A stretch of DNA of 61,605 nucleotides, filler included, from an uncultured bacterium (GTDB lineage: Bacteria > Hinthialibacterota > Hinthialibacteria > Hinthialibacterales > Hinthialibacteraceae): assembly GCA_964449065.1 (NCBI GenBank). It is 20 parts of 20 records of this genome, joined end to end, with 100 filler letters (N's around TTAATTAATTAA, not from the genome) between each part and the next. Parts side by side here need not be neighbours in the genome. Positions count along the whole stretch, not along the records: positions 3,264 to 6,362 come from CAYVAZ010000473.1; 19 more parts are not named here. One strand, 5' to 3'. The notes below the pieces were generated by a model. The model was not told the DNA's origin and did not search any database. It saw nothing but the letters and a program-made list of their open reading frames with translations. Positions 1 through 61,605 of the stretch are shown piece by piece. The number at the start of each line of letters is the position of its first letter. Positions within the stretch are counted from its first letter, which is position 1. A program made the position numbers and the translations under genes.

Positions 1-52
1 TCAGCGAACGATTAGAAAAACGGGCATATCATAATGTAGTGCGTAACGTGAG
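1..52. mobile_element. Right end of MITE family A (contig-edge fragment)
   Basis: Near-identical to 18917-18968 and to the reverse complement of 22169-22220; ends GCGTAACGTGAG followed by TTA. Confidence 0.75.
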
Positions 53-99
53 TTAATAATCCTTACAGGAACTGGAATTCCTGTGTTAGTGCGATGCTT

Positions 100-1368
100 C
101 TAATCGATTGCTTGATTGCGCCACAGGTCTTCGACGGTTTCGCGGTGGCGAATGAGTTTAGGTGTAGAGCCATCCACCATAACCTCTGCCGGGCGGACTC
201 TTCCGTTGTAGAAGGATGCCATCGCGTAGCCGTACGCCCCCGCGGAACAGACCGCCAACAAGCCGCCGCGTTCGCATCGCGGGAGTTGACGCTGTTTGCC
301 GAAGACATCGCTGGATTCGCAGATCGGTCCCACCACATCCACGGTTTCGGTTTGGCCGTCCGCATTCGCAACCGGAACGATTTCATGAAACGCGCCGTAG
401 ATTGCCGGACGGGCCAGGTCGTTCATACCCGCATCCACTACCACAAACATGCGGTCATCGGTTCGCTTCACATACAATATCTTGGTGATCAGTACCCCCG
501 CATTGCCGCAGATCGAGCGCCCCGGCTCAACCACCAAAGTTACGTTTTCATTTCGCAGCCGGTCACGCAGTTTGGAGGCGTATTCATTTGGGGGTTCTTG
601 GTTTTCATTTTGATATTGAATGCCCAAACCGCCGCCGACATCCAAATGGGTGATTTTGATTCCTTTGGCGTTGAGTTGGGCTTTGAAGTCCAGCAACTTC
701 TCCACGGCATGAAGCAGCGGTTCGGTATCCGGCAGAGAAGACCCTACGTGTGCCGCAATGCCGCGGATGTGGATATTCGGCATTTCTTTCGCCCGTTCGT
801 ATAACGCAACCGCGTTTTCTGCGGGGACACCGAATTTGTGCTCTTTTAAACCGGTGGAGATTTTCGGGTGGGTTTTGGCGTCTATATTGGGATTGACCCG
901 TACAGCAATGTTCGCCGTTTTGCCTAGTGATGCCGCGATGGATTGGATGTTGTCCAACTCCGGTTCGGACTCTATATTGAGCATCAACACGCCGGCTTCG
1001 ATGGCATCCATGATTTCGACATCGCTTTTGCCGACGCCGGAAAACACCAGCCGGTCCGCGGGGATGCCCGCTTTGAGCGCGGAATGCATTTCACCGCCCG
1101 AGGTTAAATCGGCCCCGGCGCCTTCTTCATTCAACAACTTCAGGATCGATAAGTTGCCGTTGGCCTTTACCGCAAAGGCAATTAAATGCGGAATGCCTTC
1201 CAATCCTTTTTGATAGCCGCGAAACGCATCCAATATGGCAGCCTTGGAGTAGACATACAATGGCGTATTGAATTCGTAGACGAGCGACTGGATTGCACAG
1301 TCTTCACAAAATAACGATTGATCGCGGTAGGTAAAAAAACGGCTGTGTGTGTTGTACGTACTTGTCAT
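100..1368 (-). CDS. lysA: Diaminopimelate decarboxylase
   Basis: TPLYVYS, FAVKAN (PLP lysine), HPKISTG..KFG, HVGS, LDVGGG, EPGR, GPICESSD and GAYG motifs. Confidence 0.97.
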   Translation of the reverse strand: MTSTYNTHSRFFTYRDQSLFCEDCAIQSLVYEFNTPLYVYSKAAILDAFRGYQKGLEGIPHLIAFAVKANGNLSILKLLNEEGAGADLTSGGEMHSALKAGIPADRLVFSGVGKSDVEIMDAIEAGVLMLNIESEPELDNIQSIAASLGKTANIAVRVNPNIDAKTHPKISTGLKEHKFGVPAENAVALYERAKEMPNIHIRGIAAHVGSSLPDTEPLLHAVEKLLDFKAQLNAKGIKITHLDVGGGLGIQYQNENQEPPNEYASKLRDRLRNENVTLVVEPGRSICGNAGVLITKILYVKRTDDRMFVVVDAGMNDLARPAIYGAFHEIVPVANADGQTETVDVVGPICESSDVFGKQRQLPRCERGGLLAVCSAGAYGYAMASFYNGRVRPAEVMVDGSTPKLIRHRETVEDLWRNQAID

Positions 1369-1376
1369 TCCATCCT

Positions 1377-2636
1377 CTAACCTTCTTCGACCATGTCGGA
1401 CATGACCTGTTCTTCTCCCTGCAAGATGCGCTGGATGCGTTTGAGGCGCGCTTTGTTCTTTTGCACATTCATCACATTGGCCGCTTTGGCAAAGGTAGAG
1501 CCGTCGCGAAGATTGCAGTGGAACAAGGCGTCGTCATCCAAACTTAAACCGAGTTTCACCTTGAAGTTGAGATAATGATTGAGGATTTTAGCACGTTCGA
1601 GAGAAATGTAAGAGCGTTCCATATTGCCGCTCACCCCTTCAACCGCAAAGCAGGATTTGATGTAGCGGCTGAAGGCGTTGTGGCCTTTGGTGTATTCATA
1701 CAGCTGCAAGGAAAACGATAACGGCAAGACGGTAATGAACTGCCCGACTTTTTCCAGCGACCAGACCATGCGTTCCAGCGCGTCTTCCGGATTCCAATCT
1801 TCCAAAAAGAAGGTGGCGATCCGGTCGGATACGATTAAGGCGTTGGGGTTGGGAACGTTGGGATCGATCTTGAGGTTCACGACGCGGGCGCGGTCGAAGT
1901 AATTGCGTAATTCGGATACCAAATCAAACAAAATACACAGGCCTTCGCGCACCGACCACATGAGCATTTTATAGCGCTCGATACCCATATCGAACCAGGA
2001 ATCCGACATAATTTTTACGGTATCCATAAACGCGTCCAGGCGGGGGGCTTTGTCTTTGCGCAGTACCACCTTAGCGATATCCACCAAGCGGCGCAGACGG
2101 ATCAGTTTCCACAACGCATCACGGGTTTTGACTTCGCGCACTGCTTCCCAATAGAAGAAGTCAAATAAGAATCCACTGCATAACAAATCCAACATGCGGG
2201 AAATATGAAAAAACCGTACTTCGCCGGATGAAGGGTTTTGAATGTTTACTTTTGATCCCATGACCCATTTCGGGTTTAGTAGGCAATCGAATTTGGGGAT
2301 ATGCTCCATCAATTTTTCATCGATGGAGATAAAGTTTTCATCGACCACATTGCGGGTTCCGATGGTGCGCAGAACTTCATCAAACTTTACGTTATGTTCA
2401 TCGCAGGTTTCGGAATCGTAGACCGCGATCAGTTTCAGTTGGGAGATGGAACGGGCAAAGGAGATTTCATCCACAAACACCGAACGCAATCCCGCCAAGC
2501 GCTTGGCTTCACGGATCATATCCTCCATTAAAGACTTATACGCATCCGGATTCACGGGGACGGGTTCGGTTGTAAACGAGTAGGTATCGTCTTTTCCGTT
2601 CCGGGCTATAATTTCCGCACACACATTTTGATCCAT
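1377..2636 (-). CDS. Hypothetical protein (419 aa), probably co-transcribed with lysA; possible degenerate nucleotidyltransferase-like N-terminus
   Basis: Long ORF ending 8 nt upstream of lysA; no confident family. Confidence 0.75.
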   Translation of the reverse strand: MDQNVCAEIIARNGKDDTYSFTTEPVPVNPDAYKSLMEDMIREAKRLAGLRSVFVDEISFARSISQLKLIAVYDSETCDEHNVKFDEVLRTIGTRNVVDENFISIDEKLMEHIPKFDCLLNPKWVMGSKVNIQNPSSGEVRFFHISRMLDLLCSGFLFDFFYWEAVREVKTRDALWKLIRLRRLVDIAKVVLRKDKAPRLDAFMDTVKIMSDSWFDMGIERYKMLMWSVREGLCILFDLVSELRNYFDRARVVNLKIDPNVPNPNALIVSDRIATFFLEDWNPEDALERMVWSLEKVGQFITVLPLSFSLQLYEYTKGHNAFSRYIKSCFAVEGVSGNMERSYISLERAKILNHYLNFKVKLGLSLDDDALFHCNLRDGSTFAKAANVMNVQKNKARLKRIQRILQGEEQVMSDMVEEG

Positions 2637-2934
2637 ATCACCGCCATACCCAATACATAAGCATTTCTATAAAGAAACCGTCAGGCAAAAAATAGTATTT
2701 CACCACTTTATATTAAAGTCATAAAACAATTTAGCAAGAGTTTGTGCCAAAATACATAACTTTAAATCATTCAATCCGATATCTTTCTATGAACTTCTTG
2801 AATTTTGATTTTCTATTTTCTTATACGTTTAACATGATACATGCATCTTGATTATTTCGGAAAAATGAACATTCTTCTGCAAGTCTGTTAAAATACTCAA
2901 GCATTTCGAAACGCAACAAACAATGGAGAAGGCA

Positions 2935-3163
2935 ATGAAGACGTACAACATAACGGTAATGGGTGGAGACGGAACCGGCCCGGAAGTGATTCAAGAAGGG
3001 ATCAAAGTATTGCAAGTGATCCAAGATAAAATCGGCTGCAAATTTGAGTTTCATCACTCGGAGATCGGCGGCGACCGCTATTTAAAGACCGGAACGGTCA
3101 TTACGGACGAAGAGATTGAAGAACTGCGCAAGATGGACGCCATCTATTTGGGCGCGATCGGGC
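2935..3163 (+). CDS. leuB: 3-isopropylmalate dehydrogenase (IDH/IMDH family), N-terminal fragment cut by contig end
   Basis: MKTYNITVMGGDGTGPEV...DAIYLGAIG; GGAGAAGG RBS before ATG 2935. Confidence 0.8.
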
Positions 3164-3263
3164 NNNNNNNNNNNNNNNNNNNNNNNNNNNNNNNNNNNNN
3201 NNNNNNNTTAATTAATTAANNNNNNNNNNNNNNNNNNNNNNNNNNNNNNNNNNNNNNNNNNNN
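3164..3263. other. Artificial contig linker, first of 19 (others start at 6363, 9553, 12737, 15919, 19083, 22239, 25378, 28514, 31613, 34672, 37713, 40741, 43769, 46772, 49754, 52732, 55697, 58654)
   Basis: N-run + TTAATTAATTAA (stops in all six frames) + N-run, identical 100-nt structure each time. Confidence 0.99.
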
Positions 3264-3447
3264 GACACTCTCGAAATTCCATCATATCGCCGGAAAGTGA
3301 ATGATCGCGGCAGCGTTCCGGTAAGGGAATATCTTCTGCCAAGAGATTGATGGTTTCGGATATAAGGTCTTCGAAGTTTTTATGCTGCCCGGCTTTTTCG
3401 CGTTTGTAATCCCGTTTAAATACGTTGGTGCGTTCAATCTTCCGCAT
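3264..3447 (-). CDS. yafQ: Type II TA toxin, YafQ family mRNA interferase (3'-truncated by contig end)
   Basis: MRKIERTNVFKRDYKR...LPERCRDHSLSGD..FREC; overlaps the antitoxin stop. Confidence 0.9.
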
Positions 3448-3697
3448 TTAAATCCGCCATAAACTCATCAACGCTGCTGAATGACTTAAGATTCCCGCTT
3501 GCGGCTTCATTCATTGCTTGAATCGTTTCAGCATTTGGGACTTTCACCTCGAATGGCAAAGCCTTCTCAGCCGCCACCCGAACCAATAACAGCCGAATCG
3601 CATCCGAAACCGATAGCCCCATCTCAGAAAGCACCTTGGATGCCTCATCCTTCACTTTCTCATCAATACGCGCACGAACAACCGAATCTGTAGCCAT
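3434..3697 (-). CDS. dinJ: Type II TA antitoxin, RelB/DinJ family
   Basis: VVRARIDEKVKDEA..VL..MGLSVSDAIRL...LPFEVKVPNAET. Confidence 0.92.
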   Translation of the reverse strand: MATDSVVRARIDEKVKDEASKVLSEMGLSVSDAIRLLLVRVAAEKALPFEVKVPNAETIQAMNEAASGNLKSFSSVDEFMADLNAED

Positions 3698-3969
3698 AGC
3701 ATTTGCTCCTTTGTGTCTACATTGTATCTATCAACTGAAAGGAAGTCCACATGGTTTCCCAAAAACGTTGCGGATTGCTCACAGGCTGAGATGGATTACA
3801 CTGATTAAATATAGTAAAAAGCACTCAGATTTTTTTGACACGAACATGGTGGATAGGGTGCATGTAACTTCTCTCGATGGTCATGCGGCGTAACCGATTC
3901 CCGTTTGGGTTCGCGAAACAGTGGAGATCAAAGCGTAAATAAACGGCGCAAATCCCCCGGAGCCTTCGG

Positions 3970-4306
3970 TGAAGAACCTGGAACATCGTTTCCATTTTAG
4001 ACCGGCGATATAGTTTACACTTTATTGATGAATGGAAGAATGAACTGCCCTTGCAAGGGCAGTTCATTCTTCCTATTTTTCGTCATCCCAATCATCTCTC
4101 TTTTGTAAAGTTGGAGCCGAAATCACCCGCCTTTTGCCTGAATTTTTCGGGTCAAAATGTCCGATCCAGTACCGGCCAAAATACACATCCACATACCGGT
4201 CATCCCACTCTTCTATTCCGACCGGTTCGCCAGCCAACGCTTCGCTGACATACCCATGTTGTCCGTGCCAACTAAACTCACCGCGTGGTGGAATCAGAAG
4301 GAAGCG
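3970..4306 (-). pseudogene. IS481-family remnant: transposase C-terminal fragment (4073-4306) plus degenerate element end
   Basis: Hand translation of the minus strand gives GEFSWHGQHGYVSEALAGEPVGIEEWDDRYVDVYFGRYWIGHFD; no start codon and an in-frame stop upstream; end-like repeats GAACATCGTTTCCA / GATATAGTTTACAC at 3970-4020. Confidence 0.65.
4034..4073. repeat. Perfect 40-bp palindrome
   Basis: GGAAGAATGAACTGCCCTTGCAAGGGCAGTTCATTCTTCC equals its own reverse complement. Confidence 0.97.
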
Positions 4307-4407
4307 TTAGGAATCATGGCAATTCAAGATTTTGCCTATTGACATAACGATAATTATTTGGCATTCTTATGGAGGTTCGATAGATTTATATTAATAGGGA
4401 GATAGTA

Positions 4408-5010
4408 ATGAGAAAGAAATTTGCATTTACGTTGATTGAACTGTTAATTGTTGTTGCCATTATCGGCATTTTAGCCGCCATCGCCGTACCCAACTTTCTA
4501 AACGCGCAAATGAAAGCCCGTTTGGCTCAGGTTGAGTCAAACATGAAAGCCCTAAGCACATCCATGATGACCTATCAGGTTGATTGGGGGTCCTTGCCGC
4601 TTCATGATCCCGCCCACAACCAAAATATTTTGGGCAATGGTTTAACCACACCGGTTGCCTACATTGCGAAAGTTCCACTGGATATCTTTCAAACCGGAAA
4701 CATGGCCGAAACCACACAAATGTTTAGCGGCGGCAGCGGACGGGCAGCGGAAATTCATCCCGAACCGTTTTATGCGCCGTCGTTCGGTCATCCTGCATTA
4801 GACAACAACGTTCCCCCCATTGGCAGCGGCGGCGATTTAACCCTGCGATTTATTGACGACCCCGCTCTTCTCAGCAAAGCCCGTTCGCAGTATTTCACCG
4901 GTCGGTATCTGGTCAGTGTAGGCCCCGACCAACGCCATAATTATCCCGGAACCTATCACATCAGCAACGGCCTTAACAGCAGCGGCGATATGATTCGCGT
5001 TGTGCCTTAA
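4408..5010 (+). CDS. Prepilin-type N-terminal cleavage/methylation protein (GspG-like pseudopilin)
   Basis: KKFA|FTLIELLIVVAIIGILAAIAVPNF class III signal; GGGAGA RBS. Confidence 0.92.
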   Translation: MRKKFAFTLIELLIVVAIIGILAAIAVPNFLNAQMKARLAQVESNMKALSTSMMTYQVDWGSLPLHDPAHNQNILGNGLTTPVAYIAKVPLDIFQTGNMAETTQMFSGGSGRAAEIHPEPFYAPSFGHPALDNNVPPIGSGGDLTLRFIDDPALLSKARSQYFTGRYLVSVGPDQRHNYPGTYHISNGLNSSGDMIRVVP

Positions 5011-5076
5011 TGATCTACTCTTTGTTGCAGATTCAATAGTTTCTATTGATCATATTTCATTTTCTGGGAGGCAAGT

Positions 5077-5871
5077 ATGAAACACGCATTCAAGCTGTTC
5101 ACAACAGCGGCACTCGTCTTTTCGGTCTCATCCGTATCTTACGGGCAAAACTTAGTCGGGCATTGGGAATTTGAAGAAGGATCAGGGACTGTTACAGCGG
5201 ATTTAAGTGGTAACGGCAACGATGGGGAAATTTTTAACGCCGATATCGGCGGTCTTGGGGATGGAGCGGAAACGTTTTGGTTAGTGGACCCAGACCGGGG
5301 AAATGTGGGCAGTTTTTTTGGCGATGCCTCCAGTGCCTATGTTTTAACGGCAAATGACATCCCCGTTATGACCCTTGACCAAAGTTTTACGTGGGCCTTT
5401 TGGGCAAACGATTTATCAGACGGCGCCCCTAACAACATTATCTTGGGAAACCGAATGGATTTAACGCCCGCGGATTTTGTCCCCCGCCAATTCATCAAAT
5501 TTACGCCGACCAAATTTGAATGGCACATGAACGGCAACGGTAATGACAATTTAGAGTACGGTCCGGAAGAAGATACGGCCGCAAACGATATCCCGGATGG
5601 TGTTTGGATGCATCACGCCGTTGTTAAAGATGGTCCGACTATCACCTATTACCGCAATGGTGAAGCGATGAACTCGAAAGACATCACCCAGCCTTTAGCA
5701 GAACCGCAGCCGCTTTTCATCGGCGGGGATAATGAAGGCAGTGACGGTGAAAACTGGGCGGGGATGATTGATGATGTGCGCATTTACGATGGGGCATTAT
5801 CCGCCGCCGATATTGCGGCCTTAGCGGGCGGCCAGACATCAAAAATCGAAGATTTCGATCTCTACAAATAA
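5077..5871 (+). CDS. Secreted LamG/concanavalin-A-like jellyroll protein
   Basis: Signal peptide; LVGHWEFEEGSG...DLSGNGNDG, WMHHAVV, G.IDDVRIYDGALS. Confidence 0.9.
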   Translation: MKHAFKLFTTAALVFSVSSVSYGQNLVGHWEFEEGSGTVTADLSGNGNDGEIFNADIGGLGDGAETFWLVDPDRGNVGSFFGDASSAYVLTANDIPVMTLDQSFTWAFWANDLSDGAPNNIILGNRMDLTPADFVPRQFIKFTPTKFEWHMNGNGNDNLEYGPEEDTAANDIPDGVWMHHAVVKDGPTITYYRNGEAMNSKDITQPLAEPQPLFIGGDNEGSDGENWAGMIDDVRIYDGALSAADIAALAGGQTSKIEDFDLYK

Positions 5872-5902
5872 TTAGATTAGTATGATCAATTTCAATTCAA
5901 AT

Positions 5903-5943
5903 GAGGGTGGAAAGCAAAACGTTTTCTGCCCTTTTATTTTTTT
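5903..5943 (+). terminator. Probable intrinsic terminator
   Basis: GAGGGTGGAAAG/TTTTCTGCCCTT imperfect stem followed by a T-tract, downstream of the LamG gene. Confidence 0.6.
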
Positions 5944-6463
5944 GGTTCCTCGGAAAAAAAAGTGGGTAAAAAATGAGTTTTTTAGGCATGGGGAATGCTC
6001 CGAATGGTAGAATAATCTTCGATCAGAGAAGTAAGCACAGAAATCTCAGAAGAGAATATCGATTGAAAATGGCCTTGGATTTATCGCTGGTGTTTTCGGG
6101 GATTGAGATAGCCGGAAAACTTGTGGATTCTGCCGTCATGTGGACAAACGAAGATTTTCTTCGAAGAGAATGTTTGCCCACAAGACTTGGACAGCCGCCA
6201 AGAAAGAATGCCTTTGGGAGACGCCTGACCACAGACTCCACAATCATATGAATCGAAACAAATACCTTTATAAAATCCATTCAAATACCTTCCTAAAAAC
6301 TCAAATGAAAATGAGTATCAAAAGATTCACGATTTTTAATCAATATAACATACTCATAATAANNNNNNNNNNNNNNNNNNNNNNNNNNNNNNNNNNNNNN
6401 NNNNNNTTAATTAATTAANNNNNNNNNNNNNNNNNNNNNNNNNNNNNNNNNNNNNNNNNNNNG

Positions 6464-6535
6464 GAAGAGATTCTTTCCGACAAAACCTTAATGTTGGAAA
6501 ACGGGCTGGAAGTTCCCTACCCTTTGCTGAAGTAA
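6464..6535 (+). CDS. C-terminal fragment, possibly an ECF/CbiO-type ABC ATPase
   Basis: EEILSDKTLMLENGLEVPYPLLK* at contig start. Confidence 0.35.
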   Translation, partial: EEILSDKTLMLENGLEVPYPLLK

Positions 6536-6707
6536 TACGGATTCAAATAAATTCTGTGTGATTCCTCCATAAAAGAGGAGCATCGGCTACCAGCCGGTAC
6601 CGCACACCGCATATTATTTCATTGAAGCGGTATAAAATCGAAAGAAGGTAGATGGGCTCAAAGCGCAGCGTAGCCCACCATGACCATCTAACATTGAGGA
6701 GAACAAA

Positions 6708-8075
6708 ATGACATCAAACAACACAACCAGAAGATCATTCATCCAAAAAACATCGGCGATAACAGCGGCAGCGATTGCCGCTCCCGCCATTCAAAAATCG
6801 GTAGGAGCCAATGAGCGCGTCAATCTCGGCTTTATCGGTGTCGGCAACCGCGGTTCGCAATTGTTGTTCAGTTTTATGAAGAATGATGACGCCCATATCG
6901 GCGCGTTGTGCGATGTCTACAAACCCTACCGCGAACGCAAACTCGAAGATGTCTCTCCGGAACTAAAAGAAATGCTGGGCGGCCGGGTTCCCCGCATGGG
7001 AGAAGAATTTGAATACGATGTCCCCCGCTATGCCGATTTCCGCAAGGTGATTGAACGCGATGATATCGATGCGGTCGTCATCGCCACTCCCGACCACTGG
7101 CACGCCATCCAAACCATCATGGCCTGTGAAGCGGGGAAAGATGTGTATGTCGAAAAGCCGTTATCGATGTCAATTGTTGAAGGCCGCCACATGGTCAACG
7201 CGGCAGAACGGAATAACCGAATCGTGCAGGTGGGATTGCACCGCCGTTCATCACAATTATACAAAAAAGCGCACGAACTCATGCAGAAAGGTTCTGTCGG
7301 AAAGGTAACGGTCTCCCGCGCGTTTCGCATCAGCAATATGTACCCCAAAGGGATCGGAAAAATCGCACCCGAAAAGCCGATTGAAGGCCTCGATTGGGAT
7401 ATGTGGCTGGGGCCGCGTGATGAGCGCGACTATCAAGACAATATCTCTCCCTACAAATTCAGATGGTGGAGCAAATACTCCTCCCAAATCGCGAACTGGG
7501 GCGTGCACTACAGCGATGCTATCCGCTGGGTGCTGGATGAACTGGCACCGGTTTCAATTTGCGCGATGGGCGGGAAATATGCCGTGCAGGATAACCGCAC
7601 GATACCGGATACCATGCAGACCATGTTTGAACTGCCGGGCGGCTCGCTGCTAATATTAGGCCAATACGAAGCCAACGGCGGCAGCGCGATCAAAATGGGT
7701 GAGTTGGAGTTTCGGGGAACGCTGGGCAATATGTACACCGGCGTGGATGGCGACGGAATCGTGATTGAACCAACCCGCTGGGGGCAGTTCCAAGAAGGCA
7801 TCGAAGAGATTGAGCGCATGGAACTGGAAGTCGATGAGCCGGATATGACCGGCCAGCACACCCGCAATTTCTTGGACTGTGTGAAATCCAGAGAGACGCC
7901 GAATTGTGATATCGAAACCGGCCACCGCTCCACGTCATTTGCTTTATTGGCGAACATATCGCTGCAAACCGGAAGCCGACTAAATTGGGACGCGGAAAAT
8001 GAACGCTTCACCAACAATGACGAAGCAAACGAGTTGCTGCACTATGAATACCGTGAGCCTTGGACGTTGGGCTGA
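6708..8075 (+). CDS. Gfo/Idh/MocA family oxidoreductase with Tat signal
   Basis: TRRSFIQ Tat motif; IGVGNRG, IATPDHWHA, KDVYVEKPLS, DWDMWLGP. Confidence 0.95.
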   Translation: MTSNNTTRRSFIQKTSAITAAAIAAPAIQKSVGANERVNLGFIGVGNRGSQLLFSFMKNDDAHIGALCDVYKPYRERKLEDVSPELKEMLGGRVPRMGEEFEYDVPRYADFRKVIERDDIDAVVIATPDHWHAIQTIMACEAGKDVYVEKPLSMSIVEGRHMVNAAERNNRIVQVGLHRRSSQLYKKAHELMQKGSVGKVTVSRAFRISNMYPKGIGKIAPEKPIEGLDWDMWLGPRDERDYQDNISPYKFRWWSKYSSQIANWGVHYSDAIRWVLDELAPVSICAMGGKYAVQDNRTIPDTMQTMFELPGGSLLILGQYEANGGSAIKMGELEFRGTLGNMYTGVDGDGIVIEPTRWGQFQEGIEEIERMELEVDEPDMTGQHTRNFLDCVKSRETPNCDIETGHRSTSFALLANISLQTGSRLNWDAENERFTNNDEANELLHYEYREPWTLG

Positions 8076-8077
8076 GA

Positions 8078-9187
8078 TTATTTTTGCTCTTCTAAATAGC
8101 GTAAACTCCATGCCGATGCGGTTGTAATCATCATTAACGCCGCGATTGAAGAAGACGAAAACGTGAGAAGCAATAGTGTAAGGATAAAGTATAACGATTG
8201 CGTTTTACGGTCTTTTTGATTGCCTATGATATATATCCATTCTGTAAGAGCTGTCAGGATGACCGGAAACATATAAAAACTTAACCGCCATACATCGGCT
8301 GCGATCGCGAATTGGATTAGGCATATCAACAAGTAATACAAACTCAACCGGATCCATCTTTTGTCAGCGGTTTGCCAATAGATCCATAACGCGGGTGAAA
8401 ACGCGATTAATCCGTACTGATAAAATTCATCTGACACAATGCGGCCATACATTCCCTGCAATCCGGTTCTCATTAATTCTTGCCAATAATAGCGAACGGT
8501 TGCGGTTTCATCCGGTGAAAGCAAAGCTTGCAGGTCATGCTGCATGACACCAATAGCCGTATTGGGGAAATAGATTTCCCGCACCATCCAATATACCGCA
8601 GCCGCCGGCAGGGTAACTCTCAACAATAATAAAATTGATTTCGATGAAACGGTAAATCCATAATGATATAAATACCAAGCCGGAATCAACACCAGCGCCC
8701 ATTCGCGGTTAAATGTACCAACCACAGTCGCAAGGGAAAACAACGTGTGATTCTCTTTGATAATTCCAATCAATGCGATAAGAATGAGTATATGCGATGC
8801 CGTATCGACATGGTTGATGCAAAACTCTTTCAACATATCGGGGATGCCGGGGCTGCACGCCAGAAACACCGTTCCCATTGCGGATTCCATCGAAGGCATT
8901 CCATACACTCGTAAGAACACATAAAAAACCATACACATAATTAAAGCGGAAAGAATGGGGATGAACAGCTCACCCGCTTTTGGTACAATCCCGGACAGAT
9001 TCAGCAACACCGGCATCAGCGGACGAAACCCCAGCGGCGGGTTGGTGCCATAATAGGGATTGATCGCCCCCGCGTTGACATAGCCCCATTCCATTGTTTG
9101 CGAATGGTCAATCGTATAAAACCGGACCGCCAGTACCGACAGTACTACGATGAATAGTGATGAAGCGGTGTACAGCTCTCGTTTCAT
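8078..9187 (-). CDS. Polytopic membrane protein, possibly GT-C glycosyltransferase-like
   Basis: Multiple hydrophobic helices; PLGFRPLMP and GTFNRE motifs. Confidence 0.65.
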   Translation of the reverse strand: MKRELYTASSLFIVVLSVLAVRFYTIDHSQTMEWGYVNAGAINPYYGTNPPLGFRPLMPVLLNLSGIVPKAGELFIPILSALIMCMVFYVFLRVYGMPSMESAMGTVFLACSPGIPDMLKEFCINHVDTASHILILIALIGIIKENHTLFSLATVVGTFNREWALVLIPAWYLYHYGFTVSSKSILLLLRVTLPAAAVYWMVREIYFPNTAIGVMQHDLQALLSPDETATVRYYWQELMRTGLQGMYGRIVSDEFYQYGLIAFSPALWIYWQTADKRWIRLSLYYLLICLIQFAIAADVWRLSFYMFPVILTALTEWIYIIGNQKDRKTQSLYFILTLLLLTFSSSSIAALMMITTASAWSLRYLEEQK

Positions 9188-9552
9188 GGTGTTTCATCCA
9201 AACTCCACCATTGCATACCGGGTGAGTCGTAGATCACAACATCGCACAAATAGGCTTTTGAGCCGGGAAGATCGGAAGCCAATTGCATGGTTGCATTGGC
9301 GGGTACTCCACTCAATGAATCCCGCCACAGCATCTCACCGGCTGGCAGTTTTCCGCTGGAGGTTTGATGCGTCATGTTGCCGGATGAATCAAAAATCCGT
9401 ATATCATACGATGAGGGATTCTGATGCAGGCTGAGTATGTAAAAGAACAATGTATGCTTTTTATTTCCAGCGAAACGGTTTGGGATGGGGATCAATATCT
9501 TATCATCCGATAGAGCGGTATCGTTCCATACGGGATTGGTATTGCTTAACCG
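9184..9552 (-). CDS. Hypothetical protein, C-terminal part
   Basis: ORF overlapping the next start by 4 nt (ATGA coupling); begins near the contig edge. Confidence 0.55.
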   Translation of the reverse strand, partial: RLSNTNPVWNDTALSDDKILIPIPNRFAGNKKHTLFFYILSLHQNPSSYDIRIFDSSGNMTHQTSSGKLPAGEMLWRDSLSGVPANATMQLASDLPGSKAYLCDVVIYDSPGMQWWSLDETP

Positions 9553-9714
9553 NNNNNNNNNNNNNNNNNNNNNNNNNNNNNNNNNNNNNNNNNNNNTTAA
9601 TTAATTAANNNNNNNNNNNNNNNNNNNNNNNNNNNNNNNNNNNNNNNNNNNNTGGATGCCATTATTGCCGGACAAAACATTCAGCAGACGCAAACCATTG
9701 ACCGCCCTGCCAAG

Positions 9715-10128
9715 ATGACAATGCAAACTATGCAGCAGGATATGACGCAGCAGTCGAATGATTCATCCGAACAGAAAAAGGGATTCTTCGGCGCGATGGG
9801 ATCATTTTTTAAGAACATCGCCAGCGGTTTGACTCTCGGTATTTACCGCCCGGGTAATGAATCTTCACCGCAAGGGGCTGCGCGGGTGTTGGAACCGTTT
9901 AAGAAGTTATTTTGGGACGCGCCGAAGTCGTTGATTGTGGATGCGCCTGTTGGTGCCTACCGCGACATTAAAAATGCAGGGCAAGATGATGAAGCAAAAA
10001 GTCAATCGGTTGCCATGGATGAAAAAATGCAAAAGGTGATAGAGGCGGGCGAAAAGACAATTGAGCGGCGACGGGTGAAGCCGTTTGCCATGTCTGGCAA
10101 ACCAGGATTTTCACAACGATACAGTTAA
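9715..10128 (+). CDS. Hypothetical protein (5' end may lie beyond the contig edge)
   Basis: Open frame converging on yjbQ. Confidence 0.6.
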   Translation: MTMQTMQQDMTQQSNDSSEQKKGFFGAMGSFFKNIASGLTLGIYRPGNESSPQGAARVLEPFKKLFWDAPKSLIVDAPVGAYRDIKNAGQDDEAKSQSVAMDEKMQKVIEAGEKTIERRRVKPFAMSGKPGFSQRYS

Positions 10129-10545
10129 TCATTCCCCAATGATTTTGATGAGGGCGCGTTTTTTGCGGCGTCCGTCGAACTCGCCGTAGAAGATTTGTTC
10201 CCAGGGGCCGAAATCCAACTGGCCATCGGTGATGGCTACAACAACCTCACGCCCCATAATCTGACGCTTCATGTGGGCATCGGCGTTGTCTTCTCCAACA
10301 TTATGTCGGTATTGCTGCACGGGTTCATGCGGGGCGAGTTTTTCCAGCCAATCGTCGTAATCGGCATGAAGGCCGGATTCATCGTCGTTGATAAACACGC
10401 TGGCGGTGATGTGCATAGCGTTGCAGAGTACAAACCCGTTTTGCACACCGCTTTCCCGCACACATTCCTCTACCTGCGGCGTGATGTTCACGAACCCCCG
10501 GCGGGAGGGTACATTAAACCAAAGTTCTTTGCGGAAATGTTTCAT
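10129..10545 (-). CDS. yjbQ: YjbQ/UPF0047 family protein
   Basis: [44 protein letters not shown]. Confidence 0.95.
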
Positions 10546-10553
10546 GAGAATCC

Positions 10554-11075
10554 TCAGGAAAAAACAGTCGGCCTTTTGCTTTTTGAGGTGTTGTCCGCTT
10601 TAAAGGGCATTTGGTCGGGATCAACACCTTTCATTTCTCCCTTTTGTTTGCGGATGAATTTATCCAGATAACCCGGGTTGGACATTTGCACTTCCAGCAA
10701 TTCAAAACTGTTTTCAACCGAGGCAGGGAGCACGAGACGTTTAAAATCATCGACTTGCAAAAAGCCGTTGACCAAACACCAGATTAGCATCAACTTTTTT
10801 TGGTGGATTTCATACGGCCACTCAAAGTCTTCCATAAACTTATTGATAGAGACACTTTGTTCTTGTTCGTATAAGTATTGGTAGATTGAAAACAAAATGC
10901 CGTAGAATTTATCGTAACACTCTTTATCCGGTTTATATTCTTGGGTATGAAAATTTGGAAAGGCTTTGAGTTCTTCGTCATACAACGCGCCGAAGTTGTC
11001 GCCACAGATGACGCATTCGAGATGCAGTTTCTTACGGGCATGGCTTTTGGGTAGGGCTTTCGGATTTATCGGCAT
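10554..11075 (-). CDS. Hypothetical protein with CxxC motif
   Basis: GGAGG RBS; ends 8 nt upstream of yjbQ. Confidence 0.7.
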
Positions 11076-11326
11076 GGCTCAACCTCCAAGGACAATTCCA
11101 CTATAATATGAATCATTCAATTTAAGGTATTCTATTTCGAAAATGGGTTCAAAAAAAGTAACCAATGTAACGAATGGTTAAAATGTAATATTTCGTTACA
11201 TGGCTGTTGTGATCTTCTTGAAATTCTATTGTATGCATTATTTTGGATATGTAGAGATCATAAAATTGCTACACCGAACAAAGCTTGATAGCATGTCTGT
11301 TTCAACATAAAAACAGAGGATGATAA

Positions 11327-12400
11327 ATGAATTTTCTGCAAAAAATCCGGGATGTTTTATATAAAAAACAATACAATTATGAACTCTTGCGGGGGTATTT
11401 TGACCATTTGTTTATTGAAAACGGAGAACTGGTTGTAAGTGGGTGGATGCTGCATAACGATGGACCCTATGATGCAATTGAGATTTTCATGAACGGTGAA
11501 CCGGTTGGAATAGCAGAACAGGTAGAGCGTCCTGATGTGGCAGAGGCACTTACTCATATTCCCAAAGCAATGCAATGCGGTTTCGCGAAACGGTTTTCCT
11601 GCAAATGGCATGATGAGGATGAAAATCGAATCGACATTGAAGCGTGTGGTAAGATTCATGGTGAGATCAAAGACCGAATGCGGACAACCTATTACCGTAA
11701 TATGTATGAGGAAATCCCTGCTCCTCCTAAGAATTTGATTGAGCGGGTAGATGAAATCCCTGACCGCTCATTCTATGTATTAAAGGGGGCGCAAAATTAC
11801 AGCGAGTTCCGTTCAATTTTAAAGCGCAATTTCCCGGATAAGCAATTCGATACCATTCTCGATTGGGGCAGCGGCAGCGGCCGGTTGACATCCTTTTTCA
11901 AACGGTATTTTGACCACAAAGAAATTTACGCCTGTGATGTGGATGAACAGGCAATTGCATGGAGCAAAGAAAACATCCCCAGCGTAGCGTTTCAAACGGT
12001 GTCGCCTTTTCCTCCGGTTCCCTATTCGGATAATCAGTTTGATTTGGTTATCGCGTTTTCCGTATTGACGCATCTCAGCAGAGAGATGCAGGCGGAATGG
12101 CTGCCGGAAATCAAACGCATTCTTAAACCGGACGGCGTTATCATCGCTACGCTGCATGGCAAAGCGGCCGCGAAGACGGTGTTGTCACCGGAAGAATTTC
12201 AGCAAATTGAACAAGCGAATTTCAAAGATGATATTTATGACGAACGGATGAACGACATTTTTCCGGATCAATATTACCGCGCGTCATTTCAACTGAAAGC
12301 ATACACCTTCAAAGAATATACAAAGTGGTTTGAGATAGTGGATTATGTGGAAAAGGGCGCCAGCAAGTATCACGATATTATCGTGATGCGGAAAGCGTAA
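11327..12400 (+). CDS. Class I SAM-dependent methyltransferase with N-terminal beta-rich domain (glycan-associated type)
   Basis: ILDWGSGSGR, ACDVD, FDLVIAFSVLTHL, EIKRILKPDG; N-terminal SGW...RPDVA motif. Confidence 0.88.
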   Translation: MNFLQKIRDVLYKKQYNYELLRGYFDHLFIENGELVVSGWMLHNDGPYDAIEIFMNGEPVGIAEQVERPDVAEALTHIPKAMQCGFAKRFSCKWHDEDENRIDIEACGKIHGEIKDRMRTTYYRNMYEEIPAPPKNLIERVDEIPDRSFYVLKGAQNYSEFRSILKRNFPDKQFDTILDWGSGSGRLTSFFKRYFDHKEIYACDVDEQAIAWSKENIPSVAFQTVSPFPPVPYSDNQFDLVIAFSVLTHLSREMQAEWLPEIKRILKPDGVIIATLHGKAAAKTVLSPEEFQQIEQANFKDDIYDERMNDIFPDQYYRASFQLKAYTFKEYTKWFEIVDYVEKGASKYHDIIVMRKA

Positions 12401-12454
12401 ATTTTGTCTATCTGTTGACCTGTATCATCATCATTTAAACTTTAATATGGACTT

Positions 12455-12480
12455 TGGGAGGGCGAGGCTCCCGCCGAGCC
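12455..12480 (+). repeat. 26-bp REP-like element TGGGAGGGCGAGGCTCCCGCCGAGCC
   Basis: Same sequence at 46896, 46966 and inverted at 49873-49996; degenerate copy at 21654. Confidence 0.9.
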
Positions 12481-12526
12481 GGACGCACTCTTTGACTTTG
12501 AATGATACATACACTATAAAGTAATA

Positions 12527-12617
12527 GAGCAATTCAGGTTTGCGTAGAGGTATAAAGTTTACATATATATACCGGCTGGAAGCCGATGCTACCCGGCTAT
12601 TCAACTCTGAAACACTC
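12527..12617. mobile_element. MITE family B copy carrying a GTAG-type REP hairpin
   Basis: Ends GAGCAATTCAGGTTTG ... CAACTCTGAAACACTC shared with 39345-39446 and 57229-57338. Confidence 0.7.
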
Positions 12618-12620
12618 TGG

Positions 12621-12736
12621 TACAGTGTCAACGTTTTATTGACGGGTGTCGATCCCCCCTACCCCCCTTATCAAGGGGGGCAACAACGGATAACCAGCCG
12701 TCATTTTTTGATTGACAGACTACTAGTACAGTGTCA
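12621..12736. mobile_element. MITE-like family C copy (12621-12722) plus the start of a second tandem copy
   Basis: TACAGTGTCAA...TTGACAGACTA imperfect IR flanked by CTGG/CTAG; right half matches 40392-40456. Confidence 0.55.
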
Positions 12737-12836
12737 NNNNNNNNNNNNNNNNNNNNNNNNNNNNNNNNNNNNNNNNNNNNTTAATTAATTAANNNNNNNN
12801 NNNNNNNNNNNNNNNNNNNNNNNNNNNNNNNNNNNN

Positions 12837-12986
12837 CGGCACCGGCTTGTTGAGGATGAGCCCCATGGCGTGGTCTGGACCGTGGCTGCAGATCAGGATG
12901 ACGGCATGGGAAAATCTGCCATCGCCAATGCCCGGCATGGCGATCAGGAGCTTGCCGCAGAGCGTGCTTTCATCCTCACTGTCCAT
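12837..12986 (-). CDS. YqgE/AlgH family protein, N-terminal fragment
   Basis: [25 protein letters not shown]...AMGLILNKP. Confidence 0.9.
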
Positions 12987-13122
12987 GGATCTTATCGTGC
13001 GGGAAGGGCTGGTTTCGCGCAAGAGCTGATTCCCTCAGGCTTTGGGATGACAGAGAGTGGCGCGCTCGCCGCCGTCGGCCTATGTTCGTGGCATTAACAC
13101 CCATCATGAGGAGACAAGCGCC

Positions 13123-13605
13123 ATGAGCATCAAGGTCGGAGATAAGCTGCCGGACACCACTTTCATGGAGATGACCGGAAACGGACCGGAGCCGCGGACC
13201 ACGGCAGACATCTTTGCCAGAAAGACGGTGGTCTTCTTCGCCGTGCCCGGCGCCTTCACGCCAACCTGCTCGGCCCGCCACCTGCCGGGCTTTGTCGAGA
13301 AAGCCGACGAATTGAAAGCGAAGGGCATCGATGAGATCGTCTGTTCGGCTGTGAATGACGTGTTCGTGATGGACGCCTGGGGCCAGTCGGCCGGAGCGGG
13401 CGATAAGGTGCGCATGCTGGCCGATGGCAATGGCGCGTTTGCGAAGGCGCTCGGGCTGGAACTCGATGCGTCAGGCTTCGGCATGGGCGAACGCTCCCAG
13501 CGCTATTCAATGATCGTCAAGGACGGCGTGGTGAGCGAGCTGAATGTCGAGGATGGCGGCGAGTTCAAGGTGTCGAGCGCCGATTACATGCTGGGGCAGC
13601 TCTAG
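13123..13605 (+). CDS. Peroxiredoxin, Prx5 subfamily
   Basis: VPGAFTPTCSARHLP, VNDVFVM.AW, RSQRYSM; GAGGAG RBS before ATG 13123. Confidence 0.95.
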   Translation: MSIKVGDKLPDTTFMEMTGNGPEPRTTADIFARKTVVFFAVPGAFTPTCSARHLPGFVEKADELKAKGIDEIVCSAVNDVFVMDAWGQSAGAGDKVRMLADGNGAFAKALGLELDASGFGMGERSQRYSMIVKDGVVSELNVEDGGEFKVSSADYMLGQL

Positions 13606-13632
13606 ATTGAGATGCCAAAGCGGAGGCAGACG

Positions 13633-14466
13633 ATGCGTTATTCCGTTTCAACTCTGGCGGTGTTCTTGTCGATGACTGTGCCAGCGGCATCACAAACCGT
13701 TCCGGCGACCGACCTCGTGGCGCCCGAAGGTCCCGTAACAATTCGGCTGGCACCTGATATGGTCAACCGCTGCACCGTAGTTACTAAAGATGATACTGAA
13801 GTCACTGAAGAGACCCATTTCGAAATAACCGAGAAAGTGGGTGACAGGCTACGAATTACGATCGTTCCAGACGCCAACGAGCCCCTTCGCATTCGCGCCG
13901 AATTATCCGGCAACGGCTCGATCGGCAATTTCGAGGCCGCGCCCGATGGTGTGATTTTCGTTGCGGCGGAAGACGCCGACGAAATGTCCATGACGATCGC
14001 CTTGGCGATGAAGGGGGCCTACGAGACCGTGACTGCGGCGCAACGCAGCTTCGAAGTGGGCGATCGGCTTTTCGACTATCCGGGTTATGAACGCGATCTG
14101 GAAGCTGCCATGGTATATGCGGTGCTCGAAGAGGCGCAGGAAGACCCTTCCTTCGAGTTTGAAGCCAGACTGGTCAGCCTGGATGATCGAACTGAATTTG
14201 TGGGGCTTGAAAAGGCGAGCGGAAACTTCGTTTTTTCCGGGAACGCGTCAGCTACGATCAAGATGGGGATCAGGGGCGTTCCTGGTTCGGAAATGAGAGT
14301 CCGGATCGATGTTCAGGGCCGATCTGTGTTTGATCGAAGCAATGGCTTTCTCACGGGCAACATCGTCGATGGGCAGATGGCATTTCTATCCACCGACGAT
14401 GTGGAGCCCTTAGCGTTACCTATACGTGTGACAACCAACTGTGAAATCCATACCGTGCAGTTCTGA
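13633..14466 (+). CDS. Hypothetical exported protein
   Basis: Signal-peptide-like MRYSVSTLAVFLSMTVPAASQ; long ORF. Confidence 0.7.
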   Translation: MRYSVSTLAVFLSMTVPAASQTVPATDLVAPEGPVTIRLAPDMVNRCTVVTKDDTEVTEETHFEITEKVGDRLRITIVPDANEPLRIRAELSGNGSIGNFEAAPDGVIFVAAEDADEMSMTIALAMKGAYETVTAAQRSFEVGDRLFDYPGYERDLEAAMVYAVLEEAQEDPSFEFEARLVSLDDRTEFVGLEKASGNFVFSGNASATIKMGIRGVPGSEMRVRIDVQGRSVFDRSNGFLTGNIVDGQMAFLSTDDVEPLALPIRVTTNCEIHTVQF

Positions 14467-14609
14467 GCTTTTCTGCGCGCCAGATGGAGCAAATCAGGGT
14501 AAACACGTTCCTAGCCGGGGGCGCATTTTCCTTTTTTCGATGATGCTATATTGAAAAACAGAAACCCCCATAAGTGAACAATAGTTCATGAAATAGAAAG
14601 GGGAGACAC

Positions 14610-15578
14610 ATGGACCCACTCATCATTCCGATCATTCTCGTCGTCGTTGGCGTGATCCTTGTCACTTCGGCGCTGAAATTCGTGCCGCAGGGCTTCAACT
14701 ACACCGTTGAACGGTTCGGGCGTTACACCAAGACGCTGTCGCCCGGCATGCATGTCATCGTGCCCGTCATGGACCGTGTGGGGCGGAAAATGAACATGAT
14801 GGAGACGGTGCTCGACATCCCGACCCAGGAGGTCATCACCCGGGACAATGCCCAGGTGTCGTGTGATGCCGTGGTATTCACTCAGGTGATCGACCCGGTT
14901 GCGGCAGCCTATGAGGTCAACAATCTCAATAATGCCATCCAGAATCTGTCGCTCACCAATATCCGTTCCGTGGTGGGTTCGATGGACCTCGACGAGGTGC
15001 TGTCCAACCGCGACGACATCAATGCGCGGCTGTTGCGCATCGTCGATGCCGCCACCAATCCGTGGGGCGTGAAGGTGACCCGGATCGAGATTGCTGACCT
15101 GTCGCCTCCCGCCGACATCACCGAGGCCATGGCCAGGCAGATGAAGGCGGAACGCCTGAAGCGGGCCGAAATCCTGACCGCCGAAGGACAGAAACAGTCC
15201 GCCATTCTCAAGGCTGAGGGTCAGAAGCAATCCCAGATCCTCGAGGCTGAGGGCCGACGCGAAGCGGCCTTCCGCGACGCTGAAGCCCGCGAGCGTGAGG
15301 CCGAAGCCGAGGCCAAGGCGACAGCCTTCGTGTCGGAAGCCATCGCCAAGGGCGACGTGAACGCCATCAATTACTTCCTCGGCCAGCAATATGTGACCGC
15401 GTTCGAGGCGCTGGCGAAGTCGCCAAACGCAAAGACGGTGATCATCCCGGCCGAGTTTTCCTCCATCCTCGGCACGATTGAGGGCATCAAGGGCCTGACC
15501 GAAGGTGCCAAGGCCGCGCGTGATGCAACGACCGCGTCACCGTCCACGGCGGTGCCGCCGGCCGGAAGGCGCGACTGA
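14610..15578 (+). CDS. SPFH/band 7 (QmcA/paraslipin-like) protein
   Basis: VPQG..TVERFGRY, QEVITRDNA, WGVKVTRIEI, QMKAER..RA.IL.AEG. Confidence 0.95.
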   Translation: MDPLIIPIILVVVGVILVTSALKFVPQGFNYTVERFGRYTKTLSPGMHVIVPVMDRVGRKMNMMETVLDIPTQEVITRDNAQVSCDAVVFTQVIDPVAAAYEVNNLNNAIQNLSLTNIRSVVGSMDLDEVLSNRDDINARLLRIVDAATNPWGVKVTRIEIADLSPPADITEAMARQMKAERLKRAEILTAEGQKQSAILKAEGQKQSQILEAEGRREAAFRDAEAREREAEAEAKATAFVSEAIAKGDVNAINYFLGQQYVTAFEALAKSPNAKTVIIPAEFSSILGTIEGIKGLTEGAKAARDATTASPSTAVPPAGRRD

Positions 15579-15651
15579 CGCACCCCTTGCGGCGGCGGGG
15601 TTGGTCCCTCGCCGCCCCTGATTTCATGTCCGGCACAGAAAGGAGTTTTCC

Positions 15652-15918
15652 ATGGCTGCCATTGTTGACTTCCTCACCCCGCTGACGGTCTGGCACTGGG
15701 TGGCGCTTGGCCTTGTGCTGATCGGCATCGAGATGCTGATCGGCACATTCGACCTGCTCTGGATAGGCACGGCCGCCCTCCTGACGGGGCTCTATTCCAG
15801 CGGTCTGATCCCGCTTCCGGCGGCCATGGAGACTTGGCAGGCACAGATCGCCGCCTTTGTTATCCTCGCCATTGTGCTTGTGATTGTCGGACGCACCGCC
15901 TTTGCGGGCCTGCGCAAC
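15652..15918 (+). CDS. NfeD family protein (partial)
   Basis: WHWVALGLVLIGIEML...LLWIG; classic partner downstream of an SPFH gene. Confidence 0.85.
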
Positions 15919-16082
15919 NNNNNNNNNNNNNNNNNNNNNNNNNNNNNNNNNNNNNNNNNNNNTTAATTAATTAANNNNNNNNNNNNNNNNNNNNNNNNNN
16001 NNNNNNNNNNNNNNNNNNTCGGTGCTTGTCAATAATCACTGTTTTTAGGGTAATGGACGCATCTTGACTTTCGAAAGGATGT

Positions 16083-16120
16083 AAATAAAAAGCCTCTCAC
16101 AGCGATAGTGTAAGAGGCTT
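16083..16120 (-). terminator. Intrinsic terminator
   Basis: AAGCCTCT/AGAGGCTT stem with a U-tract on the minus strand, downstream of 16158..16943. Confidence 0.7.
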
Positions 16121-16157
16121 CATCGTATCATAGTTCCTAGTATTTTAGCGAAATTGC

Positions 16158-16943
16158 TTAGAACAATTCCCAATCGGCAACTTCCGTATCACCCAAGGCC
16201 ATGAGGGCTTGTATTTCTTCTTGCGATAATTCACGGCTATGGATGCGAATTTCATCCACCAAGCCGATGTAGAATTGATTGATTGTCCCTTGCAGGCGGC
16301 TGCCGATTTCTACCGGGGTACCGCCGCCGTCAAATCCAGCGGTGTCAATGATGACATCTGGATTGCCCATGCCGGATACTGCTTCCAATTCTCCGTCAAT
16401 ATAGTGGCGTACATCTTCCATCAAAAACCCACCATCAATGAATACGGACGCAACATGATGCCATTCTCCATCATTGAGAACGGTAGACCCAATGATGAAA
16501 GACCCTTGAATTTCCGTACGAATTGCACCGACTGTTCCATTATCGGCAGTTTGATTCATGCGGGTATGCCATTTGGTACCGTTTTCTGTTGATAACCCCC
16601 ACCCCACGATACCGCTGGAGTCGTCTACCACCCAATCGGTGCGAACCCAATAGGTGATGGTACGCGCGGTGTCGCCTGTAATGCCATCCCAATCCGGTAT
16701 GATTAAATCGTCATCCCCGTCAAACTCTAGCGCCCCGCCGCGTTTGCCACCGACCCACTGTGCCTGTCCGTTGCGGAACTCGGCATCGCGCCCGTTGCCG
16801 GACGCATCAGCCGCTACGGTACCGCCGCCTTCATCCAGACTGAGATAGGCTTCCAAATTCGAATCGATATCCTGCGCCAAAACACTTGTTGCAACAAATA
16901 AACCGCTAAACAAAACCGCTAATCCCCATACTTTCTCCATCAT
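16158..16943 (-). CDS. Secreted LamG/concanavalin-A-like protein
   Basis: Signal peptide; LDEGGGTVAADASGNG, GALEFDG, DGEWHHVA, DEIRIHSRELS; GGAGG RBS. Confidence 0.9.
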   Translation of the reverse strand: MMEKVWGLAVLFSGLFVATSVLAQDIDSNLEAYLSLDEGGGTVAADASGNGRDAEFRNGQAQWVGGKRGGALEFDGDDDLIIPDWDGITGDTARTITYWVRTDWVVDDSSGIVGWGLSTENGTKWHTRMNQTADNGTVGAIRTEIQGSFIIGSTVLNDGEWHHVASVFIDGGFLMEDVRHYIDGELEAVSGMGNPDVIIDTAGFDGGGTPVEIGSRLQGTINQFYIGLVDEIRIHSRELSQEEIQALMALGDTEVADWELF

Positions 16944-17716
16944 ACATCCTCCCTATATGGAATAAATTGAATATAAGTACAACCATAACACATTCTAAAC
17001 ACGTTTGTAAATAGGGCTTGTCCGGAAAAGGGATATTTACGGAAAAGATATGGAGTTGTTTGGCTTCTTTTGGCAGCACAGCCCCGCTTGGCGTTGGTGG
17101 TTTCGTTGACATTCCGGGCGGTACGTTCCCAGATTTTCTCCCGAATGGATGGACTGCTATTGATGTGTAAAAGCGATGCCAAGATGGGGATGATTTCATC
17201 CTGGCAATTTTAACTCAACATCAAGGGCTTACATCTTAAAAAGACAGACACGAAGAAGAATTTTTAAAATACTACTTGACAATTCCATGAAATAACTTTA
17301 CTTTTATAGGTAATTTATTGTGGTATTATAAAAGTTTTTATTTTACAAAATGAAAATATATTTTCATAATTATTGACAAAATAGAAAAGATACGATATTC
17401 TTCATGAGTATATAAAAATTGAATCGATAAACGATCCGGAATCAAGTTACCCGCTCTAGGGTATTCAACACGCTTCGTGGGAGAACCATTCAATTTCGAT
17501 ACCCTTCCTTCAAAACATCGAATAACGATTGCATTGCCTGCGTCCAACTGAATGGTTCTCCCCGTTTTTTTTTTACAATTCACATAATAAAATTATCACA
17601 AAACAGACTAAAACAAAAACAGCGGCAAATAAGCGGCCCCATTGTACAAAACATTGTTGTATTTGTATAATGAAATAAGCGAACCGTATGCCAATTCGTT
17701 TAAAAAGGAGAAATAC

Positions 17717-18694
17717 ATGCTCATTCGCCAAAAGCCGATTCTAACAGAAAACCAAGTCACGCCGGAAGTGCTATACCGCAACCGCCGCGCGTTCTTAAAG
17801 ACCGCTATATCGGCAGGAACATTAACATCGGTCGGCGCGTTTTCCGCCGGGATGTTAGGGTGCGGAAACTCTTCATCCACCACCGCGGCAGCCGCAACAA
17901 AGCCGTTTGAAAACCTAAAATCCAGCGCGTTGAGCACGGACGAAGAACCAACCGGTAAAGATTATGTAACCAATTATGTAAACTTCTACGAATTCGGTTT
18001 GGATAAAACCTCTCCGATCGAAAACGCCCAAAAAATGGAAACCGATCCCTGGTCGGTTGAAGTGGAAGGCGAATGCGGCAAACCCGGCAAATACACTCTG
18101 GAAGACATGTTAAAACCGCATGATCTGGAAGAACGCATTTACCGCTTCCGTTGTGTGGAAACCTGGTCGGCGGTGATTCCCTGGGTCGGCTTTCCGCTTG
18201 GTGATTTGTTAAAACGCTTCGAGCCCACTGATAACGCGAAGTTCGTGCAGTTCTTCACGCTGCTTGATCCCCAAGTGATGCCCACGGTGATGGGCAATGT
18301 GTTGGATTGGCCCTACCGCGAAGGCTTGCGCATGGATGAAGCCATGCATCCGCTTACCTTGGCTGCTGTGGGAATGTACGGCAGCACCATGCCCAAACAA
18401 AACGGAGCGCCGATTCGCTTGGTCGTTCCATGGAAATATGGCTTTAAAAGCATTAAAAGCCTCGTGAAAATCGTATTTACCGGGACCAAACCCAAAACCG
18501 CTTGGAACATGTCCATCCCGCGTGAATACGGCTTTTACGCCAATGTCAATCCGGAAGTCGCCCACCCGCGTTGGAGCCAGGCACGCGAACAACGCTTGGG
18601 CGAGTTTATGAAACGCAATACGGAAAAGTTCAACGGATACGGCGAACAAGTCGCCAGCCTCTATTCCGGCATGGATTTGGAAAAATATTACTAA
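17717..18694 (+). CDS. msrP: Protein-methionine-sulfoxide reductase catalytic subunit
   Basis: VTPE..Y.NRRAFL Tat motif, NFYEFG, RFRCVETWS, NGAPIRLVVPWKYGFKSIKS, EYGFYANVNP, HPRWSQA; AAGGAG RBS. Confidence 0.97.
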   Translation: MLIRQKPILTENQVTPEVLYRNRRAFLKTAISAGTLTSVGAFSAGMLGCGNSSSTTAAAATKPFENLKSSALSTDEEPTGKDYVTNYVNFYEFGLDKTSPIENAQKMETDPWSVEVEGECGKPGKYTLEDMLKPHDLEERIYRFRCVETWSAVIPWVGFPLGDLLKRFEPTDNAKFVQFFTLLDPQVMPTVMGNVLDWPYREGLRMDEAMHPLTLAAVGMYGSTMPKQNGAPIRLVVPWKYGFKSIKSLVKIVFTGTKPKTAWNMSIPREYGFYANVNPEVAHPRWSQAREQRLGEFMKRNTEKFNGYGEQVASLYSGMDLEKYY

Positions 18695-18968
18695 CTGATG
18701 TTACGCAATTGATGATCTAATATTGCTAAAAAAGGGGTTTGTTAAAGACCAAATTTTCTAAATCAAACGCAAGGTCTATCGTCTTTTCCCTTTGGGAGAA
18801 GATAAGTGATGAGGGTGATGAGAGTGATTGCTCCCAATGACGCAGTAGGGTAATTAGATGTTTATTCCTCCCGAACCCTCACCCCGTCCCTCTCCCGGAG
18901 GGCGAGGGCGATGGATTCAGCGAACGATGAGAAAAACGGGCATATCTTAATGTAGCGCGTAACATGAG
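18695..18968. mobile_element. MITE family A, complete copy (274 bp)
   Basis: TIRs CTGATGTTACGC / GCGTAACATGAG; TAA on both sides (18692-94, 18969-71); no ORF; homologous fragments at 1-52, 22169-22238, 22339-22436 and about 34027-34165. Confidence 0.8.
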
Positions 18969-18971
18969 TAA

Positions 18972-19082
18972 CTCATGTTACGCAACGAAGAGACTGTCGT
19001 TGTTATCCCCCCTTATTAAGGGGGGGTAGGGGGGATCGAAGCACGCTTTCAACAACGCAAAATCCCCCGGAGCCTACGGCTC
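18972..19082. mobile_element. MITE family A variant (same TIR, different interior), truncated by contig end
   Basis: TAA|CTCATGTTACGCAACGAAGAGACTGTCGTT..., near-identical to 58587-58653. Confidence 0.7.
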
Positions 19083-19303
19083 NNNNNNNNNNNNNNNNNN
19101 NNNNNNNNNNNNNNNNNNNNNNNNNNTTAATTAATTAANNNNNNNNNNNNNNNNNNNNNNNNNNNNNNNNNNNNNNNNNNNNTGAGAAAATCGATTCGAT
19201 TTTTTGAATATGCACTTCATATCGCTGACCTGTTACAATAAAAGATGGTAGATGTTTCTGCGTTGTTTTTCCTATGAAACATTTGTGAATGTATTCTTCC
19301 GGC

Positions 19304-20245
19304 TTAGTCTTTCTCCCATTCTGTGTGGGTCAACAACTCTTCAACCCTATCCGGCTCTACTGTCCCCGGACCGATGACGGTGGCCGCGGCGGTCGCGGTA
19401 GCAATGGCATAAGCAAACATCTCTTCTTCGGATTTACTTTCCAGCCAGGCGTATAAAAAGCCCCCGGCGACCGCGTCTCCACAGCCGACCGAATCGATAA
19501 TCTTGCCCGCATCAATCTTCACCTTCAACCGGTAATAGTGATCTTCTGTAGCGGCGGCAATGCCGCGTCCGCCAAGGGAGAGTATCACATACGCAATCTT
19601 GTATTCCGATTGCAGCCACTGGGCGGCATGTTTAATATCGTCTTCATTTTTGATGGCTTCGCCCATCAGCTCTTCGGCTTCATGCTCGTTCGATTTCAGC
19701 ATCCACGGTGATGAGCGAACCCCCTGCCGAAGCGGTTCGCCGCTTGAATCAAACACCGGCAAGACATCCATCTCATGGCATTGCGCTATCCATTGCGCGT
19801 ACAATCCGGGATCGGCATTCTTCGTCATACTGCCGGAAAACACCGCCGCATCCCCCGGCTGCAGGGCGGAAAACAGGTTTTCTTCAAATTGATTCAAATC
19901 GTCAGGCGGAACCGGTTGGCTGTGGATTTGGGTGTGTGTCACACTTCCGGTCGATTTTTCCAGCAGGGTACAATGTTTGCGTGTGAAGATGGGCGCCACC
20001 TTGATGACCGGCGTAATTGATCGGTTCTCAAGCGCTTTTTGATAGCTCTGGGCTTCATCATCACCGATAATGGCATGGGCTACCGATGGTTTTTCATAGC
20101 AGGACAAAATGTAAGACACATTGATGCCCTTGCCCGCCGGAACTTGCAGAAATTCAGGACAGCGGAAGGTTGTCCCTTTTTCAAAACGGTCAATCAAGTA
20201 AATTAGATCGGTAACAGGATTCAGTGTAATCGTATGAATAACCAT
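19304..20245 (-). CDS. 1-phosphofructokinase-family (PfkB) hexose kinase
   Basis: IHTITLNP, GKGINVS, FDSSGEPL, LSLGGRG, DSVGCGDA. Confidence 0.92.
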   Translation of the reverse strand: MVIHTITLNPVTDLIYLIDRFEKGTTFRCPEFLQVPAGKGINVSYILSCYEKPSVAHAIIGDDEAQSYQKALENRSITPVIKVAPIFTRKHCTLLEKSTGSVTHTQIHSQPVPPDDLNQFEENLFSALQPGDAAVFSGSMTKNADPGLYAQWIAQCHEMDVLPVFDSSGEPLRQGVRSSPWMLKSNEHEAEELMGEAIKNEDDIKHAAQWLQSEYKIAYVILSLGGRGIAAATEDHYYRLKVKIDAGKIIDSVGCGDAVAGGFLYAWLESKSEEEMFAYAIATATAAATVIGPGTVEPDRVEELLTHTEWEKD

Positions 20246-20292
20246 AGTTCACCGTAATCAGAAATGGAATTCAACCAAAGGGGATAAAACTC

Positions 20293-21603
20293 GTGTTCAA
20301 TTGGATTCGCAACAACGCTCATGTTATCACCATATCGTTCGGAACGACAGTCGCCATGTGGACGGGCGGTTATATCTTTCATTTGCCATTTTTTCAGTTC
20401 CCCGCACCTGTCTCACTGGTGTATTTTTTATTGTGTTTGATTGTGGCCGGGTACGTGACCGCAAAGAATTCACAATCCCCCATCGTGGATGGAGCCAAAA
20501 GCGGCTTCTTTATTTCTCTGTTAAATTTACTGATACTGGGCAGTGTGTTAAGCGGTGAGCAACCGGGAGACTTTCAGCCCGCTACCTGGATCTGGGTGCC
20601 CGGCTCGATTGCCTTTTGCATCGTGATTGTATCGGCGGTTTCTTTCATTGTCGCGGCATCTATTAAGAAGGCAAATCCCCCCGCCAATTGGCTTTACTAT
20701 TTCTCATGCATCACCGCGTTTTCAACGCTATTGCTGATTTTTGCCGGCGGCATCGTCACCAGCGCCGAAGCGGGATTGGCCGTGCCCGATTGGCCTAACT
20801 CGTATGGCTACAATATGTTCCTGTTCCCCTTAGCGAAAATGACCGGGGGGATTTATTATGAACACTCGCACCGCTTGTTGGGATCGTTGATAGGGCTCAC
20901 CACGATCGAACTCGCTTTTATGATTTTCGCTATGTCCGATAAAAAGTGGCTGAAGAATTTGGGTGTCGTGGCTGTCATATTAGTTGTGATCCAAGGCATC
21001 ATGGGCGGCTTGCGCGTTACGGGATATTTTACCATGTCGCAAGCGGCGGAAGAAATGGCCCCCAACCTCTATTTGGCGATGGCGCACGGCATCTCCGGCC
21101 AGGTCTTCTTTGGATTGTTGGTATCGATTGCCGCCTTCACCAGCACGGCATGGAATACAATGGAAGCGGTGCCGCACAACAAAGCCCGCAGCGAACAAGT
21201 CATGGCGAAAATCTTATTGGGGATGCTGGTGGTTCAACTCGTATTTGGATCGTTGCTGCGCCACGACTACGGCATGACCATATTGATGATTCACTTTAGC
21301 TGGGCGGTGTTGATCATGGCCAAAGCGGCGCTCGCGGCGGCGCGTGCCTGTTGGGGTAAGGTGCATCCCCCGCTGCTCAAACGCTTGGGCCGTTCGTTGG
21401 GGATTATCGTGCTGTTGCAGTTTATTTTGGGCATCGCTGCATTGGTCGGCGTGGTCAGTTCGCAACAGGCGGCTGAACCCACCATGCTGGATATCGTCTT
21501 CAGCACCATCCACCAAACCACCGGAGCCCTGCTGCTGGGCAACGTCATCTTACTCACAATATGGAACAGCCGCCTGCTCAAGCAGGAAACGAAAGAAGCG
21601 TGA
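20293..21603 (+). CDS. COX15/CtaA family heme A synthase-like protein with N-terminal membrane extension
   Basis: GGIVTS..AGLAVPDWP, YEHSHR, QGIMGGLRV, conserved His residues (AHG, IHF, IHQ). Confidence 0.88.
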   Translation: MFNWIRNNAHVITISFGTTVAMWTGGYIFHLPFFQFPAPVSLVYFLLCLIVAGYVTAKNSQSPIVDGAKSGFFISLLNLLILGSVLSGEQPGDFQPATWIWVPGSIAFCIVIVSAVSFIVAASIKKANPPANWLYYFSCITAFSTLLLIFAGGIVTSAEAGLAVPDWPNSYGYNMFLFPLAKMTGGIYYEHSHRLLGSLIGLTTIELAFMIFAMSDKKWLKNLGVVAVILVVIQGIMGGLRVTGYFTMSQAAEEMAPNLYLAMAHGISGQVFFGLLVSIAAFTSTAWNTMEAVPHNKARSEQVMAKILLGMLVVQLVFGSLLRHDYGMTILMIHFSWAVLIMAKAALAAARACWGKVHPPLLKRLGRSLGIIVLLQFILGIAALVGVVSSQQAAEPTMLDIVFSTIHQTTGALLLGNVILLTIWNSRLLKQETKEA

Positions 21604-21769
21604 ATCGGTGGGATCAAAGCGAAGCGCAGCCCACCACTCGCGTCAGCGGAACATGGGAGGGTGAGGTTCCTGCCGAACCGGATGTACGGTATGATTGAAT
21701 TAGAATTCTTTCCTAAAACGGTTTATATAAAACGGTTTATAATTGCGTAAACCCGATTGGGATGAGTGA

Positions 21770-22168
<399 letters not shown>

Positions 22169-22238
22169 CTCACGTTACGCACCACATTATGATATGCCCA
22201 TTTTTCTAATCGTTCGCTGAATCTATCGCCCTCGCCCA
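22169..22238. mobile_element. MITE family A fragment to contig end
   Basis: TAA|CTCACGTTACGC...; reverse complement of about 18900-18968. Confidence 0.8.
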
Positions 22239-22338
22239 NNNNNNNNNNNNNNNNNNNNNNNNNNNNNNNNNNNNNNNNNNNNTTAATTAATTAANNNNNN
22301 NNNNNNNNNNNNNNNNNNNNNNNNNNNNNNNNNNNNNN

Positions 22339-22436
22339 GGGAGAAGACGATAGACACTGCGTTTGACTGAGAATAGTTGGCTCACAACAAAACCCATTTT
22401 TCAAGCAATCGTCAAACATTATTTCCGTAACATCAA
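22339..22436. mobile_element. MITE family A fragment (diverged left end) at contig start
   Basis: Reverse complement aligns with 18695-18790; ends CGTAACATCAA|TTA. Confidence 0.65.
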
Positions 22437-22637
22437 TTACTATCTTAACAAGAAAATCAATTCACGGTACACTAAATCTTTAAATCATTCTTATCGCCAA
22501 CAGGAATCATGACAAAAACGCACAACCCCCATAGTTGGATCAACTTCATCCGTTTAATCGCTTTAACCCTAATGACCGGGGTGATATACCTTCTCTTAAA
22601 GGTTCAAGGCAAACTTCGTTTATAAGGACTTTTTGGT

Positions 22638-24101
22638 TTGATACAAGCATACCGTTTTCTTATTTTCAAATGCGTATCGGTCGGGATGGTTATAGTTGGA
22701 TTTGTCATTCTTGAACTTGTATTGCGAATCGTGACAACCGCCCCTTATGACCGCTTGCACGACCCGCTGGTTTCCTTTTACAACCTAAGGCCGCTGTTTG
22801 AAATGAATGATCAAACCGGCAGATATGAAACCGCGGACAGCCGGTTGTACTATTTTTGGCCGCAATCGTTTCCAGCCGCAAAATCCCAAAACACGTTTCG
22901 AATCTTTTGTCTGGGCGGCTCTACCGTTCAAGGAAGGCCGTACGCGGTACCGACTTCCTTCACAACCTGGCTGCAACGCAGTTTACAAAGTATCGAACCC
23001 GATACCCATTGGCAAATGGTGAACTGCGGCGGGATATCGTATGCCAGTTACCGGTTAATCCCCATCCTCAAAGAAGTGTTGAACCACCATCCCGATCTCA
23101 TCATCCTCTATACCGGACACAATGAATTTTTAGAAGACAGAAACTATCAAAGTATCAAAAATATCCCCTATTCCCTGATCCGAATGCATCATTTCTTTCT
23201 ACAGTTTCGCCTGTATTCTCTGCCGCATTATTGGCTGCGTGATTATCAAAACCGAACCGCCAAACTGCATTTTCTCCCTTCCGATATTAATGCCCGGTTA
23301 GACCGTGAAGAGGGAATGGCCGAATATCACCGCGACCCGGTGTGGAAAGAAGGCACCATCAAACACTTCCGTTTGAATTTGGAACTCATGATTGATGCCT
23401 GCAAGAAAAGAGATATCCCCATCATCCTGATGAATCCGGTGGCCAATTTAAGAGACAGCCCTCCATTCAAGGCAGAACACAGTTCCGGATTATCCGAGGA
23501 AGAAATTAGCAGGGTGAATCAATTGCTCCAGCAGATAAACAAACTGCCATTGGATGATCCGAAGCGATTAGCGCTTTGTGAGAAGGCTGTTGAGCTGGAC
23601 CCGCAAAATCCAGATGTTCTATACCAACTTGCACAAACATACGATTATGCTGGTGACAAAGAAGGAGCGAAACGGAGGTATATCCAAGCCAAAGATCAAG
23701 ATATATGCCCCTTACGGATTCTTGAGCCGATGAATGACGCAATTATTGAAACCGCTAGAAGTTATGATATAGCGCTTGCCGATGTAAAGAAAAAGTTTGA
23801 ATCCATCTCAAAAGACGGCATTCCAGGGGATGATTGGCTGGTCGATCATGTACACCCCAGTGTAGACGGGCACAAAGTCATCGCGGATATGCTGGCTGAA
23901 ACCCTGCGAGACATGAATTTCATTAAACTACCGCCAAATTGGAAACCAATCCGAAAACAAGCCTGGCAAGATCATATTGAAGCGTTGCCTAACGAATATT
24001 TTGAAGAAGGCGAAAAAGAACTGCGGCAATTGCTGTATTGGGGCCGACGGATTGATTTGCCCAAGCAAAACAAACCGGTCAAACGCATTCCAGCGCAATA
24101 A
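22638..24101 (+). CDS. SGNH/GDSL hydrolase-family protein with TPR insert
   Basis: RIFCLGGSTVQG, VNCGGISYAS, YTGHNEF, DHVHP; TPR-like AVELDPQNPDVLYQLA. Confidence 0.85.
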   Translation: MIQAYRFLIFKCVSVGMVIVGFVILELVLRIVTTAPYDRLHDPLVSFYNLRPLFEMNDQTGRYETADSRLYYFWPQSFPAAKSQNTFRIFCLGGSTVQGRPYAVPTSFTTWLQRSLQSIEPDTHWQMVNCGGISYASYRLIPILKEVLNHHPDLIILYTGHNEFLEDRNYQSIKNIPYSLIRMHHFFLQFRLYSLPHYWLRDYQNRTAKLHFLPSDINARLDREEGMAEYHRDPVWKEGTIKHFRLNLELMIDACKKRDIPIILMNPVANLRDSPPFKAEHSSGLSEEEISRVNQLLQQINKLPLDDPKRLALCEKAVELDPQNPDVLYQLAQTYDYAGDKEGAKRRYIQAKDQDICPLRILEPMNDAIIETARSYDIALADVKKKFESISKDGIPGDDWLVDHVHPSVDGHKVIADMLAETLRDMNFIKLPPNWKPIRKQAWQDHIEALPNEYFEEGEKELRQLLYWGRRIDLPKQNKPVKRIPAQ

Positions 24102-24140
24102 TATGAGATTTTAAGGTGTGTGAAGTTTTTAAAAAAACAC

Positions 24141-24167
24141 TAAAGTCTCAAGAAAACCTGCCGATAA
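24141..24167 (+). promoter_or_regulatory. Sigma-28 (FliA) promoter
   Basis: TAAA-N15-GCCGATAA, exact consensus, 36 nt upstream of ATG 24204. Confidence 0.8.
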
Positions 24168-24203
24168 TGTTAGTACGAATTTCCATAGATAGGAGATAAA
24201 GTA

Positions 24204-24395
24204 ATGGAAATTGGTGCTCTTTCACAAGCCATTAGTTCACAAACAGCGATGGGAGTATTGGTCAGCGAAGTGCTCAGCCAAGCAACGGAAATGATCAAAT
24301 CCCAACAAGCAGCTGACGTTGCCGTACAAAACGTCCAAGCTTCTGCCAAAGCCGTGGATGAAAATCTGGGAAATTTGGTTGACATTATCTCATAG
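24204..24395 (+). CDS. Small YjfB-like putative motility protein
   Basis: AGGAG RBS; Q/A-rich 63 aa ending NLGNLVDIIS; sigma-28 promoter. Confidence 0.65.
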   Translation: MEIGALSQAISSQTAMGVLVSEVLSQATEMIKSQQAADVAVQNVQASAKAVDENLGNLVDIIS

Positions 24396-24490
24396 TATGG
24401 AATCTCATAGTATGGAGATTAGAATTTCCCCGCCTTTTCCACTACCTGTCTTTTTTTCTCATAAATTTAAATTTACTGTAATTTAATTTA

Positions 24491-25108
24491 CTAAACTCTA
24501 TCCTTTATTAAATCAACAAGTTGCTTCCATATTTTATCTATATCACTATTTACACTTATCACCACAAACCGTTCCGGTTCTTTCTCTGCGATTGTTAAAA
24601 ATCCATTTCTAACACGCCGCATAAATTTGACATCTTCGCTTTCGAAGCGGTCTCCTTTCCCGGAGACATTCTGGGCTCTATGCAATCCGGTTTCGGCATC
24701 GATATCGAGTAGGATAGTTATATCCGGTTTCTTTCCGTGCGAAGCAAAGAGGTTCAATTGTTCGACCTTCTCTAAGTCCAATCCTCTACCGTAGCCTTGA
24801 TACGCAGTGGTGGAATCGAAAAAGCGGTCTAAGACTACAATTTTCTCTTTTGAAAGAGCCGGCAAGATTTGTTCATCCATAATTTGCCGCCGGGCTGCCT
24901 CAAACAAAAGCAGTTCGGTTTCCGGCGCGAGTTGAATCTTGGGATTCAGCAACATTTCCCGGATTGCCTCTCCAGCCTGTGTGCCGCCCGGTTCCCGCGA
25001 ATGCAGGCACGCATGGCCATTATCTTCTAGCCAGGCCATCAACCGTTTCGCGATGGTTGTTTTGCCGGAACCTTCTATGCCTTCGATCGTGATTAATTTT
25101 CCTGTCAT
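24491..25108 (-). CDS. tmk: Thymidylate kinase
   Basis: ITIEGIEGSGKTT, REPGGT, DRFFDSTTAYQG, DRFE. Confidence 0.97.
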   Translation of the reverse strand: MTGKLITIEGIEGSGKTTIAKRLMAWLEDNGHACLHSREPGGTQAGEAIREMLLNPKIQLAPETELLLFEAARRQIMDEQILPALSKEKIVVLDRFFDSTTAYQGYGRGLDLEKVEQLNLFASHGKKPDITILLDIDAETGLHRAQNVSGKGDRFESEDVKFMRRVRNGFLTIAEKEPERFVVISVNSDIDKIWKQLVDLIKDRV

Positions 25109-25189
25109 ATCCGTTCATCCCAAAAAGAAAAAAATGACCTTTAAGATCACCCATTATTAACGACCTAACAAATCTTCAAAGATGAACAC

Positions 25190-25216
25190 AGGGACACGTA
25201 GCAATGTGTCCCCTAC
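25190..25216 (-). repeat. GTAG-type REP-like hairpin
   Basis: Minus strand GTAG-GGGACACAT-TGCT-ACGTGTCCC. Confidence 0.5.
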
Positions 25217-25477
25217 AAAGTTCCGCACCATTTTGACTCAATATAATACCATTTCCAAATTGAATTGTTCACGAAAATCAAAACGGCTTAACAGATTGCT
25301 TGGTTTGATTGCCAAGGAAAATACTTCTTTAAAACAGGTTGAATCATTCTGGTTTATGGTTCTCTTCGCACCCCCTCNNNNNNNNNNNNNNNNNNNNNNN
25401 NNNNNNNNNNNNNNNNNNNNNTTAATTAATTAANNNNNNNNNNNNNNNNNNNNNNNNNNNNNNNNNNNNNNNNNNNN

Positions 25478-25818
25478 ATAGCGGGCCGCGCGGCGCTGCG
25501 AAAATCCTCCAGCGTGCGCTGACGGCCATGGGTGCCGCGGTCGCGGTGGACGGCGTGATCGGTCCGAAAACCATCGCAGCGGCAAAGCTGGTTGAGTCGA
25601 TCGAGCTCGGAAAGGCGATGATCCGCGAACGCCTCGCTCTTTATGACCGGATCGTCGAAAAGCGGCCGGACCAGTCGGTCTTTCTGCAGGGCTGGCGCAA
25701 CCGGACGCTGGACCTTTCGCGGGATGCCAAGCTGGATGATCCTGTCGGGGTGCTCGAGGGACTGGAGACCACCGCCATTCAGCCTGAAAACACCGCCTTT
25801 GCAGAATTCATCGACTGA
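25478..25818 (+). CDS. GH108-type lysozyme C-terminal/peptidoglycan-binding part (5'-truncated)
   Basis: SGP.GA.KILQRAL...VDGVIGPKT...FLQGWRNR; paralogue of the tail of the next gene. Confidence 0.85.
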
Positions 25819-25836
25819 TCCCGGGGGAGACGGGCC

Positions 25837-28299
25837 ATGAGTGTGGATCACATCGCAGATGCCATTGTCGAGCTGTCGCGAACCGATGCCGGGGCGGCCA
25901 TCGAAAAGGCCACCGAATTCACCGATGCGCTTCTCGCTCTGACACCGGCCAGACAGGGCGCAGGCCTCTTCAGCCTGACGAAGCGGCTGCGCAAGGCGCG
26001 TGCGTTCGACGTGCTTGAGGGCGTCTGCGAAACGGTGGAAGCAGCGGGCATCTGGTGGGGCTGGCCGATGAGCCATCACGCCCAGGCCCTGATCGAGCGC
26101 GGGGCCAGCCTTCCGGCCATTGGATTGCTGCAAAAAGCCCGCGAGGCCGCACAGGATGAACGCGACAGCAAGCTTTTCGCCGATGCCTGGGCGCTGGAGG
26201 GGCGCGCCTACAAGGATTTGTTTGTCACGGGCGTTCGGCGTTTCCCGCGACCGGCCCCGACTGTGCTCGAAACCTTCGCGCGCAGGGCCGAAGCCGCCTA
26301 TGGCAAGGCCTACCGCCAGCTTGCCGGTACGCCTGAGGCACATTATCCCGCGATCAACATGCTTGCCATGGGCCGGCTCGCCGAACGCGAGGGCTTCGCG
26401 CTTGAGCCGCTGGACCCGCTGATCGGTCTGGCCGAGGGTGTTGTTGCGGAGGTCAGTGGGCGCAGGTCCAGTGATCCGGGCAATCTGCATGCCTGGGACA
26501 TTGCCTCGGCCGCCGAGGCAGCCGCCTATCTCGGACACTGGGAAGAGGCACGAGATCGCGTCAGGGACTATATCGTGGCGGCGGGCGATGATGCCTTTGC
26601 GCTGGCCGGGACGCTGCGCCAGTTCGATTTGCTCTACGGCGGGATGACGAAGGTACCGCAGGTCGTCGAAGTGCTCGACCATCTAAAATTGGCCCTGATG
26701 AAGGCCGAGGGCGGTTCGGTCCAGCTGACACACAAGCAAACCGCGCGGCTGGTAAGGGCACCGTCCGGCGGCATGTCCATCGGCGATGATGGCGAGCCGG
26801 AACAGTCAACCGATGTCGAGGCTGTGCATGAACGCGTCGCCGATATGGACGCAATGCTTGAAAAGGTCTGGGGGGCTGAGGCCGGCATTTCCCACCGCAA
26901 GCTGCAGGACGTCATGCAGCGCGCCCGCGCGGTCGCCCGGGTGATGATGCAGACAGAGCGGTCGTCACGCCAGACCATCGGCACCGGCTTCCTCATCAGG
27001 GGGGAGCTGGCTTCGGACACGCTCAGGGGCGAGGTTCTGTTCCTGACCAATGCCCATGTGGTCTGCAATGATTATCGGGACGCGCCGGCGCGGGCAGGGG
27101 AGGCCTGGGCCTCGTTCGATGCGTCTCCGCAGCTGGGAGACCTCGAACTTAAAAACCTGCTCTGGTCCTCGCCGCCGGACGAGCATGATGTTTCGATCTT
27201 CAAGGTCAGGGCTTCGGGTCGCAGGGGTCAGCATGTGCGAGAGGTGGCGAACCTCATGGCGCTCGCAAAGGGCCTGCCGCATCTGCACCAGCAGCGCGAT
27301 GGCAAGAAGGTGCCTATAAGAGTTTACGACATCGGCCACCGGGCGGGTGAGGACCTGTCCTATTCCATGCGTGACAATGAGCTGATCGATTTCGAGAATG
27401 TCTATGGTGAGGCGCCCGGCCCGGAACCTCGCCGCATCCATTACCTCGCGCCGAAGGCGCCAGGAAGTGCAGGAAGCCCGGTGTTCAATGCCCGCACGCT
27501 GGAGCTGATTGGCATCCGCCATGCCCGTGGGAACCTGCCGAGGCTGAACGGTGCGGAAGGCAGGTATAATGTCGCAGAGGCGCTGTGGATCAGGCCTCTG
27601 CTCACCGCTTTTGCCGACACGATAGTTGCGCGTCCCCCTGAAAAGTCCGCCGAACGTGATGGACAGCAGAAGCGGTCAGCGGATGCCGGAACCCGCTTCA
27701 CTGTCGCGCTCGATTTCGCGCTGAAATGGCGAGGCGGCTATTCCAACCACCCTGCCGACCGGGGCGGGGCGACCAACCGTGGCATCACGCAGGCGACCTA
27801 TGATGCCTGGCTTGAAGCGCAGGGCGAGGATGTCCGCTCGGTGAAGCTCCTCACCGAGGAGGAAATGCACGCGATCTACCGGGCCAATTACTGGCAGGCG
27901 GCGCGGTGTGATCGATTTGCCCCGAACATCGACTGGCTGATGTTCGACATTGCGGTGAATAGCGGGCCACGCGGCGCTGCGAAAATCCTCCAGCGCGCGC
28001 TGACGGCCAGTGGTGCCGTGGTCGCGGTGGACGGCGTGATCGGTCCGAAAACCATCGCAGCGACAAAGCTGGTAGAGCTGATCGAGCTCGGAAAGGAGAT
28101 GATCCGCGAACGCCTCGCTCTTTATGACCGGATCGTCGCGCAGCGGCCCGACCAGTCGGTCTTTCTGCAGGGCTGGCGCAACCGGACGCTTGACCTTTCG
28201 CGGGCTGCCGAACTGGATGATTCTGATAAAGTGCTTGAGGGACTGGAGACCACCGTCATTCAGCCTGAAGACACAGGCTTTGCAGAATTCATCGACTGA
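25837..28299 (+). CDS. Multidomain protein: TPR-like sensor (TRAFs-binding/TPR-S-like) + trypsin-like peptidase + GH108 lysozyme-like/PG-binding domain
   Basis: GRAYKD, HYPAIN, WDIASAAEA (TPR part); GTGFLI, LTNAHVV, DVSIF, GSAGSPVF (trypsin fold); GGYSNHPADRGGATNRGIT, FDIAVNSG, DGVIGPKT, GWRNR (GH108); GGGAGA RBS. Confidence 0.85.
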   Translation: MSVDHIADAIVELSRTDAGAAIEKATEFTDALLALTPARQGAGLFSLTKRLRKARAFDVLEGVCETVEAAGIWWGWPMSHHAQALIERGASLPAIGLLQKAREAAQDERDSKLFADAWALEGRAYKDLFVTGVRRFPRPAPTVLETFARRAEAAYGKAYRQLAGTPEAHYPAINMLAMGRLAEREGFALEPLDPLIGLAEGVVAEVSGRRSSDPGNLHAWDIASAAEAAAYLGHWEEARDRVRDYIVAAGDDAFALAGTLRQFDLLYGGMTKVPQVVEVLDHLKLALMKAEGGSVQLTHKQTARLVRAPSGGMSIGDDGEPEQSTDVEAVHERVADMDAMLEKVWGAEAGISHRKLQDVMQRARAVARVMMQTERSSRQTIGTGFLIRGELASDTLRGEVLFLTNAHVVCNDYRDAPARAGEAWASFDASPQLGDLELKNLLWSSPPDEHDVSIFKVRASGRRGQHVREVANLMALAKGLPHLHQQRDGKKVPIRVYDIGHRAGEDLSYSMRDNELIDFENVYGEAPGPEPRRIHYLAPKAPGSAGSPVFNARTLELIGIRHARGNLPRLNGAEGRYNVAEALWIRPLLTAFADTIVARPPEKSAERDGQQKRSADAGTRFTVALDFALKWRGGYSNHPADRGGATNRGITQATYDAWLEAQGEDVRSVKLLTEEEMHAIYRANYWQAARCDRFAPNIDWLMFDIAVNSGPRGAAKILQRALTASGAVVAVDGVIGPKTIAATKLVELIELGKEMIRERLALYDRIVAQRPDQSVFLQGWRNRTLDLSRAAELDDSDKVLEGLETTVIQPEDTGFAEFID

Positions 28300-28326
28300 T
28301 CCTTGGGAGACATGCCGTGAGTGTGG
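27959..28326 (+). repeat. Direct repeat of 25478-25846
   Basis: 344 bp ungapped with about 29 mismatches (counted by eye); similarity continues through the RBS and (A/G)TGAGTGTGG. Confidence 0.95.
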
Positions 28327-28702
28327 CTGGTCCTGTCAGGCAAACCGCTTGAAGCACCCTGCTTGACTTCGCCGCCTTAACGGGTGAGCCAATAATTCCG
28401 CTATTTCAAGACTTCGCCCAAGATCATCCGGCTTGCCGATATGATGTATCGTAAGCGTTGTCTGACGACCACCGCTTCGCCGGGTTGTCTCTGTGGCCTG
28501 CATTGCTGATCTTNNNNNNNNNNNNNNNNNNNNNNNNNNNNNNNNNNNNNNNNNNNNTTAATTAATTAANNNNNNNNNNNNNNNNNNNNNNNNNNNNNNN
28601 NNNNNNNNNNNNNCCGTTACATTGCTGAAGTCCGGCTCGCCTAAATCCACCGGCTGGAATTGACTGCCAGTGCCGTAGCCGAGATTCGCGAAGCGGTATG
28701 AG

Positions 28703-30796
28703 TTATTTGTAATGTAAATAACCCGGAACATGCGAAGTGTTTTGATCGATGAACGTTGCGAGGTCTTTGATGCGGATCACATCACTGCGGGTGACAATCT
28801 TGCTGCCATCCGGGGAAAACTCCGGCGTGCCGTCATCACGAAATTTACCAATCACTTCTCCAGATGCAAGATCCCAAAGTATAATTTCAGGGGGAAATGA
28901 CGTAAAGGTATTATGCCCCAATTGAAACAGTCTCTGCCCCCGGCTGATCAGATACTTTGAATCCGGCGAAAATCTTGGGGACTCCAATCGAAAACTGTTG
29001 AGGTAAAGCGTGTGCACCAATTCGCCTGTGGAGGTATCGGTGAGAAAAAACTTAGCCGGGTCCTCTTTACTCGCACTTACTCCCGTTAATGCATATTGAC
29101 CGTTCGGTGAAAATAATAAGTCGGATATGGAAGGAAATATAACACGACGCGGATCATCAATGATAAATTGTTGCAGAAGTTCCTCTGTTTCTAAGTCTAA
29201 AAGTTTGAAAGTGAATATACCCGCTAGAAAAGGTTGTTGTTCATCATCCCGAAACAAAAGTGTGCTCCCATCGAAGGATAATTCAAAATCGACTCGATTT
29301 ACAAGTCTTGTTATTGAGTTTAATTCTTCACCGGTGAATATATCCCACCGGCGGATTTGAATCTCAAATTCAAATCCATCCTCTTTTACTTCATTTTCAT
29401 CTTCGGCTTTACGTACCACCGTCACGATACGTTTGCCATTGCCGGACAGATCGAACCCGAAACCATCACCCGATTCTACGATAGGGTTGAAATCCAGTTG
29501 GTTGATTATCTCGCCCGTTTCCAAATCCAGCACATCCATTTGACGGTTGGATATCCCCGTCACGCCCCAGGCTTGATCACCATCCGCGAAGGTTTGCGCA
29601 ATGCGTTGAAACGAATCCGGCAAGGTGCGAAGGCGTATCCATTTTTCCGTATCCCACAATTCGGTTTGGCCGCCCTGTTGGATGATGGCGCTTTTGCCGT
29701 CGGGCATATATTCAAAATGGGTGATATTGGGCACAATTGGAAACGCAAACACCTGTTGGTTTTCAAATACATTCCATACTTCCAGCTTTGCGCTGTTTTG
29801 CGCCACGGCAAACATCCCGCTCTCTGTTGCACGAATTTGCTGGATGGGTAATTCAATGTCCAACAAGTCTTGGCGTTGCAAGGTGGTCATATCCCAAGCT
29901 GCAAGTTGGCCGTTGTTGTTGCCTGCCACCAGAGTTTGCCCATCTGGTGTAAACGCAAGTGCAGTGACTTCTCCTTCAAATGATAATGTTTGATCAACTT
30001 GGCTGGATTCGATATCAACAAATTGGATTTCGCCATCTTTTTCACCTACTACCAATGATGAACTGTCGGGAGAAAATTGAATGGTATTCGCATCAAACCG
30101 GAAAGCCGTACCTTCAACAAAACTGGTAATATCGGGTATAGTTTTTTTGTGGGCTAAAGTTGTGCTATCAATAACAGTAAACCTCGACATATTAAACTCT
30201 ATTAATACAATATTTCGTCCATCTGGCGAGACTTCTGCTTTAATGTTAAAATTACTGATCGTACGAATGTTACTGTCAAATCTTGAATCTTCTTTGAATG
30301 GTTCCCATAATAAGTCGCCACAACTCGAATTTGTTGGAATTACCAAGCGTTGCCCATCACTAAGAAATGCCGGTTTTAGTGCAGAAATACTTCCTTCGCA
30401 AGGTGATCCTCCTGAGATATCTAAAACATTGATTGTTTCACTAGTGTTTAGGTGTTGAAATATACCCATTTTAGTGAACTCACGACTTAAAAACCCGGTA
30501 AAAAGATATTCATTATTTGGAGATATGGCGATTGATGTGATTAATTTATCCGGAAACGCTCTTTCAAATGGCAAAATTTTTCCATCTATCATATTATAGA
30601 TAAACACATCCTTACCGGCACTGATTGCCACCAGGCTGCCGTCTTGCGATAAATCCGACGCTCTAATTTCCCCGACGCCTAATATCACTTCATCATTGTT
30701 TATGATGATGGGAATCTCTTGGGCGGCAGTATTTTGAACAGCTAAGAAGCAAAAAGCCGTCAACAGTAGAGTATATATGTTAAATATTTTGTTCAT
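28703..30796 (-). CDS. Secreted WD40/beta-propeller repeat protein
   Basis: Signal peptide; repeated FSPDG/SPDS/LAFTPDG motifs with W-D ends. Confidence 0.9.
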   Translation of the reverse strand: MNKIFNIYTLLLTAFCFLAVQNTAAQEIPIIINNDEVILGVGEIRASDLSQDGSLVAISAGKDVFIYNMIDGKILPFERAFPDKLITSIAISPNNEYLFTGFLSREFTKMGIFQHLNTSETINVLDISGGSPCEGSISALKPAFLSDGQRLVIPTNSSCGDLLWEPFKEDSRFDSNIRTISNFNIKAEVSPDGRNIVLIEFNMSRFTVIDSTTLAHKKTIPDITSFVEGTAFRFDANTIQFSPDSSSLVVGEKDGEIQFVDIESSQVDQTLSFEGEVTALAFTPDGQTLVAGNNNGQLAAWDMTTLQRQDLLDIELPIQQIRATESGMFAVAQNSAKLEVWNVFENQQVFAFPIVPNITHFEYMPDGKSAIIQQGGQTELWDTEKWIRLRTLPDSFQRIAQTFADGDQAWGVTGISNRQMDVLDLETGEIINQLDFNPIVESGDGFGFDLSGNGKRIVTVVRKAEDENEVKEDGFEFEIQIRRWDIFTGEELNSITRLVNRVDFELSFDGSTLLFRDDEQQPFLAGIFTFKLLDLETEELLQQFIIDDPRRVIFPSISDLLFSPNGQYALTGVSASKEDPAKFFLTDTSTGELVHTLYLNSFRLESPRFSPDSKYLISRGQRLFQLGHNTFTSFPPEIILWDLASGEVIGKFRDDGTPEFSPDGSKIVTRSDVIRIKDLATFIDQNTSHVPGYLHYK

Positions 30797-30850
30797 GTTT
30801 TTTCAGCCTTGTGATACTATAAAGTCGTTTCTCATTTTTGCCAGAAAACC

Positions 30851-30877
30851 GCAAGGGGTGGACTTTCCACCCCTTGC
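30851..30877. repeat. Perfect 12-bp-stem hairpin (REP- or terminator-like)
   Basis: GCAAGGGGTGGA-CTT-TCCACCCCTTGC. Confidence 0.6.
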
Positions 30878-31002
30878 CTGCACATTCATTAGCGAACGTT
30901 CCATATCACTTGTTGCCCATTGTTGGCCATACGGTAACTGATGCGGTCTGTGGTGGATTCGAGTACTGATTTTTCCGGTGTCTTTGCAATAAAATAAAGA
31001 GT

Positions 31003-31612
31003 TTATTTGAATTGAATCCATTTGTCCTTATCCCACCCTGAGGTTTGCTGCGGCACGCCTGCAAACGCCCATACACGCCCGCCGGATGAAACGGCGGCCC
31101 CCGAGGTTTCGTTTGGATTAAAGGCCGAGAATAAAATATCCGTGATGCCATCGCCGTTAAAATCACCCACCGATAACGCCTGGGTAAGTACGGTTTCAAT
31201 CGGATTTTGCACCGGCTCGCCTAAGATCACTTCAATCTTGGGTTTTCGTTCTATCGTTTGGATCAATTTTGGATTATTATTTTCATCCAGTTTGAAGATT
31301 TGAAACGCTTCCGCTGCTAATGCTTCTTCTTTCGTGCTGGTGTCTCCGATCACAACTATCGGAAATGAGATATCTTGCCCTGAAGTAGCCGATTGATCTT
31401 GAAACGGAAATAGATGCGTGACACGGCTTATTTGCCGTTTGCCTGGGATCATAATCGGCATGGCACGAGATAAATCGGGAACCGGCAAGCGTGACAGAAT
31501 ACGATCCACCAAAAAGGGAAACGCGATCACCGCTAAATCACTTTCCGCTTCCGTTTCCACACTGACCATGAGCGGGTCAAACAATACATCCACCGGGCGG
31601 ATCACACCTTCA
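31003..31612 (-). CDS. FG-GAP/VCBS-repeat protein, C-terminal part
   Basis: VGDFNGDGITDILFSA...GRVWAFAG. Confidence 0.75.
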
Positions 31613-31712
31613 NNNNNNNNNNNNNNNNNNNNNNNNNNNNNNNNNNNNNNNNNNNNTTAATTAATTAANNNNNNNNNNNNNNNNNNNNNNNNNNNNNNNN
31701 NNNNNNNNNNNN

Positions 31713-33980
31713 CGACCAATCCCCCAGCGGCTGTCCGTCGCTTTTATTGACCACCCGCCATGAATAGACCAACTCATCCTGTGGGGTTTCGTTCCACGCG
31801 TCCCGCCCTTGAACAGAAAACACCGCGCGGTCATTGGGATACACGTTCTCGCTGCCGGTATTGATTGTGACACGCGGCGCCTGGCGTTCCGGTTGAAACT
31901 TGGTTATAGATAGGAAGTTAAAAATCCAAATCACACCGCTTTGATCTTCATACAGCGAAATAACTTCGGTTTCCGGAGCGCCATCCGAGGCGTCATACTT
32001 TACCCAGCGCCCGTCTTTATAAGACATCACCCCGCCTGAATACAGCCCCGCCCACAGCGTGCCTTCCGAGGCACTCAATAGCGCGTTAATATCTTCCGCG
32101 GGCATGCCGTCTTGGTGAGAAAGATGACGCCATTTGCTTTCGTCATCATTATCGTCATAAATATAAATGCCGCCTCCTATGGTGCCGATACACACCGCCC
32201 CGTTGTGTTCGATCATATCTTGGATTTGGTGCGTGTTGTTTCGGTATTCTTCCGGCATCTCCAACAATGTGCCGCTGCCGTCTTTCCATACCTCAATCCA
32301 GTTGTCGCCGCCGAACCAATATTCTCCCGCCTGGGTTTTGAGCATCGCGGTAACAAGCTTATTTTCACGCTCTTGCGTCTGCGGCTGCTTCACCCAGTTC
32401 TTTCCATCCCAGCGGTAAGCGCCGTGATCATAGAGGACCCAAAGTTCATCTTCTTCAAGATGGTATATTTTATGAATGAGTGTATCGTATGGATAATCCG
32501 CAATGATGGGGAGATGAGGCAGTTTTTTGACCGAGATCGGATCGGTGGTACGAATTTCATACACACCAACTGTGGCGGTATCATATTGTGATTCATCTGG
32601 AGTATAAATTTTATGTATCATTACATAAAACACCTGATCGGTGGCGGGAAAAGCTGAAGAACGGGGAATTTCTAGTCGGTTCGGTTCCAACAACTCACCC
32701 AGATAGCGCCAATGGTCTGTGTGTAAGCCGTAAATATTGATGATTCTGGGATCATCTACAACGTAAAGTGAATTCTTATCCGGTTTTTGCTGTTCATGGT
32801 ACAATCGAATTTGCAACAGGCTGCCTTGAGGATTTTGTGCTAAATACCTGGAAACATCTCGTTTCTTTTTCTTTCCATCATCTTCGCTATTATGCCACAA
32901 GGATGGAGAAAAGCGGTAGGCGCCGTTTTTGGTTCCCACCCATACCGTCCCATCACTCATCTTGGTCAGACAGCGAATGTATTGATCGCTTTCTTCTTGA
33001 TCCAGATAAATTTGTTTATAAGGATATTCATGATAAATTATCGAGCCTTTTGGATATTGCAAAATTAGTTTTTGGGTGGATCCATACAAAATAAAACCAT
33101 CCAACGCAAGGATTGCCAAACGGGGGCCGAATGGAACTAGATGGCTATTTTTCACCCCGTCTTTAGTGATGTGATAGTTAAATTCATTTACACCGGCATA
33201 GATGCCTTCTTGGGGATGCAGTTCGATATCAAAAATTAGGTTTTTCTCTGGGTGTTCTTTTTTCAATAAATCCGTCCAGCTTTGCCGGCTGCCATCCGGC
33301 GCCAGCATCACCACGCCATAGCCGTTCACACCCATCCAAAGATTGCCTTCGCGGTCAAACACCAAATCTTCAATGCCGCCATCGCGGTCATATTCACTAT
33401 AACCGAGTGGATACACATCCCCGTTTTCTTCATAAGGGAAACCGGTTGCGTTCGGCTTGAGCCGGATGGTGAAGAGTTGAAAGTCATAAGCGCCAATCCA
33501 CACGGTGCCTTCCGTGTCAATCGCGACGGAAAGGCAATTGGCGTTTATGCTGCCGGGGAAGTCTTCTTTTTGGTAGCCGAAAATCTCTCCATCCGGGGCG
33601 ATGTAATTAATGCCTTCCCAATTGCAAACCCAGATGCCGCCGAAGCGGTCCATCGCCATACGGCGGGTTTTGTTGGAATATAAGCCATCCTGCATGGTGA
33701 TGAAGCGGGTTTGGATGCCGTCGAAATGCGCCAAACCGCCGCCCCAGGTCGATATCCACACCGAGCCGTTTTGCCCTTCAATGATGTGGCGGGCGTAAGG
33801 ATGGGGCAAATCTGTGGGGGCGTGAAACCCGTGTATCCCCCAATTGGGCGGCTGTAAAAAGCGCCATTCTTCCTGGTTTACCGCTTTTTCCGGGTCCCAG
33901 TCATCTGCCGCCGCAGGATGAGAGAATACCATCAAACAAATAAATAAGTCGCACAATAGCCGGATGATACGCTTGTTCAT
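31713..33980 (-). CDS. Periplasmic ligand-binding beta-propeller (Reg_prop) of a hybrid two-component sensor-like protein, 3'-truncated
   Basis: Signal peptide; repeats GSVWISTWGGGL, GGIWV, GTVWIG, GNLWMG, GTVWVGT; Y_Y_Y-like region at the contig edge. Confidence 0.85.
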
Positions 33981-34026
33981 GGTACGGTTATTATGCATGG
34001 AATTTATTTTGTGTCTATCATCGTTT

Positions 34027-34165
34027 ATGATATTACGCAAATATTATGCATTATGATATGCGCATTATTCTAATCCTTCGCTATATCTATCGCCCCCGCC
34101 CATCGGGAGAGAGTCGGTGTGAGGGGTATGGTGATCTGCTCTCCAAAAATTGAACAAGGCGTTAA
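34027..34165. mobile_element. Degenerate MITE family A copy (boundaries approximate)
   Basis: TTACGCA..CATTATGATATG..TTCTAATC.TTCGCT..ATCTATCGCCC.CGCCCA matches 22175-22238. Confidence 0.6.
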
Positions 34166-34309
34166 TTGGAAGATATTGCTGCCAGATTTCATTTTACCAT
34201 CACAGCAATGAAACCATGCATTTTCTGTTGTACCTACAAGATTTTTATCCAAGCATTCTTCTCGAGTATCTGAGTTACAAAGAAATATAAAAATCTCTGA
34301 TTGAACCAT
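34165..34309 (-). pseudogene. DCD/EVE-like (PUA-fold) domain N-terminus, truncated by MITE
   Basis: AGGAGG RBS; IFIFLCNSDTREECLDKNLVG; the frame then runs into repeat sequence. Confidence 0.5.
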
Positions 34310-34813
34310 TCTCACCTCCTTGAAAAATATCAAAACTATAACACTCACACCATCCGAATAAAACCATATAAGGAGTATTTCAACAATGATTTGCGCATAC
34401 TCATTTTGTCGCAATACAAGGCTACCTGCATTTCAATGTTTTAGATTGTTAATACCTATCTGGATCCTTTTCACACACTTTAGAAAAGTCGGTTTCATGA
34501 CCGTACTCAAATAGAATTAGCATAGAAACACCCCATACACACGAATCCAAAAGCAACTTCAATTGGATATACCTGCCAATTGTGTTTCAACAGTTTCGTG
34601 AGCAGCCAACCGGCTGGCATACACCAAGCAGGCTTGAATATCCTCTTTTTCCAACCAGGGGTAACCGGATANNNNNNNNNNNNNNNNNNNNNNNNNNNNN
34701 NNNNNNNNNNNNNNNTTAATTAATTAANNNNNNNNNNNNNNNNNNNNNNNNNNNNNNNNNNNNNNNNNNNNACAACCTCATTGAAGCATTAGACTTGTTC
34801 CCGAACAGTTGAC

Positions 34814-35038
34814 TCATAACGATGCTACCGAAACCACCGGCGAGGGCGAACCCAGATTGGGATCGCGGTTAAGGCGCGAACCGGTGACGATGATCGTCTC
34901 CTTGTCGGCCTCCTCCTCTGTCTCGGTGACTTCCTGCGCATGCGCGGGCGAGGCCATCAGGGCGAGGCCCGATACCGAGAGCAGCGACGCCGCAATCAGC
35001 TTTCCCCGGACCTTTCGGTTATTGGTGTTGTAGTTCAT
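34814..35038 (-). pseudogene. TonB-dependent receptor N-terminus ending in a premature stop near the contig edge
   Basis: Signal ...ASPAHAQ, TonB box ETIIVTGSR, SPSPVVSV then stop. Confidence 0.7.
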
Positions 35039-35816
35039 CGCTACCCCCTGTCTTTTCGTTTGGGTTCCATGTTTTCGTGGTCCCTCTCCCAGGCGGAGCG
35101 ATCTTTGCGTTCGCTTCCATATTATTGTTTTCGTGTAGGTCTTGCCCCTCGGGCGCGCGCAGCGCGGCGCGAAAGGTGCGCTTGACGAGGTAGGGTTCGA
35201 GCACCCTGCCCACCGCGTAGATCAGCGCGAAAATCCCTGCGAGGACATAGGCTGTCTCGGGCGAGTGGCGGCCCTTTACCTCGTCTTCTTCGGCATCCTC
35301 GCGCCCGTCGCCGTCCTTGGCTCGGGAGGCGTCCTTCTCCTCCTCGTCCGCCCCCTTGGGCTCGGGCGCGCCGAGCATCTGGTCGATCCAGTGCAATTCG
35401 ACGGGCTTGTCCTTCTCGGCCTCTTTCTCCGCCTTCTTCTCGGCCTGCTCGGCGGCAAGTGCGGGCTTCTCGATCTCGTTGATGAAGGCGGCCAAGCCTC
35501 CGATGGCCAGAAACAGCAACGGCGCAAGGCAACACAGGAACAGCGCGGTGCTGCCCAACTCCCAGCTCAGCCGGGTGTGGTATTCGCGTTGCTCAACCAG
35601 CAGTGCCCCGCTGGTGAAGGTCGCAAGCTTGTCCTGCGCGGCGGGGTTTTTCTTCTCGTATTCAAGCGCATCGCCATCGACCGAATAATGCGTGCCCTGC
35701 GTTGCGAACAACGGATCGAGCCGGGCAAAGACTTCGTGCGACGGCAGCGGTTCGTCGAGCGCGAGCGAGCCCCTGACGCGCCAGATCCGTTCAACGAGAG
35801 GCAATCGAAGTCTCAT
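35019..35816 (-). CDS. Hypothetical membrane protein
   Basis: Two hydrophobic segments flanking a charged loop; GC-rich coding bias. Confidence 0.7.
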   Translation of the reverse strand: MRLRLPLVERIWRVRGSLALDEPLPSHEVFARLDPLFATQGTHYSVDGDALEYEKKNPAAQDKLATFTSGALLVEQREYHTRLSWELGSTALFLCCLAPLLFLAIGGLAAFINEIEKPALAAEQAEKKAEKEAEKDKPVELHWIDQMLGAPEPKGADEEEKDASRAKDGDGREDAEEDEVKGRHSPETAYVLAGIFALIYAVGRVLEPYLVKRTFRAALRAPEGQDLHENNNMEANAKIAPPGRGTTKTWNPNEKTGGSDELQHQ

Positions 35817-35943
35817 GGTCTGTCTGCGTCTCCTCGAATGGCAAAGCTTCGCCGTCCCCGCCTTGGCGGGTTCAAAAAACTGCCTCTCGCGATAGGCTCC
35901 GGCTTACAGCGGAGCGGTGGAACCAGCCTGTGCTGTTACGCTG

Positions 35944-36948
35944 TTATTCGGCCGGTTCTTGCTGATGTTGAGGCGTGCCGGCCGATTTCATGCGTTCGGA
36001 CGCGGCCTTGTAGGATTTCATCCCTTCGCGGAACGGGAACAGCATGGTCTCCCCAATATCCATCCGGCGTCCGCCATCCATGCCCAGCAATTCGGCTTCG
36101 CCATCAACACAGGTGCCGAAGAGGCGATCCCAGATGATCCAGGTGCCCGAATAATTGCTGCGGGTCGCTTCGTAATCCTGCGAGTGGTGGACGCTATGAT
36201 GCTCCACCGTGTTGAAGATATAGCGCCACCAGGCCGGCGTGTTGAAGCGCACATTGATATGCTGGTAGATCGAAACGGTCATCCCGATCGCCCCTGCCAG
36301 CAGGAAGGCGCGCGGCAGGAAGTCAAAGAAACCGCCCACACCCAGCCCGATCAGGAACAGCTCGATCGGATTGCCGACCGCGCCCTTGTTGATGTTCAAC
36401 TGAGTAATGTAGTGGTGCGGCGCGTGGGTCAGCCACAGCGGATACCAATTGTGCATCCCGCGATGCATCCAGTATTGCCCGAAATCGAAGATCATCGAGA
36501 TCAGCAGCGCCTGCAACAGCAGCGGGAGGCCGGTGAACCAACTGAAATCGCTCCACTGGAACGCGCCCTGGATCGCCTCGACGATGACGCCGTCGCCGAT
36601 ATATTGATCGACCATGCGCAGGATCGTGTACCCCAGCGCCACGTAGAACACGTCGGTCGCAAATTCCTTCCAGGTCAGCTTCCAGCTGTCATAGCGCGGG
36701 TTGACCCATTCGAGCCCCAGCAGCAGAGCCTTGAAACACAGACCGATGATGAACGCGGTTGAGGCGACCGCCAGATCGTTGGGCGCCCAGTAGAAGAACG
36801 CGATCATCGAAAACAGGAAAAACGGCTGGAAATAGGTGAACACGAATTGCTTGATCGGGCCGCCCTCGACCTTGCCGATGTTTTCCCACCCGACAGTGAC
36901 GGGCGCATCCGCCCCGATAATCCGATTTCCTACCTGCACGCCAGCCAT
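35944..36948 (-). CDS. Sterol desaturase/fatty acid hydroxylase family protein
   Basis: His boxes YWMHRGMH, HAPHH, HIN, HHSVHH; NYS..WIIWDRLFGT. Confidence 0.93.
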   Translation of the reverse strand: MAGVQVGNRIIGADAPVTVGWENIGKVEGGPIKQFVFTYFQPFFLFSMIAFFYWAPNDLAVASTAFIIGLCFKALLLGLEWVNPRYDSWKLTWKEFATDVFYVALGYTILRMVDQYIGDGVIVEAIQGAFQWSDFSWFTGLPLLLQALLISMIFDFGQYWMHRGMHNWYPLWLTHAPHHYITQLNINKGAVGNPIELFLIGLGVGGFFDFLPRAFLLAGAIGMTVSIYQHINVRFNTPAWWRYIFNTVEHHSVHHSQDYEATRSNYSGTWIIWDRLFGTCVDGEAELLGMDGGRRMDIGETMLFPFREGMKSYKAASERMKSAGTPQHQQEPAE

Positions 36949-37171
36949 GGTGTTCACCCCTGTTTGGTAGGCCATGAGCCCGAGATATAACGGCGCACCA
37001 ACCGGCGAACCCGGTTCGTGCATCTTTCCTCTCTCCCGTGCGCTTTGTTTATCGCTCTGTGACAAGGCGTATCGATATTAACGAGAGCGTCAAGTGTAAC
37101 ATTACTCCCTGGGGACAAGGTGCAAATTTTTTGTTGCAGTTTTGACGCAGTCGCGCAATTTTATTACTCAA

Positions 37172-37712
37172 TCACACACTATCGATATAGGCGCGCCACC
37201 CGCCCAGTTCCGAAATGTCTGTAGCGCCACGGGTCGCGCGCGGTTCGGCGACGAAGCCTTTGACGCTTGAACCGTCCGCAAGCGTCACCGTGCCGATTGC
37301 CAGCGGCGCGGGAACCTCGGCGGTGAAGCTGCCGAATTCGGCCATGCCAAGCTCGTAAACCTCGACCTTGATCGCCACGCCATCCTCGGCGTGAACCAGC
37401 GCAGGCTTGGGCGGCACGCTGTCGGCCATGGCATACAGGCGATAGGTCGGCGCGGTTTCGAACGCGCCCACGAAGGCGGCGTTGCGCGAGGTCAATTGCC
37501 AGTGCAGCGGCATATCTTTCAGATGCGCGCCAACCACGGCGAGTTTTACAGTGTCCATTCTTCCCTCCCAATCGAGCGGTGGCAGCGCGGGCAATTGCGC
37601 CGTGTCGAGATAGCTCTGGCCTGCATCAAGCAGCGCGTGATCGCTGTGCGCCGGGCCGATCAGCGTGATGCCAAAGCCCGTCGCGTTTTCGCGCGCGCCC
37701 GCCGGAACTGCG
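37172..37712 (-). CDS. atzF: Allophanate hydrolase, C-terminal part
   Basis: Frame open to the contig edge: AVPAG..FGITLIGPA..D then LAVVGAHL..MPLHWQL, PAPLAIGTVTLADG..VKGF, GGWRAY. Confidence 0.9.
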
Positions 37713-37941
37713 NNNNNNNNNNNNNNNNNNNNNNNNNNNNNNNNNNNNNNNNNNNNTTAATTAATTAANNNNNNNNNNNNNNNNNNNNNNNNNNNNNNNN
37801 NNNNNNNNNNNNATTCATATCCAGCCAAGGTTTGCCGGTTTTTTCCTGGGACTGGGCGTTGGGTAGGATTGAAACGAGAATGATTGAGAGGGTAATGCTG
37901 GGAAGGATTGATTTCATCGTTATCCTAGTTCCTTTTCGATT

Positions 37942-38442
37942 TTATTGAGGCGCCCCAACCCGGTAGATATCGCCGTTGCTGATGATTCCATTGGAGGTGT
38001 CGTAGTGCAGTGTCTCCAACTCCATGTCGCTGTCCGGTGCGTAGCTAAACAGCACATAGATTTCGCCCAATACGGGATCGCTGACATAATGGATGTAAGG
38101 GCCGTCGATTCCAAAGATTCCGCCGGCAAACCGGTCCGGTAATTCCTTGATGAATGGATCTTTGGGGATGGATGATAGATACGGTACCGGTGTGGTGAGT
38201 TTCCATGTGTAAGCCACAGCATCGGGATTCATGAAAGGGTGTTTGCTGGGAGGGTATTCGTTATGGTCGATCTGATATTGATCCAAACCGACGGAAACGG
38301 CGCGGAGATCGGCCAACACCCCAGCCACTTTGGCTTTGATTTGCGCGTTCATGAAATTGGGGACGGCAATGGCCGCCAAGATACCGATGATGGCGACAAC
38401 GATTAAAAGTTCGATTAATGTAAATCCATTTTTGTATGCCAT
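37942..38442 (-). CDS. Prepilin-type N-terminal cleavage/methylation protein (GspG-like)
   Basis: KNG|FTLIELLIVVAIIGILAAIAVPNF; paralogue of 4408..5010. Confidence 0.92.
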   Translation of the reverse strand: MAYKNGFTLIELLIVVAIIGILAAIAVPNFMNAQIKAKVAGVLADLRAVSVGLDQYQIDHNEYPPSKHPFMNPDAVAYTWKLTTPVPYLSSIPKDPFIKELPDRFAGGIFGIDGPYIHYVSDPVLGEIYVLFSYAPDSDMELETLHYDTSNGIISNGDIYRVGAPQ

Positions 38443-38504
38443 AACATATCCGAAACCGTATGATGCAGGTATAATCCTTTGTATCAACCGTTGAGGAGTT
38501 ATCA

Positions 38505-39350
38505 ATGAAGCACGTGATACTATGCACGTATTTTATCGTATTGGCAATGGTTTGTTCCGGTCAAGTTCCGCTGACTGTGGTGGGCTGGAACGTCGAGCAA
38601 GGCTACAAACCGGAAGCGGAAATCACCTGGATTGAAGACCGCCTAACGGAAATAGACCGCGTGGATATTTGGGGGCTGACGGAAATTTCACGGGAGTATG
38701 TGGATGAATACACGTCAGCCATCGAAGCGGATGAAGGCAGCCCCTTTGCCGCGGTTGTCTCTGAAATGACGCACGGTACCGACCTGATGGCGGTTGTGTA
38801 TGATGCAGACCGGTTTGAAAAATTATGGCACGCCGAGTTGGTGGGCTTTAACTATGCGCTGTCAAAAAACACCCGCTTCCAGCGCCCTCCGCTTGCCGTG
38901 CATTTTAAGGATACGGTTTCCGGCCAGCATTTTGTGGTGATGGTAAACCATTTGGCCCGCGGCAATGAAGACCACCGCCACACCCAAGCCGAACGCTTGC
39001 AGCAGTGGGGAAGCAAACAAAACATCCCCATCATCGCGGTTGGCGACTACAATTTCGATTGGGATGTAGAGAACGGCGACAGCAACCACGATGAAGGTTA
39101 TGACCTCATGACCTCTGGCGGTTTTTTTGCGTGGCTGCGTCCCGGCACGTTAATCCGCACGCAATGCTCGCCCACCAATGCCGGCGGCTGCCGCTACAAC
39201 AGCGTGCTGGATTTTGTGTTTGTGGCAAATGAGGCGAAACAGTGGCAAGGCGTCTCGGAAATCATGGTCAAAGAAGGCGACTTCCCGGATGATGACATCA
39301 AAGCCGACCACCGCCCGGTGATGGCAAAGTTTATTCTTCCCCTAGAGTAA
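38505..39350 (+). CDS. Secreted endonuclease/exonuclease/phosphatase (EEP) family protein
   Basis: VVGWNVE, GLTE, VNHL, VGDYN, LDFVF, DHRPV. Confidence 0.9.
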   Translation: MKHVILCTYFIVLAMVCSGQVPLTVVGWNVEQGYKPEAEITWIEDRLTEIDRVDIWGLTEISREYVDEYTSAIEADEGSPFAAVVSEMTHGTDLMAVVYDADRFEKLWHAELVGFNYALSKNTRFQRPPLAVHFKDTVSGQHFVVMVNHLARGNEDHRHTQAERLQQWGSKQNIPIIAVGDYNFDWDVENGDSNHDEGYDLMTSGGFFAWLRPGTLIRTQCSPTNAGGCRYNSVLDFVFVANEAKQWQGVSEIMVKEGDFPDDDIKADHRPVMAKFILPLE

Positions 39351-39446
39351 TTCGGGTTTGAGTAGATAGAAAAAGATCGTCTTTAATCCCTTCTTAATAA
39401 AGGGGGAAACAACGACAGATTCTGTCTATCCAACTCTGAAACGCTC
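39345..39446. mobile_element. MITE family B copy overlapping the EEP stop codon
   Basis: Reverse-complement homologue of 57229-57338; TA at the left flank. Confidence 0.75.
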
Positions 39447-39618
39447 AAGATTTTTCCTGCAAACCCAACAAAGGCAGATAAAAGTTGCCTTTGCCACCCG
39501 CCACTGATATGAATCTTGGCGGCTTTCGTTATAAAACAAGATTAAATGATTATACATAGCCATTTCCAAATTTTATACTATAATACTAAGTATTATAAAG
39601 AATTTCAGGATTGATTTG

Positions 39619-39993
39619 TTGAGAATCTTCAAAACAAAACCGTTTTTGCAGTTTATGAAACAAGAGAAGATGGATGACTTAACTCTTGTGGAAGCAGTGA
39701 AACAAATTGAGAAAGGCTTAATCGATGCAGATTTGGGAAGCGGAGTTATAAAACAGAGAATTGCCCGTCCGGGAGAAGGAAAATCCGGTGGATACCGCAC
39801 AATTTTGTTGTACAGAGCAAAACATAGAGTATTCTTTGTATATGGATTTGCGAAAAATGAACGCAGCAACATTGGTCAAAAAGAATTAAAAGCATTCAAA
39901 AAATTGGCAGCACTCATGTTGCACTATTCAGATTTGGAGTTGGCAAAGGCAGTAAAAAGTAAAGAATTATTTGAGGTAAAGCATCATGAGTAA
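39619..39993 (+). CDS. Type II TA toxin, RelE/ParE (HigB-like) family
   Basis: GLIDADLGSGVIKQRIARPGEGKSGGYR...FVYGFAKNERSNI. Confidence 0.93.
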   Translation: MRIFKTKPFLQFMKQEKMDDLTLVEAVKQIEKGLIDADLGSGVIKQRIARPGEGKSGGYRTILLYRAKHRVFFVYGFAKNERSNIGQKELKAFKKLAALMLHYSDLELAKAVKSKELFEVKHHE

Positions 39994-40309
39994 AGCAAAA
40001 ACCTATCCCAGCAAAGTGATGGGAGCGATTCACGAAACCGCATCCGGTCTGCACAAAACCGGTATTATGGATAAACAAACCATGCGTGAATTCGATGAAT
40101 TATGCCTGACACCAATTCTGCCTCTTTCTGCCGATGATATTTGTGAAATTCGCAATCGTGAGTGTATGAGCCAAGCGGTGTTTGCCCGTTATCTGAATGT
40201 CACGACAGGTTTGGTCAGTCAATGGGAACGTGGAGTAAAGTGTCCCTCCGGAGCATCATTGAAATTATTAAACATTGTAAAAAATAAAGGAATAGAAGCC
40301 ATTTTATAA
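39986..40309 (+). CDS. HTH antitoxin (HigA-like, Xre family)
   Basis: IHETASGL...TMREFD..CL, SQAVFARYLNVT..LVSQWERG.K.PSG.SLKLL. Confidence 0.93.
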   Translation: MSKAKTYPSKVMGAIHETASGLHKTGIMDKQTMREFDELCLTPILPLSADDICEIRNRECMSQAVFARYLNVTTGLVSQWERGVKCPSGASLKLLNIVKNKGIEAIL

Positions 40310-40870
40310 GATGGCGTATCATCTAGAGCAAAAATAAAAAACCCTGCTGAAGATCTCATTTCAGCCGATTGATTGTTGTAATTTCGATACCCTACCCCCC
40401 TTAACAAGGGGGGACAACAACGGATATCCGGCCGTCATTTTTTGACTGACAAACTATCTGTATAGTTATATTGCGTTGTACGGATTGACGTACCGGCTGG
40501 AAGCCGGTGCTACCCACAATGAACATAATGAACAAATTGTTGGCAAATGCTTTACTCAATTTTTTGGGTAAACCTTCCCATTGCATTGGGGGAGGGAAAA
40601 GAACGATCTTTTTTTTACTGCACACCGCTGATTTGTTACTCGTACCAAAAGCGGACATATTATACCAAAAGATATATGGAATGTACGCTTTCGGTATGAC
40701 TGGTGGGCTACCGGACACAGGCCTTTCGGTTGGATTCAGGNNNNNNNNNNNNNNNNNNNNNNNNNNNNNNNNNNNNNNNNNNNNTTAATTAATTAANNNN
40801 NNNNNNNNNNNNNNNNNNNNNNNNNNNNNNNNNNNNNNNNTTCGGGGTTATTTTCCGCAAGGTTGGAGAT

Positions 40871-41053
40871 AAATTGCTCGGAAGTTTGGAAATTTTGCCC
40901 TGAGTTTGAGGCATTTTTCTGAAAGTTTATATAAAAAGTGCTCGGAAGTTTGGATAAATTGCTCGGAGGTCGAGGCTTTTTGCTGAAAAATTTGGAAAAA
41001 AGTGCTCGGTGGTTTGGTATTTTTGCTCGGGGCTTTGGAAGATGAACTCGGTG
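40871..41053. repeat. Degenerate tandem array of nine 21-22-bp units
   Basis: CTCGG/CTGA cores at 40877, 40898, 40919, 40941, 40962, 40983, 41005, 41026, 41047. Confidence 0.8.
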
Positions 41054-41155
41054 ACTTGAGCTGGTTGCCTTGCGCTTGGAGCGAAATCCCACATGCGCGG
41101 AGCTTATTGCCTTGTCGGAGAGGCTTTCTGCTTCATGCGTTGTAATGGAAATGCA

Positions 41156-41636
41156 TTACGCGCTGGGCTGGTCGTTGTCGTCGGCCTTTTTGGTGCGGCG
41201 GAAGCGTTCTTTGAGGTCGGCGACGAGGCCGTGGAGCCCGCTGCCGGAGGGCGCGGAACNNNNNNNNNNCGTAGGCGTAGACGTCGAGGGCGGCGGTCAT
41301 GGCGTCGGCGCCGGAGGCCATTTGTGTGTCCTGCAGTTTTTCGACAACGGGCATCAAGGCGGCGAGGATTTCCGCGAGGTCGTCATAGCGTTGCACGTCT
41401 GCTTGAAATTCCTCCAGATCGAAGCTGCGCGGGAGGAAGTCCGGGTTCTGCACAGCGCCATCACGCGCCTTATGCACAAAGGCGACACTCTTGTCTCCCA
41501 TCTTCACTAACTCCCTGCGATCATTCGGCGAAAGATCCATCAGAAACGGCAGGTTAGCTTCTAACGTCTGCACAGCCGCTAGAACCGCTTGCTTTTGCTC
41601 CGGTGCAAGGGAGCCTGTTATTAAGTTTGTAGCCAT
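41156..41636 (-). CDS. Conserved hypothetical all-helical protein (internal N gap at 41260-41269)
   Basis: LPFL.DLSP..RREL.KMGDKS.AFV...NPDFLP.SFDLEEF...DT.M..G.DAM..AL.VY; after the gap the plausible frame is GLHGLVADLKERFRR...* (stop 41156-58). Confidence 0.8.
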
Positions 41637-42071
41637 GGTTAAGATAATGTTGGTGCGATTTTAAATAGCAAGGCAATATTCCTCGCTAATTTTATGAATT
41701 ACCACTTCTCAGCGTCACGCTATAACGAATCTTATGCCTTATAGAAATACACTTCATACTCCAGATTGGTGGTATAGCAAAATCACAGATAAGAACGCAA
41801 CTGCGCCATATTCAAGCGGATGGTCTAGTATGCATGAGCGGCTGCTTCTACTGTTTCGATCATCTATATATAGTTCGGGTTCCTATTCTAAGCCTTCCTA
41901 AGCGGTATCAAGAGTAATGTGCGAAGAAAAGTCTACGCTATCAATGCTTATGGTTTCAATTGGATATTCTCAAAAATAATAAGCTACTGTCCAGGAAGAA
42001 GAAAAACAGCAATCGCACCCTCCAGCATTGGGCTGCGATTGCTGAAACTTCTCCTCCCCCTGGTTCATTAA

Positions 42072-43053
42072 CTATTTTGCAGGTGATTCTGCCAGATTCA
42101 CGCCATTGTATTCGAGACTGCGGGCTTCTGGATCTGGATCTGGATTGACGTAGTAGCGTAGTTTAAAAACCATCGTATCATGATCCCCCCCAAAAATATC
42201 CTATCTCCTTTAACGTCCTGCCATAAATAGCGGAAACAATCTTTCCATTATCATCGGTCTTTGTACGAATACGAAACAGGTAGCGATTCCTTTCGTTCCA
42301 GTAATAATATTTTTCTTTATTCTGTATGAAATACTCATGTTTGTTGGCTTTTAAGCTCATTTGCGGAAGTTCCAAAACAGATTGATAACCATCAACGGGT
42401 GCTTCGTGCGGAGATTCTAATTCACTTTCAAATTGTGATCTGTCAGCTGTAAGAAATTTCTGGATACCATCCTCAGGATTTGAAAATTCGATTTTTAATA
42501 ACATCCGATAGTCATCGCGCTTGTGCCACGGTCGCTTGCCATCGAAATCTTTGGTTCCCGTAAACACAAAATCTGCTATTTTACCTTTTCCATAGGGCGT
42601 GACCCAATCACCAATTACCATGTCGAATCCTATTGGCTTATCCATTTCAGGCAATAGAATACAATTCCTACCAAGTGGGTACCCGATATTGTGGCAATAC
42701 ATAGGCACAGGTTGTTGTATCTTCTTCAATAAAAGCGGTATAGTTTCAGGTGGATATGGATATTTTCGAGAGTAACTCCAGACCTCACCAGCACTATCAT
42801 AATAACCTTCTTTGGTTATTTTTATCTCAAGATTGTAGTATACTTTACCTGTGAAAGAAAAACGACCTTCTTCATTCGTAACGCCTTTGCCATATGTGTC
42901 ACCCATGCTGTAACCAGTTGAAATAATAGCATCGCTTACGACTTCCCCTTGCTCGTCGTGGACCACAAACTCTACTGTTTTAGAAGGCCGTATGGATTGG
43001 CATCCCGCAAACGGAATGGATGCAACAATAAATAATATTACAAGTGTTCTCAT
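42072..43053 (-). pseudogene. Lipoprotein with carboxypeptidase-regulatory-like domain, frameshifted in a G7 tract
   Basis: Lipobox FAGC; ORF stops at 42178 but the shifted frame continues FKLRYYVNPDPDPEARSLEY...* to 42072. Confidence 0.7.
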
Positions 43054-43170
43054 ATATCTAATTCTCCTATTTCTATACAGCAGGTGACCGCTTTCAGATG
43101 TTCTGCACATCGTGTATTCTTTATAGCGATAAAGAAACTCGTGTCAACAAACAATGTCCTATCCGTAAAT
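43050..43170 (-). pseudogene. Possible VapC/PIN N-terminal remnant
   Basis: LFVDTSFFIAI.N....H.KA motif without the rest of the domain. Confidence 0.35.
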
Positions 43171-43385
43171 GATCGGGTGTAATCGCGAAAGTTGTCAAGT
43201 TGCGAGAAAGACCAGTGGGACAAGGAGCCCGAAAGCCGAATGGAGCAGAACCTCGATCCCATCCTGATATCCGTCGCGATGACACCCCAGAAGAAGCCCG
43301 GAGGCTGCACGAGGATCGCGCAGCGTGCTGCGTTGGTGTCGCGCAGTATGCTGCTCTGCACCGTACAAGTATGCTTGTCGAAATG

Positions 43386-43567
43386 TGTAAGACCAAGTGA
43401 CCGAATTGGCCGGTAAATTGACGTGACGCTTTTCGATGCTGAACAAGGCAGCGATGGCGACGGCTGGGCTGAAGCCCTGCCTCGTCTTCGCGAACGCCGC
43501 TCAGCGCGAATAGCGTCCGCCCGTAGGGATTTCAATTTACCGGGGAATTCGGTCACTTGGTCTTACA
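43386..43567. mobile_element. 182-bp non-autonomous element with 36-bp TIRs
   Basis: TGTAAGACCAAGTGACCGAATT(GG/CC)CCGGTAAATTGA inverted at both ends, 34/36 identical. Confidence 0.85.
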
Positions 43568-44290
43568 GGTGTGTTACGCGTCCGTCACCAGGACGTCGTG
43601 AGCCCTTGGGGTGTGAGGAAACCAGTCTCGTTGCCTCCTGATGCCAACGACAATCGCAAACACATATTTGCGCCGAAGGCGCAACATCCTGAAACCCAGG
43701 GCTTCAGAATATTGGCCCCTTGGGCCAAGGAGACTGCGGTGGTAAGACTTGGGGGCATTATCACCGCANNNNNNNNNNNNNNNNNNNNNNNNNNNNNNNN
43801 NNNNNNNNNNNNTTAATTAATTAANNNNNNNNNNNNNNNNNNNNNNNNNNNNNNNNNNNNNNNNNNNNGCCCCGGAAAATTCAATGCGAACTTGTCGTGC
43901 CATTATCCACACCTAGCAGTCCATAGCATTTTGTCAATAATGCTTGACTGACCCCTATTACCGCAGAGAGCCTGGCATGGGACATTTTTCGTCCGACCGG
44001 GGCAAGAAATTTGGATTCTTTTTTGAATGTGACTTTTTGGCGAAAATGCATTTAGGGCTTGATCTGCTGGGAATTTCCCTTCATAGACCAAGTGTGATAT
44101 TGCTGCGGCTTACTTCCATTCTCTTGACGCTCGGGTCCATCGGCTTCGCGGCACACGCCAGTCAGCCAGTCAGCCAGTCAGCCAGAACGATGTCCTGCCT
44201 GAAGTTGCCCCCCTTAAAAATTCAAGTTCTAAATCCGCGAATCTAGGGGTAAATGTCAAGCTCCCTGATTCGAATGAGCTTATTGAAATC

Positions 44291-45847
44291 TTGATGCCAT
44301 CGAGTGGCTATGGGACGTATTTCTTGGACAAGACGCTTCCCTCTTATCCCTTGTCGGAGAGTTCGATCTTGGATAACATCAAATCCTTGGCCGATCTGGA
44401 TATCGATGGGCACTTATTCTTGACGGTTCTCGGCACCCTTCCTGCCGACCCCGAGCTTGCTTTGCTTTTTGCTGAAGCCTACCTGAGGTTGGCACCGGAG
44501 GAATACATCCCCTTTGGCATCGCCCAGATGAACTTGGCGCTTATCCGGTTAGGTCGATCCGATCAAGTCGTCCAAAACATCCAAAAAGTCCATTTTCTTT
44601 CCCTGCCCACCAGCCGCCCCGATGAGCGATGGACGAGGGTTTTGGAGGGGTTGGCGGAGAAAGAGGCATCTCCTCTCAAAAAGCTTTGGATATTGCACCA
44701 GGCCGCTCTGCTGTCGGGAGACTTGGCCAAAGCCTCCACGGCATGGAACAACTTCAAAACGACATACGAAAATTTGGCCAAAACCAAGAGCAAAGACATC
44801 AAGCCATACCAAAAAATATTCGATAAGGCATCCAATCGCATGGTGAGGGTTCAAAGAAAAAACGCCACCGCGGGCATGAGCCAAGAAACCCAAAAGACTC
44901 TCCAAAACTCCCTGACACTATCTCGTTGGATGCACGATTCATCCGGGAAATCCTTGGAGGAAGCGCTGAAAGATCAATCGACGGAGAAAGTCGTGGATTT
45001 GTTTGTCATGTTTCAGGATGTCTATGGAACGAGAACCCGGCCATGCGCGGATATTTTTCTCTATTTGATCGAAAACAGGCATTGGAAAGGTGACAGCAAA
45101 GTTTCCCTCAACACCATGTCCGCTATCACATCCTTCATCCGGTCGTCCTATTCCGATTCGAGGGCGTTGCCCGCCTTTCAGGTTATCCGCGAGGTTTGCG
45201 CGAAAAACCCCGAGGCTACTCTTAATAACACCGGAAAACTCCGCACCCGTGCCGCCTTCGATATGGAGTTCATCCGCACCGCCATGGGCATCCCCGACGA
45301 GGCTCAAAAGAATTTTTCGGAATCCATTTTTATTCTCGCCAAAAGTTTTTATGAATACACCCTCGCCGACCCTCCGGTCTATCAGGGCAACCCGGACCGC
45401 ATTTATGAACTCCAAAACGCCGCGAAAGGCATTTACCAGCAAGCGGTTCTCAAATATCGGGGGAAAGATGCCCATCGCTCATTGATGGCCCAAGAGATCG
45501 AAAACAAAGACCTCGATGAAAATAAAAAAAGCAAACTCATCCGCGATCAGGCGCGGGCGCAATTTTTTGAAGGCAACCGCCAGGCGGCCCTCGAAACCCT
45601 GTTTAAGAACTATGAGGAAGTTTCCGATGCCGAGGTGAAGGTTTCCCTCGTAACTAATATGCTTTTTATGGCTCGTTCGATTTGTCGAGAAAGCCGAGAC
45701 ATGACGATGGCCCTCCATGTCTTTGATCGGGGAGAAGCCCTCATAAAATCGGGAACGTTGAGCGAGAAGAAGGCGAAATCCCTCAGAGACATGATCGCAG
45801 GCGAAAAAGCATTCTACGAAGAACATCCGGAGATCAAGAAACCGTAA
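44291..45847 (+). CDS. Hypothetical helical-repeat protein (start uncertain)
   Basis: 518-aa ORF, helical pattern, no recognised motif. Confidence 0.7.
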   Translation: MMPSSGYGTYFLDKTLPSYPLSESSILDNIKSLADLDIDGHLFLTVLGTLPADPELALLFAEAYLRLAPEEYIPFGIAQMNLALIRLGRSDQVVQNIQKVHFLSLPTSRPDERWTRVLEGLAEKEASPLKKLWILHQAALLSGDLAKASTAWNNFKTTYENLAKTKSKDIKPYQKIFDKASNRMVRVQRKNATAGMSQETQKTLQNSLTLSRWMHDSSGKSLEEALKDQSTEKVVDLFVMFQDVYGTRTRPCADIFLYLIENRHWKGDSKVSLNTMSAITSFIRSSYSDSRALPAFQVIREVCAKNPEATLNNTGKLRTRAAFDMEFIRTAMGIPDEAQKNFSESIFILAKSFYEYTLADPPVYQGNPDRIYELQNAAKGIYQQAVLKYRGKDAHRSLMAQEIENKDLDENKKSKLIRDQARAQFFEGNRQAALETLFKNYEEVSDAEVKVSLVTNMLFMARSICRESRDMTMALHVFDRGEALIKSGTLSEKKAKSLRDMIAGEKAFYEEHPEIKKP

Positions 45848-45869
45848 ATCCAAAGAAGGAAACTAAACC

Positions 45870-46771
45870 ATGAAAATAAAAAAATCCATACTCGGCATCG
45901 CCCTTTGCTTTGCCCTCGTGCCAGCGCTCCATGCGGGCGGCCCAGGCGAGGCGCATCTCAGGTATCATGATGCTTTATTCATCAAACAAGCTGTTGAATT
46001 TGGAGAAAAATATGTCAAGGTTGCGGAAGCGACCGATTCGATGACGATTGAAAAATTTATCTTATCCCCCGACGGTTATGTTTCGGTGACCATGCAACTC
46101 AACGATGGCGGAATATACGAAGGCGTGGGCGCAGAGAACACCTATATCGTCTTCAGTTTGGACGACGGTGCCTTTGTTTGGGGAAACTTCCCCGTTGGGT
46201 GGACCGCATATCCGGACGGAGACAAGTGCGACATCACCATCGAGGGCGACACCCTCGCCAGGCTAAAAAAGGGCGAATGGACCGAATCCCCTAGCCCCAT
46301 GCTCACCAACATCGAATCCAAAGACTGGTCCAAACCCCACACCTCCGGCAAGCAACTCGATGGCCCCGAACCCAAAGGCCTCGGCATCTACCACCAGCGA
46401 GACATGCCTTACAACATCGCGCTCAAAGCCGTGGTTCCCGACATCAAACTTGTTACCCCAAAAAGCACTCAGAATAAAGGCGATCCGGTCAACTCACCCA
46501 TCGATAGTGGAGATGGCCAGAATGAATTTACTTATCCTGCGACAACTGAGGATTTGATTATCGAAGTCGTGGCCGAAGTGAAACCGACGGGTGTCGCTAA
46601 GATAATGGTCGATGAACAATTTGAAGTCCGACTATTACTCGATGATATTGGAAGTCAAGCCGTGGAATGGGATAACAGCGATGAAGCAGCTGGCATTCCT
46701 TCTGCTAGCGGCGATAATTTGAAAGCCAAAGCAACTTTTCAAGGACTGCCCACCAAGAATGAATCCTTCGG
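45870..46771 (+). CDS. Hypothetical secreted protein, 3'-truncated
   Basis: AAGGA RBS; signal peptide ...VPALHA. Confidence 0.75.
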
Positions 46772-46871
46772 NNNNNNNNNNNNNNNNNNNNNNNNNNNNN
46801 NNNNNNNNNNNNNNNTTAATTAATTAANNNNNNNNNNNNNNNNNNNNNNNNNNNNNNNNNNNNNNNNNNNN

Positions 46872-46996
46872 TTTGCAATCAGCGAAACGCAGCCTTGGGA
46901 GGGCGAGGCTCCCGCCGAGCCGGAAGTACGCTTGAATACCATTTGCAATCAGCGAAACGCAGCCTTGGGAGGGCGAGGCTCCCGCCGAGCCGGAAG
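46872..46996 (+). repeat. Two identical 55-bp direct repeats (period 70) containing the 26-bp REP
   Basis: 46872-46926 = 46942-46996. Confidence 0.92.
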
Positions 46997-47169
46997 CATG
47001 GTTTGATTCAAAAGTTACCGTATACTGGGACGCCCCGCTCTGACCCACCGAATCATCTCCCGGTAAAGCTAAAAAATAACAGGATGCAAAAAGAAAGCCA
47101 GTGATTCCTTCAATCATTTTTCTTGTTACAATACGCAAAAAACAAAAAGTCCTCACAAAGTGTTAACCG

Positions 47170-47439
47170 ATGGATGCTTTAATTTCAATTATCTTAAATG
47201 TCGTTCACGTTTATCAAATCTGTGTGTTTGTCCGGTGTATTTTGTCGTTTTTGAATCCCATGAGCGCGTGGCACCGCAATCCGATTGTGCAGTTTATTTA
47301 TCAAATCACCGATCCGCTGCTGGATGGCTTGCGGAACGCCTTTCCCGCCTTAGCGCAGGGAGGGATTGACTTTAGCCCGATTGTATTGATATTTTTGATT
47401 GAATTCACTGTACAAGCCCTATTAAATGTGATTCGTTAG
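47170..47439 (+). CDS. yggT: YggT family membrane protein
   Basis: ILSF.NP...NPIVQFIYQITDPLL..R...GGIDFSPIV. Confidence 0.93.
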   Translation: MDALISIILNVVHVYQICVFVRCILSFLNPMSAWHRNPIVQFIYQITDPLLDGLRNAFPALAQGGIDFSPIVLIFLIEFTVQALLNVIR

Positions 47440-47467
47440 AAAAAATCCGAAGGAGAAGGGAAGTCTC

Positions 47468-48340
47468 ATGATTCGCAATCTTTTACTGATTGGAATGATC
47501 CTCACGTCTACTGTTACACTGCAAGCCGCCCCCCTCAAAATCATGTCGTTCAACATCCGCTACAACAATCCGGATGACGGCATCAACGCTTGGCCCAACC
47601 GCAAAGACCACGTCGCCGAGGTCATCGCGAAACTCTATCAATCCGATGCAGCCGGACTGCAAGAAGTCCTGCACGGCCAACTTATGGATTTGGTCAATCT
47701 GCTTCCAGACAATTACAGTTACGTCGGCGTCGGCAGAGACGACGGTTGGCATAAAGGCGAATACTCCTGCATCTTTTACCGCAACGATAAACTGGAACTG
47801 ATCGCCACCAACACCTTCTGGCTGGCGGAAAATCCTGAAGTCCCCGGCATGGTTTCCTGGGATTCAGCCCTCACCCGCATCGTCACCTGGGCAAAATTTA
47901 AAGATATCGATTCCGGCAAAGAGTTCTTTCATTTCAACACCCACTTCGACCACCGCGGCCAGCAAGCTCGTGCCGAAAGCGCTAAGCTGATAGTAAACAA
48001 AGCACGCTCCATCGCTGGAGACACACCCACCGTTATCACCGGTGACTTCAATGCACGTGAATCCTCCTTACCGTATGCAATCCTGTCTGGAAAAGAACCC
48101 GCAGGCGGTATCACCTCTGATTTCAAAGACGGCAGATACGCCTCCAAATCCGGCCATGAAGGGCCAACTACAACGTCATCCGGCTGGAATAATCTGCGCG
48201 ATCCCGAAACCAAAATCGACTACATTTTTGTCCGCAGCGGCTTTGATGTTTTAACCCATAAAGTTCTTACAGACCAATTCGAAGGATATTATCCCTCAGA
48301 CCATTTACCCGTATACGCGGAAATAGAATTCAAAAATTAA
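47468..48340 (+). CDS. Secreted EEP-family (PGAP2IP-like) phosphatase/nuclease
   Basis: MSFNIRY, GLQE, FNTHFDH, TGDFN, IDYIF, PSDHLPV. Confidence 0.93.
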   Translation: MIRNLLLIGMILTSTVTLQAAPLKIMSFNIRYNNPDDGINAWPNRKDHVAEVIAKLYQSDAAGLQEVLHGQLMDLVNLLPDNYSYVGVGRDDGWHKGEYSCIFYRNDKLELIATNTFWLAENPEVPGMVSWDSALTRIVTWAKFKDIDSGKEFFHFNTHFDHRGQQARAESAKLIVNKARSIAGDTPTVITGDFNARESSLPYAILSGKEPAGGITSDFKDGRYASKSGHEGPTTTSSGWNNLRDPETKIDYIFVRSGFDVLTHKVLTDQFEGYYPSDHLPVYAEIEFKN

Positions 48341-48690
48341 ATTGAAAAAAGGTAGTTGGCAGGTTCATGGCAGCAGCCCGCCGGATCATCTCCCGGTAAA
48401 ACTACAAATAATACCAGGATGCAAAAGAAAGTGAGTGATCCCCTTATTTATTTTGTAGGGGTAATCCCCCTTGGCTACCCTGAACGCAAGGTCATTGATT
48501 TAAGTAATCAAACTCGAAAACACGATATCTTCTCCCCAAAGTTTATGGAGATGCCCACAGGGCATGACGTGGAAGAAAAAACATGTAACGTTTCATTTCA
48601 TTATGAAAAATACTTACTAAATTTTATTGTCAAAATTTCTTTTCTTGATATAGTAATTTTTATCTTAATATCTCAGAGGGATGATACACT

Positions 48691-49683
48691 ATGAAAACCT
48701 ATTTCAACCTATTTCTCTTACTTATTACCTTTGGCTTTCTATCAATAAACTCTTTTGCACAAGAACTGCAACCCACTGATGATGAACAATTTATGCTTGA
48801 ACTCATCAACCGTGCCCGCATGAATCCTGCCGAAGAAGGGGTCATCCTAGCCAACCACTCCGATCCAAACATTCAAGGTGCAATAAACTTTTTCGGTGTG
48901 GATAAAAACGCCATGATTCAAGAGTTTTCCACCTATCCATCAAGCCCCCCTCTTGCCTGGAACCCATTGTTAACCCAAGCCGCACGCAGACACAGCGCCG
49001 ATTTGAAAGCAAACAACTTCCAAGGCCATGGTGGTACGGACGGCTCTACTCTAAGCAGCCGCATCACCGATACCGGCTATGAATGGCGTGCCATCGCGGA
49101 AAACGTGTTTTCATTCGGCCGCTCTATACCTCATGCTCACGCCGGCTTTGTTGTCGATTGGGGAGTCCCCTCATTGGGGCACCGTAAAAATACAATCGAA
49201 TTTCACCAAGAACCTATTTATACAGAGGTTGGAATCGGTATATTAGAAACAGATTCAATCAATACAAAAAGGTCTAATATAAACCCAAGCGTGGTAGAAA
49301 TTTTACCTGCGCCTGGAGTGGAACTGCTGCAATCTTCCGATGTCGGGCCGCTGGTTGTCACCATTGATTTTGCCACAACCTTCAATCCCATCCCCAAAGT
49401 CTTGGGTGTAGTCCACAAAGATAGTGATGGCAATGAATTCTATACACCTGGAGAAGGGCAGGGGAATATCACTGTTTCCATCGTGGAAACAGGTTCATCT
49501 ACAACCACCTACAACAGCGGCGGTTTCCACATAAATGTATCCACTCCCGGAACCTATACGCTTGCGATTCAGGGAGATGGTATTCAACCCATGCAAAAGT
49601 CCTTTGACATTTCCCAAGACAATGTTAAAGTCGATTTCATGGTAACTGAACCAACCTCGGTATATCACTGGATGATGTACTAA
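48691..49683 (+). CDS. Secreted CAP/SCP-domain protein
   Basis: EQFMLELINRARMNP, PPLAWN..L..AARRHS, AENV, GHRKN, EVGIG. Confidence 0.9.
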   Translation: MKTYFNLFLLLITFGFLSINSFAQELQPTDDEQFMLELINRARMNPAEEGVILANHSDPNIQGAINFFGVDKNAMIQEFSTYPSSPPLAWNPLLTQAARRHSADLKANNFQGHGGTDGSTLSSRITDTGYEWRAIAENVFSFGRSIPHAHAGFVVDWGVPSLGHRKNTIEFHQEPIYTEVGIGILETDSINTKRSNINPSVVEILPAPGVELLQSSDVGPLVVTIDFATTFNPIPKVLGVVHKDSDGNEFYTPGEGQGNITVSIVETGSSTTTYNSGGFHINVSTPGTYTLAIQGDGIQPMQKSFDISQDNVKVDFMVTEPTSVYHWMMY

Positions 49684-49853
49684 ACTATCGTACATCGAAT
49701 AGATTACTTTCAAATCTCAGGGTAGCGCCAAGTTGCAACTGCCGTTGCAACTGNNNNNNNNNNNNNNNNNNNNNNNNNNNNNNNNNNNNNNNNNNNNTTA
49801 ATTAATTAANNNNNNNNNNNNNNNNNNNNNNNNNNNNNNNNNNNNNNNNNNNN

Positions 49854-49996
49854 CTCGCCCTCCCAAAAACTTGGCTCGGCGGGAGCCTCGCCCTCCCAAA
49901 AACTTGGCTCGGCGGGTGCCTTGCCCTCCCAAAAACTTGGCTCGGCGGGAGCCTCGCCCTCCCAGAACCTGGCTCGGCGGGAGCCTTGCCCTCCCA
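49854..49996 (-). repeat. Tandem array of the 26-bp REP (4 full + 1 partial, period 32-33)
   Basis: Units at 49873, 49906, 49939, 49971 separated by AAAACTT or GAACCT. Confidence 0.95.
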
Positions 49997-50033
49997 ATAG
50001 CAATACAGGGGAAGTCTTTTCATGGATAGAAGT

Positions 50034-50528
50034 ATGTTGGTATATATCGGTATCGGATCAAATTTAGGGGACCGCAAACAACTGGTTACTACTGCCGTTG
50101 CCCATATTGATGAGTTGCCGAACACTTCGGTTACTAAAACCTCAAATTGGTATGAAACGGAACCAGTCGGTATTCCGGGAGACGCAAATCCATTTATCAA
50201 TGGCGTCGTTGAAGTTGGGACCGAATTGTCTCCGCGGGAGTTGTTAAACCATTTGCTGTCTATCGAAAAAGAGATGGGGCGCGAAAGAGCGGATACGAAA
50301 GGCTATCAATCGCGCTTGATTGATTTGGATATACTTATTTATGGAGACAAAGTGATTGATGAAACCGGATTGACAATCCCACACCCGCATTTGGAAGAAC
50401 GGGCTTTTGTATTGGTTCCGTTGAATGAGTTATGCGGGGATAAACCCATTCCCGGATCATACCAAACCGTGCATGAAGCGCTGCAACGGTTGCGGGATAC
50501 ATCCGGTGTGCAGAAAATTTCTCAATAA
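50034..50528 (+). CDS. folK: 2-amino-4-hydroxy-6-hydroxymethyldihydropteridine diphosphokinase
   Basis: YIGIGSNLGDR, YETEPVG, FINGV, R.IDLDIL, IPHP..ERAFVL.PL. Confidence 0.96.
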   Translation: MLVYIGIGSNLGDRKQLVTTAVAHIDELPNTSVTKTSNWYETEPVGIPGDANPFINGVVEVGTELSPRELLNHLLSIEKEMGRERADTKGYQSRLIDLDILIYGDKVIDETGLTIPHPHLEERAFVLVPLNELCGDKPIPGSYQTVHEALQRLRDTSGVQKISQ

Positions 50529-50539
50529 ATTAAACGATT

Positions 50540-51901
50540 ATGAATAAGAAACCTCTTGAGAATCATTCTATCTCCTTCTCATTCATCTTGATTGCCGGAT
50601 TGCTTTCCTCTCTCGGCTATTTCTATATCGCCATGCTGTCGGGAGAGGCGCTGCATCCCCGCTGGGCAGAAGATGAGGCCATCACGCGTTTTCTGTTTAC
50701 GATGGGATTCTTGTTCGTGATTTACGGAGTGCTGGTTTGGAAACTGCTGGATGGCAAAAAACTGGAACCTTCCACTTTTTGGCTCTCGATTGGTTTGGCT
50801 GTCGCATTCCGTTTGATCTTGTTGCCGGGTGAGTTGATTTTAGAGAATGATATTTACCGGTATCTTTGGGATGGGCATACCAGTCTGCAAGGCATCAATC
50901 CGTTTCAGTATGCTCCCGATGACGCGAATACAGAACCTTACCGGACAGGGTATTGGGCGTCGATTAACTTTCCTTATGTACCGACCATATATCCTCCAAC
51001 GCTGCAATTTTTGTTTATGGCCACGCAGTTGGTTTTTCCTGCAAGCATTGTGGGGATGAAGTTTGTGTTGATCCTGTTTGATTTAGGCACGATTGTTCTT
51101 CTCTACTTCTTGCTGAAAAACCTGACGCTGCCGAAAGAGTGGTGTTTGATCTACGCCTGGTCGCCGTTGGTGATGAAGGAGATCGCCAATTCAGGCCATG
51201 CGGATTCGGTGACGGCGTTTTTGTTGACCGCAACATTGCTTTTGCTGACGCACAAGAGGATTTTATTCAGCGCGGTAGTCATGGCCATGTGCGTGTTGAC
51301 GAAGTTCTTCGGCATCCTGTTGATTCCATTGCTGTTTCGCTGGTGGTGGTGGAAAGGGTATGCGGTTTTCGCGGTGACGGTATTTCTGATGTACATTCCG
51401 TTTTACGATCCCGGCATCAACCCGTTTGAAGGGTTTATCACCTTCTCGGAGGAATGGCGGTTTAACGCCGGTTTGTTTATGTTGGTGGAGAATCTACTCT
51501 TCCAATCGAGAGTCGCAGGCTATTTTGAAGCGGAAAAAGTTACACGTTATTTGATGTTTTGTGTGATTGTAGGTGTTGTGGTATGGCAAAGTATTCGCGT
51601 GTATTTCCATCCGATCAATCAATCGCTGATCAAAGGGGTGTTTGTTGTGTTGGGCGCTTTGCTGCTTTGTTCTCCGGTCATCAATGTGTGGTATTTGGTA
51701 TGGATTGTCCCCATCCTTTGTGTGAATCCCAACCGTCCCTGGCTGTTGTTTACCGCTCTGGTGTTTTTATCATACACTTATTACTACGAATATCTGTTCT
51801 ACGATTGGGTGAAGTTGGTGGAGTTCGGCGTGTTGTTCCTGGTGCTGCTGGATGATTGGTTGTGGAATTGGGTATCGGGTGGGTTTTATAAGGGAAGTTA
51901 A
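50540..51901 (+). CDS. GT-C membrane glycosyltransferase-like protein (GT87/MptB-like)
   Basis: DIYRYLWDG, INPF..AP, TIYPP, YAWSPL..E...GH.D, W.FN, WYLVW. Confidence 0.8.
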   Translation: MNKKPLENHSISFSFILIAGLLSSLGYFYIAMLSGEALHPRWAEDEAITRFLFTMGFLFVIYGVLVWKLLDGKKLEPSTFWLSIGLAVAFRLILLPGELILENDIYRYLWDGHTSLQGINPFQYAPDDANTEPYRTGYWASINFPYVPTIYPPTLQFLFMATQLVFPASIVGMKFVLILFDLGTIVLLYFLLKNLTLPKEWCLIYAWSPLVMKEIANSGHADSVTAFLLTATLLLLTHKRILFSAVVMAMCVLTKFFGILLIPLLFRWWWWKGYAVFAVTVFLMYIPFYDPGINPFEGFITFSEEWRFNAGLFMLVENLLFQSRVAGYFEAEKVTRYLMFCVIVGVVVWQSIRVYFHPINQSLIKGVFVVLGALLLCSPVINVWYLVWIVPILCVNPNRPWLLFTALVFLSYTYYYEYLFYDWVKLVEFGVLFLVLLDDWLWNWVSGGFYKGS

Positions 51902-52368
51902 CTCTTTTTGGATTTCCCGATTCCATATCCCCCTAAAGTACCGCCAAATAATCCGCCAAGGCCAGTGAGAATAGGAATAAGAACATCGGATTTATCTTTG
52001 AAAATATATAAAATTGCTAAAGTCAACAATACACAAATGACAAAAGTCCAAAACAAATAGCGTCTATTTTCTTTGTTGTCAACATGTTCATTCTCTTGTG
52101 ACCTTTTAATAACATCATGATCTCTTTCATCATGCTTTGCTGCTAAATCAAGAACTTTATCAATATGCTTTTCAGTCATTTTGCGATGCAACAAACTTCC
52201 GCTTTGGGAACTCATTTCCATCGCCATAACTTCTAAAAATTTTTCAGGTTTTTTCTCAGCTATTTTCTTTAAATTTTCTTCAGGAAAGGAGTCATTGCTT
52301 TGTTCATTCTTAGATTGTTCATTTTTTGAACTATTTGTTTGTAAATTATTATTTTCAATATCACTCAT
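51898..52368 (-). CDS. Small two-TM protein (DUF2335-like)
   Basis: Charged N-terminus, two C-terminal helices ending GGTLGGYGIGK; AT-rich. Confidence 0.6.
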   Translation of the reverse strand: MSDIENNNLQTNSSKNEQSKNEQSNDSFPEENLKKIAEKKPEKFLEVMAMEMSSQSGSLLHRKMTEKHIDKVLDLAAKHDERDHDVIKRSQENEHVDNKENRRYLFWTFVICVLLTLAILYIFKDKSDVLIPILTGLGGLFGGTLGGYGIGKSKKS

Positions 52369-52720
52369 GTTTAAATCTACCCATTATCTCTTTTAAAGAT
52401 CGTGATTTTGAGTAATCTCTTTCAAAAGCAAGTTCAAAAATTGAATCTAGGCTATTTTCAACAAATTTTGACGCAATAAACTGAAGAAGAGACTTGGCTT
52501 CGTCTTCATCCAAAATACCTTCATTTTTCATTTCTACAATTAAAGCAATTGCGCGCATAAACACTTTATGATTATATTGTTTCTTTGGAGACAAAGAAAA
52601 AGAGGAAATCAATCCTTCAACAATTTCCCATGACTTTTCTTCTTCACTTGGGGAATCCAGAGGATTGGTTTTGTATAATGATTGAGGCTCTTTTACAAAA
52701 TCGTAATCAAAAATATTCAT
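52361..52720 (-). CDS. Hypothetical protein, AT-rich
   Basis: Overlaps the next gene start by 8 nt. Confidence 0.55.
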   Translation of the reverse strand: MNIFDYDFVKEPQSLYKTNPLDSPSEEEKSWEIVEGLISSFSLSPKKQYNHKVFMRAIALIVEMKNEGILDEDEAKSLLQFIASKFVENSLDSIFELAFERDYSKSRSLKEIMGRFKHE

Positions 52721-53138
52721 TTTAAACCCGTNNNNNNNNNNNNNNNNNNNNNNNNNNNNNNNNNNNNNNNNNNNNTTAATTAATTAANNNNNNNNNNNNN
52801 NNNNNNNNNNNNNNNNNNNNNNNNNNNNNNNTGGAATTTTTTGAGAAATTCCATTTTCGCAACTTATTGAATATATTAATGGATGAGTTTTGGTGAAGCA
52901 CAACCTCCAGAATCTTTGGGGGCCTTTTTGGGGTGCACTACAGAATTTTGGCATTGCTTTTGGGGGGGGCTGTATAAATAGACATTTTTCAATGTCAATT
53001 TTTTATACTTTCAAGTAACAAAAAATGGCACAATAATCTAGTGGTTCCTACCAGGTACTTTCATTATGCCTAGTAAGTAATTTGAAAGGAATGAGTTTTG
53101 CATTTCCTCAGTTTATGGTATTTTCACTGAGAGAAAAA

Positions 53139-54125
53139 ATGAGTATTAAAGTCTTACTTATTTTAACTTTAACGCTATTTAGTTTAGTCAGCAAAGCTGG
53201 TTCGTTTGAGTTTCCCAAGACTAATAGTGGTGAAGTTAATTTGTTTGTTTTAAGTGAAGACCAAGCTCAATCAATTTCCCTTTTTCGTAACTTTGGATCT
53301 GTAAAATCGGCTGGCGGAAATTGCTATGGATTAGATCGAGTAAACCTCCTTCTTCTTACAAGAGTGTCATTTTCCATATCAGAACCAAAAGACTCATATT
53401 CTGAAATTTATCGCAAGCTCTCAATTGCTTACGATGAAAATATTAATGTGGTCATTCATGGCTATCATGACCTAAATCATTTTTTCCGTGAAATGCAAGA
53501 AAACGGCTTTGATGTTGAAAATCCTTTTAGAAAAATTATTGAACGTGTCCAGGAAAGTCAAAATATGTTTGAAAATCTTGGATTAATGCTTCATTGGTCT
53601 GAACAGTATCAAACAGGTGGCAGAATCAGCCAGAGCACCTACTTTATGCGTATGTTACAACATGGGATTCCCGTATCGATTTCCTTGACAGATAAACGAG
53701 GAGGTCACGCGGTTACAGTGGTGGGTATGAATATTGACCAGTCAAGTGGCAGAACAAATCACTTTTGGGTAAAGGACACCAACTATCCAAAAGTCCTCTC
53801 CAGATTGAAACTTTATTCTGGCTCTAGCGAATACTGGTATTATGAGCCATGGGACAATAATATAGATCGAGAGTTAGATGGTTCTGTTTTTGTTTATTTC
53901 GATCCTTATGATGAGGCAGAACTACTATTATTTTCTGCTAACTTTGATGCCCATCTAGATTTTCCAGATGACATAAAGACAATTTATCAAGTCCAAATTA
54001 GTAGCATTTCATCGTTTCTTGTGAAGAAAACATATAACTTTAATTACCAAAAAAGTATGAACCTTCTACCTTTCGAGCAACTGTTAAACCCAAAAGTACC
54101 TGTCTATCCCTATATGTCAGAATAG
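53139..54125 (+). CDS. Secreted putative papain-like cysteine peptidase
   Basis: Signal peptide; GGNCYG, GGHAVTVVG, WVKDTNYP (Cys-His-Asp order). Confidence 0.6.
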   Translation: MSIKVLLILTLTLFSLVSKAGSFEFPKTNSGEVNLFVLSEDQAQSISLFRNFGSVKSAGGNCYGLDRVNLLLLTRVSFSISEPKDSYSEIYRKLSIAYDENINVVIHGYHDLNHFFREMQENGFDVENPFRKIIERVQESQNMFENLGLMLHWSEQYQTGGRISQSTYFMRMLQHGIPVSISLTDKRGGHAVTVVGMNIDQSSGRTNHFWVKDTNYPKVLSRLKLYSGSSEYWYYEPWDNNIDRELDGSVFVYFDPYDEAELLLFSANFDAHLDFPDDIKTIYQVQISSISSFLVKKTYNFNYQKSMNLLPFEQLLNPKVPVYPYMSE

Positions 54126-54175
54126 ATGTCGCCTCAAAAATTTAATTTAAATTAGGGCGATAGGAGTCTTGACAA

Positions 54176-54646
54176 ATGAATTCACAGAAATATTCAATTG
54201 ATTTTAAGAAATCAGTGGTTCAAAAATTGTTAAATCGAGGATCTCGTACGGTAGCATCAATTATTAAGGAAACTGGGGTTCCTTCTCCAACAATCTACCA
54301 ATGGAAGTCAGATTTTGGTAATGTTGTTTCCATGAAAAAATCTATTAAAAGACCAAAAGATAGAAGCCCAGAAGATAAACTTAAACTGATTATTGAGTTT
54401 GCAAAGCTACCAGATGAAAAGCGTGGTGAGTTTTTAAGACGCGAAGGTGTTCATTTAGAACATATTAATAATTGGAAAACACAATTATGCACAACTTTAT
54501 CTCCCTCTAAACAAACCCAAGCAGAACGTTCAGAGAGGGCACAGGATAAACGTAAGATCAATGAGCTTGAACAAGATTTAAGACGCAAAGAAAAAGCTTT
54601 AGCTGAAGCTTCAGCTCTTCTTATTCTTAAAAAAAAGCCCAATTGA
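54176..54646 (+). CDS. IS3 transposase OrfA
   Basis: KYSIDFK..VV.K, TIYQWK, LE.DLRRKEKALAEASALLIL. Confidence 0.9.
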   Translation: MNSQKYSIDFKKSVVQKLLNRGSRTVASIIKETGVPSPTIYQWKSDFGNVVSMKKSIKRPKDRSPEDKLKLIIEFAKLPDEKRGEFLRREGVHLEHINNWKTQLCTTLSPSKQTQAERSERAQDKRKINELEQDLRRKEKALAEASALLILKKKPN

Positions 54647-54668
54647 TTTGGGGAACAGAGGAGGAAGA

Positions 54669-55696
54669 GTGAGCACAGAAAGTCGCATATTGTGTCTTGA
54701 ATTAATTAAAGAAGCTATAAAGAGTGGTGCTCGCAAGAAAAAAGCTTGCGAGTTATTGGGCGTTTCGCTGAGAACCGTGGAACGTTGGGAATTTAAATTA
54801 GAAGATGGCCGGAAGGGACCATTAACAAAACCAGCTCATTCTTTTACCAATGAAGAAAAAGAGAAGATTATAAAAGTAGCTAATAGTATTGAGTTTGCTT
54901 CATTAACCCCTTGGCAAATTGTACCAAAACTTGCTGATCGAGGAGAATATATTGCCAGTGAATCAAGTTTTTACCGTATTTTAAGGGAAGAACAATTGTT
55001 GGCTCATCGATCAAAATCATTACCCAAACGAGTCTATCACACTGAAGAATTTATTGCTCATAACCCGAATGAAATTTGGAGTTGGGATATCACCTATTTG
55101 CGGGCTTCTATAAAGGGAACTTTTTATTATCTTTATTTACCAATGGATGTTTTTTCTCGTTTCATAGTGCATTGGGAAGTGCATGAAAGAGAAAGTTCTG
55201 ATCTTGCATCAAAAATGATTGAACGGGCTTGTAATAAAGAAAGTATTGAACCGAATCAAATTATTCTTCACTCTGATAACGGTGGTCCGATGAAAGGAGC
55301 TACGATGCTTGCAACGCTTCAACGCCTTGGTGTTGCGCCATCATTTAGTCGTCCAAGAGTATCTGATGATAATCCTTATTCAGAAGCATTATTTAAAACA
55401 ATGAAATATTGTCCAAGCTATCCAGATCAAGGTTTTATCAGTCTTGAAGATGCCAGAAATTGGGTTAAGAAATTTGTGTATTGGTATAACTATATTCATT
55501 TACATAGTGGAATTAATTGGACTACTCCAGCATCACGTCATCAAAATCAGGATCAAATAATTTTGGAAAAACGACACGAAGTATATCAAAAGGCAAAAGA
55601 AAAAAATCCAGAACGTTGGTCAAAGCAAACACGTAATTGGTCTCGACAAAATGTAGTAGAATTAAATCCAGGAAGGAGGCTTAAAGGAAATAAAAT
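54669..55696 (+). CDS. IS3 transposase OrfB (rve integrase core), 3'-truncated
   Basis: WSWDITY, LHSDNG, SRPRVSDDNPYSEALFKT, WYN..H.HSGI..TP. Confidence 0.93.
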
Positions 55697-55984
55697 NNNN
55701 NNNNNNNNNNNNNNNNNNNNNNNNNNNNNNNNNNNNNNNNTTAATTAATTAANNNNNNNNNNNNNNNNNNNNNNNNNNNNNNNNNNNNNNNNNNNNACCC
55801 CTCCCACCTTTGGGAGGGGGAATTTCTCTTCAAGCGGCTGACCTATTACCTATCTTGTTTTCAGGAAAAAAAGTATTGTCCTGATCGCGTAAGGGCAAAA
55901 CTTTCCTGAAACTCATTTCACGCAAGAACATTGATTATGCCATAACATCTTTGGATGTATACACTTACTGCTCAAAAAAATCGG

Positions 55985-56001
55985 TTGGCACACCCGTTGC
56001 G
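55985..56001 (+). promoter_or_regulatory. Sigma-54 promoter
   Basis: TTGGCAC-ACCCG-TTGC with canonical GG-N10-GC spacing, about 37 nt upstream of ATG 56038. Confidence 0.65.
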
Positions 56002-56037
56002 CATATTCATGTTGAAATTGATTTGTGAGGGAAAAAG

Positions 56038-56292
56038 ATGCCTGTCGAACCATCCATGAATACATTCACACCGAGACCAACCTCGTTGTTTCGTCCCGTA
56101 ACACCATCCAACTTGAAGGATAATATGGGGGATGTGTTTAATCGTACCAAAGAGTTTGTCGGAGAGCAATTGGATGGTGTCACCAATATGAATCTTACCG
56201 AAAAGAAAAACCAGCTGGCAGGCAGTGAAGAAGAAAATATCCCACGATTGCAGCCGCAAGGCATGGGCAAATTTGTGGATATGTTCGTTTGA
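56038..56292 (+). CDS. Small hypothetical protein ending GMGKFVDMFV
   Basis: GAGGG RBS; sigma-54 box upstream. Confidence 0.65.
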   Translation: MPVEPSMNTFTPRPTSLFRPVTPSNLKDNMGDVFNRTKEFVGEQLDGVTNMNLTEKKNQLAGSEEENIPRLQPQGMGKFVDMFV

Positions 56293-56315
56293 TATTTATG
56301 AGTAACGCCAACGAA

Positions 56316-57206
56316 TTAAAACCGTTCTTTCACGGAATGCAGCAGCGCGGCTAAATACTCTATTTCATCGTTTGGAGATTGCTGCCGTTTCGATTCCAAC
56401 TGCTTATAATGCAGAAAAAACCCTTTTTCATTTCCATAAATGCTTTGAATAAGCAAATACAATTCATCTTCATCCGCAAATAGAGTGGAAGTATCGGCCA
56501 TGATTTGCGCGGCGGTTTCATACTCTTTGACGGCCAAATGGCATAATCCATAAGCAACCGCTTTGGAGGCGTCATCCGGATTGAGATCCAACAAACTTCG
56601 AAAATGGTTCATCGCCTCACGGTAGCGGCTTTGGCGGAAGTACTGCACTCCTTCTTCAAACAACAGCTCGCTGGGGCTGAGAATTTTGATCTCTTCCGGC
56701 TGTTCGGTTTCTACTTCCAAGGATGAGACATCCTCTTCACGGGTTCCGGCAGAAATAGAGAATTGGCCCGACAGATAGCTTTGTAGCAGTGAAGGCGGTG
56801 AAAGCAGCATCGGATGAAACGATCCACCGCCGCCCCCGCTGGAATTTCGGCTGCTGCCGTTGCTGGTTTGCCCCCCCCGTGATGAACCGCTTCGGGCAGA
56901 AGAACCCGAAGAAGGCTTGGGACTGCGCATGACCGATGACATTTGATCTAAGGCTAAGCCGTCATGATTGCTTCGAATAGTGTCTGTTTCTGTAGAACGG
57001 AAAACACGGTACCGTTCCCGGCTGTTTCGCAAGCGCAAGTTTTCCCGATAATTTTCGCGGTAATCCCTGGAAAAATTGTTGCTATTGAATATCTCCTGAT
57101 ACCGTTCCGATAAGTTGTTGCCGTCTTGCGCGAAACTATTCACCGAACCATTCAAACCAACCATGAGTAATGCCAGGGAGAATGTGTAAAGGCAGGTGGT
57201 CTTCAT
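56316..57206 (-). CDS. Secreted TPR-containing protein with Ser/Gly-rich linker
   Basis: Signal peptide; FEEGVQYFRQSRYREAM.HF...LNPDD TPR. Confidence 0.8.
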   Translation of the reverse strand: MKTTCLYTFSLALLMVGLNGSVNSFAQDGNNLSERYQEIFNSNNFSRDYRENYRENLRLRNSRERYRVFRSTETDTIRSNHDGLALDQMSSVMRSPKPSSGSSARSGSSRGGQTSNGSSRNSSGGGGGSFHPMLLSPPSLLQSYLSGQFSISAGTREEDVSSLEVETEQPEEIKILSPSELLFEEGVQYFRQSRYREAMNHFRSLLDLNPDDASKAVAYGLCHLAVKEYETAAQIMADTSTLFADEDELYLLIQSIYGNEKGFFLHYKQLESKRQQSPNDEIEYLAALLHSVKERF

Positions 57207-57228
57207 TGCTGTATCCCATTATTTTTTA

Positions 57229-57338
57229 GCGCGTTTCAGAGTTGGATAGACAGAATCTGCCGTTGTTTCCCCCTTTATTAAGGGGGGTAGGGGGGATCAA
57301 AGACAATCTCTTTCTATCTAAGCAAACCTGAATTGCTC
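57229..57338. mobile_element. MITE family B, complete copy (110 bp)
   Basis: TA|GCGCGTTTCAGAGTTG...CAAACCTGAATTGCTC|TA. Confidence 0.78.
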
Positions 57339-57392
57339 TAGAATTACTTCTATTATACAAAAAATTTCAAAAAATTATAATAGTTTTTTTCT

Positions 57393-58397
57393 TTACCGCT
57401 TCATCAACCGTTTCAGAACGCGCAGTGTACGGAACATCCAGTTCTGTTCAACCTTATCCCTCCATTGCATTTCCTCCAGCAAGCGTTGATTGAGTTGGGC
57501 GCAGGTCTCTTCCCACAAACGGATACCGGTTTCCATGCGGGCAATGTATTCCGCCGTCTCTTGTGAGGAAAATGAAGTGGTTGGAGCAGAAGATGATACG
57601 GTAGTTTGAAGCAGTTTTTGGGTTTGTTCCGCTAAAAACGATTGCAACTCCATATCAACTTGTTGCGTGTTTCCATTTGATAAGGGTATTTGATTGTTCC
57701 AATCCAATGGAGTATTTGTTTTCGAAGCAATCAAGACCGAGCGGTAAGATGGCTCCACAAAATCATGGGGATAGACGGAATCTTTGTAATAGGCATCAAC
57801 TTCCTTCGCGATTTCAATCCCAGCGGGTTTGTCTTCGATCAGCAAACCAAAGAGTTGCAGTTGCACCCATCTTTGAGTCGAAGCAACCCCTGCGTGTCCA
57901 ACATCCCAACCGATTTGTTTACATTGATCCATGATTTCATCCGTGTCCGGCAATCCATACTGGCAGTGTTCTTCCAACCATGGGTGTTTCTTGGAGTCGT
58001 ATTTTTTTCCATACGCTTGGCGAATAAACGTCTCCGCCCGCATGGTTAATGGTTCATTATGGGGAAAGGTGAGAATAAAGGCTTGCTGCGATACCCGGCC
58101 GATTTCGCGAATAAATTCCGCCCTGCGGTCCGGATGGATATGCTCCAGCACATCCAATGACACAGACACCGGAAACCCGTTATCTTGAAACGGAAGTTTT
58201 GCCGCGTCTCCCACGACCTGCTCACCGGGTGTATCCACCAATGGGTCACAAATGATCCAGCGGTATTCCGGCATCAACGCGCGCAGTCTTCCGGGATACC
58301 CGCCAACATCCAATATGAGTGAACCGGAAGGCAGCGATAGCGATTGAATGATTCTGCAAACCGTTTCGTTGCGCTGATACGCGTCGAACTCGAGCAT
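57393..58397 (-). CDS. Class I SAM-dependent methyltransferase with C-terminal coiled coil
   Basis: ILDVGG, GDAAKLPF.D, SLDVLEHI, HPWL.EH..YGLP. Confidence 0.85.
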   Translation of the reverse strand: MLEFDAYQRNETVCRIIQSLSLPSGSLILDVGGYPGRLRALMPEYRWIICDPLVDTPGEQVVGDAAKLPFQDNGFPVSVSLDVLEHIHPDRRAEFIREIGRVSQQAFILTFPHNEPLTMRAETFIRQAYGKKYDSKKHPWLEEHCQYGLPDTDEIMDQCKQIGWDVGHAGVASTQRWVQLQLFGLLIEDKPAGIEIAKEVDAYYKDSVYPHDFVEPSYRSVLIASKTNTPLDWNNQIPLSNGNTQQVDMELQSFLAEQTQKLLQTTVSSSAPTTSFSSQETAEYIARMETGIRLWEETCAQLNQRLLEEMQWRDKVEQNWMFRTLRVLKRLMKR

Positions 58398-58586
58398 GTA
58401 TGATTTCCTGTGGAATTTCTTCGATAGAGCCTCGTTGCAACACGCTCTTCATTTTTAGAATAGTGAAGGGTTCTTGCGGAAAGTCAATCCAACGTAAAAG
58501 CGAAACGTAAAAGCACAATAAAAAAGCCGCTTGTTTAAGGCAAGCGGCACAATGCAAGGGAGGTGTTGCTTTTCTTATATAAGTAA

Positions 58587-58653
58587 CTCATGTTACGTAA
58601 CGAAGAGACTGTCGTTTTTATCCCCCCTTATTAAGGGGGGGTAGGGGGGGATC
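58587..58653. mobile_element. MITE family A variant fragment at contig end
   Basis: TAA|CTCATGTTACG; matches 18972-19037. Confidence 0.7.
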
Positions 58654-58753
58654 NNNNNNNNNNNNNNNNNNNNNNNNNNNNNNNNNNNNNNNNNNNNTTA
58701 ATTAATTAANNNNNNNNNNNNNNNNNNNNNNNNNNNNNNNNNNNNNNNNNNNN

Positions 58754-59224
58754 GACGTAGGTGGTAACCCGGTTGCCGGATGCCATAATCTCATAGGTGT
58801 TCCAGCCCTCTTCGTTGAAGTACTCATCCGCTTTGGCTCGGCTGGTTCCAAGTCCCCCTCTGCCGTTTTCTTCGAGCAATGAGCCGGTGGCGTTCGGGCG
58901 GCTGATATCGAGGTTGGCTTGATAGCCGAACATTTTGCCATCGCGTATTTCGCTGCGGATTTGAATGCCGCTGTTGCCGCCCATCCATTGAAAGCGCAAA
59001 CGCAGGACGAAGTTATCGTACGTATCTTCGGTCACCAGCCAGCCCATTTCATCCCCGCCGGATTTGGAAACGATCACGCCGTCTTCAACCGTCCAGGATT
59101 GATTGCCGATTATTTTCCATCCGTCGAGGTTCTCGCCGTTGAAGAGCGGCTGCCAAAGCGTTTGTGCAAATGATGTGTTAATGATGAAAGTGCAAACAGT
59201 TGCCAATAGAACTTTTGTTTTCAT
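58754..59224 (-). CDS. DUF1080 / 3-keto-disaccharide hydrolase-like secreted protein, 3'-truncated
   Basis: LFNGENLDGW, WTVEDG, NF.LRL.F, GNSGIQIR, GYQ, WNTYEI. Confidence 0.92.
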
Positions 59225-59426
59225 GATGATCCTCAGAATGAATAAGTGATTTGTGATCCGTTTAGCAATTTTACACTTTAAAATGATTCTATCGAGACGT
59301 ATACAAGAATGTCCGCCAATTTTGATTTTCAATTGAAGGGTCTGTTAACGGTTTTTTCTGTAGCATCAGCAGGATAGTCTTCGCACAATCGATTCGAACC
59401 GTTCATTCGGATGACGGGTATTGATG

Positions 59427-59975
59427 CTAGGAAGTGTTTTGCCAAACCCGTAAAGAAATTTCAAATAGATTGCGTCTGTCATCAGACAAAGTGACAATTG
59501 GAAGAGCTTCATTGATGTCTTCGACTGTAAGTAGTTCCTGAATATCTTTTATGGTTCCCTTATCCAACACCTGTCCAATTGCCTGAAAACGTAATTCAGA
59601 ATTTTTATCATGGATATGATGGCGGAGTGCATCGATATCCACATCAGAATCTTGTTCCAAACATCCTGAAAATTGATCATCATATTCACAAGTATGTATA
59701 ACGTTTATTTCACTGAGCCGGAATTGTAGTATTTTTTTAAATATAAATCGTCTAACTTTAGGTATTTTTACTTTTGGGAGATCTTCAATTACATCTGCAA
59801 TAGTGAGAAGTTCGTTGATATCCGATTGTTGCCCTTTCTCCAAGACCCTTGCGACTGCCCACAGGTGTGCTTCGCAATTTTTGTCTTTGATGTACTGCCG
59901 CATTTGTTCGGCATCCACATCATAATCCCAAACGAGATATTTTGGTAATTCATATTCTTCTTGTTTAGTTGTCAT
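59427..59975 (-). CDS. Protein with two tandem DUF6922-like repeats
   Basis: WDYDVD...AVARVLEKG...DI.ELLTIADV repeated as DVDID...AIGQVLDKG...DIQELLTVEDI. Confidence 0.65.
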   Translation of the reverse strand: MTTKQEEYELPKYLVWDYDVDAEQMRQYIKDKNCEAHLWAVARVLEKGQQSDINELLTIADVIEDLPKVKIPKVRRFIFKKILQFRLSEINVIHTCEYDDQFSGCLEQDSDVDIDALRHHIHDKNSELRFQAIGQVLDKGTIKDIQELLTVEDINEALPIVTLSDDRRNLFEISLRVWQNTS

Positions 59976-60100
59976 TTGATAACGAGACCGATTCCCAAAT
60001 GATGTACTGATTTATCTAACACACAACCGCTCCGGTTGGAAGACGGAGCTGCCCACAATGAATATTAATCAAAAGACCACTCTAAAGGTTGCATTTTACC

Positions 60101-61114
60101 TCAAGAATGCTTTTTGACCAAAATCCAAATGAAGAGGGGGCCGCCGATGAGGGCGGTGATGATGCCGACGGGGATTTCGCGGGGGGCGAGCATGGTGCGG
60201 GCGATGGTGTCGCAGAAGACCAGGACTGCTCCGCCGAGGCAGAAGGATGCGGGTAAGACTAAACGGTGGTCGAAGCCGCTGAGGCGGCGTACCGCATGGG
60301 GGACGATTAGACCGATGAAGCTGATGGGGCCGACTACAGAGACGATAACCGCGGTGGAAATGGCGCCGCCGAAAAACCCGCCGCGCTGCACACGTTGGAC
60401 ATCCACGCCATGACCGCTGGCGAGTTCTTCGCCAAGTGTTAGATGGTTGAGTTCCATCCGGCATGAATAGAGCACCCACAATCCCGGCAACAAAAGCGGA
60501 ATGATGGTCGCGATCTCTTTGTAGCCGCTTACTTCCAGACCGCCCATCATCCAACGGTCAATCTGCACAAGATAATCCGGATTGGCGATATAGCGCAGGA
60601 AAAGAATACATCCCACCGAGATGACGGATATGGTGATTCCAGCAAGCAGCAGCGTGCTCATCATCATGCCTTCCGGGCGTTGGGCGAGTTGATAGATCAG
60701 CCAAAGCGTTAATGCCGCGCCGATGATGGCGAAAAACTGTACGGTCGAAAAGGGGCCGAAGGAGTACCACAATCCGGGAATGGTGAGCGCCGCGACCGCG
60801 CCCACCGATGCGCCCCCGGTGACGCCCAGTGTGTAAGGCTCCGCGAGTGGGTTGCGCAGAATCACCTGAAACACCGCCCCCACTAAAGCCAGTGTACCGC
60901 CGGTTAAAACACCCAGCAAAGCGCGGGGGATTCGCTGGTACATAAAGATATCCGCATCAACCCCCATACTGCCGCCTGCCAGGTCACGCAAAACGACTAA
61001 CCAGTCGAGAGTCTCGCTACCAAATAGAGGGGCGATCAGCGCAGCAAGGATCATGACTGCTAAATAAAGAGCAATATGCCGGCGAAAACAGGTTTGCGAG
61101 TCGTTGGTGATCAA
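60101..61114 (-). CDS. FecCD/BtuC-family ABC permease
   Basis: RIPR, RNPLAEPY.LG..GGA, GEELA..GV, G.I.FIGLIVPH, EIPVG. Confidence 0.95.
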   Translation of the reverse strand: MITNDSQTCFRRHIALYLAVMILAALIAPLFGSETLDWLVVLRDLAGGSMGVDADIFMYQRIPRALLGVLTGGTLALVGAVFQVILRNPLAEPYTLGVTGGASVGAVAALTIPGLWYSFGPFSTVQFFAIIGAALTLWLIYQLAQRPEGMMMSTLLLAGITISVISVGCILFLRYIANPDYLVQIDRWMMGGLEVSGYKEIATIIPLLLPGLWVLYSCRMELNHLTLGEELASGHGVDVQRVQRGGFFGGAISTAVIVSVVGPISFIGLIVPHAVRRLSGFDHRLVLPASFCLGGAVLVFCDTIARTMLAPREIPVGIITALIGGPLFIWILVKKHS

Positions 61115-61115
61115 A

Positions 61116-61605
61116 TTACATCCTTTGCTCGGAAAATTTGGGCAACACCCACGGACGGTTCATTAAGGGATGTTGGGTAAAGTACAATTCATCGCCGTAG
61201 ACCGGTTTCAACACCCGCGGATGCAGCACTTCATCCGGGCTTCCTTCCAATATCACGTTTCCCTGATTGAGTAAAACGATACTGCTGCATACGGTTGAGG
61301 CTAAATTCACATCATGGGTCACCAATAACATGGCTATGCCTTTTTGATTGAGTTCATGAATGATGTTGATGAATTCCACCTGATGATGGATATCCAGTGC
61401 ATTGGTGGGTTCATCAAACAATAAAATAGATGGTTCTTGTGCAAGTACGGACGCCAAAAACACGCGCTGGCGTTCGCCGCCGGAAAGTTGAAACACGCGC
61501 CGGTCCGCCAGCGGCACGGTATCGGTGATTTCCATGCAGTGCTGAATAACGCTGCAATCGTGTTGATCCAGCATGTTGCTGCCTTTCATGTGGGGGTATC
61601 GCCCC
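61116..61605 (-). CDS. Iron/cobalamin ABC ATP-binding protein, C-terminal part
   Basis: LSGGERQRV, LLFDEPTNALD, VTHD. Confidence 0.95.
   Translation of the reverse strand, partial: GRYPHMKGSNMLDQHDCSVIQHCMEITDTVPLADRRVFQLSGGERQRVFLASVLAQEPSILLFDEPTNALDIHHQVEFINIIHELNQKGIAMLLVTHDVNLASTVCSSIVLLNQGNVILEGSPDEVLHPRVLKPVYGDELYFTQHPLMNRPWVLPKFSEQRM

Follow-up and report, generated by a model that had tools for sequence, protein, structure and literature searches.

The DNA analyzed here (the window, 61,605 nucleotides) consists of contigs of ca. 3 kb joined end to end, taken from the 5.22-Mb, 515-contig assembly of an uncultured Hinthialibacterota bacterium, whose genome is 87% complete. An earlier note had claimed that five proteins encoded in it, of different folds, end alike at the C-terminus. 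Their translations and C-termini are as quoted there, on contigs C473, C477, C481 (twice) and C487. These genes and two neighboring or related pilin genes are listed below, with the tag score that is defined in the next paragraph.

4408..5010, plus strand: type IV pilin of an expanded family of ~100 members, directly 5' of the tagged LamG gene at 5077, same direction, gap 67
5077..5871, plus strand: LamG (PF13385) protein, Sec-exported, tagged, with F in place of W; score 14.2
5836..5871, plus strand: C-terminal tag of this LamG protein and the stop codon
16158..16943, minus strand: LamG protein, Sec-exported, canonical tag at 16158-16190; score 19.3
28703..30796, minus strand: WD40 propeller, Sec-exported, degenerate tag-like tail at 28703-28738; score -1.9
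31003..31612, minus strand: FG-GAP protein, 5'-truncated, divergent W-containing tail at 31003-31044, doubtful member; score -14.0
37942..38505, minus strand: second type IV pilin of the expanded family
48691..49683, plus strand: CAP plus CarboxypepD-type Ig protein, Sec-exported, canonical tag at 49651-49683; score 22.5

Genes were called with our own hexamer model (4,027 genes), and a position-weight matrix was run over the 10 C-terminal residues encoded by each gene that reaches a stop codon and is 80 aa or longer, 3,626 genes in all. The scores are bimodal: 79 genes score 12 or more, none falls between 9 and 12, and the next best reaches 8.9. The genome-wide consensus is [PG]-[ST]-x-V-x-x-W-[SEM]-L-[YFH], followed by 0-2 residues, or in a looser form [PG]-[ST]-x-V-x-x-W-x-L-[YFH]. 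The core is specifically W (68 of 79 tags), where the note had proposed any aromatic residue; V/I/L/M occupies W-3 in 77 of 79 and L/V/I/M occupies W+2 in 72 of 79. The tag is acidic, with L favored at W+2, and one or two residues trail it in 20 of the 79 proteins. Of the segments that score at least 12, 79 finish at the C-terminus or within two residues of it and just three lie farther in, at a distance of 3-59 residues, and a score of 9 or more was reached at random internal ends in 6 of 72,520 trials. Thus, the C-terminal tag is real and genome-wide. The count of 79 is probably too low, since a Lys-poor exported protein encoded between pilin genes (C30:9472-10653) has four more residues after a tag-like motif and scores 6.2.

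On this scale, the CAP protein and both LamG proteins are clear members, and the WD40 and FG-GAP proteins are degenerate. A score of -1.9 is reached by 109, and one of -14 by 692, of the 3,626 genes, so that neither qualifies on its own. Because some of their relatives are clearly tagged at the corresponding place (three relatives of the WD40 protein, with scores of 14-17, and one of four relatives of the FG-GAP protein, with a score of 21), their tails probably represent decayed or variant tags. Among 12 close relatives of the LamG protein at 5077, five score at least 9, and the other seven are degenerate and score below 9. The WD40 gene also has a recent duplicate or strain copy, as 1,373 bases of the window (28614-29986; C481:1-1373) are 97.8% identical to C48:879-2251.

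Tagged genes are strongly concentrated among exported proteins. With signal-peptide classes assigned by our own heuristic rather than by SignalP, the tag occurs in 71 of 905 signal-peptide genes, 7 of 1,981 "cytoplasmic" genes, 1 of 78 genes at contig edges, 0 of 407 genes with transmembrane helices, and 0 of 255 with both a signal peptide and a transmembrane helix; inspection by eye revealed a Sec or Tat leader on six of the seven "cytoplasmic" cases. Cross-validation between odd and even contigs gave the same picture (43/460 and 24/445 signal-peptide genes versus 4/998 and 1/983 cytoplasmic genes). The claim that cytoplasmic proteins lack the tag is therefore upheld, and equal frequency in the two classes is not what we observed.

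The 79 tagged proteins fall into 54 BLAST sequence groups. A Pfam scan of 21 tagged proteins beyond those in the window identified fasciclin, FG-GAP/ASPIC, subtilase, Kelch, heparinase-like, CBM9, LamG and DUF1501 proteins, the Kelch protein with additional weak metallopeptidase matches, and eight proteins without a match. The tagged proteins are rich in N, S, T and G and poor in Lys (median 1.0% versus 5.1% in the comparison set); Lys makes up less than 2% of 63 of 75 tagged proteins, versus 59 of 690 other signal-peptide proteins. This composition suggests that their final location differs from that of other signal-peptide proteins. Gln follows the AxA-like site in 46 of 71 tagged and 190 of 728 other signal-peptide proteins, suggesting an N-terminal pyroglutamate.

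The possibility that the tag is simply the last structural strand of each fold was ruled out by paralogues and homologues that replace it or go without it. In a pair of fasciclin paralogues that are 54% identical, one is tagged and the other is not, and the tag of one ASPIC/FG-GAP protein is missing from six paralogues. Among the 120 CAP homologues listed, the 14 closest finish in a tail of 12-13 residues, 13 of them scoring at least 9, whereas the other 106 have no tag and mostly show another domain or a low-complexity tail in its place. For LamG, 120 homologues comprise 15 that are tagged, 3 with PEP-CTERM, 42 with a Poribacteria-type tail (by regular expression) and 60 others, 10 of which carry PF18962. 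Homologous domains thus bear PEP-CTERM, T9SS or other tails at the equivalent spot, which argues that the tag is a movable module. At least 42 of the LamG homologues (P0147-P0240) finish in this different W-centered tail, and two of these carry the name Poribacteria. Verrucomicrobial CAP, subtilase and LamG proteins (L001:4719-6014, L001:6152-8326 and P0133) have at the tag position a common C-terminal domain of ~75 aa that matches no Pfam family, and the tag resembles part of this domain as found on CAP homologues.

The position shared with PEP-CTERM on LamG homologues (3 of 120), together with the Lys-poor, N/S/T/G-rich cargo, would fit a signal for a transpeptidase such as a sortase, exosortase or rhombosortase. 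We find this reading hardly tenable: the tag has neither a transmembrane helix nor a basic tail, none of the 662 genes of the two transmembrane classes is tagged, a regular expression found no PEP-CTERM-like tails in the genome, and no match to exosortase PF09721 was found in the 87% that the assembly covers. This agrees with the note, which had set the tag apart from PEP-CTERM. No existing NCBIfam or Pfam model of the tag matched the window proteins, and literature searches by tag or by lineage, confined to freely accessible papers, returned no description of it.

The note had further suggested a link to the expanded pilins. The genome holds ~100 type IV pilin paralogues whose N-termini are nearly identical, and genes for tagged proteins adjoin a pilin gene well above background (17 of 79 versus 28 of 729 other signal-peptide genes, p=1.6e-7), 15 of 18 such pairs being co-directional. 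One pilin per cargo, or co-expansion of the two families, was nevertheless rejected as an explanation, as counts over the phylum are decoupled: the expanded-pilin pattern has 29-192 matches in 28 of 35 phylum genomes, yet family f5 has 0-2 pilin-motif matches and up to 43 tags. The link to pili therefore stands as adjacency, but the likely reader of the tag is a single-copy minor pilin, which we call giant K, and not the ~100 expanded pilins.

Giant K is the fourth of four K-like pilins in the genome, a PilK/GspK-like minor pilin encoded outside the window in an H-I-J-K minor-pilin operon on contig C103 that continues on C269. It is ~2,200 aa long in close relatives (1,750-2,290 over the phylum), contains a lamin-tail-like segment and Asp-rich repeats, and, like the tagged cargo, is Lys-poor. 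Its N-terminal part is present in 34 of 35 phylum genomes, as one gene by match position, and the 35th genome has the C-terminal part. It matches the GspK models NF037980 (E 6.5e-5) and PF03934 (E 0.003), and hhalign relates it to the genome's own GspK (E 1.8e-5 and 5e-4). A PDB sequence search with giant K gave no match, one with an intact GspK only 3CI0_K at E 1.5, and look-ups of giant K by words and by sequence returned no record.

The informative feature of giant K is its end. In 16 loci that were fetched, the long K could be aligned in 15, and all 15 copies stop 2-3 residues past the penultimate strand, as does that of genome G015; in genome G028, giant K lies in two frames and stops five residues past this strand. 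A profile of the giant K end, run against 1.84 billion proteins, retrieved 31: no more than 8 residues follow in 25, one is an unrelated repeat protein, and five are intact GspK-like proteins that go on for 14-20 residues with a strand, one of their clusters being named GspK from Ca. Aerophobetes. In a MAFFT alignment, the last R of giant K falls on R437 of the genome's intact 451-aa GspK, for which AlphaFold predicts three terminal strands (413-422, 427-436 and 443-449; local pLDDT 65-71); the best non-HhH Foldseek matches of this model are XcpX/GspK, although weak (E 0.015-0.15). The model of a giant K fragment ends in two strands, at low confidence (mean pLDDT 44). By alignment and model, then, giant K is predicted to lack the last strand that intact GspK carries. 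The extra GspK strand is hydrophobic at -3, usually aromatic at 0 and hydrophobic at +3 in most intact copies, and the tag fits this spacing in 77, 79 and 74 of 79 cases, respectively. Judged by sequence, the K proteins on C115, C182 and C147 each keep their own final strand.

A type IVa pilus machine is also encoded. PilB, PilT, PilC, PilM/N, a secretin and a major pilin were all found, with PilT (above cut-off), two PilB/GspE-type ATPases and a pilin on C54, a platform gene and, after it, three pilins on C15, and PilM-PilN with a secretin on C8. Neither an ATPase nor a secretin gene was found in the giant K operon. By elimination, and from two loci at which an expanded-type pilin flanks it, we infer that the giant H-I-J-K operon serves the type IVa machine. 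All 35 phylum genomes have PilT, whereas the PilY1 family PF05567 was detected in none of them, versus 9 of 96 outside genomes; this points to a type IVa machine with a strand-short K and no classical donor. In passages of PMC9324843, Tad pili are the only pili mentioned for Hinthialibacterota, and the word "C-terminal" does not occur.

A known mechanism offers a model for such an arrangement. According to PMC13533445, the last ~10 residues of PilC/PilY1 complete the PilK sheet in trans, whereas GspK of type II secretion systems (T2SS) provides the final strand in cis. Kingella PilC2 requires W1498 and I1501, that is, W and W+3 (PMC13711793), and a crystal structure and peptide binding are reported in bioRxiv 10.64898/2026.09.18.752573. 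The tag shares with this plug a length of ~10 C-terminal residues, a central W, a hydrophobic residue at W+3 and a Sec-exported donor, and on the receiving side a PilK that is one strand short and a type IVa pilus with PilT. We therefore propose, with a probability of about 0.7, that by analogy the tag is a portable PilC/PilY1-like plug on giant K that loads many cargoes onto the tip of the type IVa pilus. Tagged exported proteins would dock on giant K, and the tag would complete the K sheet in trans through V at W-3, W, and the aromatic residue at W+3, stabilizing the tip complex, in line with published PilC/PilY1 work. The machine of PilB, PilT, PilC, PilM/N and secretin, which apparently has no minor pilins of its own and has no detected PilY1, would then extend the pilus with the cargo on top. 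The cargo might be displayed at the tip as adhesin or enzyme, or be released or exchanged; we favor display with exchange.

The likeness has limits. There are ~80 donors per genome, in at least 54 unrelated groups here, where the plug has one adhesin or a few; Tat leaders occur on some donors; and giant K is ~2,200 aa long. PilC tails carry charged residues after W (PMC13711793), whereas the tag is acidic and has L at W+2. A propeller that aids assembly is common to all known plug donors but missing from most tagged cargoes. As the PF05567 propeller was detected in none of the 35 phylum genomes searched, the tag would work like PilY1 rather than be PilY1. The note had supposed an uncharacterised system; since the PilC/PilY1 plug offers a known model, the system is not wholly unprecedented.

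In a variant of the plug reading, whose probability partly overlaps with it and which we consider doubtful, the giant H-I-J-K tip and a short T2SS-like pseudopilus would push tagged proteins out through a secretin and release them. Subtilase, Kelch, heparinase-like and CBM9 proteins among the cargo fit such release, as do the genome's 7 secretin and 11 GspE/PilB/PilT-family matches, and giant K is nearer to GspK, with its SAM/HhH-type segment, than to PilX. Like GspK/XcpX (PDB 3CI0, 5VTM and 6UTU), giant K has an N-terminus without Glu5, this segment, a terminal hairpin and the H-I-J-K gene order; unlike them, it lacks the last strand that GspK has in cis, exceeds them fivefold in length, and is not accompanied by E/F/G/L/M/D genes. 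The K proteins of C115, C182 and C147, by contrast, have their own last strand by sequence, and their T2SS-like loci look self-sufficient. In addition, PMC13533445 describes the buried strand as a load-bearing anchor and says that T2SS payloads do not use it.

The tag and giant K extend over the phylum, whose genomes are kin and not independent samples. In the family, every one of the 20 genomes has 29-93 matches to a DNA pattern of the tag, against 0-9 for the controls; genomes elsewhere in the order have 5-52, and those elsewhere in the class 2-45. With a stricter pattern the median is 30, versus 1 for the control, and 30 of 35 phylum genomes have at least 10 matches; genomes G028 and G023 have giant K but few tag matches (2 and 1 with the strict pattern, 2 and 5 with the first). 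A looser pattern with one trailing codon was discarded as too noisy. Of 366 outside genomes, no more than three have 10 or more strict matches (12-17), and these were rejected as tag carriers: in G400, 10 of 17 matches are one identical 30-mer repeat and there is no K-type match, and in G096 and G362 the matches, judged by the matched letters only, resemble AT-rich noise, G096 having no K-type match and G362 one. The earlier suggestion of a lineage-specific C-terminal sorting signal linked to pilins is supported: neither equal frequency in cytoplasmic proteins nor identity with the last strand of each fold was observed.

The phylum survey also bears on whether a PorV-like outer-membrane barrel reads the tag as a minimal T9SS-like signal, which we regard as very unlikely. 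A PorV/PorQ-like barrel is encoded on C165 (NF033709, E 6e-15, below the cut-off) and occurs in 29 of 35 phylum genomes, and the tag stands in for T9SS C-terminal domains (CTDs) on LamG homologues. However, the barrel was not found in six f2/f3 genomes, five with 15-52 tag matches and all with giant K, and a protein-level re-search of five f2/f3 genomes gave a best E of 0.05. A search for SprA in the 87% complete genome had no match, although its positive control was also silent, and the barrel gene follows that of a cohesin/dockerin-type protein without the tag. No T9SS CTD was matched by Pfam or NCBIfam on the five window proteins, or by Pfam on the 21 other tagged proteins. The cohesin/dockerin-like neighbor is an exported protein with Pro/Thr repeats directly followed by the barrel (C165:7203-11029), and both are extremely Lys-poor; a few other exported proteins finish in dockerin-like motifs. 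The genome's one T9SS-CTD protein lies with a large outer-membrane-receptor-like protein on C224, which has 38.8% GC and is probably bin contamination.

Alternatively, the tag could act independently of pili, as a non-covalent surface anchor or as a signal to a PDZ protease or chaperone in the periplasm, the short K being coincidental or completed by another subunit. PDZ ligands are typically a free hydrophobic or aromatic C-terminus, the genome encodes cohesin- and dockerin-like proteins, and the number of tags varies widely over the phylum. Still, we judge this quite unlikely. One or two trailing residues are tolerated in 20 of 79 tags, which argues against a PDZ ligand, and the proposal leaves unexplained both the pilin adjacency and a phylum-wide K without its matching strand where no PilY1 was detected.

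Other systems share single aspects of the proposed plug. In MSHA pili, MshQ, which is not a PilY1 protein, is predicted to plug the PilK homologue MshP, and in type IVb pili a minor pilin at the tip carries cargo, through a signal that is N-terminal; both are described with single dedicated partners. T9SS CTDs (PF18962) and PEP-CTERM are likewise interchangeable C-terminal modules on shared domains, with acidic, Lys-poor cargo, but the tag has no Ig-like CTD or transmembrane helix, and neither SprA nor exosortase was found in this genome. The Verru_Chthon cassette (TIGR02600, protein A) also combines a very large K-like pilin with a four-gene minor-pilin cassette, and TIGR02600 matches the giant K N-terminus weakly (E 6.5e-5, 21 bits versus a cut-off of 332 bits).

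We lean toward the view that the whole phylum has made the pilus plug a general address label. One strand-less PilK would serve 80-190 interchangeable adhesins, lectins and enzymes as a universal adaptor, their genes often lying next to a pilin gene of their own. The resulting pathway, which would display and secrete cargo at the pilus tip on a signal of ten residues, would fill the role that T9SS or PEP-CTERM has in other lineages. To our knowledge, type II/IV filament systems have so far had no simple, portable cargo signal. The novelty would probably lie in the generalization of a known plug mechanism to a proteome-scale signal, and the 2026 plug papers propose engineering a portable signal for cargo display. 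If the plug reading is correct, nature already has a short-signal route over the outer membrane that serves proteins as long as 1,370 residues, of dozens of unrelated folds, and needs no PilY1 propeller; one regular expression would predict the surface proteome of a phylum, and a PilK that ends one strand early would be the rule for finding the readers of other orphan C-terminal tags.

Several minor observations were made along the way. The Poribacteria-type W-centered tail of the LamG homologues might plug another strand-less PilK. Six divergent GspK-like proteins (P0258, P0262, P0264, P0266, P0270 and P0271), some of which are full-length with 878-1,906 aa, likewise end ahead of the last strand and possibly come from outside the phylum, where searches by locus and by name yielded no usable strand-less K. 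An exported protein of ~420 aa with a conserved C-terminal end and no known family (C269:1540-2811, L035, and relatives) comes after giant K in most of the family and order genomes examined, and may be a tip component or chaperone. Finally, positions 25837-28299 of the window encode an 820-aa fusion of TPR-S, trypsin, GH108 and peptidoglycan-binding domains, and a neighboring fragment has an identical C-terminal end.

Follow-up and report, generated by a model that had tools for sequence, protein, structure and literature searches.

A TPR-S–trypsin–GH108 fusion lacking both catalytic residues: a likely duplication product and candidate brake or decoy for a module with a predicted, protease-triggered lysozyme

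What does a bacterial protein do in which a sensor-like domain, a trypsin-like protease and a lysozyme stand in one chain? An earlier note on this DNA read such a chain as an active sensor-protease with a lytic output. It is encoded by an 820-aa ORF (P0001; 25837..28299, plus strand, as are all features given below) in a window, i.e., the whole stretch of DNA that was analysed, of 61,605 nucleotides. Since this window is a chain of unrelated ~3-kb contigs joined by N spacers and the real context amounts to only 3 kb, genes outside 25478-28513 are not true neighbours of P0001.

The contig carrying P0001 (G000:C480, 3036 bp) has a GC content of 63%, compared with 44–50% for the bulk of the G000 genome, and ranks fifth of 138 small contigs by tetranucleotide distance from the G000 mean. 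None of 30 relatives of G000 matched the B family to which the N-terminal part of P0001 belongs, and homologues with names come from Hyphomonas and Hyphomonadaceae as well as from Rhizobiaceae plasmids. Based on this outlying composition, the missing matches in relatives and the alphaproteobacterial homologues, the contig is probably a binned contaminant whose source would be an alphaproteobacterium, likely of the Hyphomonadaceae. On its 3 kb, no linked signal-making gene (TIR/SLOG/DRHyd), no iSTAND/MoxR/vWA ternary genes and no holin gene were seen, and Rfam gave 0 matches.

Domain architecture and active sites of the fusion

In relatives, the domains of P0001 are spread over two genes: gene A, encoding an unnamed C2-like domain and GH108, and gene B, encoding TPR-S and a Glu-type trypsin. 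The matches of P0001 to TPR-S (PF20308; 29.1 bits, cut-off 27.6), Trypsin_2 (residues 382-560; 41.3 bits), Glyco_hydro_108 (97.4 bits) and PG_binding_3 (45.6 bits) all exceed the Pfam gathering cut-offs, and the modular ORF described in the earlier note is thus real. The TPR-S match (aa 79-178; 26071..26370) lies inside a helical stretch that is conserved over about aa 1-305; homologues also match MAP3K_TRAF_bd, which bears out the N-terminus as TPR-S/DUF4071-like. There follow an LE/KVWG motif (aa 341-346; 26857..26874), a predicted zymogen or processing site in front of the protease with a cut marked after the Glu, which is nearly invariant across family B, and a trypsin-fold pseudo-protease (about aa 345-594; 26869..27618). 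A fusion junction and linker (27619..27681) leads from the B-derived to the A-derived part, which comprises a pseudo-GH108 domain (aa 626-710) with PG_binding_3 (aa 714-783; together 27712..28185) and a C-terminal tail (28231..28296) holding LE/G and LE/T motifs and the conserved end peptide of family A. The motifs GRxYKD, YPxIN, W..A..AEA, MLEKV and VLEGLE were all found in P0001, and a hydropathy scan found nothing strongly hydrophobic near the N-terminus (highest Kyte-Doolittle mean over 19 residues, 0.68), in agreement with the stated lack of a signal peptide.

Upstream of P0001 lies the 3' end of a gene A (25478..25818), which covers the end of GH108, PG_binding_3 and the conserved tail and shares 60% identity with the family-A protein P0007. 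The lysozyme-like tail that this gene had been said to share with P0001 was recovered at 87% protein and 91% DNA identity, and the stop-to-start gap was measured as the reported 18 nt (25819..25836), with a purine-rich ribosome-binding site; at the relative locus L002, A and B are adjacent and 17 nt apart. Three features had been overlooked earlier, namely that this upstream gene is truncated by the contig edge, leaving its last 112 codons only, that both catalytic centres of P0001 are mutated, and that the window is pieced together from unrelated contigs, of which the one with P0001 stands out by its GC content.

In the trypsin part, eight of the 50 columns conserved in at least 80% of 121 homologous trypsin domains differ in P0001 (P502R, T540K, S545A, H561R, G564R, A579V, N580A and G582A), and I498D is also changed. 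By motif, T540K corresponds to Thr190, S545A to Ser195, H561R to His213 and G564R to Gly216. The residues replaced here are kept almost throughout the homologues (P502 in 120/121, T540 and S545 in 119/121 each, H561 in 121/121); apart from P0001, Ala at Ser195 occurs in only two of the 121, the ParA-fused TPR-S trypsins P0062 and P0156. From the triad His57-Asp102-Ser195 of an active S1 protease, P0001 keeps H407 and D451 and has Ala in place of Ser195. Likewise, the Thr/Ser190 and His213 that mark a Glu-specific S1 pocket are present across the family and are replaced by K540 and R561 in P0001. This pocket is formed by residues 189-192, 214-216 and 224-228, and the excerpted source describes His213Arg as abolishing processing in two Glu-specific proteases (PMC5508998). 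The lysozyme part shows the same picture: at the position of Arg632 in P0001, Glu is present in all homologues (55/55). Residues R632, D641 and T646 align to Glu17, Asp26 and Thr31 of the muramidase SagA, whose catalytic residue is Glu17 according to an excerpt of PMC8334348, so that D641 and T646 are kept and the catalytic Glu of an active GH108 muramidase is gone. Judged from sequence, protease and lysozyme of P0001 are both catalytically disabled.

The parent A-B module and its predicted mechanism

The A-B pair in relatives has intact active sites and is often fused with GH108 first. Family-A proteins measure about 610-630 aa and consist of the unnamed N-domain, GH108, PG_binding_3 and the conserved tail. 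TPR-S together with Trypsin_2 fills several Atlas clusters and 103 of 164 retrieved proteins; among the 164, we counted 11 fusions of the order N-GH108-(TPR-S)-trypsin, four of GH108-TPR-S-trypsin and three of N-TPR-S-trypsin. The combinations P0003/P0023 and P0004/P0007, not directly seen as neighbours, each come from contigs of equal length, which suggests further A-B pairs.

The conflict-system setting proposed in the earlier note is seen at relatives' loci, where TIR, iSTAND/MoxR and STAND conflict genes are neighbours. At L002, the upstream gene matches the PADLOC TIR effector model (E 5.8e-9) and is, as judged by eye, presumably of DRHyd+Macro type, while an FGE-sulfatase, a TIR-iSTAND and an AAA_5 (MoxR-type) ATPase lie downstream; here, the iSTAND match of 22.2 bits stays under its cut-off of 24, AAA_5 is present, and the contig stops before any vWA. 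TIR genes are likewise present at L007. In the Rhizobiaceae, a run on Sinorhizobium pK101b holds a GH108 gene, an alpha/beta hydrolase, a TPR-S-trypsin and a TIR-nSTAND1, and two other loci hold the hydrolase and B only. The ~313-aa gene preceding B in these loci was considered as a candidate for the C2-like domain and ruled out, as it is the alpha/beta hydrolase.

For the N-domain of A, the structural model is confident (pLDDT 81.7) and shows a beta-sandwich with inserted helices. A fold search (VIA) returned C2 domains at Z 6.4-6.9 amid generic helical matches of up to Z 8.3, and Foldseek gave no match at E<=0.001, so that the model points only weakly, as a lead, to a C2-like fold. In sequence databases, the domain matches unnamed Atlas clusters, the nearest having 671 members. 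The motif [FYLHN]ES occurs 62 times in 27 N-domain proteins compared with 21.6 +/- 4.4 in 500 shuffles, i.e., about three-fold more often, counted over related and hence not independent proteins; the DS, QS and reversed motif controls in N-domain proteins showed no enrichment. The motifs divide acidic linkers from cationic, alanine-rich predicted helices, with a flanking charge of -2.6 upstream and +1.8 downstream as compared to -0.6 and -1.0 (n=36 vs 612). This placement points to cleavage of A by B after Glu, which would free membrane-active helices and the lysozyme. A predicted complex of the L002 B protein with the A N-domain scored 0.00 and gave no answer either way. Overall, the module presents an adjacent or fused protease and effector with conserved, predicted cut motifs (L002, the 15 GH108-first fusions, the xES enrichment). 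The earlier suggestion of Glu-type cleavage at the LE motifs stands at the level of the family, as a prediction from the xE/S enrichment and the Glu-type trypsin.

An active sensor-protease with lytic output may describe the parent A-B pair. In such a scheme, the TPR-S domain of B would respond to a signal of infection, probably in the form of a nucleotide made by neighbouring TIR/DRHyd-type enzymes, and would switch on the Glu-type trypsin of B. The trypsin could then cut its partner A at the xE/S sites, which would release cationic amphipathic helices of the C2-like domain together with the GH108 lysozyme; both would gain access to the wall and burst the infected cell.

Duplication, selection and alternative readings

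The five closest relatives of P0001 (P0002-P0006; 55–84% identical) consist of TPR-S and trypsin only. In a GH108 tree (treekit quick tree, 58 rows), its lysozyme domain clusters with the family-A proteins P0007, P0021 and P0023 (SH-aLRT 99), apart from the natural fusions, and derives from the local A clade. The contig moreover carries a tandem direct repeat of 91% identity with a spacing of 2481 bp (copy 1, 25478-25846; copy 2, 27959..28326), which extends through the stop codon and the ribosome-binding site and takes in 10 nt from the start of gene B. A degenerate IS6-family remnant (28329..28513) with a transposase-like frame at 28396-28461 interrupts the second B copy. This remnant gave eight weak plasmid matches (best E 0.03), four of them annotated as IS6 transposase, and no match in NCBIfam or by blastn; its left end we take to be IS6-like. 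The repeat, the B-only relatives, the grouping of GH108 with A and the IS position after the B start together make a simple history likely: in an A-B pair, the unit of A tail, spacer and B would have been duplicated to give A - B+GH108 - B', and an IS6-like element would later have interrupted B'. The fused copy would have carried a lysozyme without its pro-domain and would have lost both active sites, with folds, sensor and LE motifs kept.

Both enzymes occur together in 16 of 186 proteins, with GH108 first in 15 (two being near-duplicates of others) and last in P0001 only, and among 8000 candidates searched with a focus on the junction there was no second GH108-last fusion. Scanning genome contigs gave one weak partial locus and scanning metagenomes two loci, and 13 of 301 searched genomes of an unrelated phylum had partial-domain matches only. 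The fusion is known from one lineage, with matching reads from two runs of one study; no RNA run was listed among the matches. The earlier note had counted a one-off architecture against its own proposal; one-off is indeed the GH108-last order (1/16), whereas the A-B order of the same domains recurs.

Selection on P0001 was assessed in a lineage test in which P0002 (84% identical, active site intact) served as the sister and P0003-P0006 formed the outgroup. Changes at invariant sites are concentrated in the protease C-lobe (9/68, vs 5/192 elsewhere, all conservative; Fisher p=0.002), and the helical region of about aa 1-305 shows two, both conservative, at 112 invariant sites. At pocket sites, P0001 changed in 10/23 and P0002 in 0/23, where the pocket segments were partly picked post hoc and the strict set 190-195 plus 213-216 gives 6/10 (p=0.0009). 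Outside the pocket, P0001 and P0002 differ little, with 5 vs 4 changes at 233 invariant and 28 vs 23 at 296 variable sites. Of 2000 simulated neutral ORFs, 0.55% stayed open over 0.07 substitutions per site, and neutral decay outside the pocket was rejected at all assumed distances (0.07-0.20). P0001 is under purifying selection outside the pocket. As its conservation there is on a par with that of the closest relative whose active site is intact, P0001 is likely a maintained pseudoenzyme and not a product of random decay. The constraint on the lysozyme tail is loose, as reflected by a dN/dS of ~0.5 between the two tail copies (dS 0.14, dN 0.07; 112 codons).

Our leading reading, offered tentatively and at somewhat less than an even chance, is that P0001, with both catalytic residues lost and likely born by tandem duplication, has likely been retained by selection as a brake or decoy without catalytic function, acting on a predicted defence module in which a protease activates a lysozyme. 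Competition would be for the signal, the partner or the protease, in analogy to that of cFLIP for caspase-8. Where the earlier note had offered abortive lysis or decoy, lysis thus falls away for P0001 and the decoy idea survives. A dead trypsin has precedent in the Ser195Ala TPR-S trypsins P0062 and P0156 and in inactive effector trypsins, which an excerpt of Kaur et al. (2020; PMC7159879) reads as dominant-negative or peptide-binding parts. The brake reading is weakened by the fact that no active B is visible, given that the second copy ends after 10 nt and that G000 holds no other family B match besides this contig; on this point it bears that the true host genome of P0001 is not among the sequences assembled here. 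A substrate-trap version is weakened as well, since His213Arg and Gly216Arg are likelier to block Glu binding than to tighten it. More elaborate, and in our view rather unlikely, is a proposal of our own, a protease-triggered "holin-endolysin" suicide cassette in Hyphomonadaceae and others: a TPR-S-gated Glu-protease would cut a C2-like pro-protein at acidic xE/S sites and so unmask cationic helices and GH108, and P0001 would be a duplication-born, cFLIP-like regulator or bait.

Alternatively, P0001 could be a defused relic, which we regard as possible but doubtful. A lysozyme without pro-domain beside its own activating protease would have been toxic, missense mutations would have disarmed both, and the protein would now be functionless and not yet eroded; functionless for certain, if the IS6 element removed the only active B. 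The one-off architecture, the IS6-like remnant in the second B copy and the dN/dS of the tail fit this history, and the rate of pocket change fits plain relaxation, provided that the lineages stand ~0.14 or further apart (p=0.08). On the other hand, deletions or frameshifts should offer a far larger mutational target than active-site missense, yet the ORF is intact and conserved outside the pocket like a relative with intact sites (C-lobe non-pocket, 1/74 changed).

The same rate estimates bear on a repurposed receptor, an improbable reading in which positive selection would have rebuilt both pockets with basic residues (K540, R561, R564, R502 and R632, with D498 as possible internal counter-charge) for a putative acidic ligand, e.g., a peptide of phage origin, an inhibitor or a fragment of the wall, so that P0001 would serve as bait or sensor. 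Here, change in the pocket outpaced that at variable sites elsewhere (10/23 vs 38/296, p=0.0006), several of the pocket changes require at least two nucleotide substitutions, and the pocket exceeds the neutral rate at lineage distances of 0.10 or less (p<=0.01). The excess is gone at an assumed synonymous distance of 0.14-0.20: the p-value rises from 0.0008 at 0.07 to 0.08 at 0.14 and 0.37 at 0.20. As the verdict hinges on the assumed distance, positive selection on the pocket is only possible.

That the assembly joined an active B gene and some degenerate paralogue into a chimera appears very improbable. The contig is a binned outlier, relatives of ~88-93% identity occur in the same samples, and no single listed contig covers the whole gene. 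Contigs of two runs from one study, possibly the bin's own source, nevertheless match exactly: X1 shows 0 differences over 27478-28513, including H561R, E632R and the junction and linker, which lie within its 1076-nt contig, and X2 shows 0 differences over 27375-27647 (T540K, S545A) and over 25795-25946 (A-B border). The active-site changes are therefore not an error of one assembly, and the reading frame is open throughout. Hardly credible, finally, is an active sensor-protease with an active lysozyme in one chain, as the earlier note had it, for although every domain is present and a lysozyme follows a trypsin naturally in GH24-type proteins (P0093 cluster, 30 members), Ser195, Thr190, His213 and the GH108 Glu are all replaced.

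Relation to known systems

Burroughs and Aravind reportedly described TPR-S proteins in 2020 as sensor-effectors of nucleotide-activated conflict systems. Like these, P0001 has TPR-S fused to an enzyme effector; unlike in them, its trypsin and the GH108 that follows it are both predicted to be dead. The literature searched showed no link of TPR-S proteins to a C2-like/GH108 partner and no description of a TPR-S/trypsin/GH108 system, which the TPR-S paper or the source data of Kaur et al. (2020) may mention; two supplements of the latter gave 0 matches. Excerpts of Kaur et al. (2021; PMC8195603) and of a 2026 ParA preprint do not describe the A-B module either. In PADLOC (2023 library), which the earlier note had named as a check on its defence proposal, catalogued systems gave no convincing model match for P0001 or its relatives: P0001 had only a weak PDC-S45 match (E 0.003) and the relatives weak generic protease matches. 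The two-gene A-B module is apparently undescribed.

Closest to it are the nuclease-protease pairs of Tuck et al. (2025; PMC12799240), i.e., Hachiman/AVAST trypsin-HamM and Canu. As far as the excerpted text goes, they share with A-B a trypsin-like protease neighbouring a pro-enzyme that is predicted to be gated, conserved cut sites and mobility between defence contexts. Their effector is a nuclease, whereas that of A-B is a muramidase with a C2-like pro-domain, and the cuts in A-B are predicted after Glu instead of Ile; lysozyme has 0 mentions in the main text (PMC12799240). If true, our reading would extend bacterial immunity of the protease-activated kind by effectors that lyse the wall, those in the closest work considered here being nucleases, and would give the unnamed C2-like family a role along with testable cut sites. 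P0001 would then be a snapshot of the birth of a pseudoenzyme regulator, with one duplication, two dead sites and the folds kept. If P0001 is only a relic, its value lies in the parent module to which it points. The main weight of the finding rests on this parent module and on the clean double pseudoenzyme.

Apart from these pairs, the L002 A-B genes lie beside a TIR-iSTAND and a MoxR-type ATPase, which recalls the iSTAND/MoxR/vWA ternary systems outlined in the excerpted part of Kaur et al. (2020; PMC7159879), where lysozyme also appears as an effector of NucA/EAD1 systems. A-B differs in being a separate accessory pair, unfused to vWA or iSTAND. Among proteases, the intact-family profile has matches in SplA/SplB/V8 (best E 1e-6), with both Thr190 and His213 retained, in likeness to V8-type glutamyl endopeptidases and Spl; the TPR-S trypsins differ from these in being cytoplasmic and TPR-S-linked, and the pocket of P0001 is destroyed. 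Among lysozymes, SagA (7dnp), TtsA and phage endolysins (phrog_315) share fold and domain pair and have the catalytic Glu, whereas P0001 has Arg, lacks a holin on its contig and scores 74 against the NF040573 cut-off of 240. The family-A model superimposes on SagA (7dnp) with Z 21.0 and an rmsd of 2.2 over 164 residues.

Pseudo-proteases and wall-directed domains

Besides the lineage of the fusion protein P0001, a second and separate pseudo-protease lineage is formed by the TPR-S trypsins P0062 and P0156, which carry Ala at the position of the catalytic Ser195 and a TCAH motif; in P0062, the pseudo-trypsin is fused to ParA/MinD. In the P0093 cluster (30 members), an N-domain, TPR-S and trypsin are followed by a GH24-type lysozyme and in P0073 by a PG-binding tail, which points to repeated recruitment of wall-directed domains.

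Candidate partners at related loci

On Rhizobiaceae plasmids, an alpha/beta hydrolase gene is recurrently paired with a trypsin gene (L007:10900-13512, L008:8258-10765 and L009:8267-10789). The trypsin of the L007 pair is of the TPR-S type, and P0035 unites alpha/beta hydrolase and trypsin in one protein. This hydrolase is a candidate for another protease-activated effector.

At L010:5136-8597, a CHAT(caspase)-TPR-S gene precedes a GH108 gene, whose tail is of the same type as that of L007 and which features a basic Lys/Arg motif after the lysozyme in place of the Glu motif. Judging from this single example, the cut site could possibly have changed along with the protease class.

In L002, gene A is preceded by a 431-aa gene (L002:565-1860), which has no Pfam match, matches a PADLOC TIR effector model and resembles DRHyd plus Macro by eye; it represents a candidate signal generator.

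Further features of the bin and window

Eighteen contigs of the source bin G000 (110 kb in all) exceed 55% GC and are compositional outliers, examples besides the fusion contig being window 12837-15918 and 34772-37712 as well as C100, C117, C193, C299, C311 and C451. They probably originate from one or more contaminating organisms, either the same as that of the fusion contig or different. By eye, C117 encodes Cas9- and Cas1-like genes. Two more TPR-S matches occur in G000 (C305:3666-3902 and C55:1211-1495). At window 39616-40309, on a contig unrelated to that of the fusion gene, a RelE/HigB-like gene lies in tandem with an HTH gene, by eye a toxin-antitoxin pair.
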